A stretch of DNA of 64,000 nt from an uncultured Solirubrobacterales bacterium (GCA_963774075.1 CAVZDP010000005.1:260360-324359), one strand, 5' to 3'; positions 1 through 64,000 are shown, counted from the first letter of the stretch. Notes: generated by a model not told the origin, from the letters alone. Made by a program: numbers and translations.

Positions 1-849
1 GAAAATGAATGCCTGCAAGGTCGCGATCAGCAGCACCTCGAACAGGTAGAAGGCGATCGCGATCGGAAGCGTGAAGACTCCCAGCGCGGCGAGCCCGAGC
101 AGCACGACGAGCCCACCTCCCATGAAGAGGATCAGCAGGTGGCCGGCCAGCAGGTTGGCGAACAGTCGCACCGACAGCGAGATCACCCGGACGAAGTGTG
201 AGATGACTTCGATCAAGAAGATCGGCACCGCCGCCGGACCCGCGACGCCCGCGGGCACCCAGCTCTTGAGGTAGCCGAGGGGGCCTTTGGCTCGCACGCC
301 TTCGATGTGGTAGCTGAACCAGACGACCAGCGTCAACACGAGCGTCACCGAGATGTTGGCCGTCGCCGCGTAGAGCGCGAAGGCCGGGAACGCGACGCCG
401 AAGATGTCGACCTTGTGCTCGGTGTTCGTCGGCAACGGCAGGTAGCCGATCATGTTCGAGAACCAGATGAACAGGAAGAGCGTGCCGACGAAGGCAAACC
501 ACTTGGTCGCCATCCTGCGGTCCATGTTCGCGCCGGTGATGTTGTCGCGCATCAGCTCGTAGGCCGCCTCGACGGCGGTCTGCACGCGGTTCGGCCTGGC
601 CTCCATGCGGCGCGCGATCCACGTCAGGGTCCAGATCGTCGCGACGCAGGCAAGAAAGAGGTAGAGGACCGCCTTGTTGATGCTCATGTCGAGCGGTCCG
701 ATCTTGATCGAGACCCAGGGGTCGAGCTTGAACTCGTTCTGCGGCTGGTAGGTCTCGTTCTTGCCCTCGCTGCCGAAGATGACGCCGAGCACGATGGCGA
801 CGGCCAGCAGTCCGGCGAAGGCAAGCAGCAATTTCGCCCGCCGGCTCAC
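1..849 (-). CDS. atpB: F0F1 ATP synthase subunit a (partial, C-terminus outside window)
   Basis: Hand translation of the minus strand from GTG at 849 gives ...FLIEVISHFVRVISLSVRLFANLLAGHLLILFMGGG..., which contains the conserved Arg helix RLFxNxxAGH of subunit a. The product has multiple TM segments. The frame stays open to base 1, so the ORF track lacks it (no in-window stop). Confidence 0.9.
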   Translation of the reverse strand, partial: MSRRAKLLLAFAGLLAVAIVLGVIFGSEGKNETYQPQNEFKLDPWVSIKIGPLDMSINKAVLYLFLACVATIWTLTWIARRMEARPNRVQTAVEAAYELMRDNITGANMDRRMATKWFAFVGTLFLFIWFSNMIGYLPLPTNTEHKVDIFGVAFPAFALYAATANISVTLVLTLVVWFSYHIEGVRAKGPLGYLKSWVPAGVAGPAAVPIFLIEVISHFVRVISLSVRLFANLLAGHLLILFMGGGLVVLLGLAALGVFTLPIAIAFYLFEVLLIATLQAFIF

Positions 850-1217
850 GACGCCCCCGGCTTGTCGAGGGGACGCGTCAAGAGCTCCGTCGTGAAGTAG
901 ACGCTGAAAAGCGCCATCAGGAGGATCGCCGCAGCAAGACCGTTCTCGTCTCCCGCGCCAACGCCGACGGAGAAGATCGTGCCCGCGACGATCCAGCCGC
1001 GGGCGATCATGCCTCCGACGGTGAGCCCGACGATCGTGCGGGGATCCTCGGAGGTCGAGGCGCGCCGCTGGATGGCAACCTGGATCGCGCGCTGCGCGAG
1101 CCAAGCGCCCGCGGCGGCGGCGTAGCCGGCCATCGGGAGCCCCGCGAGCAGGAACAGGGGCAGGGCCAGCGCCAGCAGTACCAGGTCGAGCCACTTCAGC
1201 GCGGCCCACGGGTCCAC
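846..1217 (-). CDS. AtpI-like small membrane protein upstream of atpB
   Basis: Track ORF 846..1322 trimmed to the GTG at 1217, which is preceded by AAGGAG. The 123-aa product is hydrophobic (LDLVLLALALPLFLLAGLPMAGYAAAAGAWL...). Its stop overlaps the atpB start (GTGA). The call rests on position and size only; there is no diagnostic motif. Confidence 0.55.
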   Translation of the reverse strand: MDPWAALKWLDLVLLALALPLFLLAGLPMAGYAAAAGAWLAQRAIQVAIQRRASTSEDPRTIVGLTVGGMIARGWIVAGTIFSVGVGAGDENGLAAAILLMALFSVYFTTELLTRPLDKPGAS

Positions 1218-1221
1218 GGCC

Positions 1222-1398
1222 TCAGATCTCCTTAAACGTGCGGTAGACAAGCCAGAACCCCCCGACCACTCCGACTGCGCCGCCCGCCAGCGCGAGCGGC
1301 AGCGGCGCCCCCAACAGTGCACCGATTCCGAGTCCGGCGGCGGCGCACGTGACGATCGTGCCGATCAGAAGGGCCCCGGCCCCCGCGGGTCCCGTCAC
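1222..1398 (-). CDS. AtpZ/ATPase_gene1-like small hydrophobic protein
   Basis: This frame is not in the ORF track. Translation: VTGPAGAGALLIGTIVTCAAAGLGIGALLGAPLPLALAGGAVGVVGGFWLVYRTFKEI*, about two TM helices. It ends 4 nt before the AtpI-like start. The GTG start is uncertain. Confidence 0.4.
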   Translation of the reverse strand: MTGPAGAGALLIGTIVTCAAAGLGIGALLGAPLPLALAGGAVGVVGGFWLVYRTFKEI

Positions 1399-1652
1399 CG
1401 CCGTCTCGCTCGCTCGAGCTTGTCATGCTTTCTGGGTCTCTCATCTCTCGAATGACGCCTTGTCCGGCACTCACGCCGGATCGAGGCACTCCCTGATCCT
1501 TGCTGAACCGCGTCCGGCTTCAAGGCCCGCGTGAGCCTAACGGGACTTCCCTGACCCTGCCGGACGAGGACTTGGAGGGCCATTTCAGCGGTCCGATCGG
1601 CTTCCGCTCGAGTCCCTCTTCCTCGGTCGCTGTCCGTTGGTGCGACGCCCGC

Positions 1653-1692
1653 AGCATAGCGAAAAAATCGACTTTGTAACAACTTTGTAACA
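1653..1692 (-). promoter_or_regulatory. putative atp-operon promoter region with an 11-bp perfect tandem repeat
   Basis: This is the only AT-rich island in the 1399-1696 gap. The minus strand reads TGTTACAAAGT-TGTTACAAAGT-CGATTTTTTCGC-TATGCT. TATGCT (plus-strand 1653-1658) is -10-like, and TTGTTA/TTACAA hexamers lie 15-18 nt upstream. Confidence 0.4.
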
Positions 1693-1696
1693 GCGG

Positions 1697-2746
1697 CTAC
1701 CAGGAGGCCTTTCGGGCGGTTTTTTGCGTCAGCCAGCTGCCGATCGTGCGCGCCGCCGCGAAGGCCGACCATGCGACGGCCCCCACCGTCAGGGCGCTCC
1801 GCGACCGCCCGTCGGCCGTGAGCGAGCGCCCGTAGGAGGCAACCACGTCCTCGTCGACGCGGTAGGAGGCGAACGCCGTCAGCAGCGCCAAGCGGCCGGC
1901 GGGTCGGTCGCTTTCCGCGAGGCCCTCGAGCTGGTCCTCGAGCCAACCAAGCCCGAGGCCGGGGTCATCGCCGTCCCAGACCCGAAGGCGCTCGCTCACG
2001 CGCTCGCGGACGGACGGAGGCAGCGCCCTCGCACCGAGACGCTCGACGGCGCCGGAGAACCGCGCCCAGGCAGCGGCGATCGGCTCCGACCCACGCGCCC
2101 AGCCGAGGTCGTCCGGCAGCTCCGTGGCCGGAGCGAGGTCGAGCGTCTCGCCCGGCTCGGGGGCCACGGAGACGACTCCCTTGAAACGCCGCCCCGCGAC
2201 CCACAGCATTCCCGTCCTGAGGGCGCGGGCACCGGACGGGAACGGCGTCTCGTCGAGGAATACGTTGACGGGGCGGTTGATGTAGTGAAAGAGAACGGCA
2301 GTCCCGATCATCTCAGGAGCCTCGTCCTCGCCGAAGGGCGGCTCGCGCAGCTCCAGCGCCCCCCGTCGACGGGTCGCCGCGGCCCACCTGGCCGTTGCCT
2401 CGAGCGCTGGCGGCAGCCGGTCCAAGCGCCCTGCCTCGAGCGTCCGCGCCGTATCCAGCCCACCGAGCGCGCTCAGCATCGCTGCATGGGCGTCGACGCA
2501 GAAGGGACAGCGGTTCGCGGCCGAGACCGCCGTCGCCACGACCTCCTTGCGCTCGCGCTCGACCCGGCCGCGCGCGACGAGGTGCTCGCGGCAGAGGTTC
2601 CAGGCGCCGGCAAGCAGGTCCGCGTCGGGGGAATGGAGCGTGATGGGCTCGGCGTGGAGCCCGAACTCTCGCTGCAAGCGTTCGTACACCGTCGCGGTCG
2701 TCCCCGTGGCCGAGCGCCTGCTGACGGGCTCTATGTGGTTGATCAT
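1697..2746 (-). CDS. carboxymuconolactone decarboxylase / AhpD-like family protein
   Basis: MINHIEPVSRR... with the CxxC-type motif AANRCPFCVDAHAAML typical of CMD/AhpD domains. Track ORF trimmed to the ATG at 2746. Confidence 0.65.
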   Translation of the reverse strand: MINHIEPVSRRSATGTTATVYERLQREFGLHAEPITLHSPDADLLAGAWNLCREHLVARGRVERERKEVVATAVSAANRCPFCVDAHAAMLSALGGLDTARTLEAGRLDRLPPALEATARWAAATRRRGALELREPPFGEDEAPEMIGTAVLFHYINRPVNVFLDETPFPSGARALRTGMLWVAGRRFKGVVSVAPEPGETLDLAPATELPDDLGWARGSEPIAAAWARFSGAVERLGARALPPSVRERVSERLRVWDGDDPGLGLGWLEDQLEGLAESDRPAGRLALLTAFASYRVDEDVVASYGRSLTADGRSRSALTVGAVAWSAFAAARTIGSWLTQKTARKASW

Positions 2747-2817
2747 CCAGCGTCGCCTCCCGCAGCCGGGCATCGTCGCAGAAGCCGTGGCAGCGGCGCC
2801 CGATTACCCTCTCCAGC

Positions 2818-3513
2818 GTGGCTAGTTCATCGGTCCTCGTGACGGGTGGGACGGGGGCGCTCGGGAGCGCCGTCGTAGAAGCCCTGCTCGAAGCCGGCTG
2901 GCGCGTGGTCGTCACCTGGATCGCTCCGGCGGAGCGCGAGCGCATCGCCGAGAGAGAGGGTCTCGTCCTCGTGGAAGCGGACCTGTTCGACTCTGAGGCC
3001 GCAGCGCTCGCGGCGGCCGAGGCTTCCGCAGACACCGAGGCGCCGCTGCGGGCCGTCGCGAATCTCGTGGGGGGGTTCGACTCAGGCGCGCGTGTGCACG
3101 AGATGCCCATTGAGCGCTTCGAGCGCCAGCTCGAGCTCAACCTGCGCCCCACCTACCTCGTGACGCAGGCCGCCCTCCCGCACCTGATCGATGCCGGCGG
3201 GGGCTCGGTCGTATGCGTGTCGGCGCGCGCGGCGCTTCAGCCTTTCCCCGGCGCAGCCGGCTACGTGACCGCGAAGTCGGCGGTGCTCGGCTTCGTCAGC
3301 GCGGTAGCCACCGAGTATCGCGACGACGGCGTGCGCTGCAACGCGGTGCTGCCGAGCGTCATCGACACGCCGGCCAACCGTGCCTCGCAGCCGAACGCCA
3401 ACCACTCGAAGTGGGTTCCGCCCGCCGAGATTGCGGCGGTGATCAAGTTCCTGTGCTCCGACGACTCCCGCCCCACGAGCGGCGCCGCGATTCCGGTCTA
3501 CGGCCGGGCCTAG
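2818..3513 (+). CDS. short-chain dehydrogenase/reductase (SDR)
   Basis: N-terminal VLVTGGTGALGSAV (TGxxxGxG) and catalytic YVTAKSAV (YxxxK). GTG start. Confidence 0.85.
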   Translation: MASSSVLVTGGTGALGSAVVEALLEAGWRVVVTWIAPAERERIAEREGLVLVEADLFDSEAAALAAAEASADTEAPLRAVANLVGGFDSGARVHEMPIERFERQLELNLRPTYLVTQAALPHLIDAGGGSVVCVSARAALQPFPGAAGYVTAKSAVLGFVSAVATEYRDDGVRCNAVLPSVIDTPANRASQPNANHSKWVPPAEIAAVIKFLCSDDSRPTSGAAIPVYGRA

Positions 3514-3528
3514 GCCCAGGCGGTTCTG

Positions 3529-4545
3529 ATGCGGGTCTGGGTCGACCTCACGAACACCGCCCACGTGCTCGTGCTCCGGCCGCTGGTCGAGCTGCTCGAG
3601 CGTCAGGGCCACGAGGTGACCCTGACCGCGCGCCCGCTCTCGCACACGATCGAGCTGCTCGAGGACTGGGGTCACTCCCACATGGTGCTCGGCCGCCATG
3701 GGGGCGCCACGCGGTGGGGGAAGGCTCGTGCTGCGGCCGGCCGCGTTCCGCAACTGCTGCGCTTCGGGCGCGGGCGGCGCTTCGACTGCGCGCTTGCTCA
3801 CGGCTCCACCGATCTGCCGCCGGCCTGCCGGGTGCTCCGGATCTCGAACACGACGATGTTCGACTACGAGTGGGCCTCGCTCCAGCACCACGTCAACTGC
3901 AGGCTCGCGAGCCGCGTGCTGGTCCCAGATGCGATCCCGCCCGAGCGGCTGCGGCGCTACGGCGCGAAGCCTCCGAAGCTCGTGCGCTACGCCGGTCTCA
4001 AGGAGGAGTACTACATGTCCGACTTCGAGCCGGATGCGCGCGTGCTGGAGTCGCTCGGCGTGGACAGAGCCAGGCCGCTCTGTGTCGTCCGGACGGCGCC
4101 CTCCTATGCGCTCTACCTCCACGGCTCCGAGAACGCTCTGCTCACGCGGCTGCTCGAGCGGCTGAACTCCCACGAGAGCGCCCAGACCGTCGTGCTGACC
4201 CGCACCGCCCAGCAGAGGAACGCTCTCGCCGCGGCAGGGCTCGACCGCCTGATCGTGCCGGAGCGGGCTGTCGACGGGCGCAGCCTCGTCGCCTTCGCCG
4301 ACGCGCTGGTGTCAGCCGGCGGAACCATGAACCGCGAGGCGGCCGTGCTCGGCACGCCGGTGTGGTCGATCTTCGAGGGCAAGCCGGGGGCGATCGACGA
4401 GCTGCTGATGCGAGAGGGACGGCTCCGCGTGCTGCGCGACCCCGGCGACCTGGAGCTCGTGCGCAAGCCGGCCGACGCCTGGGAGCAGCGCGTCCGCCGC
4501 GATCCGGCCGACATGCTCGCACTCGCGCTACCTCTCGTTCGCTAG
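3529..4545 (+). CDS. DUF354 family protein (GT-B-like, glycan-biosynthesis associated)
   Basis: MRVWVDLTNTAHVLVLRPLVELLERQGHEVTLTAR... matches my memory of the DUF354 N-terminus (MKIWIDI.N.PHV..F.P.I.EL...GHEV). Its C-terminal stop overlaps the wecA stop. Confidence 0.6.
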   Translation: MRVWVDLTNTAHVLVLRPLVELLERQGHEVTLTARPLSHTIELLEDWGHSHMVLGRHGGATRWGKARAAAGRVPQLLRFGRGRRFDCALAHGSTDLPPACRVLRISNTTMFDYEWASLQHHVNCRLASRVLVPDAIPPERLRRYGAKPPKLVRYAGLKEEYYMSDFEPDARVLESLGVDRARPLCVVRTAPSYALYLHGSENALLTRLLERLNSHESAQTVVLTRTAQQRNALAAAGLDRLIVPERAVDGRSLVAFADALVSAGGTMNREAAVLGTPVWSIFEGKPGAIDELLMREGRLRVLRDPGDLELVRKPADAWEQRVRRDPADMLALALPLVR

Positions 4546-5714
4546 CGCTGGACCAAGATTTCCTCGACGGCCTCCTCGCCCTCGCTCCCGGGCTCGGCGG
4601 CGAAGCGCTTGAAGCCGAGCACTCGCAGGTGCCTGGCCTTGAGGATCTCGAGCGTGTAGACCATCCAGATCGACGCCGCCACGACGACCAAGCCGAAGGC
4701 GGATACGGCGAGCGTGTTCCCTAGGTCCCATTCGCCGCCCGGCCGCGGCGGCACGAAGCGCGCGAAGATCGCGAACGCCGACAAGAGGGCCGCCCATGCG
4801 TGCAGGTAGGCGGCGGTCCTTCGCTGCGAGAAGCCGATGCGCATGAAGCGGTGATAGAAGTGGTTGTGATCGGCGCCCCACGGCGCGCGGCGGTACTTGA
4901 GCCGCTTCAGCACCACGAACGAAGTGTCCAGGATCGGGATCGCCATCACGAGCAGCGGACCCGCGAGGGCGATCGTCGCAGCCGTCTTCAGCACGCCCTG
5001 CACGGCCATCGTCGCGAGCACGAACCCGAGTGCGAGCGCGCCGGTGTCGCCCATGAAGATCTTCGCCGGATGGTAGTTGTGCGGCAGGAACGCGAGCGTC
5101 GCCCCGCACACGATCGCGGCCAGCGCCGCCGCGTCCATGCGCCCGAATGACGCGGCGAGGATCGCGAACGAGCACGCCGCGATCGCGACGATGCCCGCGG
5201 CGAGCGCGTCCATGCCGTCGATCAGGTTCATGAGGTTGGCGATCGCGACGATCCAAAGCACCGTGAGCGGATAGGCCGTCCAGCCGAACTCGATGTTGCC
5301 GAGCAGCGGCAGGCCGATGCTTTCGAACGTGAGATCCCAACCCACGACGGGAATCAACGCGACGGCCACGACACCGAACATCTTGAGCTGCGGTGAGAGC
5401 CCCAGCACGTCGTCGGCGAACCCGACGGCCGCGATGCAGAGCATCCCGATCAGGATCCCCAGGTAGGGGCCGTCGCCCACCACCAGCACGGCCGCCGGCA
5501 CGGCGATGCCGGCGACGATGGCGAGTCCGCCGATGCGCGGCACGGGGTGCGAGTGCACGCGCGGGCGGTCGCTCGGCACGTCGAGTGCGCCGATCCGGTG
5601 GGCCAGCCGCACGATGGGCGGAGTCAGCAGCAGCACGATCGCGGCAGCCGCGAGAAAGCCCCAGACAACCGTGGCGTCCCCGATCAGTGCATCGAGGGAG
5701 TCCGGGAAGGACAT
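4542..5714 (-). CDS. wecA: polyprenyl-phosphate HexNAc-1-phosphate transferase (WecA/TagO family)
   Basis: About 11 TM segments, with motifs NLMNLIDGMDALAAG, KIFMGDTGALALGF and ADHNHFYHRF. It sits next to the atp operon, as rfe/wecA does in mycobacteria. Confidence 0.85.
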   Translation of the reverse strand: MSFPDSLDALIGDATVVWGFLAAAAIVLLLTPPIVRLAHRIGALDVPSDRPRVHSHPVPRIGGLAIVAGIAVPAAVLVVGDGPYLGILIGMLCIAAVGFADDVLGLSPQLKMFGVVAVALIPVVGWDLTFESIGLPLLGNIEFGWTAYPLTVLWIVAIANLMNLIDGMDALAAGIVAIAACSFAILAASFGRMDAAALAAIVCGATLAFLPHNYHPAKIFMGDTGALALGFVLATMAVQGVLKTAATIALAGPLLVMAIPILDTSFVVLKRLKYRRAPWGADHNHFYHRFMRIGFSQRRTAAYLHAWAALLSAFAIFARFVPPRPGGEWDLGNTLAVSAFGLVVVAASIWMVYTLEILKARHLRVLGFKRFAAEPGSEGEEAVEEILVQR

Positions 5715-5844
5715 GGTGCAAAGTGTCCCAGAGGGGGCCGCTGTCAGGCGGACCTCAGGACTTTAGGTGGAAGGTCCCACGCAGCCGAATATTCCGCCTG
5801 CCAAGCGGCCGGATCGCCTATTCCGGGACGGTGGGGACCCCTGC

Positions 5845-5850
5845 TAGCAT
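5845..5850 (+). promoter_or_regulatory. -10-like hexamer TAGCAT 8 nt upstream of a GTG start (possible leaderless transcript)
   Basis: TAGCAT fits TANNNT. Only 8 nt (cgcctcgc) and no Shine-Dalgarno lie before the GTG at 5859. Confidence 0.3.
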
Positions 5851-5858
5851 CGCCTCGC

Positions 5859-7172
5859 GTGAGTGGAGTTGTCTCTACGGCCGCGGTGGCCACGTTCGAC
5901 GAGCGGCTGGCAACGCGGGAGGCCAGGATCGGGATCGTCGGCCTCGGCTACGCGGGATTGCCGCTGGGGATGGCCTTCGCCGAGGCCGGTTTGAGCGTGA
6001 CCGGCATAGACATCGACGAGGGCCGCGTCAACGCAGTGCGCGAGCACCGCTCGTATCTGGTCGACGTCCCGGTCCACCGCTATGACGAGACCGACGGTCG
6101 CCTCGAGGCGACCACCGACTATGGCGAGGTCAGGGAGCTCGACGCGCTCACGATCTGCGTGCCGACGCCGCTCTCCAAGACGCGGACGCCCGACCTGTCA
6201 TACATAGTGGCCGCCGCCGAAGCCGTGGCGCAGAACCTGCGTCAGGGTCAGCTCGTGGTGCTCCAATCCACGACGCATCCGGGCACCACCGAGGAGGTCG
6301 TGCTGCCGATCCTGGAACGCTCGGGCGGGAAGGTGGGCACCGATTTCTTCCTCGGCTACGCGCCGGAGCGGGTCGATCCGGGCAACAAGGACTACACGAT
6401 CCGCACGACCCCGAAGCTGGTGTCCGGCGTGACGGAGGAGTGCCTGCGCCGCACGTCGCTCCTGTACGCCAACATCGTCGACACCGTCGTGCCATGCTCG
6501 AGCACCCGTGTCGCCGAGACGGCGAAGCTGCACGAGAACATCTTCCGCGCCGTCAACATCGCGCTCGTGAACGAGCTTGCCCTGATGTGCGACAAGCTGG
6601 GCATCTCGGCCTGGGAGGTGATCGACGCCGCCTCGACGAAGCCGTTCGGCTTCCTGCCGCACTATCCCGGCCCCGGGCTCGGCGGCGACTGCATACCGGT
6701 TGTGCCGCACTTCCTCGCCTGGCGCCTGAGAGAGTACGGCTACTCGGCGCAGCTCATCCAGACCGCCCACGAGATCAACGCGCAGATGCCTCGCTACGTG
6801 GTCCAGAAGGTCAGCGACGCGCTCAACGACTCGCACCTACCGATCAAGGGCTCGCGACTGCTGCTGCTCGGGATGGCATACAAGCCGGACGTGCACGACA
6901 TCCGCGAGTCGCCGAGCCTCGAGGTGCTGCGGCAGCTCGTCGCGCGCGGCGGAGACGTGCGCTATTGCGACCCGTGGGTGAGCGAGCTCGAGCTCGACGG
7001 CGTGCTGCACACGAGCACGGCGTGGAGCGCCGAGGAGATGCGCGCCGCGGACTGCGTGGTTCTGCTGACGGCGCACCGCCGCTTCGTCGAGCAGCCGCTC
7101 TGGGAGTACGCACGCCTGATCGTCGACACACGGAACGCGGTTCCCGGCGGCTCGAACGTTCGCCGCATCTAG
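5859..7172 (+). CDS. nucleotide-sugar 6-dehydrogenase (UDP-ManNAc/UDP-GlcNAc dehydrogenase type)
   Basis: ARIGIVGLGYAGLPLGMAFAEAG (Rossmann fold), ...VVLQSTTHPGTTEE..., GPGLGGDCIP (catalytic Cys), MAYKPDVHDIRESP. Track ORF trimmed to the GTG at 5859. Confidence 0.85.
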   Translation: MSGVVSTAAVATFDERLATREARIGIVGLGYAGLPLGMAFAEAGLSVTGIDIDEGRVNAVREHRSYLVDVPVHRYDETDGRLEATTDYGEVRELDALTICVPTPLSKTRTPDLSYIVAAAEAVAQNLRQGQLVVLQSTTHPGTTEEVVLPILERSGGKVGTDFFLGYAPERVDPGNKDYTIRTTPKLVSGVTEECLRRTSLLYANIVDTVVPCSSTRVAETAKLHENIFRAVNIALVNELALMCDKLGISAWEVIDAASTKPFGFLPHYPGPGLGGDCIPVVPHFLAWRLREYGYSAQLIQTAHEINAQMPRYVVQKVSDALNDSHLPIKGSRLLLLGMAYKPDVHDIRESPSLEVLRQLVARGGDVRYCDPWVSELELDGVLHTSTAWSAEEMRAADCVVLLTAHRRFVEQPLWEYARLIVDTRNAVPGGSNVRRI

Positions 7173-7223
7173 TCCACCGCAACCACGCGCGCAAGACGGT
7201 AGTCGCTAGGGTGCGGCCGGGCC

Positions 7224-8090
7224 ATGGCTGAGTCGAAGCTGATCCTCGGCGCCGGCTACATCGGCGCCGTGCTCGCGGACCTCGTGCTCGAGCGAGGCGA
7301 CGAGGTTACGCTGGCCGACAACTGGTACGCGACCGAGCGCGAGCAGCTGCGCGAGCTCGAGGAGCGCGGTGCCCGCGTAGAGACGGCCGACATCCGCGAG
7401 ACCGAAGCGCTCGAGAGGCTGCTGGCCTCGCGCCCCGACCGCGTCTACCTGCTTGCGGCCCAGGCGAGCCGTCCGCTCTCGGAGCGTGATCCCGAGTACA
7501 CGGAGGCGACGAATGTGGCCGGCGCCCGGCGCGTGGCCGAGGCCGTCGCCGCTGCGGGGGCGTCCGCACTCGTGTACGCCAGCTCGCTGAACGTCTACGG
7601 TCCCTCGCCGCAAGGCGAGGTTACGAGCGCATACCCCTACGGCGAGCAGCACGACCTCGCGCACCTCTCGAAGCTCTACGCCGAGCAGTCGCTGGCGATC
7701 GAGGCCCGCCGCTCGGGGTTCGACCTGGCGATCCTGCGCCTGGGCATCGTGTACGGGCCCAGCCCGGTCGAGCACTCGCGCCCCGAGTCGCAGACCGTCG
7801 TGGACAAGTTCCGGCGGCTCGCCACCCGCGACGAGCCGCTACACCTCGACGGCGGCGGGCGCGCAACCATCGGCGTGGTGCACGTCGCCGACGTCGCGCG
7901 CATCATGGTCGAGTCGCCTGCGGCACCCGGCGTTAGCGTCGAGAACGTCGCCGCCGAGACCGTCACGGTCGCCGACGTGGCCGCCCTCGCACGGGGCGAG
8001 GCCCCCTCCGGCTCGCCCGCCTGCCGCTTTGCGAGCCCGTTCCAGTACGAGCACCGCCTGGCCGGCTACCTCGCGAGCACGCGAGCTTGA
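7224..8090 (+). CDS. NAD-dependent epimerase/dehydratase family protein
   Basis: LILGAGYIGAVLADLVL (GxGxxG); extended-SDR layout with YPYGEQ...HLSKLYAEQ. Confidence 0.75.
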   Translation: MAESKLILGAGYIGAVLADLVLERGDEVTLADNWYATEREQLRELEERGARVETADIRETEALERLLASRPDRVYLLAAQASRPLSERDPEYTEATNVAGARRVAEAVAAAGASALVYASSLNVYGPSPQGEVTSAYPYGEQHDLAHLSKLYAEQSLAIEARRSGFDLAILRLGIVYGPSPVEHSRPESQTVVDKFRRLATRDEPLHLDGGGRATIGVVHVADVARIMVESPAAPGVSVENVAAETVTVADVAALARGEAPSGSPACRFASPFQYEHRLAGYLASTRA

Positions 8091-8971
8091 ACTTCCTCGT
8101 CACAGGGGCGACCGGCTTTCTCGGTTGGCGCACAGCGACGCTGCTGCGCGAGCGCGGGCACGAGGTCACCGCGCTTGCGAGACCCGGTCACGCGGCGAGA
8201 GCCGCGTCGGCCGAGCTCGACGCCGTCGAGCTCGACGCCGGAGCGCCGGCGGCGCGTGACCTCGTCGCCGGTCACGACGCGGTGCTCCACTTCGCCGGCG
8301 TGCCCGATCCGGCCGGCGCCCGAGCCGATCCCGCAAACGCGGTCCGCCAGAACGTCGGCACGACGGTCAACATGCTGGAGGGTTGTCGCGAGCACGGAGC
8401 CGGTCTCGTATATCCCTCGAGCGTGCGCGCCGCCGTGGAGCCGCCACCGGACCCGTACGCGCTCTCGAAGCGCCTGGCCGAGGACGCCTGCCGTCTCCAC
8501 GAGGCCCGCGCCACGGTTGTCAGGCTGACATCGGTCTTCGGCCCCGGGCAGGTCACCTGGGAGGGAGCGACTGGGGCGATCGCCGCCTTCGCGGCGCGCG
8601 CGCTCGAGGGAGAGCCGATCGTTATACCGGGCGACCCGAGCCGCTCGCGGGACTTCATATACGTGGACGACCTCGTCGGGGCGCTGGAGTCGATCGTGTC
8701 GGAAGGACGCTGGAACGAGAAGCTCACCCTCGCGAGCGGGGTCTCGACGTCTCTCTTGAGCGCCGCCGAGGTCGTGCGCTCGGCCGCAAGCTCGGGTTCC
8801 GCCGTGGTCACTCCCGGAGGGAATCTGCCGGCGGGCGAGAACGAGAGCTATGCGGCGGGCGCAGCGGCTCCGAGACTAGACTTTCCCGTCCGTCCGCTCG
8901 AGGAGGCCGTTCAACTTTATGTCGACTGGCTCAGCCGCCATCCCGCTGCTGAAGGCCGCGCCCGAGCCTGA
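8087..8971 (+). CDS. NAD-dependent epimerase/dehydratase family protein
   Basis: FLVTGATGFLGWRTATLL and PYALSKRLAE (YxxxK). The TTG start overlaps the upstream stop (TTGA). Confidence 0.8.
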   Translation: MNFLVTGATGFLGWRTATLLRERGHEVTALARPGHAARAASAELDAVELDAGAPAARDLVAGHDAVLHFAGVPDPAGARADPANAVRQNVGTTVNMLEGCREHGAGLVYPSSVRAAVEPPPDPYALSKRLAEDACRLHEARATVVRLTSVFGPGQVTWEGATGAIAAFAARALEGEPIVIPGDPSRSRDFIYVDDLVGALESIVSEGRWNEKLTLASGVSTSLLSAAEVVRSAASSGSAVVTPGGNLPAGENESYAAGAAAPRLDFPVRPLEEAVQLYVDWLSRHPAAEGRARA

Positions 8972-10955
8972 ACAGATCGCCGACCGCCTCGCCGGAGACG
9001 ACTGGCGCGGGCTCGAGCTGTGCCTGTCACCGGCGCACGTCGCAAGCGACGACGCGCTCAAACGGGCCATCGACGCAGCGACGAGCGCTCGCGAACCCGG
9101 CCTTCGGCATGCCGAAGGCCGGCCTGTTCTCACGGCCGAGGCGCCGGTCGCATGGCCGAGCGGCGCATTTGTGAGCGTCGACTCGCTCGACGCCGAGGCG
9201 CGCTCCGGCATCGACCGCAGCGCGGAGTTCGCCGCGGCGATCGGCTCGCCGGTGCTCACGATCCACCTCTTCTGCCCCCGCGATGCCGCGAAGTTCCGAT
9301 CTCGGGCCCCGCTCGACGAGGACGCCGTGGTGCGTTTCCTCTCCTACTTCGCGACCGCCTGCGCCAACAGGGGCGTGAAGCCGCTGATCGAGAACGTACC
9401 CCCCGTGCTTCGGATGCGCACCGGCGGCGTCTACTTCTCCGAGATTGGGGGCCACTGGAGAGATCTTCTCGAGTGGCGCCAGAGCGTCCCGGAGCTTGGC
9501 TTCACCATCGACACCTCGCATGCTGGGCTCTTCCGCTCTTTCGCGGCCGCTTACCCCACGCTCTTCGGGCTCTCGGGCGACGACGAGCTGGACCTCGAGC
9601 GCTACGTCGAGGAGCTCGGCCCGCTCGCCGAGGTGGCGCACGTCTCGAACGCGCACGGTCTGCTCGCGGAGGGGCTGCCCTATGCGGGCGGCGAGCTGGA
9701 GCTGGATCCGGTGGTGAGGCGGCTCGGCGAGCTCGTGCCCTTCATCGTGGCGGAGATCAACGAGCCCGATCCGTCGGCCTCGCCCGCCATGAAGGCCGGC
9801 TACCGTGAGATCGAACGCGTGCTGGGCGAGCCGCAGGTTCCGGCGCCGGCACCCCGTCCGAGGCGAATCCCGAGCGACGACTTCGACTGGCAGGCGGTGC
9901 TGGGCCACCGCGACCCCGTGCCGTCTCTGCTCGACCTGCAGGAGCGACTCGGCGGTCGCCGCATCCTGGTCACGGGCAGCGGCGGCTCGATCGGTCGGGC
10001 GCTCGTCACGCTGCTGGATGGCTTCCGCCCCGAGCGGGTGACGCTGCTCGACGGGCACGAGGGGTCGCTGATCGCCGACCGCCGCCAGCGTGACGCCGCC
10101 TCGCTCGAGCGCGTTGCCCATGTCCTCTGCGACGTGCGAGACGGCGGCCGTCTCGACGCCGAGGTCGCGCGCGCCCGGCCGGACCTCATCTTCCACCTGG
10201 CCGCCTACAAGCACGTCGACTGGGCAGAGGTGTTCCCCGAGGAGTTCGTCGACAACAACCTGCACGGAAGCTGGAACGTGCTGCGGGCCGCGGAGGCAGC
10301 CGAGGTGGAGACCGTCGTCGTGGCCTCGACCGACAAGGCGGCGCTCGCCGCCAGCTTCTACGGCCGCACGAAGCGCTTCATGGAGCAGCTCACGGCGTTC
10401 TCGGCCAGCCGCGCGGGGGCGCAGCGGATCGCCGTCCGGTTCGTGAACGTGCTCGGCAGCGCCGGCAGTGCATCGGAGCTCTTCCTGCGACAGGCGCGCG
10501 CGAACGTGCCGCTGACCGTCACCGACACGGGCATGCAGCGGTACTGGGTGACGATGGCGCACGCGACTACGCTCGCAGCGCACGGCGCGCTCCTGGCCGC
10601 GGACGGCGTGGTGCTCGCTGGACCCGGAGACCCGGCCATGCTGACCGTCGGCCAGCTCGCGGAGCGGATCTGGGCGCAGGCCGGGCGCGAGGGCACGCCG
10701 GACATGGACGTCGTCGGCATCCGCCGTGGGGAGACATTGAACGAGGTGCTGACAGGCCCCGGTGAGCGAACCGGCACAGAGCGCCACCACGGCATCGCGG
10801 CGATCGAGGGTGAGATCCCGACCGCCGGTCCGGCCTGGGTGGCCGAACGGCTCCCCGCCAAAGGCGGGCGCGAGGAGGCGCGCGCCGTCTGGCTCGAGGC
10901 AATGCGCAGGCCCGGACTGCTGGCGCCCGCGAAAACCGAGCGCCGCCGCGCCTGA
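8919..10955 (+). CDS. fusion protein: xylose-isomerase-like TIM barrel (sugar phosphate isomerase/epimerase) + CapD/PglF-type nucleotide-sugar 4,6-dehydratase
   Basis: The N-terminal ~310 aa reads ...SPVLTIHLFCPR...LIENVPP...FTIDTSHAGLF...HVSNAHG.... The C-terminal part has ILVTGSGGSIGRALVTLL, FHLAAYKHV and VVASTDKAALAASFYGRTKRFMEQL (the STDKA...K catalytic signature of Polysacc_synt_2). No TM segments are present. Confidence 0.7.
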   Translation: MSTGSAAIPLLKAAPEPEQIADRLAGDDWRGLELCLSPAHVASDDALKRAIDAATSAREPGLRHAEGRPVLTAEAPVAWPSGAFVSVDSLDAEARSGIDRSAEFAAAIGSPVLTIHLFCPRDAAKFRSRAPLDEDAVVRFLSYFATACANRGVKPLIENVPPVLRMRTGGVYFSEIGGHWRDLLEWRQSVPELGFTIDTSHAGLFRSFAAAYPTLFGLSGDDELDLERYVEELGPLAEVAHVSNAHGLLAEGLPYAGGELELDPVVRRLGELVPFIVAEINEPDPSASPAMKAGYREIERVLGEPQVPAPAPRPRRIPSDDFDWQAVLGHRDPVPSLLDLQERLGGRRILVTGSGGSIGRALVTLLDGFRPERVTLLDGHEGSLIADRRQRDAASLERVAHVLCDVRDGGRLDAEVARARPDLIFHLAAYKHVDWAEVFPEEFVDNNLHGSWNVLRAAEAAEVETVVVASTDKAALAASFYGRTKRFMEQLTAFSASRAGAQRIAVRFVNVLGSAGSASELFLRQARANVPLTVTDTGMQRYWVTMAHATTLAAHGALLAADGVVLAGPGDPAMLTVGQLAERIWAQAGREGTPDMDVVGIRRGETLNEVLTGPGERTGTERHHGIAAIEGEIPTAGPAWVAERLPAKGGREEARAVWLEAMRRPGLLAPAKTERRRA

Positions 10956-11018
10956 AGCAACGCCTGTGCCGGACGAGCTCGCGCGTGCATTCACCCTCGA
11001 GCTGACCCGGACAGACGA

Positions 11019-12551
11019 ATGAAGCTGGCGACTGCACTCTTCTTCTACCCGCGTGGCGGATCGGCGCAGGTGGCGCGCTACCTCTCGCCGGCGCTCGAGG
11101 AGAGCGGCCTGCAGGTCACCCTCGTCTCTGGATCGCTCGGGGAGCCCGGCAACAGGTCCCACGCGGAGACGTTCTTCGCCGGCCTTCGTGTGCGGCCGGT
11201 GGACTACGGGCCGGCCGTGGCCGCGTACCGCGCTGGCCGCGACCCGATCGCGGAGCCGGTGCCGCTCCATCCTTCCTTCGAAGACCGTCCCGGCGCTCCC
11301 GATCGCGTATTCGCATCGGTGTCGCCGGAGCTCGGCGATCACCTGACCCGTTCCTGGCGACGGCTGCTCGCCGCACGCTTCGAGGAGGACTTCCCCGTCT
11401 TCCACCTTCACCACCTGACGCCACAGCACGAGGCGGTCAGGCGAGCATTTCCGGGCCGGCCGATCGTGACGAGCCTCCACGGCACTGAGACGAAGATGCT
11501 CGACCGCATCGCACACCTGGCCGGCTTCGCACGGACATTCGGATCCGACCTCGCCGGCATGGCCGAGCGCTCGGAGACGGGAACGCTCCCGGACGAGGAC
11601 GAACTGGAGCCCGACCAGCGGCTGGTGCTCGACGAGACCCGATGGCGCTACTGGCGGTTCGGAGAGCACTGGGCGGACAGGATGCGCTCGATCGCGCGGG
11701 ACGTCGATCGCATCGTCGTCAATTCACCGCACGAACGCGGCGAGGCGGTACGGCTGCTCGGCATAGACGAGCGCAGGATCGAGCTGATCCCCAACGGCGT
11801 CGACATCGGCAGGTTCGACCGCCGGCAGCTCTCGCACGATGAGCGGCTGGCGCGCTGGCGACATTGGCTGGTGGACGATCCACGCGGCTGGGACGAGTCG
11901 GCTCGCCCGGGAAGCGTGCGTTACGGCGAGGCGGACCTCGATGCATTCTTCGACGCGCGGACCGGCGAGCCGGCGCACGTCCTCCTGTTCGTGGGCCGAT
12001 TTCTTGGCGTCAAGCGCGTGCCGCTCCTCCTGCGGGCGTACGCCGCCGCTCGCACGCGCTTCGACACTCCGGCTCCGCTGGTGATCTGGGGCGGCTTCCC
12101 GGGGGAGTGGGAGGGCGAGCACCCCGTCGCGGTCGCGCGCGAGGTCGGCGAGGATGGGATCTTCTTCTGCGGCTGGCGTGGGCACAACGACCTGCCCGAC
12201 GGGCTCGCCTGCTCGGACGTGCTCGTCGGGCCCTCGATCAGGGAGGGCTTTGGCCAGGTCTTCATCGAGGCGATGGCGTGCGGGCTGCCGGTGATCGTCG
12301 CCCGCAGCGGCGGCCCGCTCTCGTTCGTGAACACGAGGCCGGAGGAGCCCAACGGCTGGATCGTCGAGCCCGACGACGAGCCGAGCCTGGCCGAAGCGCT
12401 CGTCGAAGCCGTGAACGATCCCGCCACGCGCCGCGAGCGAGGCGAGCGCGCTTACCGCGACGCTCGCAGCGACTACTCCTGGCATTCGCTGGCCGAGCGC
12501 TACGCGGCGGTGTACGAGCAGGTGCTCGGCGAGCACCCCGGGGCTCGATAG
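11019..12551 (+). CDS. glycosyltransferase family 4 (GT-B, retaining)
   Basis: C-terminal EX7E region: PSIREGFGQVFIEAMACGLPVIVARSGGP. The N-terminal domain carries a long insertion. Confidence 0.8.
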   Translation: MKLATALFFYPRGGSAQVARYLSPALEESGLQVTLVSGSLGEPGNRSHAETFFAGLRVRPVDYGPAVAAYRAGRDPIAEPVPLHPSFEDRPGAPDRVFASVSPELGDHLTRSWRRLLAARFEEDFPVFHLHHLTPQHEAVRRAFPGRPIVTSLHGTETKMLDRIAHLAGFARTFGSDLAGMAERSETGTLPDEDELEPDQRLVLDETRWRYWRFGEHWADRMRSIARDVDRIVVNSPHERGEAVRLLGIDERRIELIPNGVDIGRFDRRQLSHDERLARWRHWLVDDPRGWDESARPGSVRYGEADLDAFFDARTGEPAHVLLFVGRFLGVKRVPLLLRAYAAARTRFDTPAPLVIWGGFPGEWEGEHPVAVAREVGEDGIFFCGWRGHNDLPDGLACSDVLVGPSIREGFGQVFIEAMACGLPVIVARSGGPLSFVNTRPEEPNGWIVEPDDEPSLAEALVEAVNDPATRRERGERAYRDARSDYSWHSLAERYAAVYEQVLGEHPGAR

Positions 12552-12571
12552 GCCCGGTAGCAGCGAGGGCG

Positions 12572-13918
12572 CTACACCGTCGCCGACAGGTGTGCGTAGA
12601 GCGGGTAGCGCTCCATCAGCGCCCGAGTGCGATCCGATAGCTCGGCGCGCGTAGCCTCGTCGTAGCTCGGCGCGAGCGCCTCGGCGATCACGTGCCCGAT
12701 CTCGCGCAGGTCGTCCTCGACCATGCCGCGGGTCGTCAACGCCGGCGTGCCGATCCGAAGCCCGGACGCTCGCATCGGCGGGCGCTGGTCGAAGGGGATC
12801 GCGTTGCGGTTGACGGTGATCTCGACTTCGGCGAGCCTGTCCTCTGCCTCCTTGCCGTCGAGGCCGTCCATGCCGAGGTCGACGAGCACCAGGTGCACGT
12901 CGGTGCCCCCGGTCAGGACGTGCTGCCCGCCGGCCTGAAGCGTCTCGCCGAGCGCGCGCGCATTCGCGATCGTCTGCCGCTGGCGCTCGCGGAAGAGGTC
13001 GCTCGCCGCGATCTTCAAGCACACGGCCTTGGCCGCGATCACGTGCTGGAGCGGGCCGCCCTGCTGTCCGGGGAAGACCGCCTTGTCGATCGCCTGGGCG
13101 TGCTCTTCCTTGCAGAGGATCAAGCCCGCGCGCGGTCCACCGAGTGTCTTGTGCGTCGTGGTGGTGACCACATCCGCGTGCGGGACCGGGCTGGGGTGCT
13201 CGCCGGCCGCCACGAGGCCCGCGAAGTGAGCCATGTCCACCATCAGCTTCGCGCCGACCTCGTCGGCGATGCGGCGGAACTCCGCGAAGTCGAGCTGACG
13301 AGGATAGGCGGACCAGCCGGCGACGATCAGCTTCGGCCGGTGCTCGCGCGCGAGCCGCTCCACCTGCTCCATGTCGACGCGGTAGTCCTCGCGGCGGACC
13401 TGATAGCCGACGACGTTGTACAGCTTGCCCGACACGTTCAGCTTCATGCCGTGGGTGAGGTGGCCGCCGTGCGCCAGCTCCATGCCGAGGATCGTGTCGC
13501 CCGGCTCGATCAGCGCCATGTAGGCGGCATTGTTGGCCTGCGCGCCCGCGTGCGGCTGCGCGTTCGCGTGTTCGGCGCCGAAAAGCGCCTTGGCGCGGTC
13601 GATTGCTAGCTGCTCGGAGACGTCGACCCACTCGCAGCCGCCGTAGTAGCGACGGCCCGGATACCCCTCGGCGTATTTGTTGGTCAGCACCGAGCCCGCG
13701 GCCTCGAGCACGGCCTGGGGGACGAAGTTCTCCGAGGCGATCAGCTCGAGCGTTCCCTGTTGGCGCTCGAGCTCGTTCCTCAGGACATCGGCGATCTCGG
13801 GGTCGACGCTCGACAACGACTCGCTGAAGTAGTTCGGGTCCAGATCGCTCAGTGTCTCCTCCTCGTCGTGGCTCTTGCTCTCAGGCGTCGGCTGGAGCGC
13901 GCTCGGGCGCCACGCCAT
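12572..13918 (-). CDS. glyA: serine hydroxymethyltransferase
   Basis: [38 protein letters not shown] and the PLP-Lys motif [16 protein letters not shown]. The start is uncertain: ATG 13918 overlaps rpiB by 38 nt, and an internal TTG is possible. Confidence 0.92.
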
Positions 13919-14366
13919 CGGGTACCTCGCCGCTCTCGATCTGCCTGATCTGGTCGAGGCGCCGCTCGTGTCGGCCCCCCTCGAACCCCGTCTCTAGGAA
14001 CGAGGCGATGATCCCGCTCGCCTGCTCACCCTCGAGAGCGCGACCGGCGAGGGCGAGGACGTTGGCGTCGTTGTGGCGGCGGCTCATCTCCGCGTCGTCG
14101 GAGTCGCGCGCGTTGACCGCCCGCACCCCCGCGAACTTGTTCGCGACGATGCTCACACCGGTGCCGCTGCCACAGGCGAGCACGGCACGGTCGGCGTCGC
14201 CCGCCGACACCAGCCGGGCCGCCCGGGCGGCGTGAACGGGGTAGTCCACGGAGTCATCGGAGTCGGTGCCGCAGTCGATCACCTCGTGTCCCTCGCGCTC
14301 GAGGATCGACACGATCGTCCGCTTCAGCGGGTAACCCGCGTGATCCACTCCGACGGCGACGCGCAT
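13881..14366 (-). CDS. rpiB: ribose-5-phosphate isomerase B
   Basis: [15 protein letters not shown]...[22 protein letters not shown]...[14 protein letters not shown]. Only the C-terminal 161 aa of track ORF 13881..14906 look real. Confidence 0.9.
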
Positions 14367-14440
14367 GGCCTCCTGACTATAAAGAAGGGCGCGGAGAAGG
14401 CTGCGCCGCGGGGCCCCGCGGCTGCTCCAGCCGCCTGGCG

Positions 14441-15331
14441 CTAGCCGACTATCAGGCTGACCACGATGGCGGTCGGTATGCCCCAGATCACGGAGTAGGC
14501 GGCCGCCGCGGCCCAGAAGCCCGTGTAGCGCACGCTGCCCATGAGTAGGAGCGCGACGCCGTGCCAGACAGTGATCATGAAAGCGCCGAGCGCAAGCAAC
14601 GCCCGCGCCGCACAGCCGGCCGTGATGCTCCGCCACTCCTGGTCGATCGCGCACTCGAGGGCGAGCAGGCCCAGCGCGATCGTGCCCAAGGTCCCGATGA
14701 CGAGCGCGAACCGGTCGCGCGACGCCAGCGGCGGCAGGTAGTCGGGCCTCTCCTCTTCCGCATCGCGCGCGGCAGGAGCCGGGGGCACGCGCTCCACCCG
14801 CTCGACCGTCGGACTGCCGCCGTTCGACGGCGGCTGGACGACGATGTGCGTGATCGGGACGGACAGCTCCTCTCGCGCGCGCTTCACGAGGTCCTTCTCG
14901 AGCCACTGTGACTCGCCCTCGGGGTGGGTGACGATGACCACCTCGTCCGCCGGGAACATGCGCAGGCCGTCCTCTGTCGCGAGCATCGGATCCGCCTCGC
15001 CGACGTGACCGCTCGCGTGCACCCCCGCCTGCTGGAGGGCCTGGAGCGACTCGTCGAGGCGCGTGCGCGCCTCGTCGATGGCCTCGTCCACCTCACCGAC
15101 TGCGACCTTGAGAGGCGAGGTCAGCGCCGGCGCCACGACGAACACCTCACCGTCGCGGTCGCGCACCCTGCGCTGGACCTCCTCGACGATTCTGTCGTCG
15201 GTCGTCGCCTCGCTCGTGACCACGAGCAGCCGATGGACGTCCACAGTCGGCTGCGACGAGGATGAGGGAGGCGTGCTGCCAGTTGGTTGGACTGCCATCA
15301 GGTCCTGCGTATACCCGTCCCGACCGCCCAC
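14441..15331 (-). CDS. hypothetical protein: USP-like alpha/beta N-domain + ~4-TM C-domain
   Basis: The N-half, HRLLVVTSEATTDDRIVEEV...EVFVVAPAL...ADEVVIVTHPEG, resembles an adenine-nucleotide-alpha-hydrolase/USP fold. The C-half is hydrophobic (FALVIGTLGTIALGLLAL...). The start may instead be the ATG at 15298. Confidence 0.5.
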   Translation of the reverse strand: MGGRDGYTQDLMAVQPTGSTPPSSSSQPTVDVHRLLVVTSEATTDDRIVEEVQRRVRDRDGEVFVVAPALTSPLKVAVGEVDEAIDEARTRLDESLQALQQAGVHASGHVGEADPMLATEDGLRMFPADEVVIVTHPEGESQWLEKDLVKRAREELSVPITHIVVQPPSNGGSPTVERVERVPPAPAARDAEEERPDYLPPLASRDRFALVIGTLGTIALGLLALECAIDQEWRSITAGCAARALLALGAFMITVWHGVALLLMGSVRYTGFWAAAAAYSVIWGIPTAIVVSLIVG

Positions 15332-15361
15332 GAAAACCGCGAACGGCGCGAGCCCCAGAGC

Positions 15362-16987
15362 CTAGGCAGCGACGGCCGCCGCCTCAGCGGTGGAGACGTC
15401 GGCCGGGCGTCTTCGCATCGCGAGCGCGAATGGCACCGCGAGCAGCGTCACGAAGGCGGCCACGCGGAAGGCCGCTCCGAAGGAGTCGCGCACGTGCTCG
15501 TCGACGATGTCCTGTGCCCGGCGCTCAACCGGAGTGCCCGCGGCCGGCTCCCGCGCACCGGGGTCGCGCGGGTCGGCGAGCACGCGGTCCTCGAGCCGCG
15601 ACTGATCTCGCCCGGTGAGCCCGCTCTCACGCGAGAGCGCCGCCACGTCCAGGCGCGCGTCACGCACGTTGCCGTCGATCGTGCCCGTGAAGACAGCGAC
15701 GAGCACGGCGACTCCGATAGCGAACCCGACCTGGCGCGACATGTTCACGATCCCCGACCCGAGACCCAGCTCCTGGCCGCGGATCGAGCCCATCGCGCCG
15801 ATGTTCAGCGCCGGGAAGGTCGCCCCCATCGCTGCCCCCATCAGCACGAGCGCGGGCAGCACATCCCAGTACGAAGGCTCCGCGGGCAGCCCGCTGAGCA
15901 GGAAGAGGCCGGCGGCCATCACGACCAGCGCCGGCACGCCGACCGCGCGCGGCGAGACGCGGTTCGCCAGCCGCCCCACCACCGGCGCGACGAACAGTCC
16001 CGCCAGTGGTATAGGACTGATCGCCAGCGCCGCCTCGAGCTCCGAGTAGCCCCACAGGTTCACGAACGCGAGCACGGTCATGAACAGCGCGCCCATCATC
16101 CCGATGGCGAAGAGCAGGAAGGCTGCGCTTGCTCCTATGAACTGGCGATTTCGCACGAGCTCGCGCGTCAGCATCGGGAATCGCCCGTAGCGCTGAGAGA
16201 GCGCGAAAAGCGCCGCCAGCAGCACGGAGGCGGCGAAGAGCGAGACGATCAGCGGCGATCCCCAGCCCTTGTCGTCGGCCTCGACGAGGCCGTATGTGAG
16301 GCAGAAGATCGAGCCGCCGATCGTGACCATTCCCCACCAGTCGACGTCGGTGCCCGCATGGGGGTCGCGCGTCTCGGGCATCACGCGCAGCGCGAGCACG
16401 ATCCCCGTGATCCCGATCGGCACGTTGATGAGGAAGATCCAGTGCCAGCCCGCGTCCCAGGGCCAGGTGGCGAACTCGACCAGCAGTCCTCCGATGGGCG
16501 GGCCGAGCGCCGCGGCGGTGTTGGCCACGACCGCCATCAGCGCCAGCCCCAGCCCGCGCTGCTCCGGGGGAAACACGAGCGTCGTCATCGCGAGCGCAAG
16601 CGGAGCCAGGATGCCCGCGCCCACGCCTTGCACGACGCGGAACGCGACCAGCGTGTCGATGGACGACGACAGCGCGCAGAGCAGCGACCCGACCGTGAAG
16701 ATCGACATCCCGATGAGGAAGAACCGGCGGCGGCCGAACTGGTCCGCGAGCCTCCCCATCGAGACGAGCAGCACCGCGAACACGATGTTGTAGGAGTTCA
16801 AGACCCACGAGACGTCGTCCACGGGCGCGTCGAGGTCGCGCTCGAGCTGGGGAATCGTGATGTTGACGATCGTGATGTCGATCAGGGCCATGAAGAGGCC
16901 GATCATCACGACGCCCCAGATCTGCCACCTGTGGGCGTAGAGCTGCTCTGGAGGGGGGTTCTGGAAGTGAGTGGTGGCGGTCGTCAT
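15362..16987 (-). CDS. MFS transporter, DHA2 (EmrB/QacA, 14-TMS) family
   Basis: WGVVMIGLFMALIDITIVNITIPQL...SWVLNSYNIVFAVLLVSMGRLADQFGRRR (the DHA2 N-terminal signature). About 14 hydrophobic segments. Confidence 0.85.
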   Translation of the reverse strand: MTTATTHFQNPPPEQLYAHRWQIWGVVMIGLFMALIDITIVNITIPQLERDLDAPVDDVSWVLNSYNIVFAVLLVSMGRLADQFGRRRFFLIGMSIFTVGSLLCALSSSIDTLVAFRVVQGVGAGILAPLALAMTTLVFPPEQRGLGLALMAVVANTAAALGPPIGGLLVEFATWPWDAGWHWIFLINVPIGITGIVLALRVMPETRDPHAGTDVDWWGMVTIGGSIFCLTYGLVEADDKGWGSPLIVSLFAASVLLAALFALSQRYGRFPMLTRELVRNRQFIGASAAFLLFAIGMMGALFMTVLAFVNLWGYSELEAALAISPIPLAGLFVAPVVGRLANRVSPRAVGVPALVVMAAGLFLLSGLPAEPSYWDVLPALVLMGAAMGATFPALNIGAMGSIRGQELGLGSGIVNMSRQVGFAIGVAVLVAVFTGTIDGNVRDARLDVAALSRESGLTGRDQSRLEDRVLADPRDPGAREPAAGTPVERRAQDIVDEHVRDSFGAAFRVAAFVTLLAVPFALAMRRRPADVSTAEAAAVAA

Positions 16988-17601
16988 TCGAGGCTGTCGA
17001 GGAGGCGAGCGACGTGCTCACGCTGCACCGCCGCCTCGCGCAGGACCTCCCAGCGCCCGTCGCGCTCGTAGCCGGTGAGATCCAGCACGGTCGACGGCGT
17101 TCCGGAGAGCTCGCCGCCGTCGAGGACGATATCCGCGCCGTCGAGAATTTCTGTGCCGACGTCACTCAACGTGCTCGGGTCGGCCTCTCCGCTGCGATTG
17201 GCGCTCGTCTGGAGGATCGCCACGCGGGCGCCGGCAAGCGGCGCGGCGCTTCCTTCCAGTCGCGGCACCCTGATGCCGAGGCCCGCCCCACCCGCGAGCG
17301 GGTAGCGCCCACCCGGGTTCTCGACGACCACCGTCAGCGCTCCGGGGAGCAGCACCCCAAGGGCCGCGACCGTACGCGGACCGAGCTCCGGCACCGCCGC
17401 AAGCGCGCGGTCCAGCTCGAAGAACATGACGGCCGCAGGCCTGTCGGGAGCCCGTCCCTTGAGCGCGTACATACGCTTCATGGAGCCAGGCGAGCCGGGG
17501 TTGCAGGCAAGGCCGTAGACGGTATCGGCGGGGAACACCGCGACGCCGCCGCGCCCGATGCAGCGCTCGAACGCGAACACGTCGTCCGTGCTCAGAGGCA
17601 C
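16984..17601 (-). CDS. tsaC: L-threonylcarbamoyladenylate synthase (TsaC/YrdC/Sua5 domain)
   Basis: VAVFPADTVYGLACNP...ALKGRAPDRPAAVM...IRVP...TSANRSGE. Conserved position after prmC. Confidence 0.85.
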   Translation of the reverse strand: MPLSTDDVFAFERCIGRGGVAVFPADTVYGLACNPGSPGSMKRMYALKGRAPDRPAAVMFFELDRALAAVPELGPRTVAALGVLLPGALTVVVENPGGRYPLAGGAGLGIRVPRLEGSAAPLAGARVAILQTSANRSGEADPSTLSDVGTEILDGADIVLDGGELSGTPSTVLDLTGYERDGRWEVLREAAVQREHVARLLDSLE

Positions 17602-17619
17602 GTCCGCGACCTTGGTGCG

Positions 17620-18444
17620 CTACCGACGACCGGTGACCACGCGCGGAATGCCGGCGAGGTCACGAATGGTCTCGATGTGACCGAGGCCGGCCCGCTCGAA
17701 GAGCCCCTCCACCGTGCGCGCCTGCCCCTGTCCGACCTCGATCCCGAGCATCCCGCCGCGCGCCAGGACCTCGGCGGCGGCGGGGACCAGGTCCCGGATG
17801 ACGTCCAGCCCGTCGGGCCCGGCCTTGAGGGCCTCGCTCGGCTCGAAGAGAGTGATCTCGGGCTGCAGGCCCGGCCAATCGGAGTCGCGCACGTACGGCG
17901 GGTTCGAGACGATCAGTTCGTAGGGCCCGCCCACGATCAGGTCCGCGATCAGCAGCTCCACGTTGAGCCCGAGCCGGGCCGCGTTCGCGCGCGCCGCCTC
18001 GATCGCGTCGAAGGAGTTGTCGATCCCGGTGACCCGCACGCCTGTGCGCTCGTTTGCGATCGCGAGCGCGATGGCGCCCGAGCCTGTGCCAACGTCGAGC
18101 ACACGCTGCCCGTTCTGGGCCAGCTCAACGAGCAGCTCGGTCTCGGGGCGCGGCACGAGCACGCGATGGTCGACGTGCAACTCGAGCTCGCGGAAGTGCG
18201 CGCGACCGAGGATGTACGCGACCGGCTCACGCCGCTCACGCCGCGCGAGCATGCGAGAGAAGCGCTCGGCCTCGTCCACATCGAGCGCTCGCTCGGGGTC
18301 CGCGTAGAGTTGTGCACGATCGGAACCCGTGGCTTCCGCCAGCAGAAGCTCGGCATCGAGCCGTGGGTCGTCCACGCCCGCCATCTCCAGCGTCTCGGCG
18401 GCGTGCGCCAGGGCGTCCTTGACAGCAGAGCCCGTTTCGATCAA
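17620..18444 (-). CDS. prmC: release-factor glutamine N5-methyltransferase
   Basis: VLDVGTGSGAIALA (SAM-binding) and IVSNPPYV (NPPY). Adjacent to prfA. Confidence 0.9.
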   Translation of the reverse strand: MIETGSAVKDALAHAAETLEMAGVDDPRLDAELLLAEATGSDRAQLYADPERALDVDEAERFSRMLARRERREPVAYILGRAHFRELELHVDHRVLVPRPETELLVELAQNGQRVLDVGTGSGAIALAIANERTGVRVTGIDNSFDAIEAARANAARLGLNVELLIADLIVGGPYELIVSNPPYVRDSDWPGLQPEITLFEPSEALKAGPDGLDVIRDLVPAAAEVLARGGMLGIEVGQGQARTVEGLFERAGLGHIETIRDLAGIPRVVTGRR

Positions 18445-18456
18445 TCCGCTAATCGC

Positions 18457-19542
18457 CTAGGCGGCGGCTTGGGCCTCGAGCTTGTTCCGCCGCTCCTCAG
18501 CGGCGAGCGCGGCCGTGAGCTCGTCGAGCTCACCCTCCAGGACGCCCTGGAGGTTGTGGACAGTGACCTTGACGCGGTGGTCGGTCACGCGCCCCTGGGG
18601 GAAGTTGTAGGTGCGCACCTTCTCGGAGCGCTCGCCGGTACCCACCTGCGCGCGGCGGTCGGCGGCAAGCTCTTGCTGCTGCTCCCTCAGCGCGCGCTCG
18701 TACAAGCGCGCCCGCAGGATGCGCATCGCGCGCTCGCGATTTTGGAGCTGTGACTTCTCATCCTGCATCGAGACCACGATGCCCGTCGGCTGGTGGGTTA
18801 GTCGCACCGCCGAATCGGTCGTGTTGACCGACTGCCCCCCCGGGCCGGAGGAACGGTACACGTCAACCTGGATGTCGTTCGGGTCGATGGCGACCTCGAC
18901 CTCCTCGGCCTCCGGCAGCACGGCCACCGTGGCGGTGGAGGTGTGGATCCGCCCCTGTGACTCCGTCTTGGGAACGCGCTGCACGCGGTGCACCCCGGCC
19001 TCGTGCTTGAAGACGCTGTACGCGCCGTCGCCCTTGACCTCGAGCACCACCTCCTTGAAGCCGCCGGCCTCTGCGGCGCTCAGGGACAGCGGCTCGGACT
19101 TGAAGCCGCGTCGCTCCGCGTAGCGCGTCAGCATGCGGTAGAGGTCGCCCGCGAAGAGCGCCGCCTCGTCGCCGCCGGCGCCGGCGCGGATCTCGATGAT
19201 CACGTTCTTCATGTCGTTTGGGTCCTTCTCGATCATCGCGAGGCGGAGGTCCTGCTCGAGCTCGTCCATACGCTTGCGAGACGAGACGATCATCTCCTGC
19301 AGCTCGTCGCGCTCCTCGCTGTCCAGGCTGCCGTCGCCGCCCTCGAGCAGCTCCTGCGCGCCGGTCGCGTCCGACTTGGCGTGCCGGTACTCCTCGGCGA
19401 GCCGGTGCACATCCTGGAGCTCTCGGTGACTGCGGGCGGCCGCGGTGTAGCGGTCGCGGTCTGCGATGGTCTCCGGATCGGACAGCTGCTCGGTGAGCTC
19501 GCGGTAGCGGCCCTCGATCTGCTCTATCAACCGCTCGATCAC
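18457..19542 (-). CDS. prfA: peptide chain release factor 1
   Basis: PxT-type RF1 with SGPGGQSVNTTDSAVRLTHQPTG (GGQ). Uninterrupted frame. Confidence 0.95.
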   Translation of the reverse strand: MIERLIEQIEGRYRELTEQLSDPETIADRDRYTAAARSHRELQDVHRLAEEYRHAKSDATGAQELLEGGDGSLDSEERDELQEMIVSSRKRMDELEQDLRLAMIEKDPNDMKNVIIEIRAGAGGDEAALFAGDLYRMLTRYAERRGFKSEPLSLSAAEAGGFKEVVLEVKGDGAYSVFKHEAGVHRVQRVPKTESQGRIHTSTATVAVLPEAEEVEVAIDPNDIQVDVYRSSGPGGQSVNTTDSAVRLTHQPTGIVVSMQDEKSQLQNRERAMRILRARLYERALREQQQELAADRRAQVGTGERSEKVRTYNFPQGRVTDHRVKVTVHNLQGVLEGELDELTAALAAEERRNKLEAQAAA

Positions 19543-19558
19543 GGCGCCCCCCAGAGGC

Positions 19559-20704
19559 TCAGGCGACGACTTCCATCCCGAGCCGGTCCTCTTCGGTGGA
19601 GGAGGCGGGATCCTCGACCGCGAGCACGGCCTCGAGGGCGGCGATCGAGACCGCGAGCTGGTCGAGAGTAGGCTCGCGCGTCGTCAGCTTTTGTAGCTGG
19701 AGGCCGGGCCACATCAGAGCCATGACCCAACGCTTGCGGCGGTTGCGACCCGCCCACTTGATCACCTCATAGGCAAGCCCGGCGACGAGCCCGATGCCAA
19801 GCACGCGCGAGAGGATCAGCCAGTGCAGGTCAGGCCTTCCGATGGGCGCGAACACGAACACGGCGATGATCATCACGATCAACAGGAAGCTGGTGCCGCA
19901 GCGGACGTGCAGGCGGGAGTAGAGCGTGGCGCGCTCGGGCACGAGCCGGTCGCCGGCCTCGTATGCGGCGATCACCTTGTGCTCGGCGCCGTGGTACTCG
20001 AATACGCGCCTCAAATCCGGCAGCTTCGAGATCGCCCAAAGGTAGACGAGGAAGATCGTGATCCTGATCAGCTTCTCGACGACGACGAAGACGACCGAGT
20101 TGCCGAGTGAGTCCTTCCAGAAGTTGGCGATCGTCACGGGCAACACGAAGAAGAGACCGACGGCGAACAGAAGCGAGATGGCGATCGTGATTCCCCATGC
20201 ACGACTTGAGAGCTCCTCTTCGCCCTCCGGGAGCTGCGCGTTGGCTGAGAGGCCGAGAGCGCGAAAGCCGATCTTGAGCGACTCGACGAGCGCGACCACC
20301 CCCCGGACGACGGGCAACCTGAACAGGCGCCGTTTTCGTATCCAGGGCTCGAAGCGCTCGAGGTGAACGTCGATCTCGCCGAGAGCTTCGTCGCCGGCTG
20401 CTCCGTTGACCGAGGCTATGACGGCGCCGTCGAGGCCGGCGGCGGGCGCGATCGCCAGCGGCTCCTTCTCGCCGTCGGCGTCGGCTCCGTTGGGCGCAGT
20501 CAGCCCGTCCTCGGGCAAATTCTCGCTCTCGCGCGCCGGCGCAGGCTTTCGAACCGCCACGGCCCACGTCGAAATGCCGCGCATCATCACGCCCTCGAGA
20601 ACGGCCTGACCGCCGATCGGGGCGTCCTTGCTGGACATCAGCCGCCCGTCGGGCAACGTCACAGCGTCGAGGCCCGGCTCCTGCTTGTCGAGTTCAGTGC
20701 TCAT
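19559..20704 (-). CDS. DUF1385 domain-containing membrane protein (YqhQ-like)
   Basis: IGGQAVLEGVMMRG...YHGAEHKVI...RCGTSFLL. Trimmed to the ATG at 20704 so that it no longer overlaps rpmE. Confidence 0.75.
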   Translation of the reverse strand: MSTELDKQEPGLDAVTLPDGRLMSSKDAPIGGQAVLEGVMMRGISTWAVAVRKPAPARESENLPEDGLTAPNGADADGEKEPLAIAPAAGLDGAVIASVNGAAGDEALGEIDVHLERFEPWIRKRRLFRLPVVRGVVALVESLKIGFRALGLSANAQLPEGEEELSSRAWGITIAISLLFAVGLFFVLPVTIANFWKDSLGNSVVFVVVEKLIRITIFLVYLWAISKLPDLRRVFEYHGAEHKVIAAYEAGDRLVPERATLYSRLHVRCGTSFLLIVMIIAVFVFAPIGRPDLHWLILSRVLGIGLVAGLAYEVIKWAGRNRRKRWVMALMWPGLQLQKLTTREPTLDQLAVSIAALEAVLAVEDPASSTEEDRLGMEVVA

Positions 20705-20780
20705 GAAGGCGCACCCTCCGCGGGCTCTCCCCATGGTAGCCGGGCCCCGGGCCGTCCCGGGCCTGCCGGCTAAGGAGCCA

Positions 20781-20999
20781 CTAACCTCGGCGCTTCTTGG
20801 CGGCGCGGCGCTGGAAGCGCTCCACCCGGCCACCGGTGTCCACCAGCTTTTGCTTGCCGGTGTAGAAGGGGTGGCACTCGGAGCAGATCTCGACGTGCAG
20901 CTCAGCCTTGGTGGAGCGGGTGTTGAACTCGTTGCCGCACGTACAGCGGACGTGAGCGTCGACGTATTCGGGATGGATCTCGGCTTTCACGCTTCCCAT
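20781..20999 (-). CDS. rpmE: 50S ribosomal protein L31 (Zn-ribbon, type A)
   Basis: [21 protein letters not shown]...[16 protein letters not shown]...[10 protein letters not shown]. Confidence 0.95.
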
Positions 21000-21016
21000 T
21001 TTAGAGAGTCGGTCAA

Positions 21017-21520
21017 TCAGCCCGTGACCATGCGCGCCGCCAACACCAGGATTGCTAGCGTGGCCAGCAGGTTCAGGAGCGACACCATCCCCGCGACGGC
21101 CGCCCGCCGCCGGATCTGCCCGGCGAGCTCGGCATCGTCGGGTCGCTCGGCGGCCTGCGCACGAAGACGCGACAGCGCCGGCCCCTGGATCGTGCTGTGC
21201 ACGATCGTCAGCACGATGACCAGCCCGACGAGGATCAGCTTCGCCAGCAGGGTGTCGCCGTAAGAGCTCTCGCCGAGCGTGTCCCAGGCGTCGCGGTCGC
21301 TCGCGAGCTCGGTCCCCGTGAGGACGAGCACCAGGAGCGCGGTACCGCCGACCAGCGCGAACGCCCGGCCGACGTAGCGAAAGAAGGCGACGCGGTTTCG
21401 CTCGGGCAGGGTCCTGCGCGCGGCGACTACAGCTATCGCGAGGAACACGAGCCCCCCTGCCCAGACGGCGGCGCCGATCAGGTGCAGCGAGCGGATCAGG
21501 AGGTCGGCCGCGACCGGCAC
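21017..21520 (-). CDS. CopD-like integral membrane protein
   Basis: [24 protein letters not shown]... (CopD-type HL..A.W.GGL motif). Four hydrophobic segments. The GTG start at 21520 is inferred. Confidence 0.5.
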
Positions 21521-21545
21521 GGCGCGGAAGGATCGCAGACTCGGC

Positions 21546-22880
21546 TCAGCCGCCGAACGAGTCGTAGCTCGGCGGAGCGGAGTTGACCGCCGGGTCGTCC
21601 TTGTGGCGCGGCACCGATACATCCGCCACACCGGAGCACGTGCCGCCCCGGCCGTCGGAAGCCGTGAAGGCGATCGTGTAGACGCGGCCGTCGCCCTGCG
21701 GATTGCGCTCGGCGCGCACACTCACCCGGTCCGGCTGTCCGCCCGCGGCCGCGTCCGGGGCGGTCGGGTCGCCGTTCGCCGTCACCGGCTCGTCTTGGGT
21801 GACCCCGTCGATGGTGATGGCTGCCGGGTCGCCATCCGGATCGGTCACCCCCCTCACGAACACGAGCGTGAACTTGCGATTCGCCGGTAGCAGGAAGGAC
21901 GGGGCCGCGCCTGCCCCCGAGCAGTCGGGCGGGCGGTTGAGCGGCTGCCAGTCGGGCTGGACGTCGAATGAGCTGCTTCTGGAGATCGCGTGCTGATCAC
22001 TTCCGTCCGCGTTCATGACGTTGATCTCGTTGCCGCCGAAGAAGTCGGGCGGGGGCCCGAATCCTGACCATACGATCTGCGTGCCGTCTGGCGACCACCC
22101 CGGCTGGTAACCCCGGGCGGCCGGCGAGAAGCTTCGCTGGTCGGAACCGTCGGCGTTCATGACCTGTATCTCGGTCGTGCCGTTCAGATTTCCCCAGACG
22201 AGCTCGGTTCCGTCGGGTGACCAATCCGGAGCGGTGTCCTGGTCGCCGTCGAACGTAAGCCTTGTCTTGCCGCTGCCGTCGCGGTTCATCACGAATATCT
22301 CGAAGTTGCAGACTAAGTTCGGGCAGGGGGGGACGAAGTGCGAGAAGGCGATCTTGGCGCCGTCCGGCGACCAAGCGGGATGGAACTCACCTATGTCCGG
22401 CGTCGAGGTCAGTTTCGCGTCCCCCGTTCCGTCCGCGTTGACGACGTGCAGATCGGTGCGCCCGCTTCCCTCGTCGTAGCGCTGGTACACGATCTTCATG
22501 CCGTCCGGCGACCATGAGGGCGAGCCTGAGGGATAGAAGAACGAGCCGGAGGTCACCTTGACCGGTTGCGAGCCATCGGCATTCATGACGATGACTCCGC
22601 GGTCGGCTCCCAGGCTGCCCGTGTAGGCGATCTTCTTGCCATTTGGCGACCAGGCGGGCTCCTCGTCCGGGAGGCGATGCGCGGTCAGCCGTTGGACGTC
22701 GGAACCGTCGGGATTCATCGTGTAGATCTCGAGGTTGCCACGGTTGTCGTCGTCGCGGTTCGAGACGAACGCGATCCGGCCGTTCGCGCCCGGGTATGCG
22801 GCGAGCGCGGGCAATGAGAGGAGCGTTAGCAGCGCGAAGGTGGCGAGGAACACCGATGTAAGCACCATCAAGATGCGCAT
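21546..22880 (-). CDS. secreted TolB-like beta-propeller (PD40 repeat) protein
   Basis: Signal peptide MRILMVLTSVFLATFALLTLLSLPALAA. Repeated PAWSPNGKKIAY / PSWSPDGMKIVY / PAWSPDGAKIAF / PDWSPDGTELVW / PGWSPDGTQIVW. Confidence 0.8.
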   Translation of the reverse strand: MRILMVLTSVFLATFALLTLLSLPALAAYPGANGRIAFVSNRDDDNRGNLEIYTMNPDGSDVQRLTAHRLPDEEPAWSPNGKKIAYTGSLGADRGVIVMNADGSQPVKVTSGSFFYPSGSPSWSPDGMKIVYQRYDEGSGRTDLHVVNADGTGDAKLTSTPDIGEFHPAWSPDGAKIAFSHFVPPCPNLVCNFEIFVMNRDGSGKTRLTFDGDQDTAPDWSPDGTELVWGNLNGTTEIQVMNADGSDQRSFSPAARGYQPGWSPDGTQIVWSGFGPPPDFFGGNEINVMNADGSDQHAISRSSSFDVQPDWQPLNRPPDCSGAGAAPSFLLPANRKFTLVFVRGVTDPDGDPAAITIDGVTQDEPVTANGDPTAPDAAAGGQPDRVSVRAERNPQGDGRVYTIAFTASDGRGGTCSGVADVSVPRHKDDPAVNSAPPSYDSFGG

Positions 22881-22938
22881 AGCTACTCCCACCGGGCGAT
22901 CGTAGCCCCGGGTGGCAGGCGCCACAAGAGCGCCGGCG

Positions 22939-24630
22939 CTAGGCCAGCGTGTACATCGGGCCGTCGCCGCCCTCGGGCGGGGTCAGTCGGCCGCCCTTGG
23001 CGTTGATCGCCCCGCACTGGACGCAGTTCGAGGGCGTGATCTGAACCGTCACCTCGCCGTTGGCGGGTGCGTCCTCTGGGAGCTCGTAGACGGCCGCCGG
23101 GCACATGTGTACCCACGCCTCTGCCAGCTCGCGCGGCACCGTCTGCTGGACGCGGATGTGGTTCGGGGCGTCGTCGCGCGTCGCGTTGCCGGACGCGAAC
23201 ACGCTGGAGAGCTTGTCGAAGATGTACTTGTTGTCCGGCTTTGGGTAGTTCTTCGCCGCGCCGTCGACGAACATGTCTTCCTCCGCGTCGGACTTGAAGC
23301 TCCAATGGCCGCCCGGGAAGGCGCCTTTCGTGATCGTCATCGCGTTGGCGAGCGCGCCGCCGACGAAGAAGCCGCGGTCGAACACCTGCCTCACGTTTCT
23401 CGAGCGGTACAGGTCCTCGCGGATGACGCTCTTCCGCACCTTCTGGTCGTAGGCCTCGAAGTTGATCGAGTCGCGCGCGAGCGCGTCGACGATCGTCTCC
23501 GCCGCGTACATGCCCGCGTGCATCGAGTAGTGGATCCCCTTCAGCGTCGGGATGTTCACCATGCTCGCCGCGTCGCCCGCGATGCACATGCCGGGAACGC
23601 TCAGGTGCTTGGGCATCGCCCAGTAGCCGCCCGAGGGGATCGTCTTCGCCCCCCAGCCGATGCGCTTGCCGCCCTCGAGGATGCCGCGCACGAATGGATG
23701 CGTCTTGAACTCCTGCAGCACGTCGTGGCACGAGAAGGTCGCATCGCGGTAGTCCAGCCCGGCCACGAACCCGATGCAGACCTTGTCCTCGCCCATCGGG
23801 TAGATGAAGCTGCCTCCGAACTCCCTGTACTTCGCGCTCTTGCGAAGCGGCCAGCCCATGGTGTGGATGACGCGGTCGAGCGGCTTGGGGACCTCCCAGA
23901 TCTCCTTCACGCCGATCTCCCAGCGCAGCGGGTCTCGGCCGTGAAGGTCGTAGTAGTCCATGGCGGCCATCGTCAGGTGCCCGACCGTTCCCTCCGCGAC
24001 CACGGTCGCCTTCGCGATCACGTCGGAGCCGGGCTCGAAGTTCGACAGCGGCTCGCCGTCCCTGCCCCGCCCTTTGTCGCCGGTGCGGATGCCCTTGACG
24101 ATCCGGTCTTCGACCAGCAGCTTCTCGGCCGTGGTCTCGGCGAGCACGTAGACGCCCGCCTCCTCGGCCTTCTCGGCGAGGAAGCGGCCGAGCTGGGCGA
24201 CCGACGTCACGTAGTTGCCGTGGTTGCGGAAGGGCGGCGGCAGCGGCTTCAGGGGGAGAGCGCGCTTCTTCGTGAGAAAGTAGGCGGCGTCCTTCTCGAC
24301 CTTCTGGAAGACGGGCCAGTCCTCCGGCGACAGGTCGGGAAACAGCTCCAGCATCGCCGACGGGTTCATGTTCGCTCCCGAGAGCAGGTGACTGCCGGCC
24401 ACCTTGCCCTTCTCGATCACGGCGATCGGGACCTCGCCAAGACTCTCGGCCAGAGCCGGCTCGCGCTCGAGCAGCTGAGCCGCCTTGATAGCGCAGGCCA
24501 TTCCGGCCGGGCCACCGCCGACGATCGCGATCCCGACCTCTATGCGGTCCTCGGCGGCGTCGGTCGGCGGGCCGACGAACTCCCTGGCCTGATCCAGCGG
24601 GGGCGGGTATTGCGCGGGGACTACGCCCAT
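22939..24630 (-). CDS. electron-transfer flavoprotein:quinone oxidoreductase (ETF-QO, FixC+FixX-like)
   Basis: FAD site VGIAIVGGGPAGMACA. C-terminal 4Fe-4S/ferredoxin-like tail ITPSNCVQCGAI...GGDGPMY. Directly downstream of etfBA. Confidence 0.85.
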   Translation of the reverse strand: MGVVPAQYPPPLDQAREFVGPPTDAAEDRIEVGIAIVGGGPAGMACAIKAAQLLEREPALAESLGEVPIAVIEKGKVAGSHLLSGANMNPSAMLELFPDLSPEDWPVFQKVEKDAAYFLTKKRALPLKPLPPPFRNHGNYVTSVAQLGRFLAEKAEEAGVYVLAETTAEKLLVEDRIVKGIRTGDKGRGRDGEPLSNFEPGSDVIAKATVVAEGTVGHLTMAAMDYYDLHGRDPLRWEIGVKEIWEVPKPLDRVIHTMGWPLRKSAKYREFGGSFIYPMGEDKVCIGFVAGLDYRDATFSCHDVLQEFKTHPFVRGILEGGKRIGWGAKTIPSGGYWAMPKHLSVPGMCIAGDAASMVNIPTLKGIHYSMHAGMYAAETIVDALARDSINFEAYDQKVRKSVIREDLYRSRNVRQVFDRGFFVGGALANAMTITKGAFPGGHWSFKSDAEEDMFVDGAAKNYPKPDNKYIFDKLSSVFASGNATRDDAPNHIRVQQTVPRELAEAWVHMCPAAVYELPEDAPANGEVTVQITPSNCVQCGAINAKGGRLTPPEGGDGPMYTLA

Positions 24631-24637
24631 AGGATGT

Positions 24638-25615
24638 CTAGCCGCTCTTGGCCGTCTTCACGGCTTCGGTCAGCTTGGGGACGATCTTGTGCAGGTCGCC
24701 GACGATGCCGAGGTCGCAGAACTCGAAGATGGGCGCGTTCGGGTCCTTGTTGATCGCGACGATGTTCTCCGAGGACTGCATGCCGACCTTGTGCTGGATC
24801 GCGCCCGAGATGCCCGCGGCGATGTAGAGCTTCGGCGCGACCGTCTTCCCGGTCTGGCCGATCTGGGCCGAGTACGGGAACCAGCCCGCGTCCACGACCG
24901 CCCGTGTCGCGGCGACCGCGCCGCCGAACGCATCCGCGAGCTGGTGGCAGAGGTCGAAGTTCTCGGCCTTGCCGAGCCCGCGGCCTCCCGCGACCAGAAC
25001 GTCGGCGTCCTCGATGTTGACCTCCTCGCCGCGCTGCTCTCCGCGCTGGATCATCGTTGCCTTGGTTGACCAGGGCGAGAGCTCGACGTCGACGTCTTGG
25101 ACTTCCGCCGAGCCGCCGTCGCGCTCGACCTCGTCGAACGCGTTCAGGCGACCGATGATGATGCCCGGCTCGCCGACGTACTCGACCTCGGCTATCGCGG
25201 AGTCCTGGAGGATCGGCCGGATCGCGACCAGCTTGCCGTCCTGTGCGCGGACCTCGGTGACCTCCATCGTCACTCCGGCGCCCAACCGCGCGGTCAGGCC
25301 GGCGCCGATCTCGAAGCCGAGCAGCCCGCCGCCGAACAGCACGTAGGAGTGGCCGTTGTCCTGGATCACCTTCGCCATCACGTCCACGATCGGCTGGGCG
25401 AGGCCCTCAGGCACCGAGCGCGCGCGATAGACCTTCGAGGCGCCGTACGCGCCGAGCGACTGGCAGGCCTCGTCGGAGACGTCGCCGACCACCACGGCCG
25501 CTGCCTCGCCGCCGATCGCGCCTGCGAGCTTCGCGGCCTCGGAGACCGCGCCGAGCGAGTTCTTGTTGAAGACGCCTTCGTCGTCGTGCAGGGCGTAGAC
25601 GAGAATCCCAGCCAC
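24638..25615 (-). CDS. etfA: electron transfer flavoprotein subunit alpha
   Basis: ...[10 protein letters not shown]...[20 protein letters not shown]...[25 protein letters not shown]. Confidence 0.92.
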
Positions 25616-25658
25616 TAGTGCCTCCTCTCAGGTACGCGATCCGCTGCGCGGCCGCCCA

Positions 25659-26450
25659 TCAGACGAGTTTCCTTTCCTGCAGCCAGGCCACGACTTTCTC
25701 GACTGTCTCCTTCGTGTCCTCGTCCTCGATGATCGTGCCGGACTCCTTCTGGGGAGGGGGATTGACCACGAGCACCTGGGTGCGCGAGCCCTCCTCCCCC
25801 ACCTTCGACGCCTCGATCTGGGCGTCGCCGACCGAGAGCGTGTCGAGCGGCTTCTTCTTCGCCCCCATGATCGCCTTCAGGCTCGGATAGCGGGGCTCGT
25901 TGATGGCGTCGCCGACGCTGATCACGGCGGGAAACTCAACCGCGACCGTGTCGTAGCCGTACTCGGCCTGGCGCTCGCAACGAAGCTTGGAGTCCTCGAC
26001 GTCCATCTTGATCACCTGCGTCAGCGACGGCATCCTCAGGTGGTCGGCCACCACGGCGCCGATCGTGTAGCACTCTCCGTCGTCGGACTGCTGGCCGAGC
26101 AGGACCAGATCCGGGCTCTCGCGTTCGAGGGCCTTCGCCAGGGCGTAGCCGGTCGCGCACACGTCCGAGCCGGCAAGCGCTGGGTCGGTCAGGTGCACGG
26201 ACCGGTCGGCGCCGAGCGAGACGGCCTTGTGCAGGGCGCGCACGGCGGACTCGGGCCCCATCGTGACCGCTACGACCTCGTCGACCTGGACGGCGCCACC
26301 CTCGCGAAGCTGCATCGCGGCTTCGATCGCATGGGTGTCGAAGGGATTCAGGTTCTTCTCGCCGCTGCGGTCGATGCGCTTCGTCGACTGGTCGATGCGC
26401 TTCTCCACTGCCGCGTCGGGCACTTCTTTGACGAGCACACAGATCTTCAC
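25659..26450 (-). CDS. etfB: electron transfer flavoprotein subunit beta
   Basis: MKICVLVKEVPD...NPFDTHAIEAA...DLVLLGQQSDDGE. GTG start preceded by GACAGGAGG. Confidence 0.92.
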   Translation of the reverse strand: MKICVLVKEVPDAAVEKRIDQSTKRIDRSGEKNLNPFDTHAIEAAMQLREGGAVQVDEVVAVTMGPESAVRALHKAVSLGADRSVHLTDPALAGSDVCATGYALAKALERESPDLVLLGQQSDDGECYTIGAVVADHLRMPSLTQVIKMDVEDSKLRCERQAEYGYDTVAVEFPAVISVGDAINEPRYPSLKAIMGAKKKPLDTLSVGDAQIEASKVGEEGSRTQVLVVNPPPQKESGTIIEDEDTKETVEKVVAWLQERKLV

Positions 26451-26512
26451 GTCGTGCTTGCCTCCTGTCGGGCGGGCTGCTGAAAGCTGATCGTGGCCGG
26501 GCGGATTATTAC

Positions 26513-26526
26513 TGATTGACCAATCA
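26513..26526. promoter_or_regulatory. inverted repeat TGATTG-AC-CAATCA in the AT-rich patch upstream of etfB (candidate operator)
   Basis: 6-bp perfect arms with a 2-bp spacer, embedded in ggattattacTGATTGACCAATCAatcg about 65-75 nt upstream of the etfB start. This is the only AT-rich patch in the 26451-26681 gap. Confidence 0.3.
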
Positions 26527-26681
26527 ATCGCATCGGCCGGACGGCTACGCGGACTGCCGGCCCTGCGCCTGGCGCTGCCGCTCTGGCCCGCGAGCGCGCG
26601 GATTCTATATCGCTGGAGGCGCGGGGTGCGGCGCCTGCAAGCGGCCGTTCGCCAGGGCCGTGGCAGGGCCTCGAGCGCTCG

Positions 26682-27125
26682 CTAGCGGACTGCGCCGCGC
26701 ACGAACTCGACGATCTGCTGGGTCGAGGCGCCGGGGGTGAAGATCTCAGCCACCCCGAGGGACTTCAGCTCCGAGACGTCGTCCCCGGGGATCGTGCCTC
26801 CGGCGATCACAACCACGTCGTCGACCTCGCGCTCCTTCATCAACTCGAGCACGCGGGGGACCAGCGTCATGTGTGCGCCCGACAGGATCGAGAGCCCGAC
26901 CGCATCGGCGTCCTCCTGGATCACCGTCTCGACGATCTGCTCGGGCGTCTGGTGAAGGCCCGTGTAGATGACCTCCATCCCGGCGTCGCGCAGGGCCCGC
27001 GCGATGATCTTCGCGCCTCGGTCGTGACCGTCGAGGCCGGGCTTGGCCACGACGACCCGGATCTTGCGCTTGCTGTCGCCGCCGCTTGACGCCGTCTCGG
27101 TGCTCGCCTCCATCGTCGCGGGCAT
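26682..27125 (-). CDS. icmB: B12-binding small subunit of a split acyl-CoA mutase (IcmB-like)
   Basis: [24 protein letters not shown] (DxHxxG cobalamin ligand loop), ...[11 protein letters not shown]..., VIAGGTIP. 147 aa, stand-alone. Confidence 0.8.
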
Positions 27126-27184
27126 GCTAGCCGACGGGAGCTACGCCCCGCGCGGGAACATGGCGAGCGCGAGGGCTCTACAAC

Positions 27185-28825
27185 TCAGCCCGTGCTCGCC
27201 GGCACGCGTCCCTGGAGCTTTCCCTCCGCGAGCTGCTTGCGAAGGACCTTCTTGTCGAACTTGCCCACGCTCGTCTTCGGCACCTCGTCGACGAACGCGT
27301 ACTCGTCGGGGAGCCACCACTTGGCGACGCGACCGCTCAGGTGCTCGCGCAGCGAGTCCGCGTCGCACGAAGCTCCTTCGTTGAGCACGACGCAGGCGAG
27401 CGGGCGCTCGGTCCATCGCTCGTCCGGCTTCGCTATCACCGCTGCCTCCATCACGTCGGGGTGCGCCATGAGCTCGTTCTCGAGCTCGACCGAGGAGATC
27501 CATTCGCCGCCGGACTTGATCACGTCCTTCGCGCGGTCGGAGATCCTCATGAAGCCGCGGCGGTCGATCGACGCGATGTCGCCGGTGCGAAGCCAGCCAT
27601 CGTCGAACTTGTCGGCCCCCGATGGGTCGTTGTAGTAATCGGATGCGATCCAGGGGCCGCGTACTTCCACCTCACCGGTGGACTCGCCGTCCCAGGGCAC
27701 CACCTCGCCGGAATCGTCCACGAGCCGCGCCTCGACTCCAGGCACCAGGCGCCCTGTAGCAGTGCGGTAGCTCCACTCATCCTCGCCATCCAGCGCCTTC
27801 GGGGGCCGCGCCACGGCGCCGAGTGGACTCGTCTCGGTCATGCCCCAGGCCTGGATGATCGGGACGCCATGGCGCTCGGCGAAGCCACGCATCAGCGACT
27901 CGGGCACCGCGGCGCCGCCGCAGACGACGAAGCGCAGGCTCGAGAGGTCCGGCTTGTGCTCGTCGGCGAAGCGCAGCAGGTCCATCCAGATCGTCGGCAC
28001 GGCGCCCGCGAACGTGACGCCCTCGTCGGCGATCAGGCGGGCGAGCGGCTCGGCCTGCAGGAAACGCGATGGCATCACCATGTCGGCCCCCACGAGCGCG
28101 CACGCATACGGAAGCCCCCACGCGTTGGCGTGGAACATCGGGACCACGGGCAGCAGGCGGTCGTGAGACGAGATGCCCAGCGTCTCCGAGATGCACGTCC
28201 CCATCGCGTGCAGAACGTTGGAGCGGTGCGTGTAGAGCACGCCCTTCGGGTTGCCTGTCGTTCCGCTGGTGTAGCAGAGGCCGGCGGCGGTCCGCTCGTC
28301 GAGGTCGGGATAGTCGTAGCCGGGCTCCTGCGCCTCGAGCAACTCCTCGTAGCGAAGCACGTTCGGCAGCGAGCCCGAGTCGCCGCCGCCGATCACGACG
28401 TAGTGACGCACGGTCTCGAAGCTCGGCGCAACCTTCTCGAGCACCGGCACGAGCGAGTCGTCGACGAACACCACCTGATCCTCGGCGTGGTTCGCGATGT
28501 ATGTGAGCTGCTCGGGAAAAAGCCGGATGTTGAGCGTGTGCAGGACCGCACCCATGCAGGGCGTTCCCAGATACAGCTCGAGGTGCTCCTGCGAGTTCCA
28601 GGCGAACGTCGCGACGCGATCCCCCCTGCCGACGCCGAGCGACTCGAGCGCGCGGCACAGACGGTCCACTCGCTCTCCGACCTGGGCGTAGCTGGCGCGC
28701 GTCTTGACCGGCTCGTCGCCGGCCGCGCGCAGCGTGACGGCCTCGCTGTCGCCGTAGACGGTGCGCATCCGCTCGAGCACGTGTCGCAGCGTGAGCGGGT
28801 GGTCCTGCATCAACCCCTGGAGCAT
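27185..28825 (-). CDS. AMP-dependent acyl-CoA ligase (FadD-type)
   Basis: AMP-binding motif LCYTSGTTGNPKGV, ...WGMTETSP..., WLRTGDIA and a C-terminal ...PKTSVGKFDKK. Confidence 0.88.
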   Translation of the reverse strand: MLQGLMQDHPLTLRHVLERMRTVYGDSEAVTLRAAGDEPVKTRASYAQVGERVDRLCRALESLGVGRGDRVATFAWNSQEHLELYLGTPCMGAVLHTLNIRLFPEQLTYIANHAEDQVVFVDDSLVPVLEKVAPSFETVRHYVVIGGGDSGSLPNVLRYEELLEAQEPGYDYPDLDERTAAGLCYTSGTTGNPKGVLYTHRSNVLHAMGTCISETLGISSHDRLLPVVPMFHANAWGLPYACALVGADMVMPSRFLQAEPLARLIADEGVTFAGAVPTIWMDLLRFADEHKPDLSSLRFVVCGGAAVPESLMRGFAERHGVPIIQAWGMTETSPLGAVARPPKALDGEDEWSYRTATGRLVPGVEARLVDDSGEVVPWDGESTGEVEVRGPWIASDYYNDPSGADKFDDGWLRTGDIASIDRRGFMRISDRAKDVIKSGGEWISSVELENELMAHPDVMEAAVIAKPDERWTERPLACVVLNEGASCDADSLREHLSGRVAKWWLPDEYAFVDEVPKTSVGKFDKKVLRKQLAEGKLQGRVPASTG

Positions 28826-28857
28826 TTCTCCTCCCTCCCGGGACTAGTGGCTTCGCC

Positions 28858-29913
28858 TCAAGCCGTCGGGTCCAGGACGACCTTCAGCGCCTCCTTCTTG
28901 TCGAACATCTCGTAGCCCTTCGGCGCCTCGTCCAGCGGCAGGCGGTGGGAGATGATGGCTTTCGGATCGATGCGCCCGTCGCGCACCAGCTCCAGCAGCT
29001 CGTCCATGTGTCCTTGAATGTTGGCGACGCCCGCCACCACGCTGATGTTCTTCAGCCACATGTCGCCGATCGGTATCGAGGCCTGGTCCTCCACGTACAT
29101 GCCGGGAAGAGAGATCGTCCCGCCCTGACGCACGAGCTTGAAGGTCGTCGCGAGCGCCGACTCGTGACCGACGGCGTCAACCACGACGTCCGCTCCGCGC
29201 CACTCGGTCATGTCGCGCACCACGTCCTCGGGGTCGGTCTCCTTGGGATTGACCGGCACGGCGCCGAGGCTCTCGGCGAGCTTCAGGCGCTCGGGCACCA
29301 TGTCGATCGCGACCACACGCCCGGCTCCGAGAGCCCGCGCGGACATCACGGTGCAGAGCCCGACCGGTCCGCAGCCGACGACAGCCACGACGTCTCCCGG
29401 CACCAATCCGGCCTTTCGGACGGCGTCGTAGCCGGTCGTGAGGATGTCGCCGACGAAGAGGATGTCCTCGTCGTCGAGGCCGTCCTGCGGCATCTTGCGG
29501 AGGGTGAGGTCCGCCTCGGGGATGCGCATGTACTCCGACTGGGCGCCGGAGAGGTCGCCGAACGCCATGCCCATGCCGAAAACCCGGATCGAGGTGCATT
29601 TCATGAAGATGCCGCGCCGACAGAACCAGCACTTGCCGCAGGCGACGAAGAACGACCCCACCACGCGGTCGCCTTCCTCGAACTGCGTCACGACGTCGCC
29701 CTTGGCCTCGATCGTCCCCGTGTACTCGTGGCCCAGCACGAACCCCTCCTCGATCTCGAGGCGGCCGTGATACGGGTGCAGGTCGGTGCCGCAGATCGCC
29801 GCGCGATCGACGCGCAGCAGCACGTCTCCGGGCTCCTCGATCGTTGGCTTGGGCACCTCCTCGACCCGGACGTCGCCCGGCCCATAGAAGGCGACACCCT
29901 TCATGGTTGCCAT
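28858..29913 (-). CDS. zinc-dependent alcohol/formaldehyde dehydrogenase family (MDR)
   Basis: Catalytic Zn CGTDLH...GHEYTGTI, structural Zn CGKCWFCRRG...C, Rossmann VAVVGCGPVGL. Confidence 0.85.
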   Translation of the reverse strand: MATMKGVAFYGPGDVRVEEVPKPTIEEPGDVLLRVDRAAICGTDLHPYHGRLEIEEGFVLGHEYTGTIEAKGDVVTQFEEGDRVVGSFFVACGKCWFCRRGIFMKCTSIRVFGMGMAFGDLSGAQSEYMRIPEADLTLRKMPQDGLDDEDILFVGDILTTGYDAVRKAGLVPGDVVAVVGCGPVGLCTVMSARALGAGRVVAIDMVPERLKLAESLGAVPVNPKETDPEDVVRDMTEWRGADVVVDAVGHESALATTFKLVRQGGTISLPGMYVEDQASIPIGDMWLKNISVVAGVANIQGHMDELLELVRDGRIDPKAIISHRLPLDEAPKGYEMFDKKEALKVVLDPTA

Positions 29914-29962
29914 GTTCCCCTCTTCCCGCTAGTGAGCTTGTCGCGAGCATAATCACATATTC

Positions 29963-30015
29963 CGCCGGCTCCGCCGGCGGAGCAGTCCGGAATTCGCTCA
30001 GGCGCGAATTCCGGG
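29963..30015. promoter_or_regulatory. two structured elements in the adh/fetAB divergent region
   Basis: 29962-29979 is TCCGCCGGC x2, which also folds as CCGCCGG-ctccg-CCGGCGG. 29988-30015 is a perfect 11-bp inverted repeat, CCGGAATTCGC-tcaggc-GCGAATTCCGG. An AT-rich CATAAT lies at 29949-29954. Confidence 0.35.
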
Positions 30016-30048
30016 AGTTCTGATGCCCGACGGCGGCCTGTTCTCACA

Positions 30049-30708
30049 ATGTCCGTGACCCAATCCCTATTCGAGCTCGACGATGTGACGCTGTCTCGTG
30101 CCGGCTCCGCGGTCCTCACCGGCGTCAGCGCCAGCCTGCCGATCGGGGCCTGCGCGATCGCGGGGCCCTCGGGCTGTGGCAAATCGTCGCTGCTGCGGCT
30201 GCTGAACAGGCTCGCCGACCCCGACGGCGGCGAGGTGCGCTATCGCGGCCGCCCCGTCGCCGAGTACGACGTGCTCTCGCTGCGGCGCGAGGTGTGCCTG
30301 GTGCCGCAGCTGCCTGCCCCGGTCGAGGGGACCGTCGCGGACAACGTCGCCTACGGGGCAAGATTGGCGGGAAAGCCGGAGCCTGCCGCGCAGGTGCTCG
30401 AGCTCGTCGGGCTCGATGCGAGCTTCGCCGATCGCGACGCGGCCAAGCTTTCCGTCGGCGAGCAGCAGCGCGTGATGCTGGCGCGGGCGCTAGCCCTCGA
30501 GCCGAGGGTGCTCCTCCTCGACGAGCCGACGTCGGCGCTCGACGAGGCGGCGCGGGACGCGGTCGAGGCGACCCTAGTACGGCTGCGCGACACCCTCGAC
30601 CTCTCCATCGTGCTGGTCACGCACGACCTCGAGCAGGCCGGACGGCTCGCGGAGTGGATCCTGCGGCTCGACCATGGCCGCGTCAACGAGCACCAGCGGG
30701 TGGTCTAG
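30049..30708 (+). CDS. fetA: ABC transporter ATP-binding protein, FetA/YbbL type
   Basis: Walker A GPSGCGKSS, signature LSVGEQQR, Walker B LLLDEPTSALD. Paired with a FetB-like permease. Confidence 0.8.
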   Translation: MSVTQSLFELDDVTLSRAGSAVLTGVSASLPIGACAIAGPSGCGKSSLLRLLNRLADPDGGEVRYRGRPVAEYDVLSLRREVCLVPQLPAPVEGTVADNVAYGARLAGKPEPAAQVLELVGLDASFADRDAAKLSVGEQQRVMLARALALEPRVLLLDEPTSALDEAARDAVEATLVRLRDTLDLSIVLVTHDLEQAGRLAEWILRLDHGRVNEHQRVV

Positions 30709-30734
30709 TGGCCTGTTCCGGGAAGGGCCACTAG

Positions 30735-31514
30735 GTGGTGCCGCCGATCGACATCGGCCCGGGCGATGTGCTCGCCACCCTGGCGTTGGTCGCACTCGCG
30801 GTCGGCGTCTCGCTCTGGCAGCGAGCGTCGCTCGAGACCGAAATCGGCATCGCGGTGCTTCGCTCGTTCGTGCAGCTGACGGCGATCGGCTACGTGATCA
30901 AGCTGATCTTCGAGCAGGACCAGCTCGCCTTCGTCGTGGCGCTGATCGCTGTGATGGTCGTATTCGGAGCCCTGACGGCAAGCCACCGTGCGCGCCGGGT
31001 GCCAGGCGCCTTCTGGCCGCTGCTGGTGGCGCTCGCGCTGGCGGGCTCGACCACGCTGGTGCTGGTCGTCGCGCTCGGGGTGTTCGAGCCCGAGCCGCGC
31101 TTCCTCGTCCCGGTCGGCGGCATGGTCGTGGGCAACTCGATGACGGCCGCCGCCGTCGCGCTCAACCGGCTCGGCGACGACGTGCGGGCCTCGGCGAACC
31201 AGATCGAGGCCACGCTGGCGCTCGGCGCCACCGCGACGCAGGCGATGCTCCCGATCGTGCGACGGTCCCTGCGCTCGGCCATGATCCCGTTGATCGACTC
31301 CACCAAGACCACGGGCTTGATCTTCTTTCCGGGGACGATGGTCGGCATGCTGCTCGCCGGCGCCGAGCCGATCGACGCAGTACGGCTCCAGCTGATCCTG
31401 CTCTACAGCCTGCTGGGAAGCGTTGCCCTGGCAGGCTTGACAGCGGTCGGCCTGGCCCACCGCAACTTCTTCACGCCCGCGCACCAGCTGCGGGAATTTC
31501 CCGCGGCAGACTGA
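30735..31514 (+). CDS. fetB: FetB/YbbM (UPF0014) iron-export ABC permease
   Basis: ...IAVLRSFVQLTAIGYVIKLIF...VGGMVVGNSMTAAAVALNRL...TKTTGLIFFPGTMVGML... Confidence 0.75.
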   Translation: MVPPIDIGPGDVLATLALVALAVGVSLWQRASLETEIGIAVLRSFVQLTAIGYVIKLIFEQDQLAFVVALIAVMVVFGALTASHRARRVPGAFWPLLVALALAGSTTLVLVVALGVFEPEPRFLVPVGGMVVGNSMTAAAVALNRLGDDVRASANQIEATLALGATATQAMLPIVRRSLRSAMIPLIDSTKTTGLIFFPGTMVGMLLAGAEPIDAVRLQLILLYSLLGSVALAGLTAVGLAHRNFFTPAHQLREFPAAD

Positions 31515-31569
31515 ATGAACCCTGAGGGCCCTCTTCAGGCCAACCCCACCCCGGCAGGGAAGGGCTACC

Positions 31570-31977
31570 TCAGGGAAGCCCCGCCGGCTCGCGGCTTGAC
31601 GGCTCAGCGTCCACGACCGTGACCGATCCCCGCATGCCGGCGAACAGCGTGCACACGTAGCGGTACTGCCCGGGCTTTCGGAACTTTCGGTACCAGCGGC
31701 CGTCACTGCGCGCAGCGGCGCCGCGACGACTCGCGCCTTTCGGCAGCTTCGTGAAGGCGAGGTCGTGACGGTTGTCGCCCTTCCAGGTCCATTTCACGAT
31801 CTCGCCGCTCTGAATGGTCAGCGAACGGGGGGAGAAGAAGTTGTCCCGGACCGCCACGCGCCCGTCCACCGGGCGCCGCTGCTCCGAGCTGCCGCCCGAG
31901 GCCGGCGCGACAAAGAGCACCGCGGCGAGCGTTGACGCGATCGCCACGGCGGGTTTGAGAACCGCCTTCGATCGCAT
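31570..31977 (-). CDS. secreted cupredoxin-fold protein with a degenerate copper site
   Basis: Signal peptide MRSKAVLKPAVAIASTLAAVLFVAPASG. Paralog of the next gene, but its C-terminal ligand loop is YVCTLFAGM (C-x2-F-x2-M), which lacks the loop His. Confidence 0.65.
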   Translation of the reverse strand: MRSKAVLKPAVAIASTLAAVLFVAPASGGSSEQRRPVDGRVAVRDNFFSPRSLTIQSGEIVKWTWKGDNRHDLAFTKLPKGASRRGAAARSDGRWYRKFRKPGQYRYVCTLFAGMRGSVTVVDAEPSSREPAGLP

Positions 31978-32023
31978 ACCGATTTTCGCGCCCCCAGGGG
32001 CACGCGGATTCGGAATCAACCGT

Positions 32024-32395
32024 CTAGTCGACTACTACTCGGCCCTTCATACCGACATCCTCGTGAATCGTGCATACGTACCGGAAGGTGCCCTTCCTGC
32101 TGAACGTGCGCGCGAATCGGCCACTCGCCTTCGTCGTCGAGCCCTTCGGACGCTTGGCCCCTGCCGGCACCTTCCTGAACCGCACGTTGTGGTCCGCGGA
32201 GCCCTTCCAGCGCCAGACCACCTTGTCCCCTTGCGCCACGGTCACGGCCCTCGGGCTGAACAAGTCGTCATTCACCGACACGTTCTTCGTGTCGGCTGCG
32301 GTGACCCCTGAGCCGCCGAGCGCCGGCGCCGCGAGGAGAGCTACGGCCGCTGCGACGCCCGCTGCAAGCAGCACGAGCCTGGAACTGAAGCGCAT
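32024..32395 (-). CDS. secreted type-1 (blue) copper protein, plastocyanin/amicyanin-like
   Basis: Signal peptide MRFSSRLVLLAAGVAAAVALLAAPALG. N-terminal His ligand in GSADHNVRF. Canonical C-x2-H-x4-M loop YVCTIHEDVGM. Confidence 0.75.
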   Translation of the reverse strand: MRFSSRLVLLAAGVAAAVALLAAPALGGSGVTAADTKNVSVNDDLFSPRAVTVAQGDKVVWRWKGSADHNVRFRKVPAGAKRPKGSTTKASGRFARTFSRKGTFRYVCTIHEDVGMKGRVVVD

Positions 32396-32453
32396 AGAGC
32401 CCTTTTCCCTCCCCACAAGTGGTCTCGACAAGACGGATCTTAGGCAACCCACC

Positions 32454-33863
32454 CTAAGCTCGCGCCGCTTCCGTCGCGATGGCCGCTCGCAGAGCCGGGA
32501 GGTAGCGGAAGATGGCCTCGTCGCGACGAGCGAACCTCTCCTCGGCGTACTTGGCCATGTCGAGGAAGGACGCGCTGCGAGCCTCCCCCGTGTCCGGTCG
32601 GGCGGTCTCCCACTTGGAGCGCGCCTCCTGCTCCGACTTCGTGAAGTAGTGGTTGATGCGCAGCCGCGAGTACGAGAGATACGTGCTCCGCGCCCCGTCG
32701 ATCGGATAGCGGTTCTCGTCGATGGTCTGGCCGCTGTCGTACGTGAAGAAGTGAGGGTTCATGCAATCGACCGCTCGCGCCGGGTCGACGATCGACTTGA
32801 TCTCTCGCGAGCCGAAGCTGCGCGTGTAGCTCTCGGTCACGAGCCCAGGAGGCTTCGCGTCGTGCCCGGACGGTCCGAAGATCGCCATGTTCACGCCGAC
32901 GCCGGGCTCGCCCTCGTATTCGGAGAGCAGGTCGGGGAGCGGCCGCCCCGCGGGCGAGAACAGGAACTCGTCGGTGTCGACGAAAGCGATCCAGCGCGAG
33001 CCGTCGGCGTGCGTCTGGAGGCAGTCTCGAAACGCGGATACCTGCGGCGGGAAGTCCGGCCAGTCGCGCAGCACGACGAGCGCCGAGTCGACGTAGGGCT
33101 CCAGGAGCTCGCGCTGAGCCTCCCTGTCGCCGTTGTTGTAGAGGAAGAAGCGTTCCACTCCCACGAGCCGATGGAACTCGAGCCACTCGACCAGGTACGG
33201 AGCGTCGTAGCCCAGGCATGAGCAGAGCGAGAGGTACGGCTTGCCGCGGCGCGGGCGACGACCCGATGGGCTCGCTGTCGCTCGCCGTGTGCCCTCGACG
33301 CCGCGCAGCTCGGAGGTCGTGGGATCGAACCGCAGCGAGGCCAGGAAGATGAGCGCCTGGACGTCGAGCATGTCCCGCACCGGCGTGCCCCCCTCGCGCA
33401 GCAGGGCCTCGACGCGCCGGGCGAGCGCCAGCGAGCTCTCGTAGTGCTCACGCGCCGAACCGCCTTGCTCCACCGGGAGCCCGAGAGCCAATCCGACGTT
33501 GCGGTACCTCCAAGCGTGCACGACGGGGACGGAGTGCGGGGCGAGCGCGAAGTTGAACAGCGAGCCGGCCGCCAGCGCATGGCGCGGTCGCCACTCCAGG
33601 CCCGCGGCTCGACAAGCCGCCTTCGCCCGTTCGCAGAAGCGGCCGAGCCGCTCCTGGTCGTCGGCCCGATCGTCCAGGAAGCCGGCTAAAGCCTGGCGGA
33701 GCGAGCGCTCGTCGCCGTTCGCCCAGCCCTGCAGCCAATCGGCCGCGGCGACCGGCAAGAGCGGGTAGGGCCGGGCCGGCACGAGGATGCGCGTGAACAG
33801 AGCGTCGAGCCTCGTGGGCAAATCGACGCCGTCCCTGCCGGCGAGCAGGACGTCCTTCGCCAT
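32454..33863 (-). CDS. GT92/DUF23-type glycosyltransferase domain protein with an uncharacterised N-terminal domain
   Basis: C-half: YLVEWLEFHRLVGVERFFLYNNGD...QVSAFRDCLQ...WIAFVDTDEFLFSP (GT92-like pattern with DxDEF). The N-terminal ~210 aa are helical and carry no motif I recognise. Confidence 0.6.
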   Translation of the reverse strand: MAKDVLLAGRDGVDLPTRLDALFTRILVPARPYPLLPVAAADWLQGWANGDERSLRQALAGFLDDRADDQERLGRFCERAKAACRAAGLEWRPRHALAAGSLFNFALAPHSVPVVHAWRYRNVGLALGLPVEQGGSAREHYESSLALARRVEALLREGGTPVRDMLDVQALIFLASLRFDPTTSELRGVEGTRRATASPSGRRPRRGKPYLSLCSCLGYDAPYLVEWLEFHRLVGVERFFLYNNGDREAQRELLEPYVDSALVVLRDWPDFPPQVSAFRDCLQTHADGSRWIAFVDTDEFLFSPAGRPLPDLLSEYEGEPGVGVNMAIFGPSGHDAKPPGLVTESYTRSFGSREIKSIVDPARAVDCMNPHFFTYDSGQTIDENRYPIDGARSTYLSYSRLRINHYFTKSEQEARSKWETARPDTGEARSASFLDMAKYAEERFARRDEAIFRYLPALRAAIATEAARA

Positions 33864-33954
33864 CCCGGCGACCTCGAGCGCGCCCTCGCGCTCTTCGGCG
33901 TCGAAGCGGGGGTTGGCGAGCAGGTGAGCCGCGAGCGCGCGAAACCGCGTGGCG

Positions 33955-35616
<1,662 letters not shown>

Positions 35617-35655
35617 GGACCTAGTGTAATTCGGCGCCGGGCGTCAGCCGAGCCG

Positions 35656-36504
35656 CTACTTGGGGGGCTCGGGGCCGGATGCGGATGGCGCGGCGTCGCT
35701 CGTCGCGTTGTCGCGCTGTCCCGCCCAATCGACCAGTGCGTACTGGCGGTAGCTGGAAGTGCCGTCGATCCAGGCTGCGAGTGACCGGGCGCGGGTCTGG
35801 GACACCTTGCGCGCCCCGGGGTCTGTTATCTCCACGACGTTTGGTTCGAGTTTCACCCAGTCGTGCCTCAGCAACACTCTCAGTCCCCCGATCGTGGCCT
35901 TGTTGATGTAGTAGTCCCGTGCCCAGCGGCGCTGGATCGCGACCAGCTCTGGATCGGTGTCCGGGTCCTCTCCCCTCATCAGCGCGCGCGAGTACTCCGT
36001 ACCCTCTTCCTCGCCCTGCTGGACCCTGTCGCGTGGGCGCTTCTGCTCCATGACGGTGAACTCTTCCAGACACATGTCCGGGGTGTTCTTGTGCGTCGCC
36101 GGGTAGAAGTCCTCGACCACCGCAGCAAGACGAGCATGGTGCTCTGGGGGGACGGTCGGGGGCTGCACGCCCTCGGGATCGTGGTCGTCGAGGCGGCCGT
36201 CGAGCGTCTCCATCAGGATCGGAATCAAACGAGCGAACACCTTGGACGTAGCCCCTCCGCCAAAGATGGAGTCCTGGAGGATCCACTTTTGAGCTTTTGC
36301 GCGCATGCGCATGCCTCTCACGGGAAGGCCGTGTTCGCGGATCGCCATCAAGAGGTCGAAACCGCACGAGACGAGTTGAAAGGCCCGCTCGGGAGGCGAG
36401 TTTCCCGGCTTCATGAGGTCGTCTTCAGGATCGACGTCGAAGTCGAGCGCCGACCCTTTCAGGGCGTCGAGCCTCACCTTCCGCACGCGCCGATCTCGAG
36501 TCAC
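35656..36504 (-). CDS. hypothetical protein (no recognisable family), locally lower GC
   Basis: Open 282-codon frame with plausible codon usage. Several 60-nt stretches are near 50-55% GC against ~70% in the flanks. GTG start 12 nt after the upstream HAD stop. No motif recognised. Confidence 0.5.
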   Translation of the reverse strand: MTRDRRVRKVRLDALKGSALDFDVDPEDDLMKPGNSPPERAFQLVSCGFDLLMAIREHGLPVRGMRMRAKAQKWILQDSIFGGGATSKVFARLIPILMETLDGRLDDHDPEGVQPPTVPPEHHARLAAVVEDFYPATHKNTPDMCLEEFTVMEQKRPRDRVQQGEEEGTEYSRALMRGEDPDTDPELVAIQRRWARDYYINKATIGGLRVLLRHDWVKLEPNVVEITDPGARKVSQTRARSLAAWIDGTSSYRQYALVDWAGQRDNATSDAAPSASGPEPPK

Positions 36505-36516
36505 TGCGCTCTGAGG

Positions 36517-37299
36517 CTACCGCAGCCGCCCGCCGCGTCGGTTTGGGCGCCCGCGCCGGCGCACGGCGAGCCAGCTTCCGCTTCCTCCAACGGCTCCCGC
36601 GGCAAGCACGGCGGCCGTGAAGCGCAGCCGCTGGCCGAGCTTCTCGAACCGCAGCACCTCCCAGCCCTCGCGCTTGGCGACCTCCGCCAGGGCCGCGTCT
36701 GGATTTACCGCGACCGGGTGTCCGACGGCCTGGAGCATCGGCAGGTCGGAAGCCGAGTCGGAGTAGGCCCATGACGACGCGAGGTCTATCCCTCGCTCGG
36801 TCGCGAACTCACGCATGCCCTGCGCCTTCCCCTCGCCGTACATGAACGGACCGCCGAGCGCCCCCGTATAGACATTGTCGACGATCTCGGACCGGGTGCC
36901 GGCGGCGCCGTCCATCGCCAGCACGTGCGCGAGCATCTCCGCCATCTCGTGCGAGGCCGCCGTGACGATGAAGGCGGGACGGCCAGCGTCCTGGTGCTCC
37001 CGCACGACGGCCATCATCTGCGGATAGACACGTGGCAGCACTCCCGCGAGCACGTCGGGCGTGACGCGCGCGAGGTCAACGACGCGACGCCCCGCGATCG
37101 CCGCCATCACGCGCTTGAGCAGCGCGTTCACACCCGCGTCGGTGGAGCCGCGCACCCGGAAGCGGATTTGCTCGAGCGCGTCGCGCGCAAGCTTGCGCCG
37201 CGACAGGTTGCCGGCTTTGTACATCGCGCGGCCGAAGTGGTACGCGCTCGATCCCGCCATCAGCGTGCGGTCGAGGTCGAAGAACGCGGCTGCGCTCAT
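36517..37299 (-). CDS. HAD-IB family hydrolase (SerB-like phosphatase)
   Basis: FFDLDRTLMAGSS (DxD motif I), ...IVTAASHEM..., GEGKAQ...YSDSASDLPML (motifs III/IV). Confidence 0.8.
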   Translation of the reverse strand: MSAAAFFDLDRTLMAGSSAYHFGRAMYKAGNLSRRKLARDALEQIRFRVRGSTDAGVNALLKRVMAAIAGRRVVDLARVTPDVLAGVLPRVYPQMMAVVREHQDAGRPAFIVTAASHEMAEMLAHVLAMDGAAGTRSEIVDNVYTGALGGPFMYGEGKAQGMREFATERGIDLASSWAYSDSASDLPMLQAVGHPVAVNPDAALAEVAKREGWEVLRFEKLGQRLRFTAAVLAAGAVGGSGSWLAVRRRGRPNRRGGRLR

Positions 37300-37353
37300 C
37301 GCGTCGGCTTCGGTGGCTTCGAGGTCAGACGCAGGCCGGGCGGTCGATCGGCC

Positions 37354-38538
37354 TCAGCGGCCGTTGACCTCGACGATCACGGCGTCGCCCTGGCCGCCGC
37401 CCGAGCAGATTGCGGCGCAGCCGAGCCCGCCCCCACGGCGACGAAGCTCGTGTACGAGCGCGCCGAGGATGCGGGCGCCAGACGCCCCGATCGGGTGGCC
37501 GAGCGCAATCGCCCCGCCGTTCACGTTCACGAGCTCGTCGTCGATTCCGAGCATGCGGACGGAGTTGATTGCGACCGAGGCAAACGCCTCGTTTATCTCC
37601 CAGAGATCGATCTGGTCCGCGCTCAGGCCCGCCTTTTCAAGCGCCAGCGCGGCCGCCTTGGCGGGTGTACGCGCGAGGTAGGCGAATTCGTCCGCGACCT
37701 CTCCGGTCGCGACTATGTGCGCGAGCGGCGAACGGCCCACCTTCTTCGCCCATTCCTCGGACGCGAGCACGAGCGCTCCCGCTCCGTCGTTCACGCCCGG
37801 CGCGTTGCCGGCGGTGTGCGAGCCGTCCTTCACGTACATCGGCGGCAGCTTGGCCAGCGCCTCGAGGGAGGTGTCGCGGCGCGGCGCCTCGTCCACTTCC
37901 ACGAGCGTCTCGCCCTTCTTCGAGGTCACTTTCACCGGCACGATCTCCTCGGGAAGGCGGCCCTCGTCGGTCGCCCTGATCGCCAGCTCGTGACTTCGAA
38001 GCGCCCAGCGGTCCATGTCAGGCCGCGTCAGCTCGAGCTCTGCGGCCACCTCACTCGCCTCCTGCATCATGTGCTTGCCGCTGAAGGGGTTCGTGAGCCC
38101 GTCGTTGATCATGGCGTCGATCGCCTTCGCGTCGCCCATGCGATAGCCGAAGCGGGCCTGCGGAAGCAGGTACGGAGCGCTCGACATGCTCTCCATGCCG
38201 CCCGCGACCGCGGTCTCCAGGTCTCCAACGCGCACGGCCTGGTCGACCAGGGCGACCGAGCGGATGCCCGACGCGCAGACCTTGTTGATGGTCTCCGAGG
38301 GAACTTCCTTCGGTATGCCCCCCTTGATCTGGGCCTGGCGGGACGGGATCTGACCCTGGCCGGCCTGGAGCACCTGGCCGAACACGACCTTCTGCACCTG
38401 CTCCGGCGCGACCTCGGCGCGCTCGAGCGCGCCCGCGATCGCCATGCCCCCGAGGTCCGTGGCGTCGAACGACTTCAGGGCGCCGCCGAGCTTTGCGAAT
38501 GGCGTCCGTGCGGCGCTGAGGATCACTGTCTGTGGCAT
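37354..38538 (-). CDS. acetyl-CoA C-acetyltransferase (thiolase II)
   Basis: Active-site Cys INKVCASGI, NVNGGAIALGHPIGASGARI, AAICSGGGQGDA. Confidence 0.92.
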   Translation of the reverse strand: MPQTVILSAARTPFAKLGGALKSFDATDLGGMAIAGALERAEVAPEQVQKVVFGQVLQAGQGQIPSRQAQIKGGIPKEVPSETINKVCASGIRSVALVDQAVRVGDLETAVAGGMESMSSAPYLLPQARFGYRMGDAKAIDAMINDGLTNPFSGKHMMQEASEVAAELELTRPDMDRWALRSHELAIRATDEGRLPEEIVPVKVTSKKGETLVEVDEAPRRDTSLEALAKLPPMYVKDGSHTAGNAPGVNDGAGALVLASEEWAKKVGRSPLAHIVATGEVADEFAYLARTPAKAAALALEKAGLSADQIDLWEINEAFASVAINSVRMLGIDDELVNVNGGAIALGHPIGASGARILGALVHELRRRGGGLGCAAICSGGGQGDAVIVEVNGR

Positions 38539-38610
38539 CAGGAAGACCTCTCGTAGAAGTGCGGGCTCCGGAGAACCATGCTAACGGAGCCCCTGCAGAG
38601 TCCCATGAGA

Positions 38611-38798
38611 CGCCTACGGCGCCTACACGGCCTCAAACGAATACCGGGCCGCCTTCGGCGGACACCTAAAGGCCTGTGAGTCCGCTGCGGCGCCTACGGC
38701 GCCTACGCGGCCTCAAACGAATACCGGGCCGCCTTCGGCGGACACCTAAAGGCCTGTGAGTCCGCTGCGGCGCCTACGGCGCCTACGCGGCCTCAAAC
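38611..38798. repeat. 80-bp intergenic tandem repeat, 2.35 copies
   Basis: Unit: cgcctacggcgcctacRcggcctcaaacgaataccgggccgccttcggcggacacctaaaggcctgtgagtccgctgcgg, at 38611-38690 and 38691-38770 with one mismatch (38627 a vs 38707 g). A third, 28-bp partial copy spans 38771-38798. Each unit carries GCCTACR twice, 10 bp apart, and a CCGCC-ttc-GGCGG hairpin. Confidence 0.95.
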
Positions 38799-38799
38799 C

Positions 38800-38805
38800 T
38801 ATACT
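38800..38805 (+). promoter_or_regulatory. -10-like TATACT 8 nt upstream of the pepA ATG (possible leaderless transcript)
   Basis: TATACT starts exactly where the third repeat copy diverges (full copies have GAATAC here). It is followed by 8 nt gcgcggcc with no SD, then the ATG at 38814. Confidence 0.4.
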
Positions 38806-38813
38806 GCGCGGCC

Positions 38814-40283
38814 ATGCGCGTCACCTTCCGCAAAGGCGCACCGCACGAGGCTTCCGCAGACACGCTGTGCGTCGGGCTGTTCGAGGACGAGGCACTGCCC
38901 GAAGCACTCGACGCGGCGCTGTCGGGACGGCTCGGGCGGCTCGTCGAGTCCGGCGAGGCGAAGCCGTCGTTCAAGCGGACGACGCTCGTGCACGCCAACG
39001 GCGCGGGCACCCTTTCGCGTGTGCTCGTGATCGGGCTCGGAAAACGCGCCGACTTCGACGGCGAGCGCGCACGCGTGGCGGCCGCCGTCGGGTACGCCCG
39101 GGCGAAGGACGCATCCGCGAAGAGCCTCGCGTGGGCCGTTCCGGAGGGAGTCGACCAGGACGCCATCGCGGCGGCTTTGACGGAGGGCACGGTGCTCGCC
39201 TCCTACCGCTTCGACCGCTTCAAGACATCGAAGAACGACGACGACGCCGACGCCGGTCCGCAGAGCCTGGAGATCGGCTGCGAGAAGGACGTGGCAGGCG
39301 CAGTCGAGAGCGCCGCGCTGGTTGCGGAGGCGCAGAACAGCGCGCGCGAGCTGCAGAACCTGCCGGCCAACGAGCTCACGCCCTCGCGACTTGCCGATCA
39401 CGCCGTGCGACTCGCGGCCGAGATCGACTCGCTCGAGGTCGAGCTGCTCGGTCCGGAGAGAATCGCGGAGCTGGGCATGGGAGGCCTGCAGGCGGTGTCC
39501 AAGGGCTCACACGAGGAGGCGTGTCTGATCGTGATGCGCTACGCCGGAGGCGGAGCGCGCAAGCTGGCGTTCGTCGGCAAGGCGGTGACGTTCGACACCG
39601 GAGGCATCTCGATCAAGCCCTCGTCGAAGATGGAGGAGATGAAGATGGACATGTCGGGCGGCTCCGCGGCGATCGAGGCGACCGCCGCTATTGCGCGCCT
39701 CGGGCTGTCGGCGGACCTCGTCTGCATCGTCCCCGCGACCGAGAACATGCCTTCCGGCCACGCGGTCAAGCCCGGCGACGTCATCACCACCTACAACGGC
39801 AAGACCGTGGAGGTGAACAACACCGACGCCGAAGGACGGCTGATACTCGCCGACGCGCTCGCCTACGCGGTCGCGTCCGGCGCCGAGCGGTTGATCGACC
39901 TCGCCACGCTGACCGGCGCCATCATCACGGCGCTGGGATCGACGTACGCTGGCCTCTTCTCCAACGACGATGCGCTCGCCGGTGAGATCGTGCGCGCCGG
40001 AGAGATGAGCGGGGAGGTCGCCTGGCGGATGCCGCTCCACGCCGACTACAAGGAGCTGACGCGCGGCAAGGTGGCCGACCTCACCAACGTCTCCGATCAA
40101 CGCAAGGCCGCGTCCGCCTACGCCGCCTCGTTCCTCGAGGAGTTCGTCGATGGACGGCCCTGGGCGCACCTCGACATCGCCGGCACCGCGTGGGGCCAGG
40201 ACAACCGCGACTACGTCGGCAAGGGCGCGAGCGGCTGGGGCGTGCGTATGCTCGTGGAGCTCGTGCGCGCCGAGGCCGGGTAG
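38814..40283 (+). CDS. pepA: leucyl aminopeptidase (M17)
   Basis: VGKAVTFDTGGISIKP, MKMDMSGG, NTDAEGRLILADAL. Confidence 0.92.
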   Translation: MRVTFRKGAPHEASADTLCVGLFEDEALPEALDAALSGRLGRLVESGEAKPSFKRTTLVHANGAGTLSRVLVIGLGKRADFDGERARVAAAVGYARAKDASAKSLAWAVPEGVDQDAIAAALTEGTVLASYRFDRFKTSKNDDDADAGPQSLEIGCEKDVAGAVESAALVAEAQNSARELQNLPANELTPSRLADHAVRLAAEIDSLEVELLGPERIAELGMGGLQAVSKGSHEEACLIVMRYAGGGARKLAFVGKAVTFDTGGISIKPSSKMEEMKMDMSGGSAAIEATAAIARLGLSADLVCIVPATENMPSGHAVKPGDVITTYNGKTVEVNNTDAEGRLILADALAYAVASGAERLIDLATLTGAIITALGSTYAGLFSNDDALAGEIVRAGEMSGEVAWRMPLHADYKELTRGKVADLTNVSDQRKAASAYAASFLEEFVDGRPWAHLDIAGTAWGQDNRDYVGKGASGWGVRMLVELVRAEAG

Positions 40284-40296
40284 GAGCCTCTGCCCC

Positions 40297-42213
40297 TCAG
40301 CGGGGGTTAGTCGGGCCGAAGCGACGGCGGCCCGGGCGCGCGAGCACTCCCGCCACCTCCTGCCACCACGCGTCCTCCTGCTCGGACACGGTCTCGGGGT
40401 CGACGCGATCGGCGATGTAGCGGATGACCGCGCGGGAGCTGCCGGCGATCAGATAGCGCCCGGTGACCGCGAACCGCCCGTCGACGAGAGCGACGAGCGC
40501 CCCCGGCGTGTCGCGACGCGTCCTCAAGAGGCTCGCCACCTCGATGTCGTTGACCTTCTCCGGAGCAGCGGCGTCGCCGTCCTCCGCTCGCCATGGCCGC
40601 GCCACGAACACCGACGGCCGGGCCTGTGGCGGCACCTTGGCGCGCGCCTCGGTTCCGATCGGGCCCTCGGCCCAGCGGCCAAAGAGACGATCGATGTGCA
40701 ACCGAGCCTCCTGTCGCACGACGATGTGGAGTCGGTCCCCGGCCTCGATGCGCGTGGACCCGCGCGGAAGGACAGCCTCGCCCTCTCTGACGATCACGCT
40801 CACCAGCGCCTCGCGCGGGAGCTCCAGCTCCTTGACCAGGCGCCCGTTGATCGCGTCGCTCTCCAGAACGGGATGCTCTACGACCTCGGCTCCAAGTCGC
40901 CGGATCGTGCCGACCTCCGTCAGCGGCGCAGGCAAGGCCGGCTCTGTGGTCGTCAGCCCGAACGCTCGGGCGAGCGGCTCGAAGGTGATGCCCTGAACGA
41001 GCGTCGAGGTGACGACGACGAAGAAGGCGATGTTGAAGAAGAGGTCGCCGCTGGGGACCCCCTCGATCACGGGGAAGGTCGCAAAGACGATCGGCAGCGC
41101 TCCGCGGAGGCCCGCCCAGCCGAGCAGCAACCGCTCCTGAAGACTGAAACCACCCACCTGCGCGGCGATCAGCGTGGCGAGCGGACGCGCGATGAACATC
41201 AACACGCCCGAGAGCAGCAGGCCCTCCACCGCGACGTCGTCGAGCCGGCTGGGGAACACGAGCAGTCCGAGGGCGAAGAAGACTGAGATCTGGCCGACCC
41301 ACGCCAGGCCCTGGTGGAACGCCGTCACGGTTCGCCGCGCGGGGATGGCGGCCGACCCGAGCGTGAGCCCCGCGAGGTAGACGGCGAGAAAGCCCGATCC
41401 GTCCAGGACGTCGGCGCCCCCGAAGGCGAGCGCCCCGATCGCGATCGAGGCAACGGGATAGAGGCCGGGTGTGGCGAAGCTGAGGCGCTTGAACGCCCAC
41501 ACGCCGGACGCGCCGGCGGCAAGTCCGACCACCGTCCCGATCGCGAACTGCTTCGCGAACAGCCAAGCCATGTCCAACAGCCCGTAGTCCGGCAGCTGGA
41601 TCCAGTCGATGAGGCCGACGACCAGCAGTACCGCCACGGCATCGTTGAGTCCCGACTCCGCCTCGAGCGTGCGCGCCAGACGGCGCTGAAGCGTCGAGCC
41701 GCGCAGCATCGCGAAGATCGCCGCCCCGTCGGTGGCGGCGATCGTGGCGCCGACGAGCAGGCCCTCGAGCGTCGAGAGGTCGAAGATCCAGGCGGCGGCG
41801 AGCCCCGCCACGGCCGCGGTCACGAGCGTGCCGACGAACGCCAGGGACAGCGCCGTCGGCAGGACCGGCCGGATCGACTGCCAGCCAGCGGCCAGGCCGC
41901 CCTCGAACAGGATCAAGGCCAGGGCGACGACACCGATGGTTCGCATCAGCTCGGCGTCGTCGAAGTCGATCCAGCCGAGGCCGTCGGAACCGATGAGCAT
42001 TCCGAGCCCCAGGAAGAGGACGAGCCCGGGCACCCGCAGGCGATCCGCGACCAGCACGGCAGCGAGCCCGAGCGCCAGAAGAGCGCCCGCGACCAGTATC
42101 AGCTCGCCGTCAGCCACGGCGACAGGTATCGGCTTCGCCGTCGGCCACCGACCGATTCTATGGGGCGACTCGAGACGCTCCGGCAACGCTGTCCCGTGCC
42201 TGGGCCGTAACAT
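40297..42213 (-). CDS. K+/H+ (cation/proton) antiporter, NhaP2/CPA1 type, with C-terminal RCK_C/TrkA-C domain
   Basis: About 12 TM segments (GLGMLIGSDGLGWI...GLNDAVAV...) followed by INGRLVKELELPREALVSVIVREGEAVLPRGSTRIEAGDRLHIVV. The start is set at ATG 42213, because the longer track ORF would overlap the divergent ACAD start. Confidence 0.8.
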   Translation of the reverse strand: MLRPRHGTALPERLESPHRIGRWPTAKPIPVAVADGELILVAGALLALGLAAVLVADRLRVPGLVLFLGLGMLIGSDGLGWIDFDDAELMRTIGVVALALILFEGGLAAGWQSIRPVLPTALSLAFVGTLVTAAVAGLAAAWIFDLSTLEGLLVGATIAATDGAAIFAMLRGSTLQRRLARTLEAESGLNDAVAVLLVVGLIDWIQLPDYGLLDMAWLFAKQFAIGTVVGLAAGASGVWAFKRLSFATPGLYPVASIAIGALAFGGADVLDGSGFLAVYLAGLTLGSAAIPARRTVTAFHQGLAWVGQISVFFALGLLVFPSRLDDVAVEGLLLSGVLMFIARPLATLIAAQVGGFSLQERLLLGWAGLRGALPIVFATFPVIEGVPSGDLFFNIAFFVVVTSTLVQGITFEPLARAFGLTTTEPALPAPLTEVGTIRRLGAEVVEHPVLESDAINGRLVKELELPREALVSVIVREGEAVLPRGSTRIEAGDRLHIVVRQEARLHIDRLFGRWAEGPIGTEARAKVPPQARPSVFVARPWRAEDGDAAAPEKVNDIEVASLLRTRRDTPGALVALVDGRFAVTGRYLIAGSSRAVIRYIADRVDPETVSEQEDAWWQEVAGVLARPGRRRFGPTNPR

Positions 42214-42250
42214 CCAGCCGCCGTCAGGAACGCGAACACCGAAAGGAAGC

Positions 42251-43396
42251 ATGGACTTCGACCTCTCGCGCGAGCAGCAGCTGATCCGCGACACGGTGCG
42301 AGAATTCGCGCGCGCCGAGATAGCGCCCGTGGCCGAGGAGCTCGACCGCGACAAGCGGTTTCCGTACGAGATCGTCGAAAAGCTCGGCGGCCTCGGGATG
42401 ATGGGCATCCCCTTTCCAGAAGAGTACGGCGGAGGCGGCGCCGACACCCTCTCGTACGCGATTGCGATCGAGGAGCTGGCGCGCGTGGACGCCTCCGTCT
42501 GCATCACGGTCGCCGCGCACACCTCGCTCGGCACCATGGGGATCTATCTCTGGGGTAGCCCGGAGCAAAAGCAGGAATGGCTGCCCCAGCTCTGCACCGG
42601 GCGCCGCCTGGCTGCGTTCGGGCTGACCGAGCCCGAGGCCGGCTCGGACGCCGGCAACACTCGCACGACGGCGCGTCTGGAGGACGGGGAGTGGGTGGTG
42701 AACGGCGCCAAGCAGTTCATAACCAACTCGGGCACGGAAATCACCGGCTGCGTCGCCATCACGGCCGTGACCGCCCAGCAGAACGGCCGCCGCGAGATCT
42801 CGAACATCATCGTCCCGAACGGCACCCCCGGCTACGTGATCGGCGAGCCCTACCGCAAGATGGGCTGGAACGCCTCGGACACGCGCCCGCTCACCTTCGA
42901 GGATTGCCGCGTCCCCGAGGTGAACCTCCTCGGCCCCAGGGGTGACGGCTTCAAGCAGTTCCTGCACCTGCTCGACGGCGGCCGTATCGGCGTGGCGGCG
43001 ATGGGCGTGGGCCTGGCTCAGGGAGCGCTCGACGAGGCGCTCGCCTACGCGAAGGAGCGCAAGGCCTTCGGACAGCCGATCTCGCGCTTCCAGGCGATAC
43101 AGATGAAGCTCGCCGACCTGTCGACCGAGATCGAGGCTGCTCGCCTGCTCACCTACAAGGCCGCGATTCAGAAGGAGCGGGGAGAGAGCTTCACGCTCAC
43201 CGCCGCGCAGGCGAAGCTCAAGACGGGACGCCTGGCGGTGCGGGCGACCGAGGAGGCGGTCCAGATCCACGGCGGCTATGGCTACATCGAGGAGTACCCG
43301 GTCTGCCGCTTCTACCGCGACGCGAAGATCCTCACCATCGGCGAAGGCACCGACGAGGTGCAGCAGATGGTGATCGCCCGCCAGCTCGGCTGCTGA
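42251..43396 (+). CDS. acyl-CoA dehydrogenase (short/branched-chain type)
   Basis: MDFDLSREQQLIRDTVREFA..., FGLTEPEAGSDAG, YRDAKILTIGEGTDEVQ. SD GAAAGGAAG upstream. Only the C-terminal 381 aa of track ORF 41732..43396 look real. Confidence 0.9.
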   Translation: MDFDLSREQQLIRDTVREFARAEIAPVAEELDRDKRFPYEIVEKLGGLGMMGIPFPEEYGGGGADTLSYAIAIEELARVDASVCITVAAHTSLGTMGIYLWGSPEQKQEWLPQLCTGRRLAAFGLTEPEAGSDAGNTRTTARLEDGEWVVNGAKQFITNSGTEITGCVAITAVTAQQNGRREISNIIVPNGTPGYVIGEPYRKMGWNASDTRPLTFEDCRVPEVNLLGPRGDGFKQFLHLLDGGRIGVAAMGVGLAQGALDEALAYAKERKAFGQPISRFQAIQMKLADLSTEIEAARLLTYKAAIQKERGESFTLTAAQAKLKTGRLAVRATEEAVQIHGGYGYIEEYPVCRFYRDAKILTIGEGTDEVQQMVIARQLGC

Positions 43397-43536
43397 CGGA
43401 ACCCGCGCGCGCCGCCTGAGGTGATGCGTACAATCAATGAAGGGCGTTTCGAACCTGTGCCGAGGCCGCTCGGAAGCCATTTGCACAGGGCGGGAGGATC
43501 CGAGGCACCGGCGAAAGGCCCCGGCATCGGTATGTA

Positions 43537-45372
43537 GTGACAAAGGCGGTGGAAAAGGAGCGAGTGATCGTCCGCTTTGCGGGCGATTCCGGCGATGGCA
43601 TGCAGCTCGCCGGCAGCCGCTTCACGGATGCGACCGCCATGCTGGGCAACGATCTCGCCACCCTGCCCGACTTCCCGGCCGAGATCCGCGCGCCGGCGGG
43701 GACCCTTCACGGCGTCTCGGCGTTCCAGATCCACTTCGCCTCGCGGGACATCCTCACCCCGGGCGACCACCCGAACGTCCTCGTGGCCATGAACCCGGCG
43801 GCCCTGAAGACGAACCTCGGCGCCGTCGAGCGCGGCGGCACGGTGATCGTGAACGAGGACTCCTTCAGCGACGCCAACCTGCGCAAGGCGGGGTACGACG
43901 CGAACCCGCTCGACGACGACAGCCTCACCGACTACCAGGTCTTCCGCGTCCCCATGACGAGCATCACGATGAGGGCGGTCGAGGACGTGGATGGCGCCTC
44001 CTCCCGGGACGCCCAGCGCGCCAAGAACCTGTTCGCGCTCGGGCTCGTCTCGTGGATGTACGGGCGGCCGCTGGACGTCACGGTCACCTGGATCGAGCGC
44101 AAGTTCGCCTCCCGCCCCCCCGTGAAAGACGCGAACCTAGCGGCCCTTCGTGCCGGATACAACTTCGGCGAGACGGCGGAGCTGCTCGCAGTTCACTACG
44201 AGGTCAAGCCGGCGCCGGCCAAGCCCGGCACCTACCGCAACGTCAACGGCACGACCGCCATGGCGCTAGGGCTCGTGGCGGCGAGCGTTCGCAGCGGCCT
44301 GCCGCTCTTCTACGCGAGCTACCCGATCACGCCGGCCTCAGAGCTGCTCCACGAGCTCTCCCGCCACACCCGCTTCGGCGTGCGGACCGTGCAGGCCGAG
44401 GACGAGATCGCGGCGGTCAGCATCGCCCTCGGCGCCGCCTTCGGCGGCCAGCTCGGGGTGACCGCCACGAGTGGGCCCGGCATGGACCTGAAGGCCGAGA
44501 CCATCGGCCTCGCGGTCGCGCTCGAGCTGCCGCTCGTCGTGATCGACGTACAGCGCGCCGGCCCCTCGACGGGGATGCCGACCAAGACCGAGGCAAGCGA
44601 TCTCCTGCTCGCTGTCTACGGGCGCCACGGCGAGTCGCCGTTGCCCGTGATCGCGGCCTCCACCCCGGGGCAGTGCTTCGACGCTGCGCTCGACGCAGTG
44701 CGAGTGGCGGTCAAGTACCGCACCCCGGTGATCCTGCTCTCGGACACCTTCCTCGCCAACTCATCCGAGCCGTGGCAGGTGCCCGACGTGGACGACCTGC
44801 CCGAGCTCGACCCTAAGTTCGCGAAGGGGCCGAACCAGGGCGAGGAGTTCCTGCCCTACCTGCGCGACGAGAACCTCGCGCGCCCCTGGGCCGTGCCCGG
44901 CACGCCCGGCATGCAGCACCGCATCGGCGGGCTGGAAAAGGAGGACGGCACGGGCAACATCAGCTACGAGCCGGAGAACCACTCGCTCATGACGCGCCTG
45001 CGCGCGGAGCGGGTCGCCAAGGTGGCCGATGACGTGCCGGAGCTCCACGTGGACCACGACGAGGGAGCGCGGACGCTCTTGCTCGGCTGGGGCTCGAGCT
45101 ACGGCACCATCAAGGCCGCCGTGCGCCGCCTGCGCATCGCCGGCAAGCCGATCGCGGTCGCGCACCTGCACCACCTGAACCCGCTGCCGCGCAATACGGC
45201 CGAGGTCCTGCGCTCCTACGACAAGGTGATCGTCCCCGAGATGAACATGGGGCAGCTCGTGAAGCTGATCCGAGCGGAGTTCCTGGTGCCCGCGGAGAGC
45301 ATCACGAAGGTCGAGGGGCTGCCGTTCTTCGCGGACGAGCTCGAGCGCGAGATCCTGGAGAGGATGCTGTGA
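43537..45372 (+). CDS. korA: 2-oxoglutarate/2-oxoacid:ferredoxin oxidoreductase subunit alpha
   Basis: VIVRFAGDSGDGMQLAG...YPITPASE...ATSGPGMDLK... The start may instead be the GTG at 43564, which is preceded by GGAAAAGGAG. Confidence 0.85.
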   Translation: MTKAVEKERVIVRFAGDSGDGMQLAGSRFTDATAMLGNDLATLPDFPAEIRAPAGTLHGVSAFQIHFASRDILTPGDHPNVLVAMNPAALKTNLGAVERGGTVIVNEDSFSDANLRKAGYDANPLDDDSLTDYQVFRVPMTSITMRAVEDVDGASSRDAQRAKNLFALGLVSWMYGRPLDVTVTWIERKFASRPPVKDANLAALRAGYNFGETAELLAVHYEVKPAPAKPGTYRNVNGTTAMALGLVAASVRSGLPLFYASYPITPASELLHELSRHTRFGVRTVQAEDEIAAVSIALGAAFGGQLGVTATSGPGMDLKAETIGLAVALELPLVVIDVQRAGPSTGMPTKTEASDLLLAVYGRHGESPLPVIAASTPGQCFDAALDAVRVAVKYRTPVILLSDTFLANSSEPWQVPDVDDLPELDPKFAKGPNQGEEFLPYLRDENLARPWAVPGTPGMQHRIGGLEKEDGTGNISYEPENHSLMTRLRAERVAKVADDVPELHVDHDEGARTLLLGWGSSYGTIKAAVRRLRIAGKPIAVAHLHHLNPLPRNTAEVLRSYDKVIVPEMNMGQLVKLIRAEFLVPAESITKVEGLPFFADELEREILERML

Positions 45373-46427
45373 GCCACCGCGACGTGGAAGGGAACGGGAG
45401 CGGGAACGGAAGCGCGCCGATGGCGAAGCTGACGAAGAAGGACTTCTCGAGCGACCAGGAGACGCGCTGGTGCCCGGGCTGCGGCGACTACGCGATCCTC
45501 GCCACCGTCCAGTCGCTGATGCCGGAGCTGGGCGTGCCACCGGAACGAACGGTGTTCGTGTCCGGCATCGGCTGCGCGGGCCGCTTCGTCTACTACATGG
45601 ACACCTACGGGCTGCACGGCATACACGGGCGCGCGACCGCGCTCGCCACCGGGCTCGCCACCGCGCGGCCGGATCTCTCCATCTGGGTCGTGACCGGCGA
45701 TGGCGACGCGCTCTCGATCGGCGGCAACCACCTGATCCATGCGCTGCGCCGCAACGTCCCGATCAAGATCCTGCTCTTCAACAACCAGATCTACGGGCTG
45801 ACGAAGGGCCAGTACTCCCCCACGAGCGAGATGGGGAAGGTGACGAAGTCGACGCCGTTCGGCTCGCAGGACCATCCCTTCAACCCGGTCGCCCTGGCGC
45901 TCGGCGCGGAGGCGACGTTCGTTGCGCGCACGGTCGACACCGACCGCGCGCATGTCGCCGATGTCCTGAGGGCGGCGGCGAAGCACGACGGGTCGGCGTT
46001 CGTCGAGATCTACCAGAACTGCAACGTTTTCAACGACGGCGCTTTCGACGCCGTGCGCGACAAGGACCAAAAGGCGGCCAACCAGATCCGGCTGGAGCAC
46101 GGGCAGCCGATCCGCTTCGGCGAGAACAACGAGCGCGGCGTCGCGCGCGACGGTAACAGGGCGCTTCACATCGTCGACGTCGAGGAGGCGGGCGAGGACG
46201 CGCTCGTCGTTCACGACGTACGCCGCCGCGACCCGAGCCTGGCATTCGAGCTGGCTCACCTCTCTGAGCGGCCCGTCGGCCCGACGCCCGTGGGCATCTT
46301 CCGCTCGATCGCTCGTCCCGCCTACGGAGCCTCGATCGCGCGCGAGCTCGAGGCGGCGCAGGAGAGCGTCACGGCCGACGACCTCCAGTCCCTGCTCCAG
46401 GCCGGAGACACCTGGACCGTCGAATAG
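45369..46427 (+). CDS. korB: 2-oxoglutarate/2-oxoacid:ferredoxin oxidoreductase subunit beta
   Basis: RWCPGCGDYAIL, TPP motif VVTGDGDALSIGGNH...NNQIYGLTKGQ. The start overlaps the korA stop (GTGA). Confidence 0.88.
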   Translation: MSHRDVEGNGSGNGSAPMAKLTKKDFSSDQETRWCPGCGDYAILATVQSLMPELGVPPERTVFVSGIGCAGRFVYYMDTYGLHGIHGRATALATGLATARPDLSIWVVTGDGDALSIGGNHLIHALRRNVPIKILLFNNQIYGLTKGQYSPTSEMGKVTKSTPFGSQDHPFNPVALALGAEATFVARTVDTDRAHVADVLRAAAKHDGSAFVEIYQNCNVFNDGAFDAVRDKDQKAANQIRLEHGQPIRFGENNERGVARDGNRALHIVDVEEAGEDALVVHDVRRRDPSLAFELAHLSERPVGPTPVGIFRSIARPAYGASIARELEAAQESVTADDLQSLLQAGDTWTVE

Positions 46428-46524
46428 CCCCGCGCTCGGCTTTCGCTTCACACAGAAGGCTGGGCGAACGGTCTCGACCGCTGCAAGAGCTGACGAGCGC
46501 CGGTCCGTAAGCTCTGGCGCTCGC

Positions 46525-47307
46525 TCAACCGGCGAGCTCTTCCACCGCGGCCGCGACCTCTTCGGGAGCGTCGAGCTGGAGAATGTGCCCCGCCCCAGCG
46601 ATCACACGGTGCTCGACTCGCGGCAGCGCACCCTTGATGCGGCGCGCCGCCCGCGCGAAGGTGCGGTCGCTGCGGTCGCCTGTGAGCACCACCACGGGAA
46701 AGACAATCGCGGCGAGGTCGCGGCGCTTCACGTGCTCGCCCGTGCCGCCGTCGATGTCGGCGAGGATCGCGTGCGCGTTGGCGAGCATCTGCTCTCGGTA
46801 CTCCAGTTTCAACCGCTCGAACCCGCCGCCGCCGGAGCGGTCACCGAGCGCCCAGCGCAGGAAGATGTCAGCGGCACGGCGCTCGTCGCGGCGTCGAGCG
46901 AGCTGGATCCGAATGATCGTGATCAGCTCGGGAAGGCTCGGCCGGCTCTTGACGTGGAGCGCCGGCTCGAGCAATACCAGCGCACGAACGAGGTCCGGCC
47001 GCTCGAGCGCGAGCTCGATCGCGACCACACCGCCCAGGCTCCAGCCGACGATCGTCGCCGGCGCAGCGGCGAGCGCCTCCAACAGTGCGGCGGCGTCGCG
47101 AGCATGCACGCGCGGATCCTCCGGCGGCGGCTGAGCCGAGCCGCCGAACGAGCGGCGGTCGTACGCGATCACCCGGTGGCTCGTCGCCAGGCGATCGAAG
47201 GTGTCGCCCCAGACGCACGCCGCGGTCCCGTGCACGAGCAGGACCGGGGAGCCGCTTCCGCGCTCGTCGTAGTGGAGCTCCGCGCCGTTCGCCTCTACCG
47301 TTGGCAC
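46525..47307 (-). CDS. alpha/beta-fold hydrolase
   Basis: HGTAAC..., nucleophile elbow GWSLGG, C-terminal GAGHILQLDAPEE. Confidence 0.8.
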   Translation of the reverse strand: MPTVEANGAELHYDERGSGSPVLLVHGTAACVWGDTFDRLATSHRVIAYDRRSFGGSAQPPPEDPRVHARDAAALLEALAAAPATIVGWSLGGVVAIELALERPDLVRALVLLEPALHVKSRPSLPELITIIRIQLARRRDERRAADIFLRWALGDRSGGGGFERLKLEYREQMLANAHAILADIDGGTGEHVKRRDLAAIVFPVVVLTGDRSDRTFARAARRIKGALPRVEHRVIAGAGHILQLDAPEEVAAAVEELAG

Positions 47308-47311
47308 GCGG

Positions 47312-48283
47312 TCAGCGCTGCGCGCGGCGCTCGAGCAGCCGTTCGGCCGCCGTCGCCGGGTCGAGCTCGCGCCGGACCACCTTGTCCAGCAGATCCCTCA
47401 CCTCGTCGTCGCCGGCCAGGGAGCGCTCGAGCTCACGGCGCATCCTGACCGCGGCGAGGCCGAGCACCTCGTTCATGAGGTTGCGCCTGCGTCGCTCCTC
47501 GAGCGTCCCAGCCTGCTCGATGTGCTCGTGATGGGAATCGATGGCGTCCGCGAGCTCGTCGATGCCCTCGTCCGAGAGCGCCTCGGTGCGCAGGACCGGC
47601 ACCTTCCAGTCCGCCGCCGGCCCGAGCGCCAGCACGCTCCTGATCTCGCGGACCATGCTGTCGGTCAGTGGGTGGTGCGCCTTGTTGACGACGATCACGT
47701 CCGGGATCTCCATGATGCCCGCCTTCAGCGCCTGGACCGAATCCCCCGACCCCGGCATCAACACGAGCACGACCGTGTCCGCGTGGTCGATGATGTCGAT
47801 CTCGGCCTGGCCGACGCCGACGGTCTCGACGAAGACGTCGTCCTTGCCGGAGGCGTCCATGAGGAGCGCGGCCTGCAGCGTCGCCTCGGAGAGGCCGCCG
47901 AGCGCGCCGCGGCTCGCCATCGACCGGATGTAGACCCCTTCGTCGAGGAAGTGGTCGGCGAGCCGGATGCGGTCGCCGAGCAGAGCGCCGTGCGTGAAGG
48001 GGCTGGAGGGATCGACGGACAGGACCGCAACCTCACGCTCCCGCAGGCGAGCGTGCTTCACCAGCGCCCCGATCAGCGTGCTCTTACCCGCGCCCGGAGG
48101 CCCGGTCAGCCCGATCACGCGCGCGCTGCCCGTGCTCGGGTAGACCTCCCGCACGAGCTCCCAGCCGGCGGGGTCGTCGTTCTCCACGAGCGTGATGCCG
48201 CGAGCGAGCGCGCGCTTGTCGCCCGCCAGCAGCCGCGCGGCCAGCGGGAGCTGCGGCTTCGTCTGCTCGGCCCCGCCCTCCAC
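47312..48283 (-). CDS. meaB: MeaB/ArgK-type G-protein chaperone of B12 acyl-CoA mutases
   Basis: P-loop GLTGPPGAGKSTLI, ETVGVGQ, VVNKAH. GTG start. Confidence 0.88.
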   Translation of the reverse strand: MEGGAEQTKPQLPLAARLLAGDKRALARGITLVENDDPAGWELVREVYPSTGSARVIGLTGPPGAGKSTLIGALVKHARLREREVAVLSVDPSSPFTHGALLGDRIRLADHFLDEGVYIRSMASRGALGGLSEATLQAALLMDASGKDDVFVETVGVGQAEIDIIDHADTVVLVLMPGSGDSVQALKAGIMEIPDVIVVNKAHHPLTDSMVREIRSVLALGPAADWKVPVLRTEALSDEGIDELADAIDSHHEHIEQAGTLEERRRRNLMNEVLGLAAVRMRRELERSLAGDDEVRDLLDKVVRRELDPATAAERLLERRAQR

Positions 48284-48306
48284 GGCGAGCCTATGATTGC
48301 AGTCCC

Positions 48307-49008
48307 GTGAGCCAGGAAACGCTCGAGCGCCTGCCTGACGCTCCGCCGCTGCCCGCCGGGGGGCCGCCGGCGCGCAACGGCCCGGTCGCGCTGATCGCCT
48401 TCCTGGCGCGCAACCGCATGCTGACCCCGAAGTACGCGCTGCTGGCGGCGCGGCTGATGTGGCGCCGGTTCCTGACGGCCTCGGGCTACCGGATGCGGCT
48501 GGACGGCATGCTGTTCCTGGGCCCGGGCGTGAAGCTCCAGATCGGCCGTCACGCGCGCGTTCGCTTCGGTCGCTGGACCTGGATCGGACACGACACGAAG
48601 ATCCGCTGCCACGAGGGCGAGGTGCGGATCGGAGCCAAGACCGTGCTCGGTCAGGAGTGCACGATCTCGGCCTACCAGCACGTCTCGATCGGCGACCAGT
48701 GCATCCTCGCCGACCGCGTGATGCTGATCGACTTCGACCACAACGTCGCCGACGCCGAGCGGCCGATCCGCGTCCAGGGCATCTACAAGCGAGACGTCCG
48801 CGTCGGCAACAACGTCTGGATCGGGTTCGGCGCCCAGATCCTTCGTGGGGTGAGCGTGGGCGACAACGCGATCGTCGGAGCGGGGGCCGTGGTCACGAAG
48901 GACGTGCCCGCGAACGCGGTCGTGGGCGGGGTGCCCGCGCGCCTGATCCGCATGCGCGAGGCTCCGAGGAACCTGATTTGGAGCGAGCCCGTGGAGCCTG
49001 GTTCTTAG
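48307..49008 (+). CDS. hexapeptide-repeat (left-handed beta-helix) acyltransferase
   Basis: IGDQCILADRVMLID...VGNNVWIGFGAQILRGVSVGDNAIVGAGAVVTKDVPANAVVGGVPARLI. -10-like TATGAT at 48292-48297, 9 nt before the GTG, with no SD. Confidence 0.8.
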   Translation: MSQETLERLPDAPPLPAGGPPARNGPVALIAFLARNRMLTPKYALLAARLMWRRFLTASGYRMRLDGMLFLGPGVKLQIGRHARVRFGRWTWIGHDTKIRCHEGEVRIGAKTVLGQECTISAYQHVSIGDQCILADRVMLIDFDHNVADAERPIRVQGIYKRDVRVGNNVWIGFGAQILRGVSVGDNAIVGAGAVVTKDVPANAVVGGVPARLIRMREAPRNLIWSEPVEPGS

Positions 49009-49775
49009 GCGGGCACTGCGGCGGAGGTGCCGCGGTGGCTGCGGTACGTCTCCCGGACCCACTTGAAGGCCGGCCGCTCCGCCGCCGACTCGCGAAAGCG
49101 CTCGACTTGCTCCGGCATTGGAGGCGGGATCATGTGGGGCGCCTCCGGCGGCCTCACGAGCGGGAACAGGAGCGCCGCCGCGGTCAGGTCCGCGACGCTG
49201 AAGCGATCGCCGACAAGAAAGCCGCTGGGCTGTAGCTCCGCCTCCACCTGGTCGAGCGCCGCCTCGACCTTGTCGCGGGCGATCGCAGCGTCAGCAGCGT
49301 TGATGCCGTAGCGCAACTGCAGGATGCGCTTGCCGACGGGAGCCGTTGCCTTCATCGTCGCCTTGACCGCACTGTGCGCATTACCGAGCGCTCCGTCGAT
49401 GAACTGAGCGGGCTCGAGGTTCTCGAGCGACTCGTGGAAGAGCCAGCGCCGGATGTAGGGGCCGAGCTCCTCGTCGAAGTGCTCCTCGAGCTCGAGCGCG
49501 CGCCGCCGCTCCTCCTTGTCCGCCGGGTACAGCGGCGGCTCGGGGTACTCGCCCTCGAGCGCCGCAATGATGTGGGTGGAGTCGCCGATGCCCTTGCCGT
49601 TCAGGACGAGGACGGGCAACGTCTTGCCGCGCGAGAGCCGGAAGGCCCACGCAATGTGCAAGAACGGCGGCGGCGCGCGCCGCTCGTGCGGAATCTCCTT
49701 GTAGTCGAGCGCCCAGCGCACCTTCTCGTTGTAGTGCGAGATCTCGAGGTGGTAGAGGACGGGGTGTTCGGTCAA
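49005..49775 (-). CDS. glutathione S-transferase family protein
   Basis: Thioredoxin-like N-domain HPVLYHLEISHYNEKVRWAL...TLPVLVLNGKGIGDSTHI. TTG start at 49775 preceded by GAAAGGA. The longer track ORF would begin inside the 41-bp repeats. Confidence 0.7.
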   Translation of the reverse strand: MTEHPVLYHLEISHYNEKVRWALDYKEIPHERRAPPPFLHIAWAFRLSRGKTLPVLVLNGKGIGDSTHIIAALEGEYPEPPLYPADKEERRRALELEEHFDEELGPYIRRWLFHESLENLEPAQFIDGALGNAHSAVKATMKATAPVGKRILQLRYGINAADAAIARDKVEAALDQVEAELQPSGFLVGDRFSVADLTAAALLFPLVRPPEAPHMIPPPMPEQVERFRESAAERPAFKWVRETYRSHRGTSAAVPA

Positions 49776-49793
49776 AGGGGCTCGTCCTTTCTG

Positions 49794-49875
49794 CGATCCC
49801 CAAAGCTCGCCGTCAGGCGAGTTTGGGCCTGTTCCGATCCCCAAAGCTCGCCGTCAGGCGAGTTTGGGCTTGTTC
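49794..49875. repeat. 41-bp tandem repeat x2, each unit a bulged 12-bp hairpin
   Basis: cgatCCCCAAAGCTCGCCgtcaGGCGAGTTTGGGcYtgttc at 49794-49834 and 49835-49875, with one C/T mismatch. It lies between the amidase stop (49885) and the GST start (49775), both on the minus strand. Confidence 0.95.
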
Positions 49876-49884
49876 CGGGCGAGC

Positions 49885-51312
49885 TTACGAGACCGGGGGC
49901 ATCCTGTCACCCCATGGCCGCTCGGCCTCCATCTGCGCCGCCAGGGAGAGCAGCGTCGCCTCGTCGTTTCGCCGCCCCACGATCTGCACCGAGAGTGGCA
50001 ACCCGTCGGCCGTGAAGCCGGCCGGCACCGCTGCAGCGGGCTGGCCGAGCGCGTTCCAGACCCCCGTGAACGGATAGACGGGCGCCATCCCGAGCAGCGT
50101 CCGCAGGCCGCCGAGCCCCTCCCAGCGCCCGACCTCCACCGGCGGCTTGGCGGTGACAGCGGTCAGCAGCACGTCGTGCTCGTCGAAGAGCCTGTTGACT
50201 CGATTCGCGTGCTCGCGCTCGGCTTCGCGCACCCGAGCGATCATCCCCGGCGAGAAGAGACCGCCGAGGCGCGCGAGCCCGCGCGTTCGCCGCTCCAGGC
50301 GGCGTGGCCTGGCCATCTGCTCGGCGTCGTCGTGGATGCCGTGCAGGTAGCGCGGGATGATGCTGTTGCCGATCAGCCCGTAGTCCGGAGAGCTCTCCCG
50401 CACCTCGTGTCCGAGGGATCGCAGCAGCTCGGCGGTGTCGTGCACGGCGCGTTTGACGCGCTCGTCCACGAGCGCCGGCAGCGGCGGTTTGGTCGAGACC
50501 GCGACGCGCAGCTTGCCGGGAGCGGATCGAGCCGACTCCACGAACGGTCGCGCCGGGGGCGGCGGCGTGTCGACGTCCCCGGGCGCCGGGCCGCTCGTGA
50601 CATCGAGGAAAAGGGCGGTGTCGAGCACGCAGCGGCTCACACAGCCCGCGACCGACAAACCGTGCCAGTGCTCGCGGTAGGGCATCAGCGACACGCGGCC
50701 GCGCTGCGGCTTGAGCCCGAACAGGCCACAGCACGAGGCCGGGATGCGGATCGAGCCGGCACCGTCGGACGCGGTCGCCACGCCGGCGAGCCCCGCCGCA
50801 ACCGCTGCCCCGCTGCCGCCGCTCGAGCCGCCCGGCGTGTGATCGACGTTCCACGGGTTGCGCGTCACTCCCCACGTTGCGGACTCGGTGAATCCGAAGA
50901 CAGCCAGCTCGGGCAGGTGTACCTTCCCGAGCACGATTGCGCCGGCGGCACGAAGGCGCTTGACGAGCTCGGCGTCCTCGCGAGCGGGAGCCCCGTAGGC
51001 GCCGGTGCCATGCGTCGTCACCTCTCCCGCGACGTCGAAGTTGTCCTTCACCGCCACCGGAACGCCGAGCAGCGGCCGGTCCTCTCCAGCCGCACGCCTG
51101 GCCCCCGCCTGGTCGGCCTCCGCCAGCGCGCGCTCGCCCAGCACGACGCGGAACGAGTTCAGCTCGGGGTCGATGCGCGCGATGCGGTCGAGGTAGAGCT
51201 CGACGAGCTCGCGTGGCGAGACCTTCCCGCCGCGAACGAGCTCCGCCTGGCGGGCTATCCCGGCGAACGCAAGCTCGGCCGCTTCCATTGCCTCAGGCGG
51301 GCGGCGCGACAC
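49885..51312 (-). CDS. amidase-signature family amidase
   Basis: AS motif [16 protein letters not shown]...[13 protein letters not shown]. The start overlaps the upstream GT4 stop by 20 nt. Confidence 0.88.
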
Positions 51313-52489
51313 GCGCCGCCGCGAGCTCCTCGTAGACGGCGAGCGTGCGCCCCGCCACGTCGACCCAGTCGAAGCTCCGCAGGTGCTCGTACGCCTCGGC
51401 GACGAGCCGCCGGCCGAGCTCGTCGTCGGCGAGCACGCGGATCGCGACCTCGGCGAGCGACCCGGCGTCGCGGGGTCGAAAGCGAAGCCCGACCTCCTCG
51501 TGTGGAACGACCTCGCGCAGGCCGCCGGTATCGGCGACCAGGCACGGGCAGCCCGACGCCATCGCCTCGAGCGCCACGAGGCCGAAGGGCTCGTAGATCG
51601 AGGGCACGACCGTCAGGTCGGCGATCCGGTAGAGCGTGTGCAGGACGTCGTCGCCGATCCAGCCGAGGAAGCTGCCGTGATGGTCGAGACCGAGTGCCGT
51701 CGCCTGCTGGCGCAGCTCGTGCTCGTGTGTCCCGGAGCCGGCGACCAGGAAGCGCACGTTTCCGAGCGCCTCGATCACCTGCGGCATCGCCTCGAGAGCG
51801 ATCTGGAAGCCCTTCTCGTACACGAGGCGGCCGATCAGAAGCACGAGCTTCTCCTCGGGCGCGGCGAACTCGCCGCGCAGCCTGCGCATCTCCTCGCCGT
51901 CGAAGGGCTGCAGGTCGGCGGGATCGATGCCGTTGGGGATGACGGCGATCCGCTCCTCCTCGATCCCGTAGACGTCGGAGACGTGGTCTCGCATGTAGGC
52001 CGAGCATGCGATCACCTGCTCGGCGCGGTTCGCCATCCAGTGCTCGATGCCGTGGATGTGACTCTGCGGGTGCTTGTCCACCCAGCCCTGGTGGCGCCCG
52101 TACTCGGTCGCGTGGATGGTGACGACGAGCGGAGTGTCGAAGCGCTTGGCGAGGTGGTCGCCCGCTGCGGCAACGAGCCAGTCGTGGCCGTGCACGAGGT
52201 CGTAGTCGAAGCGGTCGCCGAGCTCGACGCCGGCGGCGAGCATGTCCGTGTTCATGTGCTCGACCCAGGTGATGAACTCGGTCAGCTCCCGCGGTCGGCG
52301 TGGCTCGCGGACGCGGTGCAGGGTGACGCCGTCGCGCACTTCCTCCGCCGGGGACTCCTCGCGCCCGCGGGTGAGCACGTGGACGTCCACGCCGAGAGGG
52401 GCGAGGTTCTCGGAGAGCTTGCGGACGTGGCGCGCGAGGCCGCCCTCGATCAGGGGCGGGTATTCCCAGGAAAGGATCAGGACGCGCAT
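51293..52489 (-). CDS. GT4 alpha-glucosyltransferase (glycogen-synthase-like, Rv3032/GlgM-type)
   Basis: MRVLILSWEYPPLIEGGLARHV...GHDWL...PSIYEPFGLVALEAMASGCPCLVADTGGL (EX7E). Only the C-terminal 398 aa of track ORF 51293..53632 look real. Confidence 0.85.
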   Translation of the reverse strand: MRVLILSWEYPPLIEGGLARHVRKLSENLAPLGVDVHVLTRGREESPAEEVRDGVTLHRVREPRRPRELTEFITWVEHMNTDMLAAGVELGDRFDYDLVHGHDWLVAAAGDHLAKRFDTPLVVTIHATEYGRHQGWVDKHPQSHIHGIEHWMANRAEQVIACSAYMRDHVSDVYGIEEERIAVIPNGIDPADLQPFDGEEMRRLRGEFAAPEEKLVLLIGRLVYEKGFQIALEAMPQVIEALGNVRFLVAGSGTHEHELRQQATALGLDHHGSFLGWIGDDVLHTLYRIADLTVVPSIYEPFGLVALEAMASGCPCLVADTGGLREVVPHEEVGLRFRPRDAGSLAEVAIRVLADDELGRRLVAEAYEHLRSFDWVDVAGRTLAVYEELAAARVAPPA

Positions 52490-54081
52490 CGCGCTCGCGC
52501 TCCAGCAGCGTCGGCGCCCGGGCGCCCCCAGGCCGAGGGCGGCGCTGCGAGGCGCGACAGCCGCAGGCCCGGCGCCAGCCCGCGCAGCCTGCCGTCCATC
52601 GCCTCGCCCTCGCTCGTGCCGGACACGAGGCGGCAGTCTTTCACGCCCGCCTCCGCGGCGGCCAGCGCCCGCCCGAACGCGGCCTCGTGCCCGCTCACCC
52701 TCTGCTCCGGATAGTCGGCCGCGAGGCGGCGCGTGGCCATGAAGGCCCAGTCGCTCGCCTGGAGGGCAAGAAGCTCCCGGGCGGCGCGCTCGAGCGCCGT
52801 CTTTCGCGCGCTGCCCGCGCCGTTGTCGCGCGCCACAGGGGAGGGCATCCCGTTCCGGGCGACCTCGCCGGCGAGGCCCAGCTCGGCCCGCCGCGCTGGC
52901 CAGACGAGGCCTGCCACCGCCTCCGAGTCCCACGTGCGCAGGTCCTTTCCCGCTCCCCAGCTCGACTCCGCGAGCGCCCCGGGGCGCGGGTCGTGGCGTC
53001 CGAGCGCCTCGGGCAAGGTGCAGAGGGAGAGCTCGGCCACACCAGCCTCTTCGATTACGGCCTCGAGCCACTGCGGTCCCTCGTGCCACCAGTGTCCTAG
53101 GAGCTCCGTGTCGAGCGCGCAGACCACCAGCCCCGGCCGCCCGCGAGCGGAGCGGTAGGCCTCGAGCCGGGCGGCCACGCGCTCGACGAAGTCGCGCGCA
53201 TGGTCGCGGGCCTTCGCGCTCGCGCGCTCGGCGTCGTAGGGGCCGCCGGCGTTGGAATGAGCGCGCAGGCCGTTCAGCGTCGGGCGGTGGTAGTCGCGAT
53301 AGACGCCATCGGCCGGATAACCGTGCTCGTCCCAAACGAGCGATATCACGGGCCAGTCGATCGGGACTGCGACGGGACCGTGCCCGCCGGCGGCGACCGG
53401 GCCGAGGGGCTCGTCCGAGCCCCCGTCGCTGTAGACGCAGTAGCAGCGCACCCCTGATCGCGCGAGCTGATCCTCCATTCCCGGCCGGTAGGCGCATTCC
53501 GGCAACCAGAAGCCGCCGCTCCAGCCGCCGAAGCGTGCGCGCTGGCTCTCGATGCCGGTCTCGACCTGCAGCCTGGTTCCGGCTTCGGTCGCCAGCATGG
53601 GGAGCACGGCGTGAGTCGCAGCCGAGGTCCATAGCTCCACCGCCCCCGCATCGCGCAACCGGCGCAGCGAGCCGACGAGGTCTCCCCCGATCTCCTCGAA
53701 GTGATCGGCTGCGCGCTCGTAGAGCTTGGCGGAGCGGCGAAGGGCCGCTGCAGCGTCTCGCTCACCGGCGCGCTGAAGCCCGTCGATGTCGAGAGCGTGG
53801 GTTTTTGCGCGCACGTCGCGCACGAACCGCAGGAAGCGGGCGCCGACCTCGCCGAGCACGAGCTGGTCGGCGAGCACGGGCGTGACCCCGATCGTGAGCA
53901 GCTGCTCCTCGCCGCGCTCCGCCCAGCGCTCGCAGAGCTCGAGCAGCGGTAGATATGAGGTGGCTATCGCCTCGAAGAGCCATTCCTCGCCGAAGGGCCA
54001 GGTGCCGAAGCCCTCGACGTAGGGCATGTGGCTGTGGAGCAGGATCGCGAGCTCGCCGCGATCCCTCGCCGCGGCGCTCAT
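52477..54081 (-). CDS. GH57 family alpha-glucan branching enzyme-like protein
   Basis: ILLHSHMPYVEGFGTWPFGEEWLFEAIATSYLPLL, nucleophile region GGFWLPECAYRPG, acid/base region CALDTELLGHWWHEG. Confidence 0.85.
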   Translation of the reverse strand: MSAAARDRGELAILLHSHMPYVEGFGTWPFGEEWLFEAIATSYLPLLELCERWAERGEEQLLTIGVTPVLADQLVLGEVGARFLRFVRDVRAKTHALDIDGLQRAGERDAAAALRRSAKLYERAADHFEEIGGDLVGSLRRLRDAGAVELWTSAATHAVLPMLATEAGTRLQVETGIESQRARFGGWSGGFWLPECAYRPGMEDQLARSGVRCYCVYSDGGSDEPLGPVAAGGHGPVAVPIDWPVISLVWDEHGYPADGVYRDYHRPTLNGLRAHSNAGGPYDAERASAKARDHARDFVERVAARLEAYRSARGRPGLVVCALDTELLGHWWHEGPQWLEAVIEEAGVAELSLCTLPEALGRHDPRPGALAESSWGAGKDLRTWDSEAVAGLVWPARRAELGLAGEVARNGMPSPVARDNGAGSARKTALERAARELLALQASDWAFMATRRLAADYPEQRVSGHEAAFGRALAAAEAGVKDCRLVSGTSEGEAMDGRLRGLAPGLRLSRLAAPPSAWGRPGADAAGARARCAS

Positions 54082-54860
54082 GGCCGGCAGACTGCGACGA
54101 AGTCGAGCGCGCGGTCGAGCTCCTGTTCGCGCAGCTCGAAGTCGCGCTCGCCGATGGCGGGCACGAACCAGGCGTAGAAGCGCTTCGTGAGGCCCAGTGC
54201 CGGATGGACGCGGTCCCAGCCAAGCCGCAGCGCCGCCTCGTGCGCCTTCAGCTTGCGCGCGTGAAAGAGTCCGAGAAGCTGGAACCGGGCGAAGCGCGGC
54301 GCGAGCAGGCGCTCGAGCTCGGCGGCCGTGTACTCGTGTACGTGCCAGGGGTTGTCCGAGCGCGCCGCCCCCGGAGGGGCGAGCGTGAGGCGATTCGGGG
54401 TGCTCACGTAAACCGCGCCGCCCGTGTTGAGGAGCGACGCGAAGCGCTCCAGCAGCTGCCCCGGGTGTTCCACGTGCTCCACCGTCTGCAGGAAGACCAC
54501 GGCGTCGTACGGAGCGCCATCGTCGAACTCCTCAACGAGAGCTCTCTCGAAGGAAAGGCCCGGACGAGCGTACTTGCGGTGGGCGTGCTCGAACGCCTCG
54601 GGGTTGGCCTCGACGCCAACCACCTCCGAGGCGGAATCGGCGAGCACCGCGGAGCCATAACCCTCGCCGCACGCCATGTCGAGCACGCGCATTCCGCGGC
54701 AGCGCTCGGCGATCCAGCGATAGACGGCGAGGTGGCGCCGGTACCAGTAGTTCTCCTCCGGGATGTCGGGCAGCGTGCGCTCGCCGGTCAGCTCGAGAGG
54801 CGGCACTCCCGGGGGCTGGTCACGCTGCAGGTACCTCGGCTCGCTCACGCACGCAATCAT
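54078..54860 (-). CDS. class I SAM-dependent methyltransferase (Rv3030-like position)
   Basis: SAM motif I VLDMACGEGYGSAVLA, post-I VVGVEANP, ...DAVVFLQTVEHV...GGAVYVSTPN. Its stop overlaps the GH57 start (4 nt). Confidence 0.8.
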   Translation of the reverse strand: MIACVSEPRYLQRDQPPGVPPLELTGERTLPDIPEENYWYRRHLAVYRWIAERCRGMRVLDMACGEGYGSAVLADSASEVVGVEANPEAFEHAHRKYARPGLSFERALVEEFDDGAPYDAVVFLQTVEHVEHPGQLLERFASLLNTGGAVYVSTPNRLTLAPPGAARSDNPWHVHEYTAAELERLLAPRFARFQLLGLFHARKLKAHEAALRLGWDRVHPALGLTKRFYAWFVPAIGERDFELREQELDRALDFVAVCRP

Positions 54861-54911
54861 TCCGAAAGCGCGAGCTCCCGGCCCTTCGCCCCCGTTATCC
54901 TGCCCGCCACC

Positions 54912-55829
54912 GTGAGCCGCGACGCGCCGACCGCCAAGCAGATCAAGGACGTGAACCTGCGTTATCACGACGCGGCGGCCGACAGCTATGACAGCAAATG
55001 GGGGATCGACTACGGAGACGTCGGCCGCCGGCAGGTGCTGATGAAGCTCACCAAGGCGCTCGGAAAGAGGCCCGGTCACTACCGCCGGGCGCTCGAGGTG
55101 GGCGCCGGAACCGGCTACTTCTCGCTCAACCTGCTGCGTGCCGGGGTGATCGGCGAGGCGACCGCGACCGACATCTCCGACGGCATGCTGCGGCGGCTGT
55201 CCGCTACAGCGAGCACGCTCGGCGTGGAGGTCGAGACCGTGCGCTCCGATGCCGAGCGGCTCCCCTTCGCGGACGGCCACTTCGACCTCGTGCTCGGCCA
55301 CGCCGTGCTCCACCACCTGCCGGCGCTCGACCACGCGCTGGCCGAGTTCAACCGCGTGCTCGCACCCGGGGGGACCATCGCCTTCATGGGCGAGCCTTCG
55401 CGCTACGGCGACCGCATCGCGGCCGTTCCGAAACGGATCGGCATCCTCGCGGCTCCGGCATGGCGGCGACTCGTCGGCGCGCCCAGCTCCGCGGACGGGA
55501 ATGACGCCGACGCCGAGGACGACGGCCACCGACTCGAGCCGTGGGTCGACGTGCACGTCTTCAGCCCAGGCGAGCTGCGCACCATGGCGGCGCGGGCGGG
55601 CTTCACGGAAGTGCGGATCTCCGGGGAGGAGCTCGTGGCCAGCGCCTACGGGTGGCTCCTGCGCTCGCTCCAGGCCGACTCGGATCCCGAGGAGGTCCCC
55701 CGCGGCTGGCACCAATTCGCGTTCCGCAGCTACCTGGCGCTCCAGTGGCTCGACGGCAACGTGCTCGAGTCGCGGCTGCCCCCAGGGCTCTTCTACAACC
55801 TCCTCCTCTCGGGCCGCAAGCCCGGATAG
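54912..55829 (+). CDS. class I SAM-dependent methyltransferase
   Basis: ALEVGAGTGYFSLNLL (motif I), ATDISDGML, FDLVLGHAVLHHL, PGGTIAFMGEP. The GTG start is divergent from the other methyltransferase, with a 51-bp gap. Confidence 0.8.
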   Translation: MSRDAPTAKQIKDVNLRYHDAAADSYDSKWGIDYGDVGRRQVLMKLTKALGKRPGHYRRALEVGAGTGYFSLNLLRAGVIGEATATDISDGMLRRLSATASTLGVEVETVRSDAERLPFADGHFDLVLGHAVLHHLPALDHALAEFNRVLAPGGTIAFMGEPSRYGDRIAAVPKRIGILAAPAWRRLVGAPSSADGNDADAEDDGHRLEPWVDVHVFSPGELRTMAARAGFTEVRISGEELVASAYGWLLRSLQADSDPEEVPRGWHQFAFRSYLALQWLDGNVLESRLPPGLFYNLLLSGRKPG

Positions 55830-55866
55830 CCCAAGCGCTCCCCACCCGTTCCCTACACTGGGATCC

Positions 55867-56493
55867 GTGGCAGGGCAAGTCGAAGACCTACCCCTCTTCC
55901 CGCTCCCGATCGTCCTCCTCCCGACCGAGGTCGTGCCCCTCCACATCTTCGAGGATCGCTACAAGACGATGATCTCGATGTGCCTCGACGACGGGAGCGA
56001 GTTCGGCGTCCTGTGGCTGTCCGACGACGGGCTGAAGGAGGTCGGCTGCACAGCGAAGGTGACCGACGTGCTGGAGCGCAGCGACGACGGTCGCATGAAC
56101 GTCCTCGTCGAGGGCGGAAGCCCCTTCCGGCTGCTCGAGCGACGGGAGGAGCACGTTTACCCGGCCGGCGACGTCGAGCTTCTGAGCGACCGCGGCGACC
56201 GGGCCGAGGAAACCGTCGGAGAGGAGGCGCGAGAGCGGTTCGCCGAGCTCGTGGAGCGCGTCACCGAGAGCCGGCCCGAGCAGGAGGCCCTGGCCGAGCT
56301 CGGCGCCTACGAGATGGCCGCCACGGTCGACATCGGCGCCGAGGTCAAGCAGGGACTGCTCGAGCTGCGCTCCGAGAAGGCGCGGATGCGCCTGCTCTCG
56401 CGCCTGTTCAAGGCAGCGATGGAGCGGCTCGAGGTCGCCGAGCGGATCGCCGAGCACGCGCGCCAGAACGGCAAGGTCAGGTTCAGCTCCTAG
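55867..56493 (+). CDS. LON N-terminal (substrate-binding) domain protein
   Basis: LPLFPLPIVLLPTEVVPLHIFEDRYKTMI...FGV (the Lon N-domain start motif). No AAA or protease domain. GTG start at 55867. Confidence 0.75.
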   Translation: MAGQVEDLPLFPLPIVLLPTEVVPLHIFEDRYKTMISMCLDDGSEFGVLWLSDDGLKEVGCTAKVTDVLERSDDGRMNVLVEGGSPFRLLERREEHVYPAGDVELLSDRGDRAEETVGEEARERFAELVERVTESRPEQEALAELGAYEMAATVDIGAEVKQGLLELRSEKARMRLLSRLFKAAMERLEVAERIAEHARQNGKVRFSS

Positions 56494-56531
56494 TAGTTAG
56501 CCGCGCTTGGACAGGCCCTGGCCGAGTCCCG

Positions 56532-58436
56532 CTATCCGCGCACGATCGTGAAGCGCGCTCGCCTGCCCGAAGCAGAGCGGTTGCCCGCCGCGTCGGTCGC
56601 GGTGATCGTCGCCTGGTAGCGGCCGCGCCGCAGCGCCTTCCGCTTCAAACGTCCGCTGAACGCTGTCGTGTTGGCGCCGGTGCGAGCGCTGCGCCGCAGC
56701 TCCCCGGTGAACGTGTAGCGCGTGCAGCGGCGGCGCTTGCGGAGGCGGCGAGTCGGCTTTCGACAGCTTTTCCCGACACGCCTGCCGATCCGCGCCCGCC
56801 GGATCGCGATCCGCACGGTGGCAGCCTCGGACAGGGAGTAGCGGAACTGCGTGCCCTTCTTCGTCCGGCGCCGCTTCGCGCGGGCAGCCGTCAGCGCCGT
56901 CGGCTCGGATCCGACCGCGAAGCGCTTGCGGGTAAGCGAGAACGCGCGCACGTCGGGCGCGCTCAGGTCGGCGACCGACCCCGGATCCGCACCGCCCCCG
57001 ATGCCCGGCGGGGGGTCGCCGTCGAATACGGCCGCCTCGATCGCCCCGCCTCGCTGCCAGACGACGACGGCATCGCCCTGCGAGTCGGTCGCCACCTGTG
57101 GCAGCGACGCGCCACTCGGGGCTGGAGCGATCCCGACCGGAGCCGAGAACGACCCCCCGGGCGAGCGCAGGGACGCCACGATGCCGAGCCCCGGTCTCGT
57201 GCCGGAGTGCCGCCACACGGCGAACATGGCGCCGAACGGGTTGGCGGCGATCTGGGGGCTGGCGACGGTCTCGCCGCCGAGTACGTCGCCGGAGATCGAG
57301 ACAGCCGGGCCGAAGAGCCCTCCCGGCGGACGCGAGGAGGCGAGGATCGACTTCGAAGTCGTCTCGTCCCAGACGGCGACCGCGGAGCCGCCCGGGTCCG
57401 ACGCCACCTGCGGGTCGCGAGCTCCGGGTGCGGAGAGGGTCTGCGGGCTCGTGAACACGCCCGCCTCGCGGATGTCCGAGAAGACGGTGCCGGAGCCGCC
57501 GGCGTCCGAGCGCCAGACGACGACCACGTCACGCTGCGCGCTGGCCGCGAGCTGCGGGGCGACCAGCCGAGTAGTGCTCGTCGTGGAGGAGGGGACGGCG
57601 CTCTCGTTGGGCGGGAAGGAGTCTCCAGCCGGTCGCCGCGAGTAGGCGATCGCGTGGTCGGGTGGGGGCGGCTGGGGCACGTGCACCAGCTCGTGCGCCC
57701 AGGCCACGAACGCCCCGCCCTCGGAATCGAAGCCGATCTGAGGGTCGCTCAACCGGACGTTGTCGTCGGAGTCGCCGTTGATCCCCTCGAGCTGGACGTA
57801 GCCACCGAACGCCGCCCCGCCCGGCGGCCTGACCGCTGCCTCTATGTTCGCGACGCTCGAGCCGGGATCCCCCGGGATGTCCCGGGCGTGGCGCCAGACG
57901 GCGATCGCGGTGCCCTGTGAGTCGATCGCGACCTGCGGCTGGGCGACCTCGTCCGTCGTCTCGCCCAGGGACGACTCCACGACCACCTCCCTGAGCATCG
58001 GCGCCAGTCCGAAGCTGCCGCCCGGTGGTCGGATCGCGGTCTCGATCCTTTCGGTAACGCCGTCGGGAAGCACCGTGTGCCAGACGGCAACCGCCGTGCC
58101 GTTGGCGCCGATCGCGACCTGCGGCTCGACCGCAAGGCCGCCGCTCGAGATGACCTGCGCCGGGCCGAACGAGCCGCCCGGCGGGCGCACGGAGGCCTCG
58201 ATCTCCGACCCGCGCTCCCACACCGCAACCGCCGTGCCGTCGGGCGCCGCGGCGACCTGGGCCTTGGAGGCGCCGGCTCCGGAGATCGCGCTCGCCGGCA
58301 GCCAGCCCGCTCCAGCCCAAGCCGACAGCGGTATGGCGAGCGCCAAGGCGCACGCAGCCGCCGCAGCCGCCGCCGCGATTCCCTGCCGCCTGCCGCGCGA
58401 TGCGCGGGCGGCCCTCACTCCCCTTGCCGCCCTCAT
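56532..58436 (-). CDS. secreted repeat protein (~8 propeller-like blades) with a basic C-terminal Ig-like domain
   Basis: Signal-like MRAARGVRAARASRGRRQGIAAAAAAAACALALAIPLSAWA. About 8 repeats with consensus PQVA.d..G.AvAVW...(n)...IEA.vRPPGG.FG.P. The C-terminus (...QFRYSLSEAATVRIAI...GRYQATITATDAAGNRS...FTIV) is very Arg/Lys-rich. The start may be the upstream TTG at 58517. Confidence 0.65.
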   Translation of the reverse strand: MRAARGVRAARASRGRRQGIAAAAAAAACALALAIPLSAWAGAGWLPASAISGAGASKAQVAAAPDGTAVAVWERGSEIEASVRPPGGSFGPAQVISSGGLAVEPQVAIGANGTAVAVWHTVLPDGVTERIETAIRPPGGSFGLAPMLREVVVESSLGETTDEVAQPQVAIDSQGTAIAVWRHARDIPGDPGSSVANIEAAVRPPGGAAFGGYVQLEGINGDSDDNVRLSDPQIGFDSEGGAFVAWAHELVHVPQPPPPDHAIAYSRRPAGDSFPPNESAVPSSTTSTTRLVAPQLAASAQRDVVVVWRSDAGGSGTVFSDIREAGVFTSPQTLSAPGARDPQVASDPGGSAVAVWDETTSKSILASSRPPGGLFGPAVSISGDVLGGETVASPQIAANPFGAMFAVWRHSGTRPGLGIVASLRSPGGSFSAPVGIAPAPSGASLPQVATDSQGDAVVVWQRGGAIEAAVFDGDPPPGIGGGADPGSVADLSAPDVRAFSLTRKRFAVGSEPTALTAARAKRRRTKKGTQFRYSLSEAATVRIAIRRARIGRRVGKSCRKPTRRLRKRRRCTRYTFTGELRRSARTGANTTAFSGRLKRKALRRGRYQATITATDAAGNRSASGRRARFTIVRG

Positions 58437-58513
58437 TGCCGCGACAACGCTACCACCACCCCAGAGCGGCTGGAGCCAGTTTTCGCGAAGCTCGGGCTTC
58501 GCCGCGGGAGCCC

Positions 58514-60094
58514 TCAAACCGTGATCGCCACCCCGCCGCGGCGAGGATCGCCCCCACCGGCCAGGGCTCCGCTCTCGGGGTCGCGATAGACGGACTGCGT
58601 TCCGCCGAAGAACAGGTTCACGCCCTTCCAGCGCACGAGCTCGTACCCACGTCGCTCGAGCTCGGCGAGCGCCTCGGCGTCGAAGCCGCTCTCGACGTGC
58701 AGAACGCCCGCCTCGTAGTGCATGCGCCCGAGCCGCACGGCCTCGTCGACGGGGAACCCGTAGTCCACGACGTACCTGATCACCTGCGTGATCGCTGAGC
58801 GCAGGCGGTTGGAGCCGGCACTTCCCAGCGCCAGCTCGATCTCGCCGCCCCGAAGGACGACCGTGGGGGCCATCATGCTCGTCACTCGCGTGCCGGGCGC
58901 GAGCCTGTGGTAGCCGAGCGGGTTCAGATCCTCCTCGCCGAGCATGTTGTTGAGGTGCATGCCGGTCCCGGGTGGCAGCACCCCCGAGCCGGTGCCGTTC
59001 GAGCAGGTGACGCTTGCCGCGTTGCCCTCGCCGTCGAGAACGGCCACGTGAGTCGTCGATCCGACGGCGTCGCCGCCGGCGGACGCGCGCTCGCTCCGGT
59101 GGCGCTCGATGCTGCCTGCGATCCGGCGCCGCGCCTCCTCGATGTGCGAACCGGAGAGGAAGCGCTCGGCGAACCCATCGTCGTGCAGGCGGTCGTGGAA
59201 GTCGCCACCCCGGGCTCGCTGTGCCTCTGCCATCACCTCGACAAGCAGCGCGAGGGCGTCCGGATCGTCCAGCGGAAGCGGCCCGCCGGAGTGCTCGAGC
59301 AGGTCGAGTGCGAAGGCGATGAGGATTCCGCCGGAGGACGGCGGCGGGTTCGTCAGCACCCGGCGGCCTCGGTAGGAGGCTTCGACCGGGCGGCGGTCGA
59401 CGACGCGGTAAGAGGCGAAGTCCTCCGGGTCGAGCGTCCCGCCACGCTGGCTCACCCAGTTGCAGATGCGCTCGCAGACCTCCCCAGAGTAGATCCAGCC
59501 GGGGCCTTCGTCGCCGAGCCGCTCGAGCGCGTCGGCGAGCTCCGGAAAGCGAAAGACGTCACCCTCCTCGAGCAGATGCCCCTCCGGCGCGTACAGCGCC
59601 CGGGTCTCCGGAAAGTGGGTGACGACGGGCTCGAGCACCTTGAACATGTACGCCTGCATCGCGGACACCGGCACCCCCTCGCGCGCGAAGCGCGCGGCCG
59701 GCTTCACGAGCTCCGGGAACGGCATCGAGCCGAAGCGGCGCGACGCCTCCCACAGCCCCGCCGGCACTCCCGGGACGCCGCACGAGGCGGGCCCGATGTT
59801 GAAGAGCTGTGGCGTCTCGTCGAAGATGACCTCGACGGCGACGAGGTCGCTGCGCGTGGAGGCATCGATGCCGCGCCCCCCCGCCTCGACGAAGAAGTCG
59901 AGCAGATGGTTCTCGCCGGAGGCGGTGTGGACGAGCAGAAAGCCCCCGGCGCCGAGCGCCGTGAGCTGGCTCTCGACGGCCAGCGAGGCGAGCACCGCGC
60001 AGATCGCCGCGTCGAACGCGTTCCCCCCTTCGCTCAGCACCTGCGCGCCGGCCTGCGCGGTGAGAGGATGGCCGGCCGCGATCACCCCGCTCAT
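58514..60094 (-). CDS. ggt: gamma-glutamyltransferase family protein
   Basis: MSGVIAAGHPLTAQAGAQVL..., autoprocessing/nucleophile region GSTTHVAVLDGEGNAASVTCSNG, ...GGDPRRGG. No obvious signal peptide. Confidence 0.85.
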   Translation of the reverse strand: MSGVIAAGHPLTAQAGAQVLSEGGNAFDAAICAVLASLAVESQLTALGAGGFLLVHTASGENHLLDFFVEAGGRGIDASTRSDLVAVEVIFDETPQLFNIGPASCGVPGVPAGLWEASRRFGSMPFPELVKPAARFAREGVPVSAMQAYMFKVLEPVVTHFPETRALYAPEGHLLEEGDVFRFPELADALERLGDEGPGWIYSGEVCERICNWVSQRGGTLDPEDFASYRVVDRRPVEASYRGRRVLTNPPPSSGGILIAFALDLLEHSGGPLPLDDPDALALLVEVMAEAQRARGGDFHDRLHDDGFAERFLSGSHIEEARRRIAGSIERHRSERASAGGDAVGSTTHVAVLDGEGNAASVTCSNGTGSGVLPPGTGMHLNNMLGEEDLNPLGYHRLAPGTRVTSMMAPTVVLRGGEIELALGSAGSNRLRSAITQVIRYVVDYGFPVDEAVRLGRMHYEAGVLHVESGFDAEALAELERRGYELVRWKGVNLFFGGTQSVYRDPESGALAGGGDPRRGGVAITV

Positions 60095-60191
60095 GGGCGG
60101 GATCCGATTCGCAGCTGCATGCGTCCCAGGACGCTCATACGGCGGAGCGTAGTGCTCCAGGGTGGCAGTTGGGACGGGTGTGCTGTCGGGA

Positions 60192-61571
60192 CTAGCGCCC
60201 GGGAACGAACTCCGGGACCTCTAGGTCGAACGAGAGCCCGGAGTCGCGTGTTCTCCTGACCCGCGGCTCGCCGGACGGCTCGCGGAACGCTCGGGAGCTC
60301 GACCGGCGCGTCGGCCGGTCGCCGTAGCCGGTGGCGACCACCGTTACCCAGCATTCCTCGTCGAGCTTGTCGTCGACCATCGCGCCGAAGATGATGTTGG
60401 CGCTCGGGTGAGCCGCCTCCGAGACGGCCCGGGCCGCCTCGTTGACCTCCCACAGGGAGAGGTCCGTGCCACCCGTGATCGACAGCAAGATCGAGCGAGC
60501 GCCCTCGACGGACGTCTCGAGCAGTGGAGACGCGACCGCCTGCTCCGCTGCCTCGATCGCTCGCCGCTCGCCAGTCCCCATGCCGATCCCGAGCAGAGCC
60601 TGCCCGGCGTCGGTCATGATCGTCCGCACGTCGGCGAAGTCGAGGTTGATGAGCCCCGGCAGCGTCACGAGGTCCGAGATTCCCTGCACGCCCTGGCGCA
60701 GGACGTCGTCGGCGACCTTGAACGCGTCGATCATCGACGTGCCCTTGTCGAGCACGGACAGCAGCCGGTTGTTCGGGATCACGATCAGCGTGTCGACGCA
60801 CTTGGACAGATCGGTCACACCCTCCTCGGCCGCGGACGCACGCCGGCTGCCCTCGAAGCCGAAAGGCTTCGTGCAGACGCCGACGGTGAGCGCTCCGATG
60901 GCCTGCGAGATAGCGGCCACAACGGGGGCCGCACCGGTGCCCGTCCCGCCTCCGGCTCCGGCGGTGACGAACACCATGTCGGATCCCTTCAGGAGGCTCT
61001 TGATGCGGTCGTCGTCCGCGAGCGCGGCCGCCCGACCGACCGTGGGGTCGGACCCGGATCCGAGGCCGTGGGTGATGTCGGCCCCGATGTGGAGCGTCAC
61101 GTGGGCCGCGCTCTCCTGGAGCGACTGCAGGTCGGTGTTGACGGCGATGAACTCGACGCCCTCGACCCCCGCTTCGATCATGCGGTCGACCGCGTTGACG
61201 CCGGCGCCGCCGACGCCCACGACACGAAGCACGGGCTTGCGCACGCCGCGAGACACGATCCGGGGCTCGTCGCGCGGCCGGGACCTCGACTCGCCGGGGC
61301 GCTCCAGCACATCCGTCGGGATGTCCTGCGAGAAGGCGGCGCTCAGGCGCTCCTTCGCGGTCGGGACCGGGCGCGGCTCGTCGTCGCGGCGCAGCGCACG
61401 CGGCTCATCGCGTGGGCGCCGCTCGTCACGGGTGCGCGACTCCTCGCGCTTCCCCTCCACCGGCTCCTCGCGTGGGCGCTCGGGCGGGCGCGAGCCATCG
61501 TCGGCTGTCGTCTTCCTGAAGAGCTCGGCGAGAGGGCCCTCGCGCATGCTCGCCCTCTTATCGCTACCCAT
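60192..61571 (-). CDS. ftsZ: cell division GTPase FtsZ with ~105-aa N-terminal extension
   Basis: VVGVGGAGVNAV, tubulin signature GGGTGTGAAPVVA, T7 loop NLDFADV, C-terminal peptide DLEVPEFV. ATG 61571 is preceded by AAGGAGG at 9 nt spacing and overlaps the upstream stop (AATGGGTAG). ATG 61547 is also possible. G/C third-position bias persists through the extension. Confidence 0.9.
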   Translation of the reverse strand: MGSDKRASMREGPLAELFRKTTADDGSRPPERPREEPVEGKREESRTRDERRPRDEPRALRRDDEPRPVPTAKERLSAAFSQDIPTDVLERPGESRSRPRDEPRIVSRGVRKPVLRVVGVGGAGVNAVDRMIEAGVEGVEFIAVNTDLQSLQESAAHVTLHIGADITHGLGSGSDPTVGRAAALADDDRIKSLLKGSDMVFVTAGAGGGTGTGAAPVVAAISQAIGALTVGVCTKPFGFEGSRRASAAEEGVTDLSKCVDTLIVIPNNRLLSVLDKGTSMIDAFKVADDVLRQGVQGISDLVTLPGLINLDFADVRTIMTDAGQALLGIGMGTGERRAIEAAEQAVASPLLETSVEGARSILLSITGGTDLSLWEVNEAARAVSEAAHPSANIIFGAMVDDKLDEECWVTVVATGYGDRPTRRSSSRAFREPSGEPRVRRTRDSGLSFDLEVPEFVPGR

Positions 61572-62673
61572 TCCCAAGGACCTCCTTAGCCAGATCGCGG
61601 TAGGCCTTCGCAGCCACTCCGTGCGGATCGTATTTCAGGACCGAGGTCCCCTTGACTGGAGCTTCCGCAAAACGGATCGTTTTCTTTATGCGCGTGGCGA
61701 ACACGCGCTCCCCGAAGTTCTCCTCGAGGATCTCTATCGCCTCCTTGGCGTGCACGGTGCGGCTGTCGACCAGGGTAGGGAGGATGCCCTCGATCTCGAC
61801 GCCCGGGTTCAGCTCCTCCCGGATCATCGACAGTGTGTTCTGGAGCTGGACCAGCCCCCGCATAGACAGATACTCGCACTGCACGGGCACGATAACTTTG
61901 TCGGCGGCCGTCAAGGCGTTGATCGTCAGCAGGCCGAGCGACGGAGGCGTGTCGATGCAGACGAAGTCGTAGTCCTCCAGCACCGGCCGCAGCGCCTTGT
62001 CCAGAGATCGCTCGCGCCCGATCTGCGTGCTCATCGCGATTTCCGCGCCGGCGAGGTCGATCGAGGCGCAGGCGACGTCGACCTCGCGCTTGCGGACCAC
62101 CTCGCGGATCGAGATGTGGTCCACGAGCACGTCGTACATCGACCTGTCGACCGAGTCCGGGTCGATGCCCTGGCTCATCGTCAGGTTGCCCTGAGGGTCC
62201 ATGTCGACGGCCAGAACCCGATGGCCGGCCTCGGCGAATGCGACCGCGAGGTTCAGGGTCGTCGTCGTCTTGGCGACACCACCCTTCTGGTTGGCGAACG
62301 CGATCACCTTGGCCTTGGCGACCTGGGGGGCGGGCGGCGTCGATTTGGCCTCTCCCGCGCGCAGAGGCCCGTCCGGTCGGCCGGGCTTCGTCATTCGCGA
62401 GCGGCCGAGCGACGCCGGCGGTGCCTCGGCCGGTGCCGCCGCCCTTGGCGGCTCGAACTCCCGCGCCTCGGCGAGCGGGTGGTCACGCACCTCGACCTGT
62501 GGCGTTGAGCTGGGGGTGGCGTTCACGGCATCGTCCTCTTGTTCGGAGGGGGCCGGCGTCGACTCCCGGGCGGGAGGCGTGGACTCCTCCTGGGCGGGAG
62601 GCGCCTTTGGCATCCGGCTGGGCGCCTGTCCCGACCTCTGGTCGGGAAGGCCGAATCGCTGGAGTAGACCCAT
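61564..62673 (-). CDS. ParA/Soj-family (MinD/ParA superfamily) ATPase with disordered N-terminal extension
   Basis: Deviant Walker A NQKGGVAKTTTTLNLA, DMDPQGNLT, FVCIDTPPSLG. About 115 aa of P/E/A/S-rich sequence precede it if ATG 62673 (MGLLQRFGL...) is used. The start is uncertain; internal ATG/GTG candidates exist. Confidence 0.8.
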   Translation of the reverse strand: MGLLQRFGLPDQRSGQAPSRMPKAPPAQEESTPPARESTPAPSEQEDDAVNATPSSTPQVEVRDHPLAEAREFEPPRAAAPAEAPPASLGRSRMTKPGRPDGPLRAGEAKSTPPAPQVAKAKVIAFANQKGGVAKTTTTLNLAVAFAEAGHRVLAVDMDPQGNLTMSQGIDPDSVDRSMYDVLVDHISIREVVRKREVDVACASIDLAGAEIAMSTQIGRERSLDKALRPVLEDYDFVCIDTPPSLGLLTINALTAADKVIVPVQCEYLSMRGLVQLQNTLSMIREELNPGVEIEGILPTLVDSRTVHAKEAIEILEENFGERVFATRIKKTIRFAEAPVKGTSVLKYDPHGVAAKAYRDLAKEVLGNG

Positions 62674-62791
62674 TGCGCGGTTATTCGCATCGGCGGGCGG
62701 TATTCCTTCCCGTGCGACGCGGCTTTCAGGTCCGTGCAGCGTTAAGCTCGGTGCGATTGCCTGACGGATCAGCTCTCGAAGGATTGACCGA

Positions 62792-63601
62792 GTGAGTTCC
62801 GGGCTGGAGAGCCCGGGAGGACGTCGCATCCTCCTGGCGGCGCTGATCGCGTTCGCGGCCGGAATGTACGCGCTGCTCTGGCTCGACGAGGGGACCTACA
62901 ACTCGCTCATCGACGAGGACCGCTGGATCGAGGGCCCCGGGACCCTCGGCCTGCTCGCGGCCTCGCTGTTCTTCTTTGGCGGATTTCTTCGCGCCCGCAG
63001 GCGCGAGCCCGGCCGGCGGCCGCCACGTCTGCTGCAGGCCTCGCTGCTCGCGCTCGCCATTCTCTTCTTCGTCGGCTTCGGCGAGGAGATCAGCTGGGGG
63101 CAGCGATTCCTCGGGATCGAGACGCCATCGAACATCAAGGAGGCGTCCTCGCAGGACGAGATCAACTTCCACAACCTCGAGTTCGGCGGCGACGTCGTCG
63201 ACGCCGACCGCCTGTTCCAGCTCTTCTGGTTCACGTTCGGCGTCCTCGTGCCGGTGGCAAGCGCCACATCGGTGCGAGTGCGGCGGGTGCTTCGCAGGAT
63301 TCTGCCGATCATGCCGCTGCTGGTGAGCGCCGCGCTCGTGGCCAACCAGCTTCTCGACTGGGTCGCGCACGAATACTTCGAGGACCGCTATCACAACGAC
63401 GGCTTCCCGTTCTCCCACAGCCTGTTCGAGACCAAGGAATCGGTCACCTCGGTGATCCTGGCCTTCGGCGCCTGGTACGTCTTCAACAGGCTCCAAGCGG
63501 GGTCGGCGGATGCGCTGCATCTGCCCGAGGACGACAGCTTCGGCCGCCGGATCGCGCGGGCGATCAGACGCGGCGGGCCGCGAGCCGAGCACCCCGGCTA
63601 G
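62792..63601 (+). CDS. hypothetical integral membrane protein
   Basis: About 6 hydrophobic segments and the motif FVGFGEEISWGQRFLG. No family recognised. GTG start. Confidence 0.5.
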   Translation: MSSGLESPGGRRILLAALIAFAAGMYALLWLDEGTYNSLIDEDRWIEGPGTLGLLAASLFFFGGFLRARRREPGRRPPRLLQASLLALAILFFVGFGEEISWGQRFLGIETPSNIKEASSQDEINFHNLEFGGDVVDADRLFQLFWFTFGVLVPVASATSVRVRRVLRRILPIMPLLVSAALVANQLLDWVAHEYFEDRYHNDGFPFSHSLFETKESVTSVILAFGAWYVFNRLQAGSADALHLPEDDSFGRRIARAIRRGGPRAEHPG

Positions 63602-63646
63602 CCCTTCGTCAGGGTAGGCGAGCCACTCGCGGGGGATACCCTGACC

Positions 63647-64000
63647 GTGCCCGTGGCCTCGATCCTCGACAAACGGCTCATCTTCGTGACCGGCAAGGGC
63701 GGGGTTGGCAAGTCCACCGTCGCGGCGGCGCTTGGGATCGCCGCCTCGAGACGCGGAAAACGGGCGATCGTCTGCGAGGTCGCCCAGCAGGAGCGCATGT
63801 CGCGAGTGTTCGAGCGCCAGGGGGTCGGATACCACGAGACGGAGATCGCGCCGAACCTGTCCGCGTTCTCGATCGACCCGCAGCGCGCGCTCGAGGAGTA
63901 CCTGCTGCTCCAAATCAAGATCAAGCCCCTCTACGACCTGATGTTCAAGAACCGCATCTTCACGTACTTCGCCGCGGCGACGCCGGGGATGCGCGAGCTC
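63647..64000 (+). CDS. ArsA/Get3-like anion-transporting ATPase family protein (partial, continues past window)
   Basis: Hand translation: VPVASILDKRLIFVTGKGGVGKSTVAAALG...AFSIDPQRALEEYL. It has a P-loop of the ArsA family. The frame is open to base 64000. Confidence 0.75.
   Translation, partial: MPVASILDKRLIFVTGKGGVGKSTVAAALGIAASRRGKRAIVCEVAQQERMSRVFERQGVGYHETEIAPNLSAFSIDPQRALEEYLLLQIKIKPLYDLMFKNRIFTYFAAATPGMREL

Follow-up and report, generated by a model that had tools for sequence, protein, structure and literature searches.

The DNA analysed here, a 64-kb stretch from an uncultured Solirubrobacterales bacterium that we refer to as the window, contains an ftsZ gene that overlaps the gene of a ParA/Soj-type ATPase and encodes an FtsZ with a long N-terminal extension. 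The question that this locus raises is whether the two genes are only expressed together, or whether their products also act on each other. The pairing suggests an unreported way of placing the division ring in an order of soil actinobacteria, and no account of a ParA-like gene overlapping an N-extended ftsZ was found in the literature searched. The genes and their control elements are arranged as follows:

58514-60094, minus strand: ggt (gamma-glutamyltransferase; TIGR00066, 364.8 bits)
60192-61571, minus strand: ftsZ, an ORF starting at ATG 61571
61564-62673, minus strand: ParA/Soj-type ATPase gene, an ORF starting at ATG 62673
61564-61571, minus strand: overlap ATGGGTAG, with the ftsZ start codon within the last codons and stop of the ParA-like gene
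61581-61587, minus strand: AAGGAGG, Shine-Dalgarno sequence of ftsZ, read directly 9 nt ahead of the start codon
62681-62706, minus strand: promoter-like element GGAATACCGCCCGCCGATGCGAATAA (GGAAT-N14-CGAATA), ending 7 nt before the ParA-like ATG

The initial annotation had placed this ftsZ outside a dcw context, and the wider survey agrees: dcw genes, ftsQ, ftsA and parB were all absent among the 55 ORFs scanned in the 64-kb window, and dcw genes were absent also from the 20-kb flanks of the related loci whose gene tables were read. The ParA-like gene has ftsZ, ggt and ArsA-like ATPases as its neighbours, with no ScpA or ScpB families among them in the gene tables of the loci. A tblastn search with three ParB proteins gave no matches in 85 loci (10 kb around the pair) or in the window. 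With no parB within 10 kb, ftsZ therefore takes the usual place of the ATPase's partner gene. The third gene of the conserved triad, ggt, starts 97 nt 3' of ftsZ on the same strand and is the next gene after ftsZ in most related loci; a search of the ftsZ-ggt interval for a terminator-like site found none.

An N-extended FtsZ is encoded by hundreds of Solirubrobacterales genomes. The ParA-like gene lies immediately upstream of ftsZ in all 79 informative loci, that is, the related loci with DNA upstream of ftsZ. A lack of conservation among relatives, which had been named beforehand as grounds for giving up the idea of a module, was thus not encountered, and the arrangement of a ParA-like gene with an N-extended ftsZ recurs beyond chance and is a conserved trait of the whole lineage.

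The sequence ATGGGTAG is common to both genes, which therefore overlap by 8 nt, the ParA-like ORF ending in a TAG stop codon at 61564-61566. (A TTG in frame with the ftsZ ATG lies at 61577.) The Shine-Dalgarno sequence of ftsZ sits inside the ParA-like codons ..AKEVL... Among the related junctions scored, the genes overlap by 8-20 nt in 77 of 77 and are never separated by a gap; 66 loci share an overlap of 14 nt, the other 11 having one of 8, 11, 17 or 20 nt, and (A/C)AGGAGGT is found at identical spacing in all 77. Because every one of them keeps both the stop/start overlap and the internal Shine-Dalgarno sequence, expression of the two genes is very likely coupled, as the initial annotation had proposed in calling them co-translated. 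Adjacency and coupling demonstrate co-expression, not binding between ParA and FtsZ.

Upstream of the pair, the element GGAAT-N14-CGAATA recurs with fixed spacing in 63 of 77 related loci, compared to approximately none after shuffling, and a pattern scan found no sigma-70 consensus. We infer that GGAATACCGCCCGCCGATGCGAATAA acts as a promoter; because it ends so close to the ParA-like ATG, a leaderless transcript of this gene is suggested for the lineage.

The FtsZ protein is divided into the following parts:

61509-61562, minus strand: motif 1, DKRASMREGPLAELFRKT (aa 4-21), conserved in homologues
61365-61508, minus strand: N-terminal linker (aa 22-69), conservation 0.33, charged fraction 0.60
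61263-61364, minus strand: motif 2, PTAKERLSAAFSQDIPTDVLERP...RPRDEP (aa 70-103), conserved in homologues
60321-61235, minus strand: globular GTPase and C-terminal domains (aa 113-417), from Pfam and TIGR00065
60252-60281, minus strand: EPSGEPRVRR motif in the short C-terminal linker (aa 431-440), conservation 0.93
60195-60227, minus strand: docking peptide DLEVPEFVPGR (aa 449-459), with P453, F455 and P457 invariant

The core identifies the gene as a genuine ftsZ. The NCBIfam FtsZ equivalog TIGR00065, whose cut-off is 295.2, matches with 409.6 bits, the Pfam domains Tubulin (PF00091, aa 118-276, 148.8 bits) and FtsZ_C (PF12327, aa 325-417, 109.2 bits) are both found, and the best-scoring solved relative is M. 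tuberculosis FtsZ (382 bits). All three FtsZ signatures applied (GGGTGTG, the T7-loop N-x-D-x-x-D and the docking peptide (D/E)-(I/V)-P-x-F) are present in the translation, as GGGTGTGAAP, NLDFADV and DLEVPEFVPGR, and are invariant in 103 homologues. The C-terminal tail is ≈42 aa long and ends in DLEVPEFVPGR, so that the docking peptide is indeed retained; (E/D)(L/I)(D/E)(V/I)PEF(I/V/M)P is found across the species loci. Residues E431, P432, G434, E435, P436, R437 and R440 of the EPSGEPRVRR motif are invariant.

The N-terminus departs from this canonical picture. Residue 114 aligns with residue 10 of M. tuberculosis FtsZ, at the start of the globular domain, giving ≈104 additional N-terminal residues relative to that protein, which starts 9 residues before its core; canonical FtsZ has ≈10 residues before the first strand. 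GC3 is 0.80-1.00 across the extension from the first codon onward, and its invariant residues use 4-6 synonymous codons across ≈79 species loci. From this codon usage and from the conservation of its motifs, the extension, including its leading peptide, is evidently translated from ATG 61571 and under selection at the protein level, which agrees with the initial annotation and goes against the start near the globular domain that it had offered as a counter-case.

The extension, which measures 87-134 aa among the close homologues and 96-159 aa over the species loci, comprises two motifs conserved like the globular core and a variable, charged linker joining them. In motif 1 (consensus KRASMREGPLAxLFRkT) the majority residue is carried on average by 0.91 of the sequences, compared to 0.92 in the globular core. 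Residues R6, A7, S8, M9, R10, G12, P13, L14, L17, F18 and T21 do not vary among 103 homologues and 79 species loci, and the conserved basic positions are K5, R6, R10 and R19. The disordered tail has an invariant Arg and the hydrophobic residues M9, L14, L17 and F18 within its first 21 positions. Motif 2 has the consensus PxxKERLSAAFSQDIPxDvLERP..RPRDEP, with conservation of 0.88 (aa 70-92) and 0.98 (aa 98-103), and an order-wide consensus of Px(Q/K/R)ERL(R/S)xAFSx(D/E)IPxN(V/L)(M/L)(E/D). R, E, D and P make up 27%, 19%, 12% and 17% of the linker between them. AlphaFold gave a poor model of FtsZ (mean pLDDT 60) that adds little: pLDDT is below 50 in the linker, and aa 72-80 are modelled as a helix at low confidence. 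A profile search of the PDB with motif 1 and a Pfam scan of the tail each gave no matches.

The ATPase consists of three parts:

62629-62673, minus strand: N-terminal peptide MGLLQRFGLPDQRSG (aa 1-15), conserved in close homologues
62323-62628, minus strand: variable linker rich in P, E, A and S (aa 16-117), GC3 0.75-0.90
61564-62322, minus strand: ParA/Soj-type ATPase domain (aa 118-369 and stop), Pfam AAA_31 204 bits, CbiA 94 bits

The ATPase domain shares 78-91% identity among 80 orthologues. Among solved structures it scores best with M. xanthus ParA (8ray, 203 bits), followed by a protein of M. smegmatis (4pfs, 202 bits) and by Soj of Thermus (173 bits). The deviant Walker A motif is KGGVAKT in 80 of 80 orthologues, compared to KGGVGKT in Soj and M. 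xanthus ParA. The catalytic aspartate D159 is invariant or nearly so in the 80 orthologues, as are R334, which aligns with the DNA-binding R238 of M. xanthus ParA, and residues I212, L246, L248, I251, M283 and L288, which align with the six residues of the M. xanthus ParA pocket for ParB. By this alignment the ATPase retains both the pocket for the ParB peptide and the arginine by which ParA binds DNA. It thereby has the sequence features of a type Ib ParA/Soj protein (KGGxxK(T/S), catalytic Asp, surface Arg and hydrophobic pocket), except that the gene directly downstream is ftsZ instead of parB. The best NCBIfam ParA match, NF041546 (ParA_partition), reaches 119.8 bits against a cut-off of 180, and the other ParA, RepA and SopA models are far under their cut-offs. 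Pfam MipZ (PF09140) gives a partial match of 50.4 bits over profile positions 2-141 of 262, weaker than that of AAA_31; MipZ itself builds its gradient on ParB and inhibits FtsZ directly. MinD was rejected as an identity for the ATPase: TIGR01968 reaches 56.1 of the required 212.9 bits and TIGR01969 91.5 of 201.75, the protein ends in ..AKEVLGNG without a further (membrane) helix, and the neighbouring genes are not minC or minE.

In the window, ≈120 aa precede the KGGVAKT motif. They begin with MGLLQRFGL at ATG 62673, where GC3 goes up, and MGLLQR(F/L)(G/A)(L/R)P(D/E)x(R/K) is kept in 83 of 116 close homologues and in three related loci (L002-L004). The linker that follows varies from 55 to 160 aa among homologues, is not conserved in sequence and has no Pfam match (aa 16-117). 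The long ParA tail with this peptide is found in 3 of ≈80 species loci, most orthologues beginning ≈5 aa before Walker A. The matched N-terminal tails of the initial annotation are thus not a general feature of the pair; the long MGLLQR(F/L) tail is confined to the sub-lineage of the window.

The layout of the ATPase-ftsZ pair is the same as that of parA-parB and minD-minE pairs. As in ParABS, the first gene encodes a Soj-type ATPase that combines a deviant Walker A with a DNA-binding Arg and a conserved pocket for a peptide, and the overlapping gene after it encodes a protein whose disordered N-terminal tail is tipped by a conserved basic and hydrophobic peptide; motif 1 is just such a short, conserved basic peptide at the extreme N-terminus. 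However, the downstream gene is ftsZ, with no parB nearby, and the flexible arm is ≈100 aa in FtsZ compared to ≈35 aa in ParB. The peptides also differ. The ParB peptide reads L-G-R/K-G-L-x-A-L-I, with M. xanthus residues L11, R13, L15, L18 and I19 (hydrophobic residues at i, i+4, i+7 and i+8, and R/K at i+2), whereas M9, R10, L14, L17 and F18 of FtsZ fall at i, i+1, i+5, i+8 and i+9 in a by-eye comparison with the published description of ParB. The two share the L-x-x-L-(I/F) half, which in FtsZ is preceded by an additional Pro13. That motif 1 fits only with one inserted residue, and with the Arg one position earlier, counts against a partnership of tail and ATPase, as do the empty PDB search with motif 1 and the empty Pfam scan.

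The likeness to MinCDE lies in a ParA/MinD-family ATPase gene followed by a gene for a protein with an N-terminal segment, which in MinE is activating. AKERL, found within motif 2, also forms the core of the E. coli MinE contact helix (aa 18-22; sequence checked against PDB 3r9j/3r9i), whose pattern is (K/R)(E/D)RL(Q/K) and then three hydrophobic residues. The best local hhalign match, AKERLSA in FtsZ with AKERLQI in MinE, is not significant (probability 0.2%, E 0.33), and Pfam MinE has no match in the FtsZ tail even at E up to 10. The present system differs in that its ATPase lacks a C-terminal membrane helix, that minC and minE are absent from its surroundings, and that Min acts on FtsZ via MinC, FtsZ itself not being the partner. 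MipZ of Caulobacter and PomXYZ of Myxococcus resemble the proposed system in using a ParA-family ATPase for placement of FtsZ. Both MipZ and PomZ contact FtsZ, and PomX activates PomZ via a basic N-terminal peptide (PMC7993993). They differ in having separate partners (ParB; PomX and PomY), canonical FtsZ and genes outside the ftsZ operon, whereas the candidate activating peptide here belongs to FtsZ.

The reading that we lean towards, while giving it not quite an even chance, is that the ATPase has the FtsZ tail as its partner peptide, making the pair a two-gene version of ParA/MinD-type Z-ring positioning. FtsZ would have been turned into the direct partner of a ParA-type ATPase within a conserved two-gene module, both proteins being made from one transcript via coupled translation. 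The ATP-bound ATPase dimer would be expected on the nucleoid, given the retained ParA DNA-binding arginine, with its interface presenting the hydrophobic pocket that in ParA takes the N-terminal peptide of ParB. Motif 1 would be the basic, partly hydrophobic peptide at the tip of the ≈100-residue flexible FtsZ arm, with motif 2 (KERLSAAF..DIP..) as a second candidate contact on the same arm; either or both may bind the dimer and raise ATP turnover, as do ParB, MinE, PomX and McdB. Since FtsZ filaments would show many tail peptides side by side, they would bind much more strongly than monomers, and the Z ring would be placed at, or excluded from, the nucleoid region without a separate adaptor protein. 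Binding, stimulation of the ATPase and the sign of the effect on the Z ring, positive or negative, are all predictions of this scheme. Put forward more tentatively, as possible rather than probable, is that FtsZ acts as both cargo and activator of the ParA-type ATPase, its filaments directly engaging nucleoid-bound dimers through a ParB- or MinE-like peptide carried on the long arm.

The presence of two conserved motifs on either side of a freely varying linker supports a partnership of tail and ATPase. The invariant Arg and hydrophobic residues of motif 1, the strictly kept gene layout, the retained pocket and DNA-binding residues and the absence of a nearby parB speak for it too. Osawa and Erickson are said to have found in 2011 that the N- and C-termini of FtsZ exit opposite faces of the protofilament, and the N-terminal arm would therefore point from the membrane toward the nucleoid. 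To our knowledge, Actinobacteria as a phylum lack Min and Noc; if FtsZ is indeed both cargo and activator, the pair would be a minimal system of two proteins by which a deep-branching lineage of the phylum positions division with respect to its chromosome. A ParA-like protein has been tied to division in Actinobacteria in the case of PldP/Rv1708 (PMC3989709, PMC10482377, PMC4255298). The intact ParB pocket, however, would suit equally well an ATPase working with a ParB encoded elsewhere.

It is also conceivable, if rather unlikely, that the tail is unconnected with the ATPase and recruits other division proteins such as SepF, or tunes the curvature and bundling of filaments, the linkage serving only to co-regulate chromosome handling and division. 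Heterocyst-forming cyanobacteria provide a precedent: Anabaena FtsZ has a lineage-specific, conserved N-terminal extension, essential for normal division, in which the peptide aa 2-51 is needed for polymer shape, SepF interaction and placement of the division plane (PMC6175996). That extension is ≈50 aa long, compared to 96-159 aa here, linkage to a ParA gene is unreported, and the peptide works on polymer shape and SepF binding rather than by way of a ParA (PMC6175996). The weakness of the ParB and MinE motif likenesses also fits such a role, as do the two motifs in the N-terminal tail and two more in the C-terminal tail, as might be expected for a multi-partner hub. Adjacency in 79/79 loci and a shared overlap and Shine-Dalgarno sequence in 77/77 nevertheless exceed what is seen for most co-regulated, non-interacting pairs, and ftsZ sits exactly at the usual partner-gene site of a ParA/MinD ATPase, with no parB nearby.

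The orphan ParA paralogue PldP/ParA2 (cg1610, Rv1708, SCO1772) occurs in actinobacteria in addition to parAB. Like PldP/ParA2/Rv1708 and Rv3213c, the present protein is a Soj-like ATPase without an adjoining parB in the same phylum, and it has the KGGVAKT Walker A in common with M. smegmatis 4pfs. PldP is found at the septum and its loss leads to minicells (PMC3989709), and Rv1708 complements an E. coli min mutant (PMC10482377). None of these ATPases is reported to adjoin ftsZ, and the FtsZ of their hosts lacks an N-terminal extension. We consider it distinctly unlikely that the ATPase is an ordinary Soj/ParA, or a second actinobacterial ParA of the PldP/Rv1708 or Rv3213c type, with its ParB elsewhere and its gene placed before ftsZ merely for joint expression of segregation and division. 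It does match a true ParA (8ray) as well as any solved relative, has an intact ParB pocket and DNA-binding Arg, and carries the database name "chromosome partitioning protein"; furthermore, PldP and Rv1708 bind ParB (PMC4255298; PMC10482377). Against this stand the absence of parB within 10 kb in 85 loci, scores under every NCBIfam ParA/MinD equivalog cut-off, and the departure from KGGVGKT in every orthologue. An ordinary ParA would also leave unexplained why FtsZ acquired its conserved N-terminal peptide precisely in the lineage where the genes are linked.

Highly unlikely, in our view, is that motif 1 (..GPLAxLFRk..) forms a short amphipathic membrane-targeting helix that anchors FtsZ, with MGLLQRF doing likewise for the ATPase. 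Motif 1 is comparable to short membrane-targeting sequences such as KKGFLKRLFGG of E. coli MinD, being of similar size, with basic flanks and a similar hydrophobic moment (0.24-0.27 vs. 0.27), and Actinobacteria are known to lack FtsA. However, the hydrophobic stretch is very short, the moment calculation does not discriminate, and the C-terminal docking peptide, the normal path to membrane anchors, is kept; with the termini reportedly on opposite sides of the filament, anchors at both ends would conflict.

That the extension is an annotation artefact, translation starting near the globular domain, is scarcely credible: there are in-frame GTG codons near residue 105-110 and a public gene call (P0120) begins near there, but GC3 is 0.8-1.0 over the extension, the 79 species use as many as 6 synonymous codons for invariant residues, the ftsZ ATG and Shine-Dalgarno sequence are conserved, and P0120 is a split call in which the extension appears as a separate, overlapping 124-aa ORF. 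The public gene call for the ATPase (P0271) starts at Met21, and so omits the MGLLQRF peptide.

The initial annotation had described the arrangement of the two genes accurately: the reading frames of the ParA-like gene and ftsZ overlap, an AAGGAGG lies inside the former, and ftsZ stands outside a dcw context. No dcw gene, ftsQ, ftsA or parB was found among the 55 ORFs scanned over the whole 64-kb window. The scanned ORFs are housekeeping and metabolic genes (atpB, glyA, prfA, prmC, ETF, methylmalonyl-CoA mutase, glycogen enzymes and others). The features of the pair and its surroundings, in window positions, are:

62681–62706, minus strand: conserved upstream element (GGAAT-N14-CGAATA), ending 7 nt before the ATG at 62673
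61564–62673, minus strand: ParA-like ORF (ParA/Soj-type P-loop ATPase), counted from the ATG of MGLLQRFGL and open to 62829
61581–61587, minus strand: AAGGAGG, 9 nt upstream of the ftsZ ATG
61571 (ATG) down to 60192, minus strand: ftsZ ORF, with an in-frame TTG at 61577
58514–60094, minus strand: ggt, the next gene after ftsZ

The TAG of the ParA-like gene (61564–61566) falls within ATGGGTAG, so that the ftsZ ATG overlaps the upstream gene by 8 nt. No sigma-70 consensus or terminator-like site was found in the window within the pair or before ggt, and an Rfam search of the whole window returned no match. Against the NCBIfam FtsZ equivalog TIGR00065 (cut-off 295.2), the ftsZ product scored 409.6 bits, and it has the Pfam Tubulin/FtsZ GTPase domain at aa 118–276 and FtsZ_C at aa 325–417. 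Among solved structures, M. tuberculosis FtsZ comes nearest (382 bits); where this alignment begins, residue 114 of the window protein is paired with residue 10 of the M. tuberculosis protein, and the former therefore has about 104 extra N-terminal residues.

These residues are translated, as had been supposed. GC3 is 0.80–1.00 from the first codon of the extension, like the rest of ftsZ. In 79 related genomes, many synonymous codons are used for the invariant positions of two conserved motifs in the extension (motifs 1 and 2); in motif 1, Arg uses six, Leu five, Gly and Pro four each, and Ser both AGY and TCN. Selection on the two motifs thus acts at the protein level and not at the DNA level. 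The one public “short” FtsZ, the gene call P0120, was rejected as a counter-example: it is a split call, in which the extension forms an overlapping ORF of its own (124 aa). Initiation close to the globular domain was set aside, and it is extremely improbable that the extension is an annotation artefact.

Public protein sets also contain apparent ParA–FtsZ fusions, ParA proteins with internal duplications, and a “short” FtsZ with its extension called as a separate ORF (gene calls P0232, P0264, P0266, P0272 and P0273; positions 716–2091 of the related locus L084). P0232 is a frameshift-fused ParA–FtsZ call. All of these look like frameshift or assembly artefacts, not like real fusions.

FtsZ was compared in alignments of 103 homologues at 72–85% identity and of 78 species loci at 56–74% identity. 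The protein is divided as follows, with conservation given as the fraction of sequences that have the majority residue:

aa 4–21: motif 1, KRASMREGPLAxLFRkT, conservation 0.91
aa 22–69: linker, variable and highly charged (0.60 charged residues), conservation 0.33
aa 70–103: motif 2, P(S/T)xKERLSAAFSQDIPxDvLERP..(Y)RPRDEP, conservation 0.88 over aa 70–92 and 0.98 over aa 98–103
aa 113–417: globular core, conservation 0.92

The whole extension is 87–134 aa long in close relatives and 96–159 aa across the order, where the consensus of motif 2 becomes Px(Q/K/R)ERL(R/S)xAFSx(D/E)IPxN(V/L)(M/L)(E/D). At about 42 aa, the C-terminal tail is short; it carries the docking peptide (D/E)(L/I)(D/E)(V/I)PEF(V/I/M)P. 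Distinct from this terminal peptide, the short C-terminal linker contains EPxGEPRVRR (aa 431–440; 60252–60281, minus strand), with a conservation of 0.93 and seven of ten residues invariant in the 103 homologues. The 103-sequence alignment gave a poor AlphaFold2 model of full-length FtsZ, with a mean pLDDT of 60 and weakness even in the C-terminal domain; in this model the extension was disordered except for a low-confidence helix at aa 72–80. A motif 1 profile found no match in the PDB, and neither the FtsZ tail nor that of the ParA-like protein matched Pfam at E values up to 10.

A scan with the two motif patterns, using one genome per GTDB species, yielded at least 600 stretches, 470 of which were confirmed by tblastn. 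One locus can yield two stretches, which means that the extended FtsZ is carried by at least a few hundred species. The best 80 loci belong to the Solirubrobacterales in the wide sense, and include MAGs labelled Solirubrobacteraceae, Thermoleophilaceae or Conexibacteraceae as well as Solirubrobacter taibaiensis KCTC 29222 and Candidatus Solirubrobacter pratensis. The module is present in cultured Solirubrobacter strains; the Conexibacteraceae are represented by MAGs only. When a profile of the extension was searched against 1.84 billion representative proteins, 723 clusters were recovered. The 150 clusters listed were all consistent with FtsZ N-terminal pieces, most matching from residue 1, with no other protein family among them, and the 11 sequences retrieved from this search were all FtsZ N-terminal pieces.

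The adjacency on which the proposed division-site module depends is kept in relatives: the ParA-like gene lies directly upstream of ftsZ in 79 of 80 species loci, and the remaining locus has no upstream DNA. The overlap between the ftsZ ATG and the end of the ParA-like gene is 14 nt in 66 loci and 8–20 nt in 11 others, and at the junctions scored, (A/C)AGGAGGT occurs at constant spacing within the ParA codons for LAKEVL. Metagenome contigs (including two of 1.4 and 3.9 Mb) share a larger block that consists of sigma-70, a T2SSE ATPase, HxlR, two hypothetical genes and a divergent pair of ArsA-like ATPases, followed by parA-like, ftsZ, ggt and a gene for a LON-substrate-binding domain.

Upstream of the ParA-like gene, the element GGA(A/T)T-N13/14-(G/C)CGAA(A/T)A was found in 63 of 77 loci and almost never in shuffled sequences; in loci L005–L083 it lies about 30–110 nt upstream of the codons for the ParA-like Walker A motif. 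Its end only 7 nt before the ATG in the window suggests a promoter that would produce a leaderless mRNA. In most relatives, about 45 nt of leader containing GGAG separate the element from a GTG start instead.

The ParA-like protein matches Pfam AAA_31 (204 bits) and CbiA (94 bits), and falls below every curated ParA, MinD and RepA cut-off. Its ATPase domain is 78–91% identical among 80 orthologues, which makes it more conserved than FtsZ as a whole. Among solved structures, M. xanthus ParA (8ray, 203 bits) and an M. smegmatis Soj-like protein (4pfs, 202 bits) come nearest, followed by Thermus Soj (173 bits). All orthologues share the Walker A motif KGGVAKT with 4pfs, whereas Soj has KGGVGKT. 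In M. xanthus ParA, residues V116, L150, L152, L155, L187 and L192 bind the N-terminal peptide of ParB, and R238 binds DNA (bioRxiv 10.1101/2025.03.14.642875). A HMMER alignment placed these seven residues at I212, L246, L248, I251, M283, L288 and R334, all of which are invariant or nearly so. Because the pocket and R334 are conserved, the ATPase should in principle be able to bind both DNA and a ParB-type peptide.

The initial annotation had further proposed that the ParA-like protein and FtsZ have matched N-terminal tails, and this held only for part of the group. In the window the long ParA tail is genuine, with GC3 rising at the ATG at 62673. Of 116 close homologues, 83 begin with MGLLQR(F/L)(G/A)(L/R)P(D/E).., and a P/E/A-rich stretch of 55–160 aa and variable sequence links this peptide to the rest of the protein. 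The public gene call for the window protein, P0271 (349 aa, 100% identical), starts at Met21 and leaves out the MGLLQRFGLPDQRSG peptide (62613–62673, minus strand) that is conserved in those 83 homologues; this start is probably mis-annotated. Most species loci, however, lack the tail and start, usually with GTG, about five residues before KVIAFANQKGGVAKT, while a few have a short version, MGLF(D/E)(R/K)K or MGFFDRR. Judged from these starts, the ParA tail is an elaboration of a sub-lineage; the FtsZ tail occurs throughout the group.

Genes for ParA/MinD ATPases typically precede the gene of their partner (ParB, MinE or McdB). Here, ftsZ occupies the partner position behind the ATPase gene, with the reading frames overlapping. 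ParB contacts ParA through a short helix that has an R/K at its centre and hydrophobic side chains at positions i, i+4, i+7 and i+8; good binding depends on two copies of the peptide being kept together (bioRxiv 10.1101/2025.03.14.642875). At the tip of a disordered arm, motif 1 presents an invariant Arg with M9, L14, L17 and F18, and relative to the ParB pattern a single residue is inserted. The AKERL of motif 2 also forms the core of the contact helix in MinE, as checked against the sequence in PDB 3r9j/3r9i, and this region was the best, but not significant, local match between motif 2 and MinE in hhalign. Taking the gene position and the two motifs together, we propose, with a confidence that falls a little short of even, that the FtsZ tail binds the ATPase, probably activating it, and that polymerised FtsZ would display the tail multivalently. 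The N- and C-termini of FtsZ reportedly leave the protofilament on opposite faces, as described by Osawa and Erickson in 2011; the N-terminal arm would therefore point towards the nucleoid, where the DNA-bound ParA-like dimer would be located. The Z ring could be either recruited, as in the Pom system, or excluded, as by MipZ, Min or Noc; the sequence does not decide. Beyond the conserved motifs, the conserved pocket and the conserved coupling, we infer this mechanism.

It is also conceivable, if somewhat unlikely, that the tail recruits other partners or shapes polymers, for which there is a precedent in Anabaena FtsZ (PMC6175996), and that the linkage to the ParA-like gene reflects co-regulation only. 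We consider it unlikely that the ATPase is Soj or an actinobacterial second ParA with a ParB partner encoded far away. ParB binding and an influence on where the septum forms are documented for PldP and Rv1708 (PMC4255298; PMC3989709; PMC10482377); no ParB-like gene was found by tblastn with three ParB queries within 10 kb in 85 loci or in the window. That motif 1 is a membrane helix seems quite improbable, and the hydrophobic-moment calculation cannot tell such a helix from a protein-binding one.

How the division site is chosen in Actinobacteria is a long-standing question. To our knowledge, these bacteria lack MinCDE and nucleoid-occlusion proteins. PldP, Rv1708 and similar ParA-like proteins have been implicated in the choice, and we know of no direct link between them and FtsZ. 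The operon of ftsZ with a ParA-like gene provides a genomic ParA–FtsZ link across a whole order, in which FtsZ has gained conserved short motifs of the kind recognised by ParA/MinD ATPases. Each component belongs to a familiar class: FtsZ, a Soj-type ATPase, and short linear motifs on disordered tails. The apparent novelty lies in how they are combined, with ftsZ coupled downstream of a ParA-like ATPase gene and a candidate partner peptide on FtsZ itself, and searches of full-text literature gave no description of an N-extended FtsZ or a parA–ftsZ operon for Thermoleophilia/Solirubrobacterales. If the tail does bind the ATPase, this would be simpler than any other known ParA-based positioning system, with a cargo that carries its own activator peptide, and the usually ignored N-terminus of FtsZ could serve as a regulatory arm. 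The peptides are short, the pocket residues are known and there are cultured Solirubrobacter carriers, so that a link from a ParA-type ATPase to FtsZ can be put to a concrete and direct test in a phylum with unexplained division-site selection.

Some features of the flanking DNA were also observed. Across the order, ggt keeps its place directly after ftsZ and in the same orientation, in most of the 80 species loci and most of L001–L085, with no terminator-like site between the two in the window; we are not aware of any function that would explain this linkage. In the window, a gene at 56532–58517 (minus strand), located between ggt and the LON-substrate-binding-domain gene, encodes a protein of 661 aa whose N-terminus resembles a signal peptide and which has repeated G(T/S)A(V/I)AVW units, a basic C-terminal region and no Pfam match; it is missing from this place in the related loci L002, L084 and L085. 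The GC3-based calls for a methyltransferase gene (54204–55829, plus strand) and the LON-substrate-binding-domain gene (55501–56493, plus strand) overlap by about 330 nt, and their true starts are probably further downstream, because their Pfam domains do not begin before aa 276 and aa 130. On the other side, relatives have two divergently transcribed genes for ArsA/CbiA-type P-loop ATPases upstream of the ParA-like gene (L001, 6738–9475; L002, 6825–9034; L085, 7726–9860), with a weak resemblance to the mycobacterial BagA/BagB models. The start of one such gene lies at 63647–64000 (plus strand) in the window, separated from the ParA-like gene by an extra membrane-protein gene at 62792–63601 (weak TgpA_N match).
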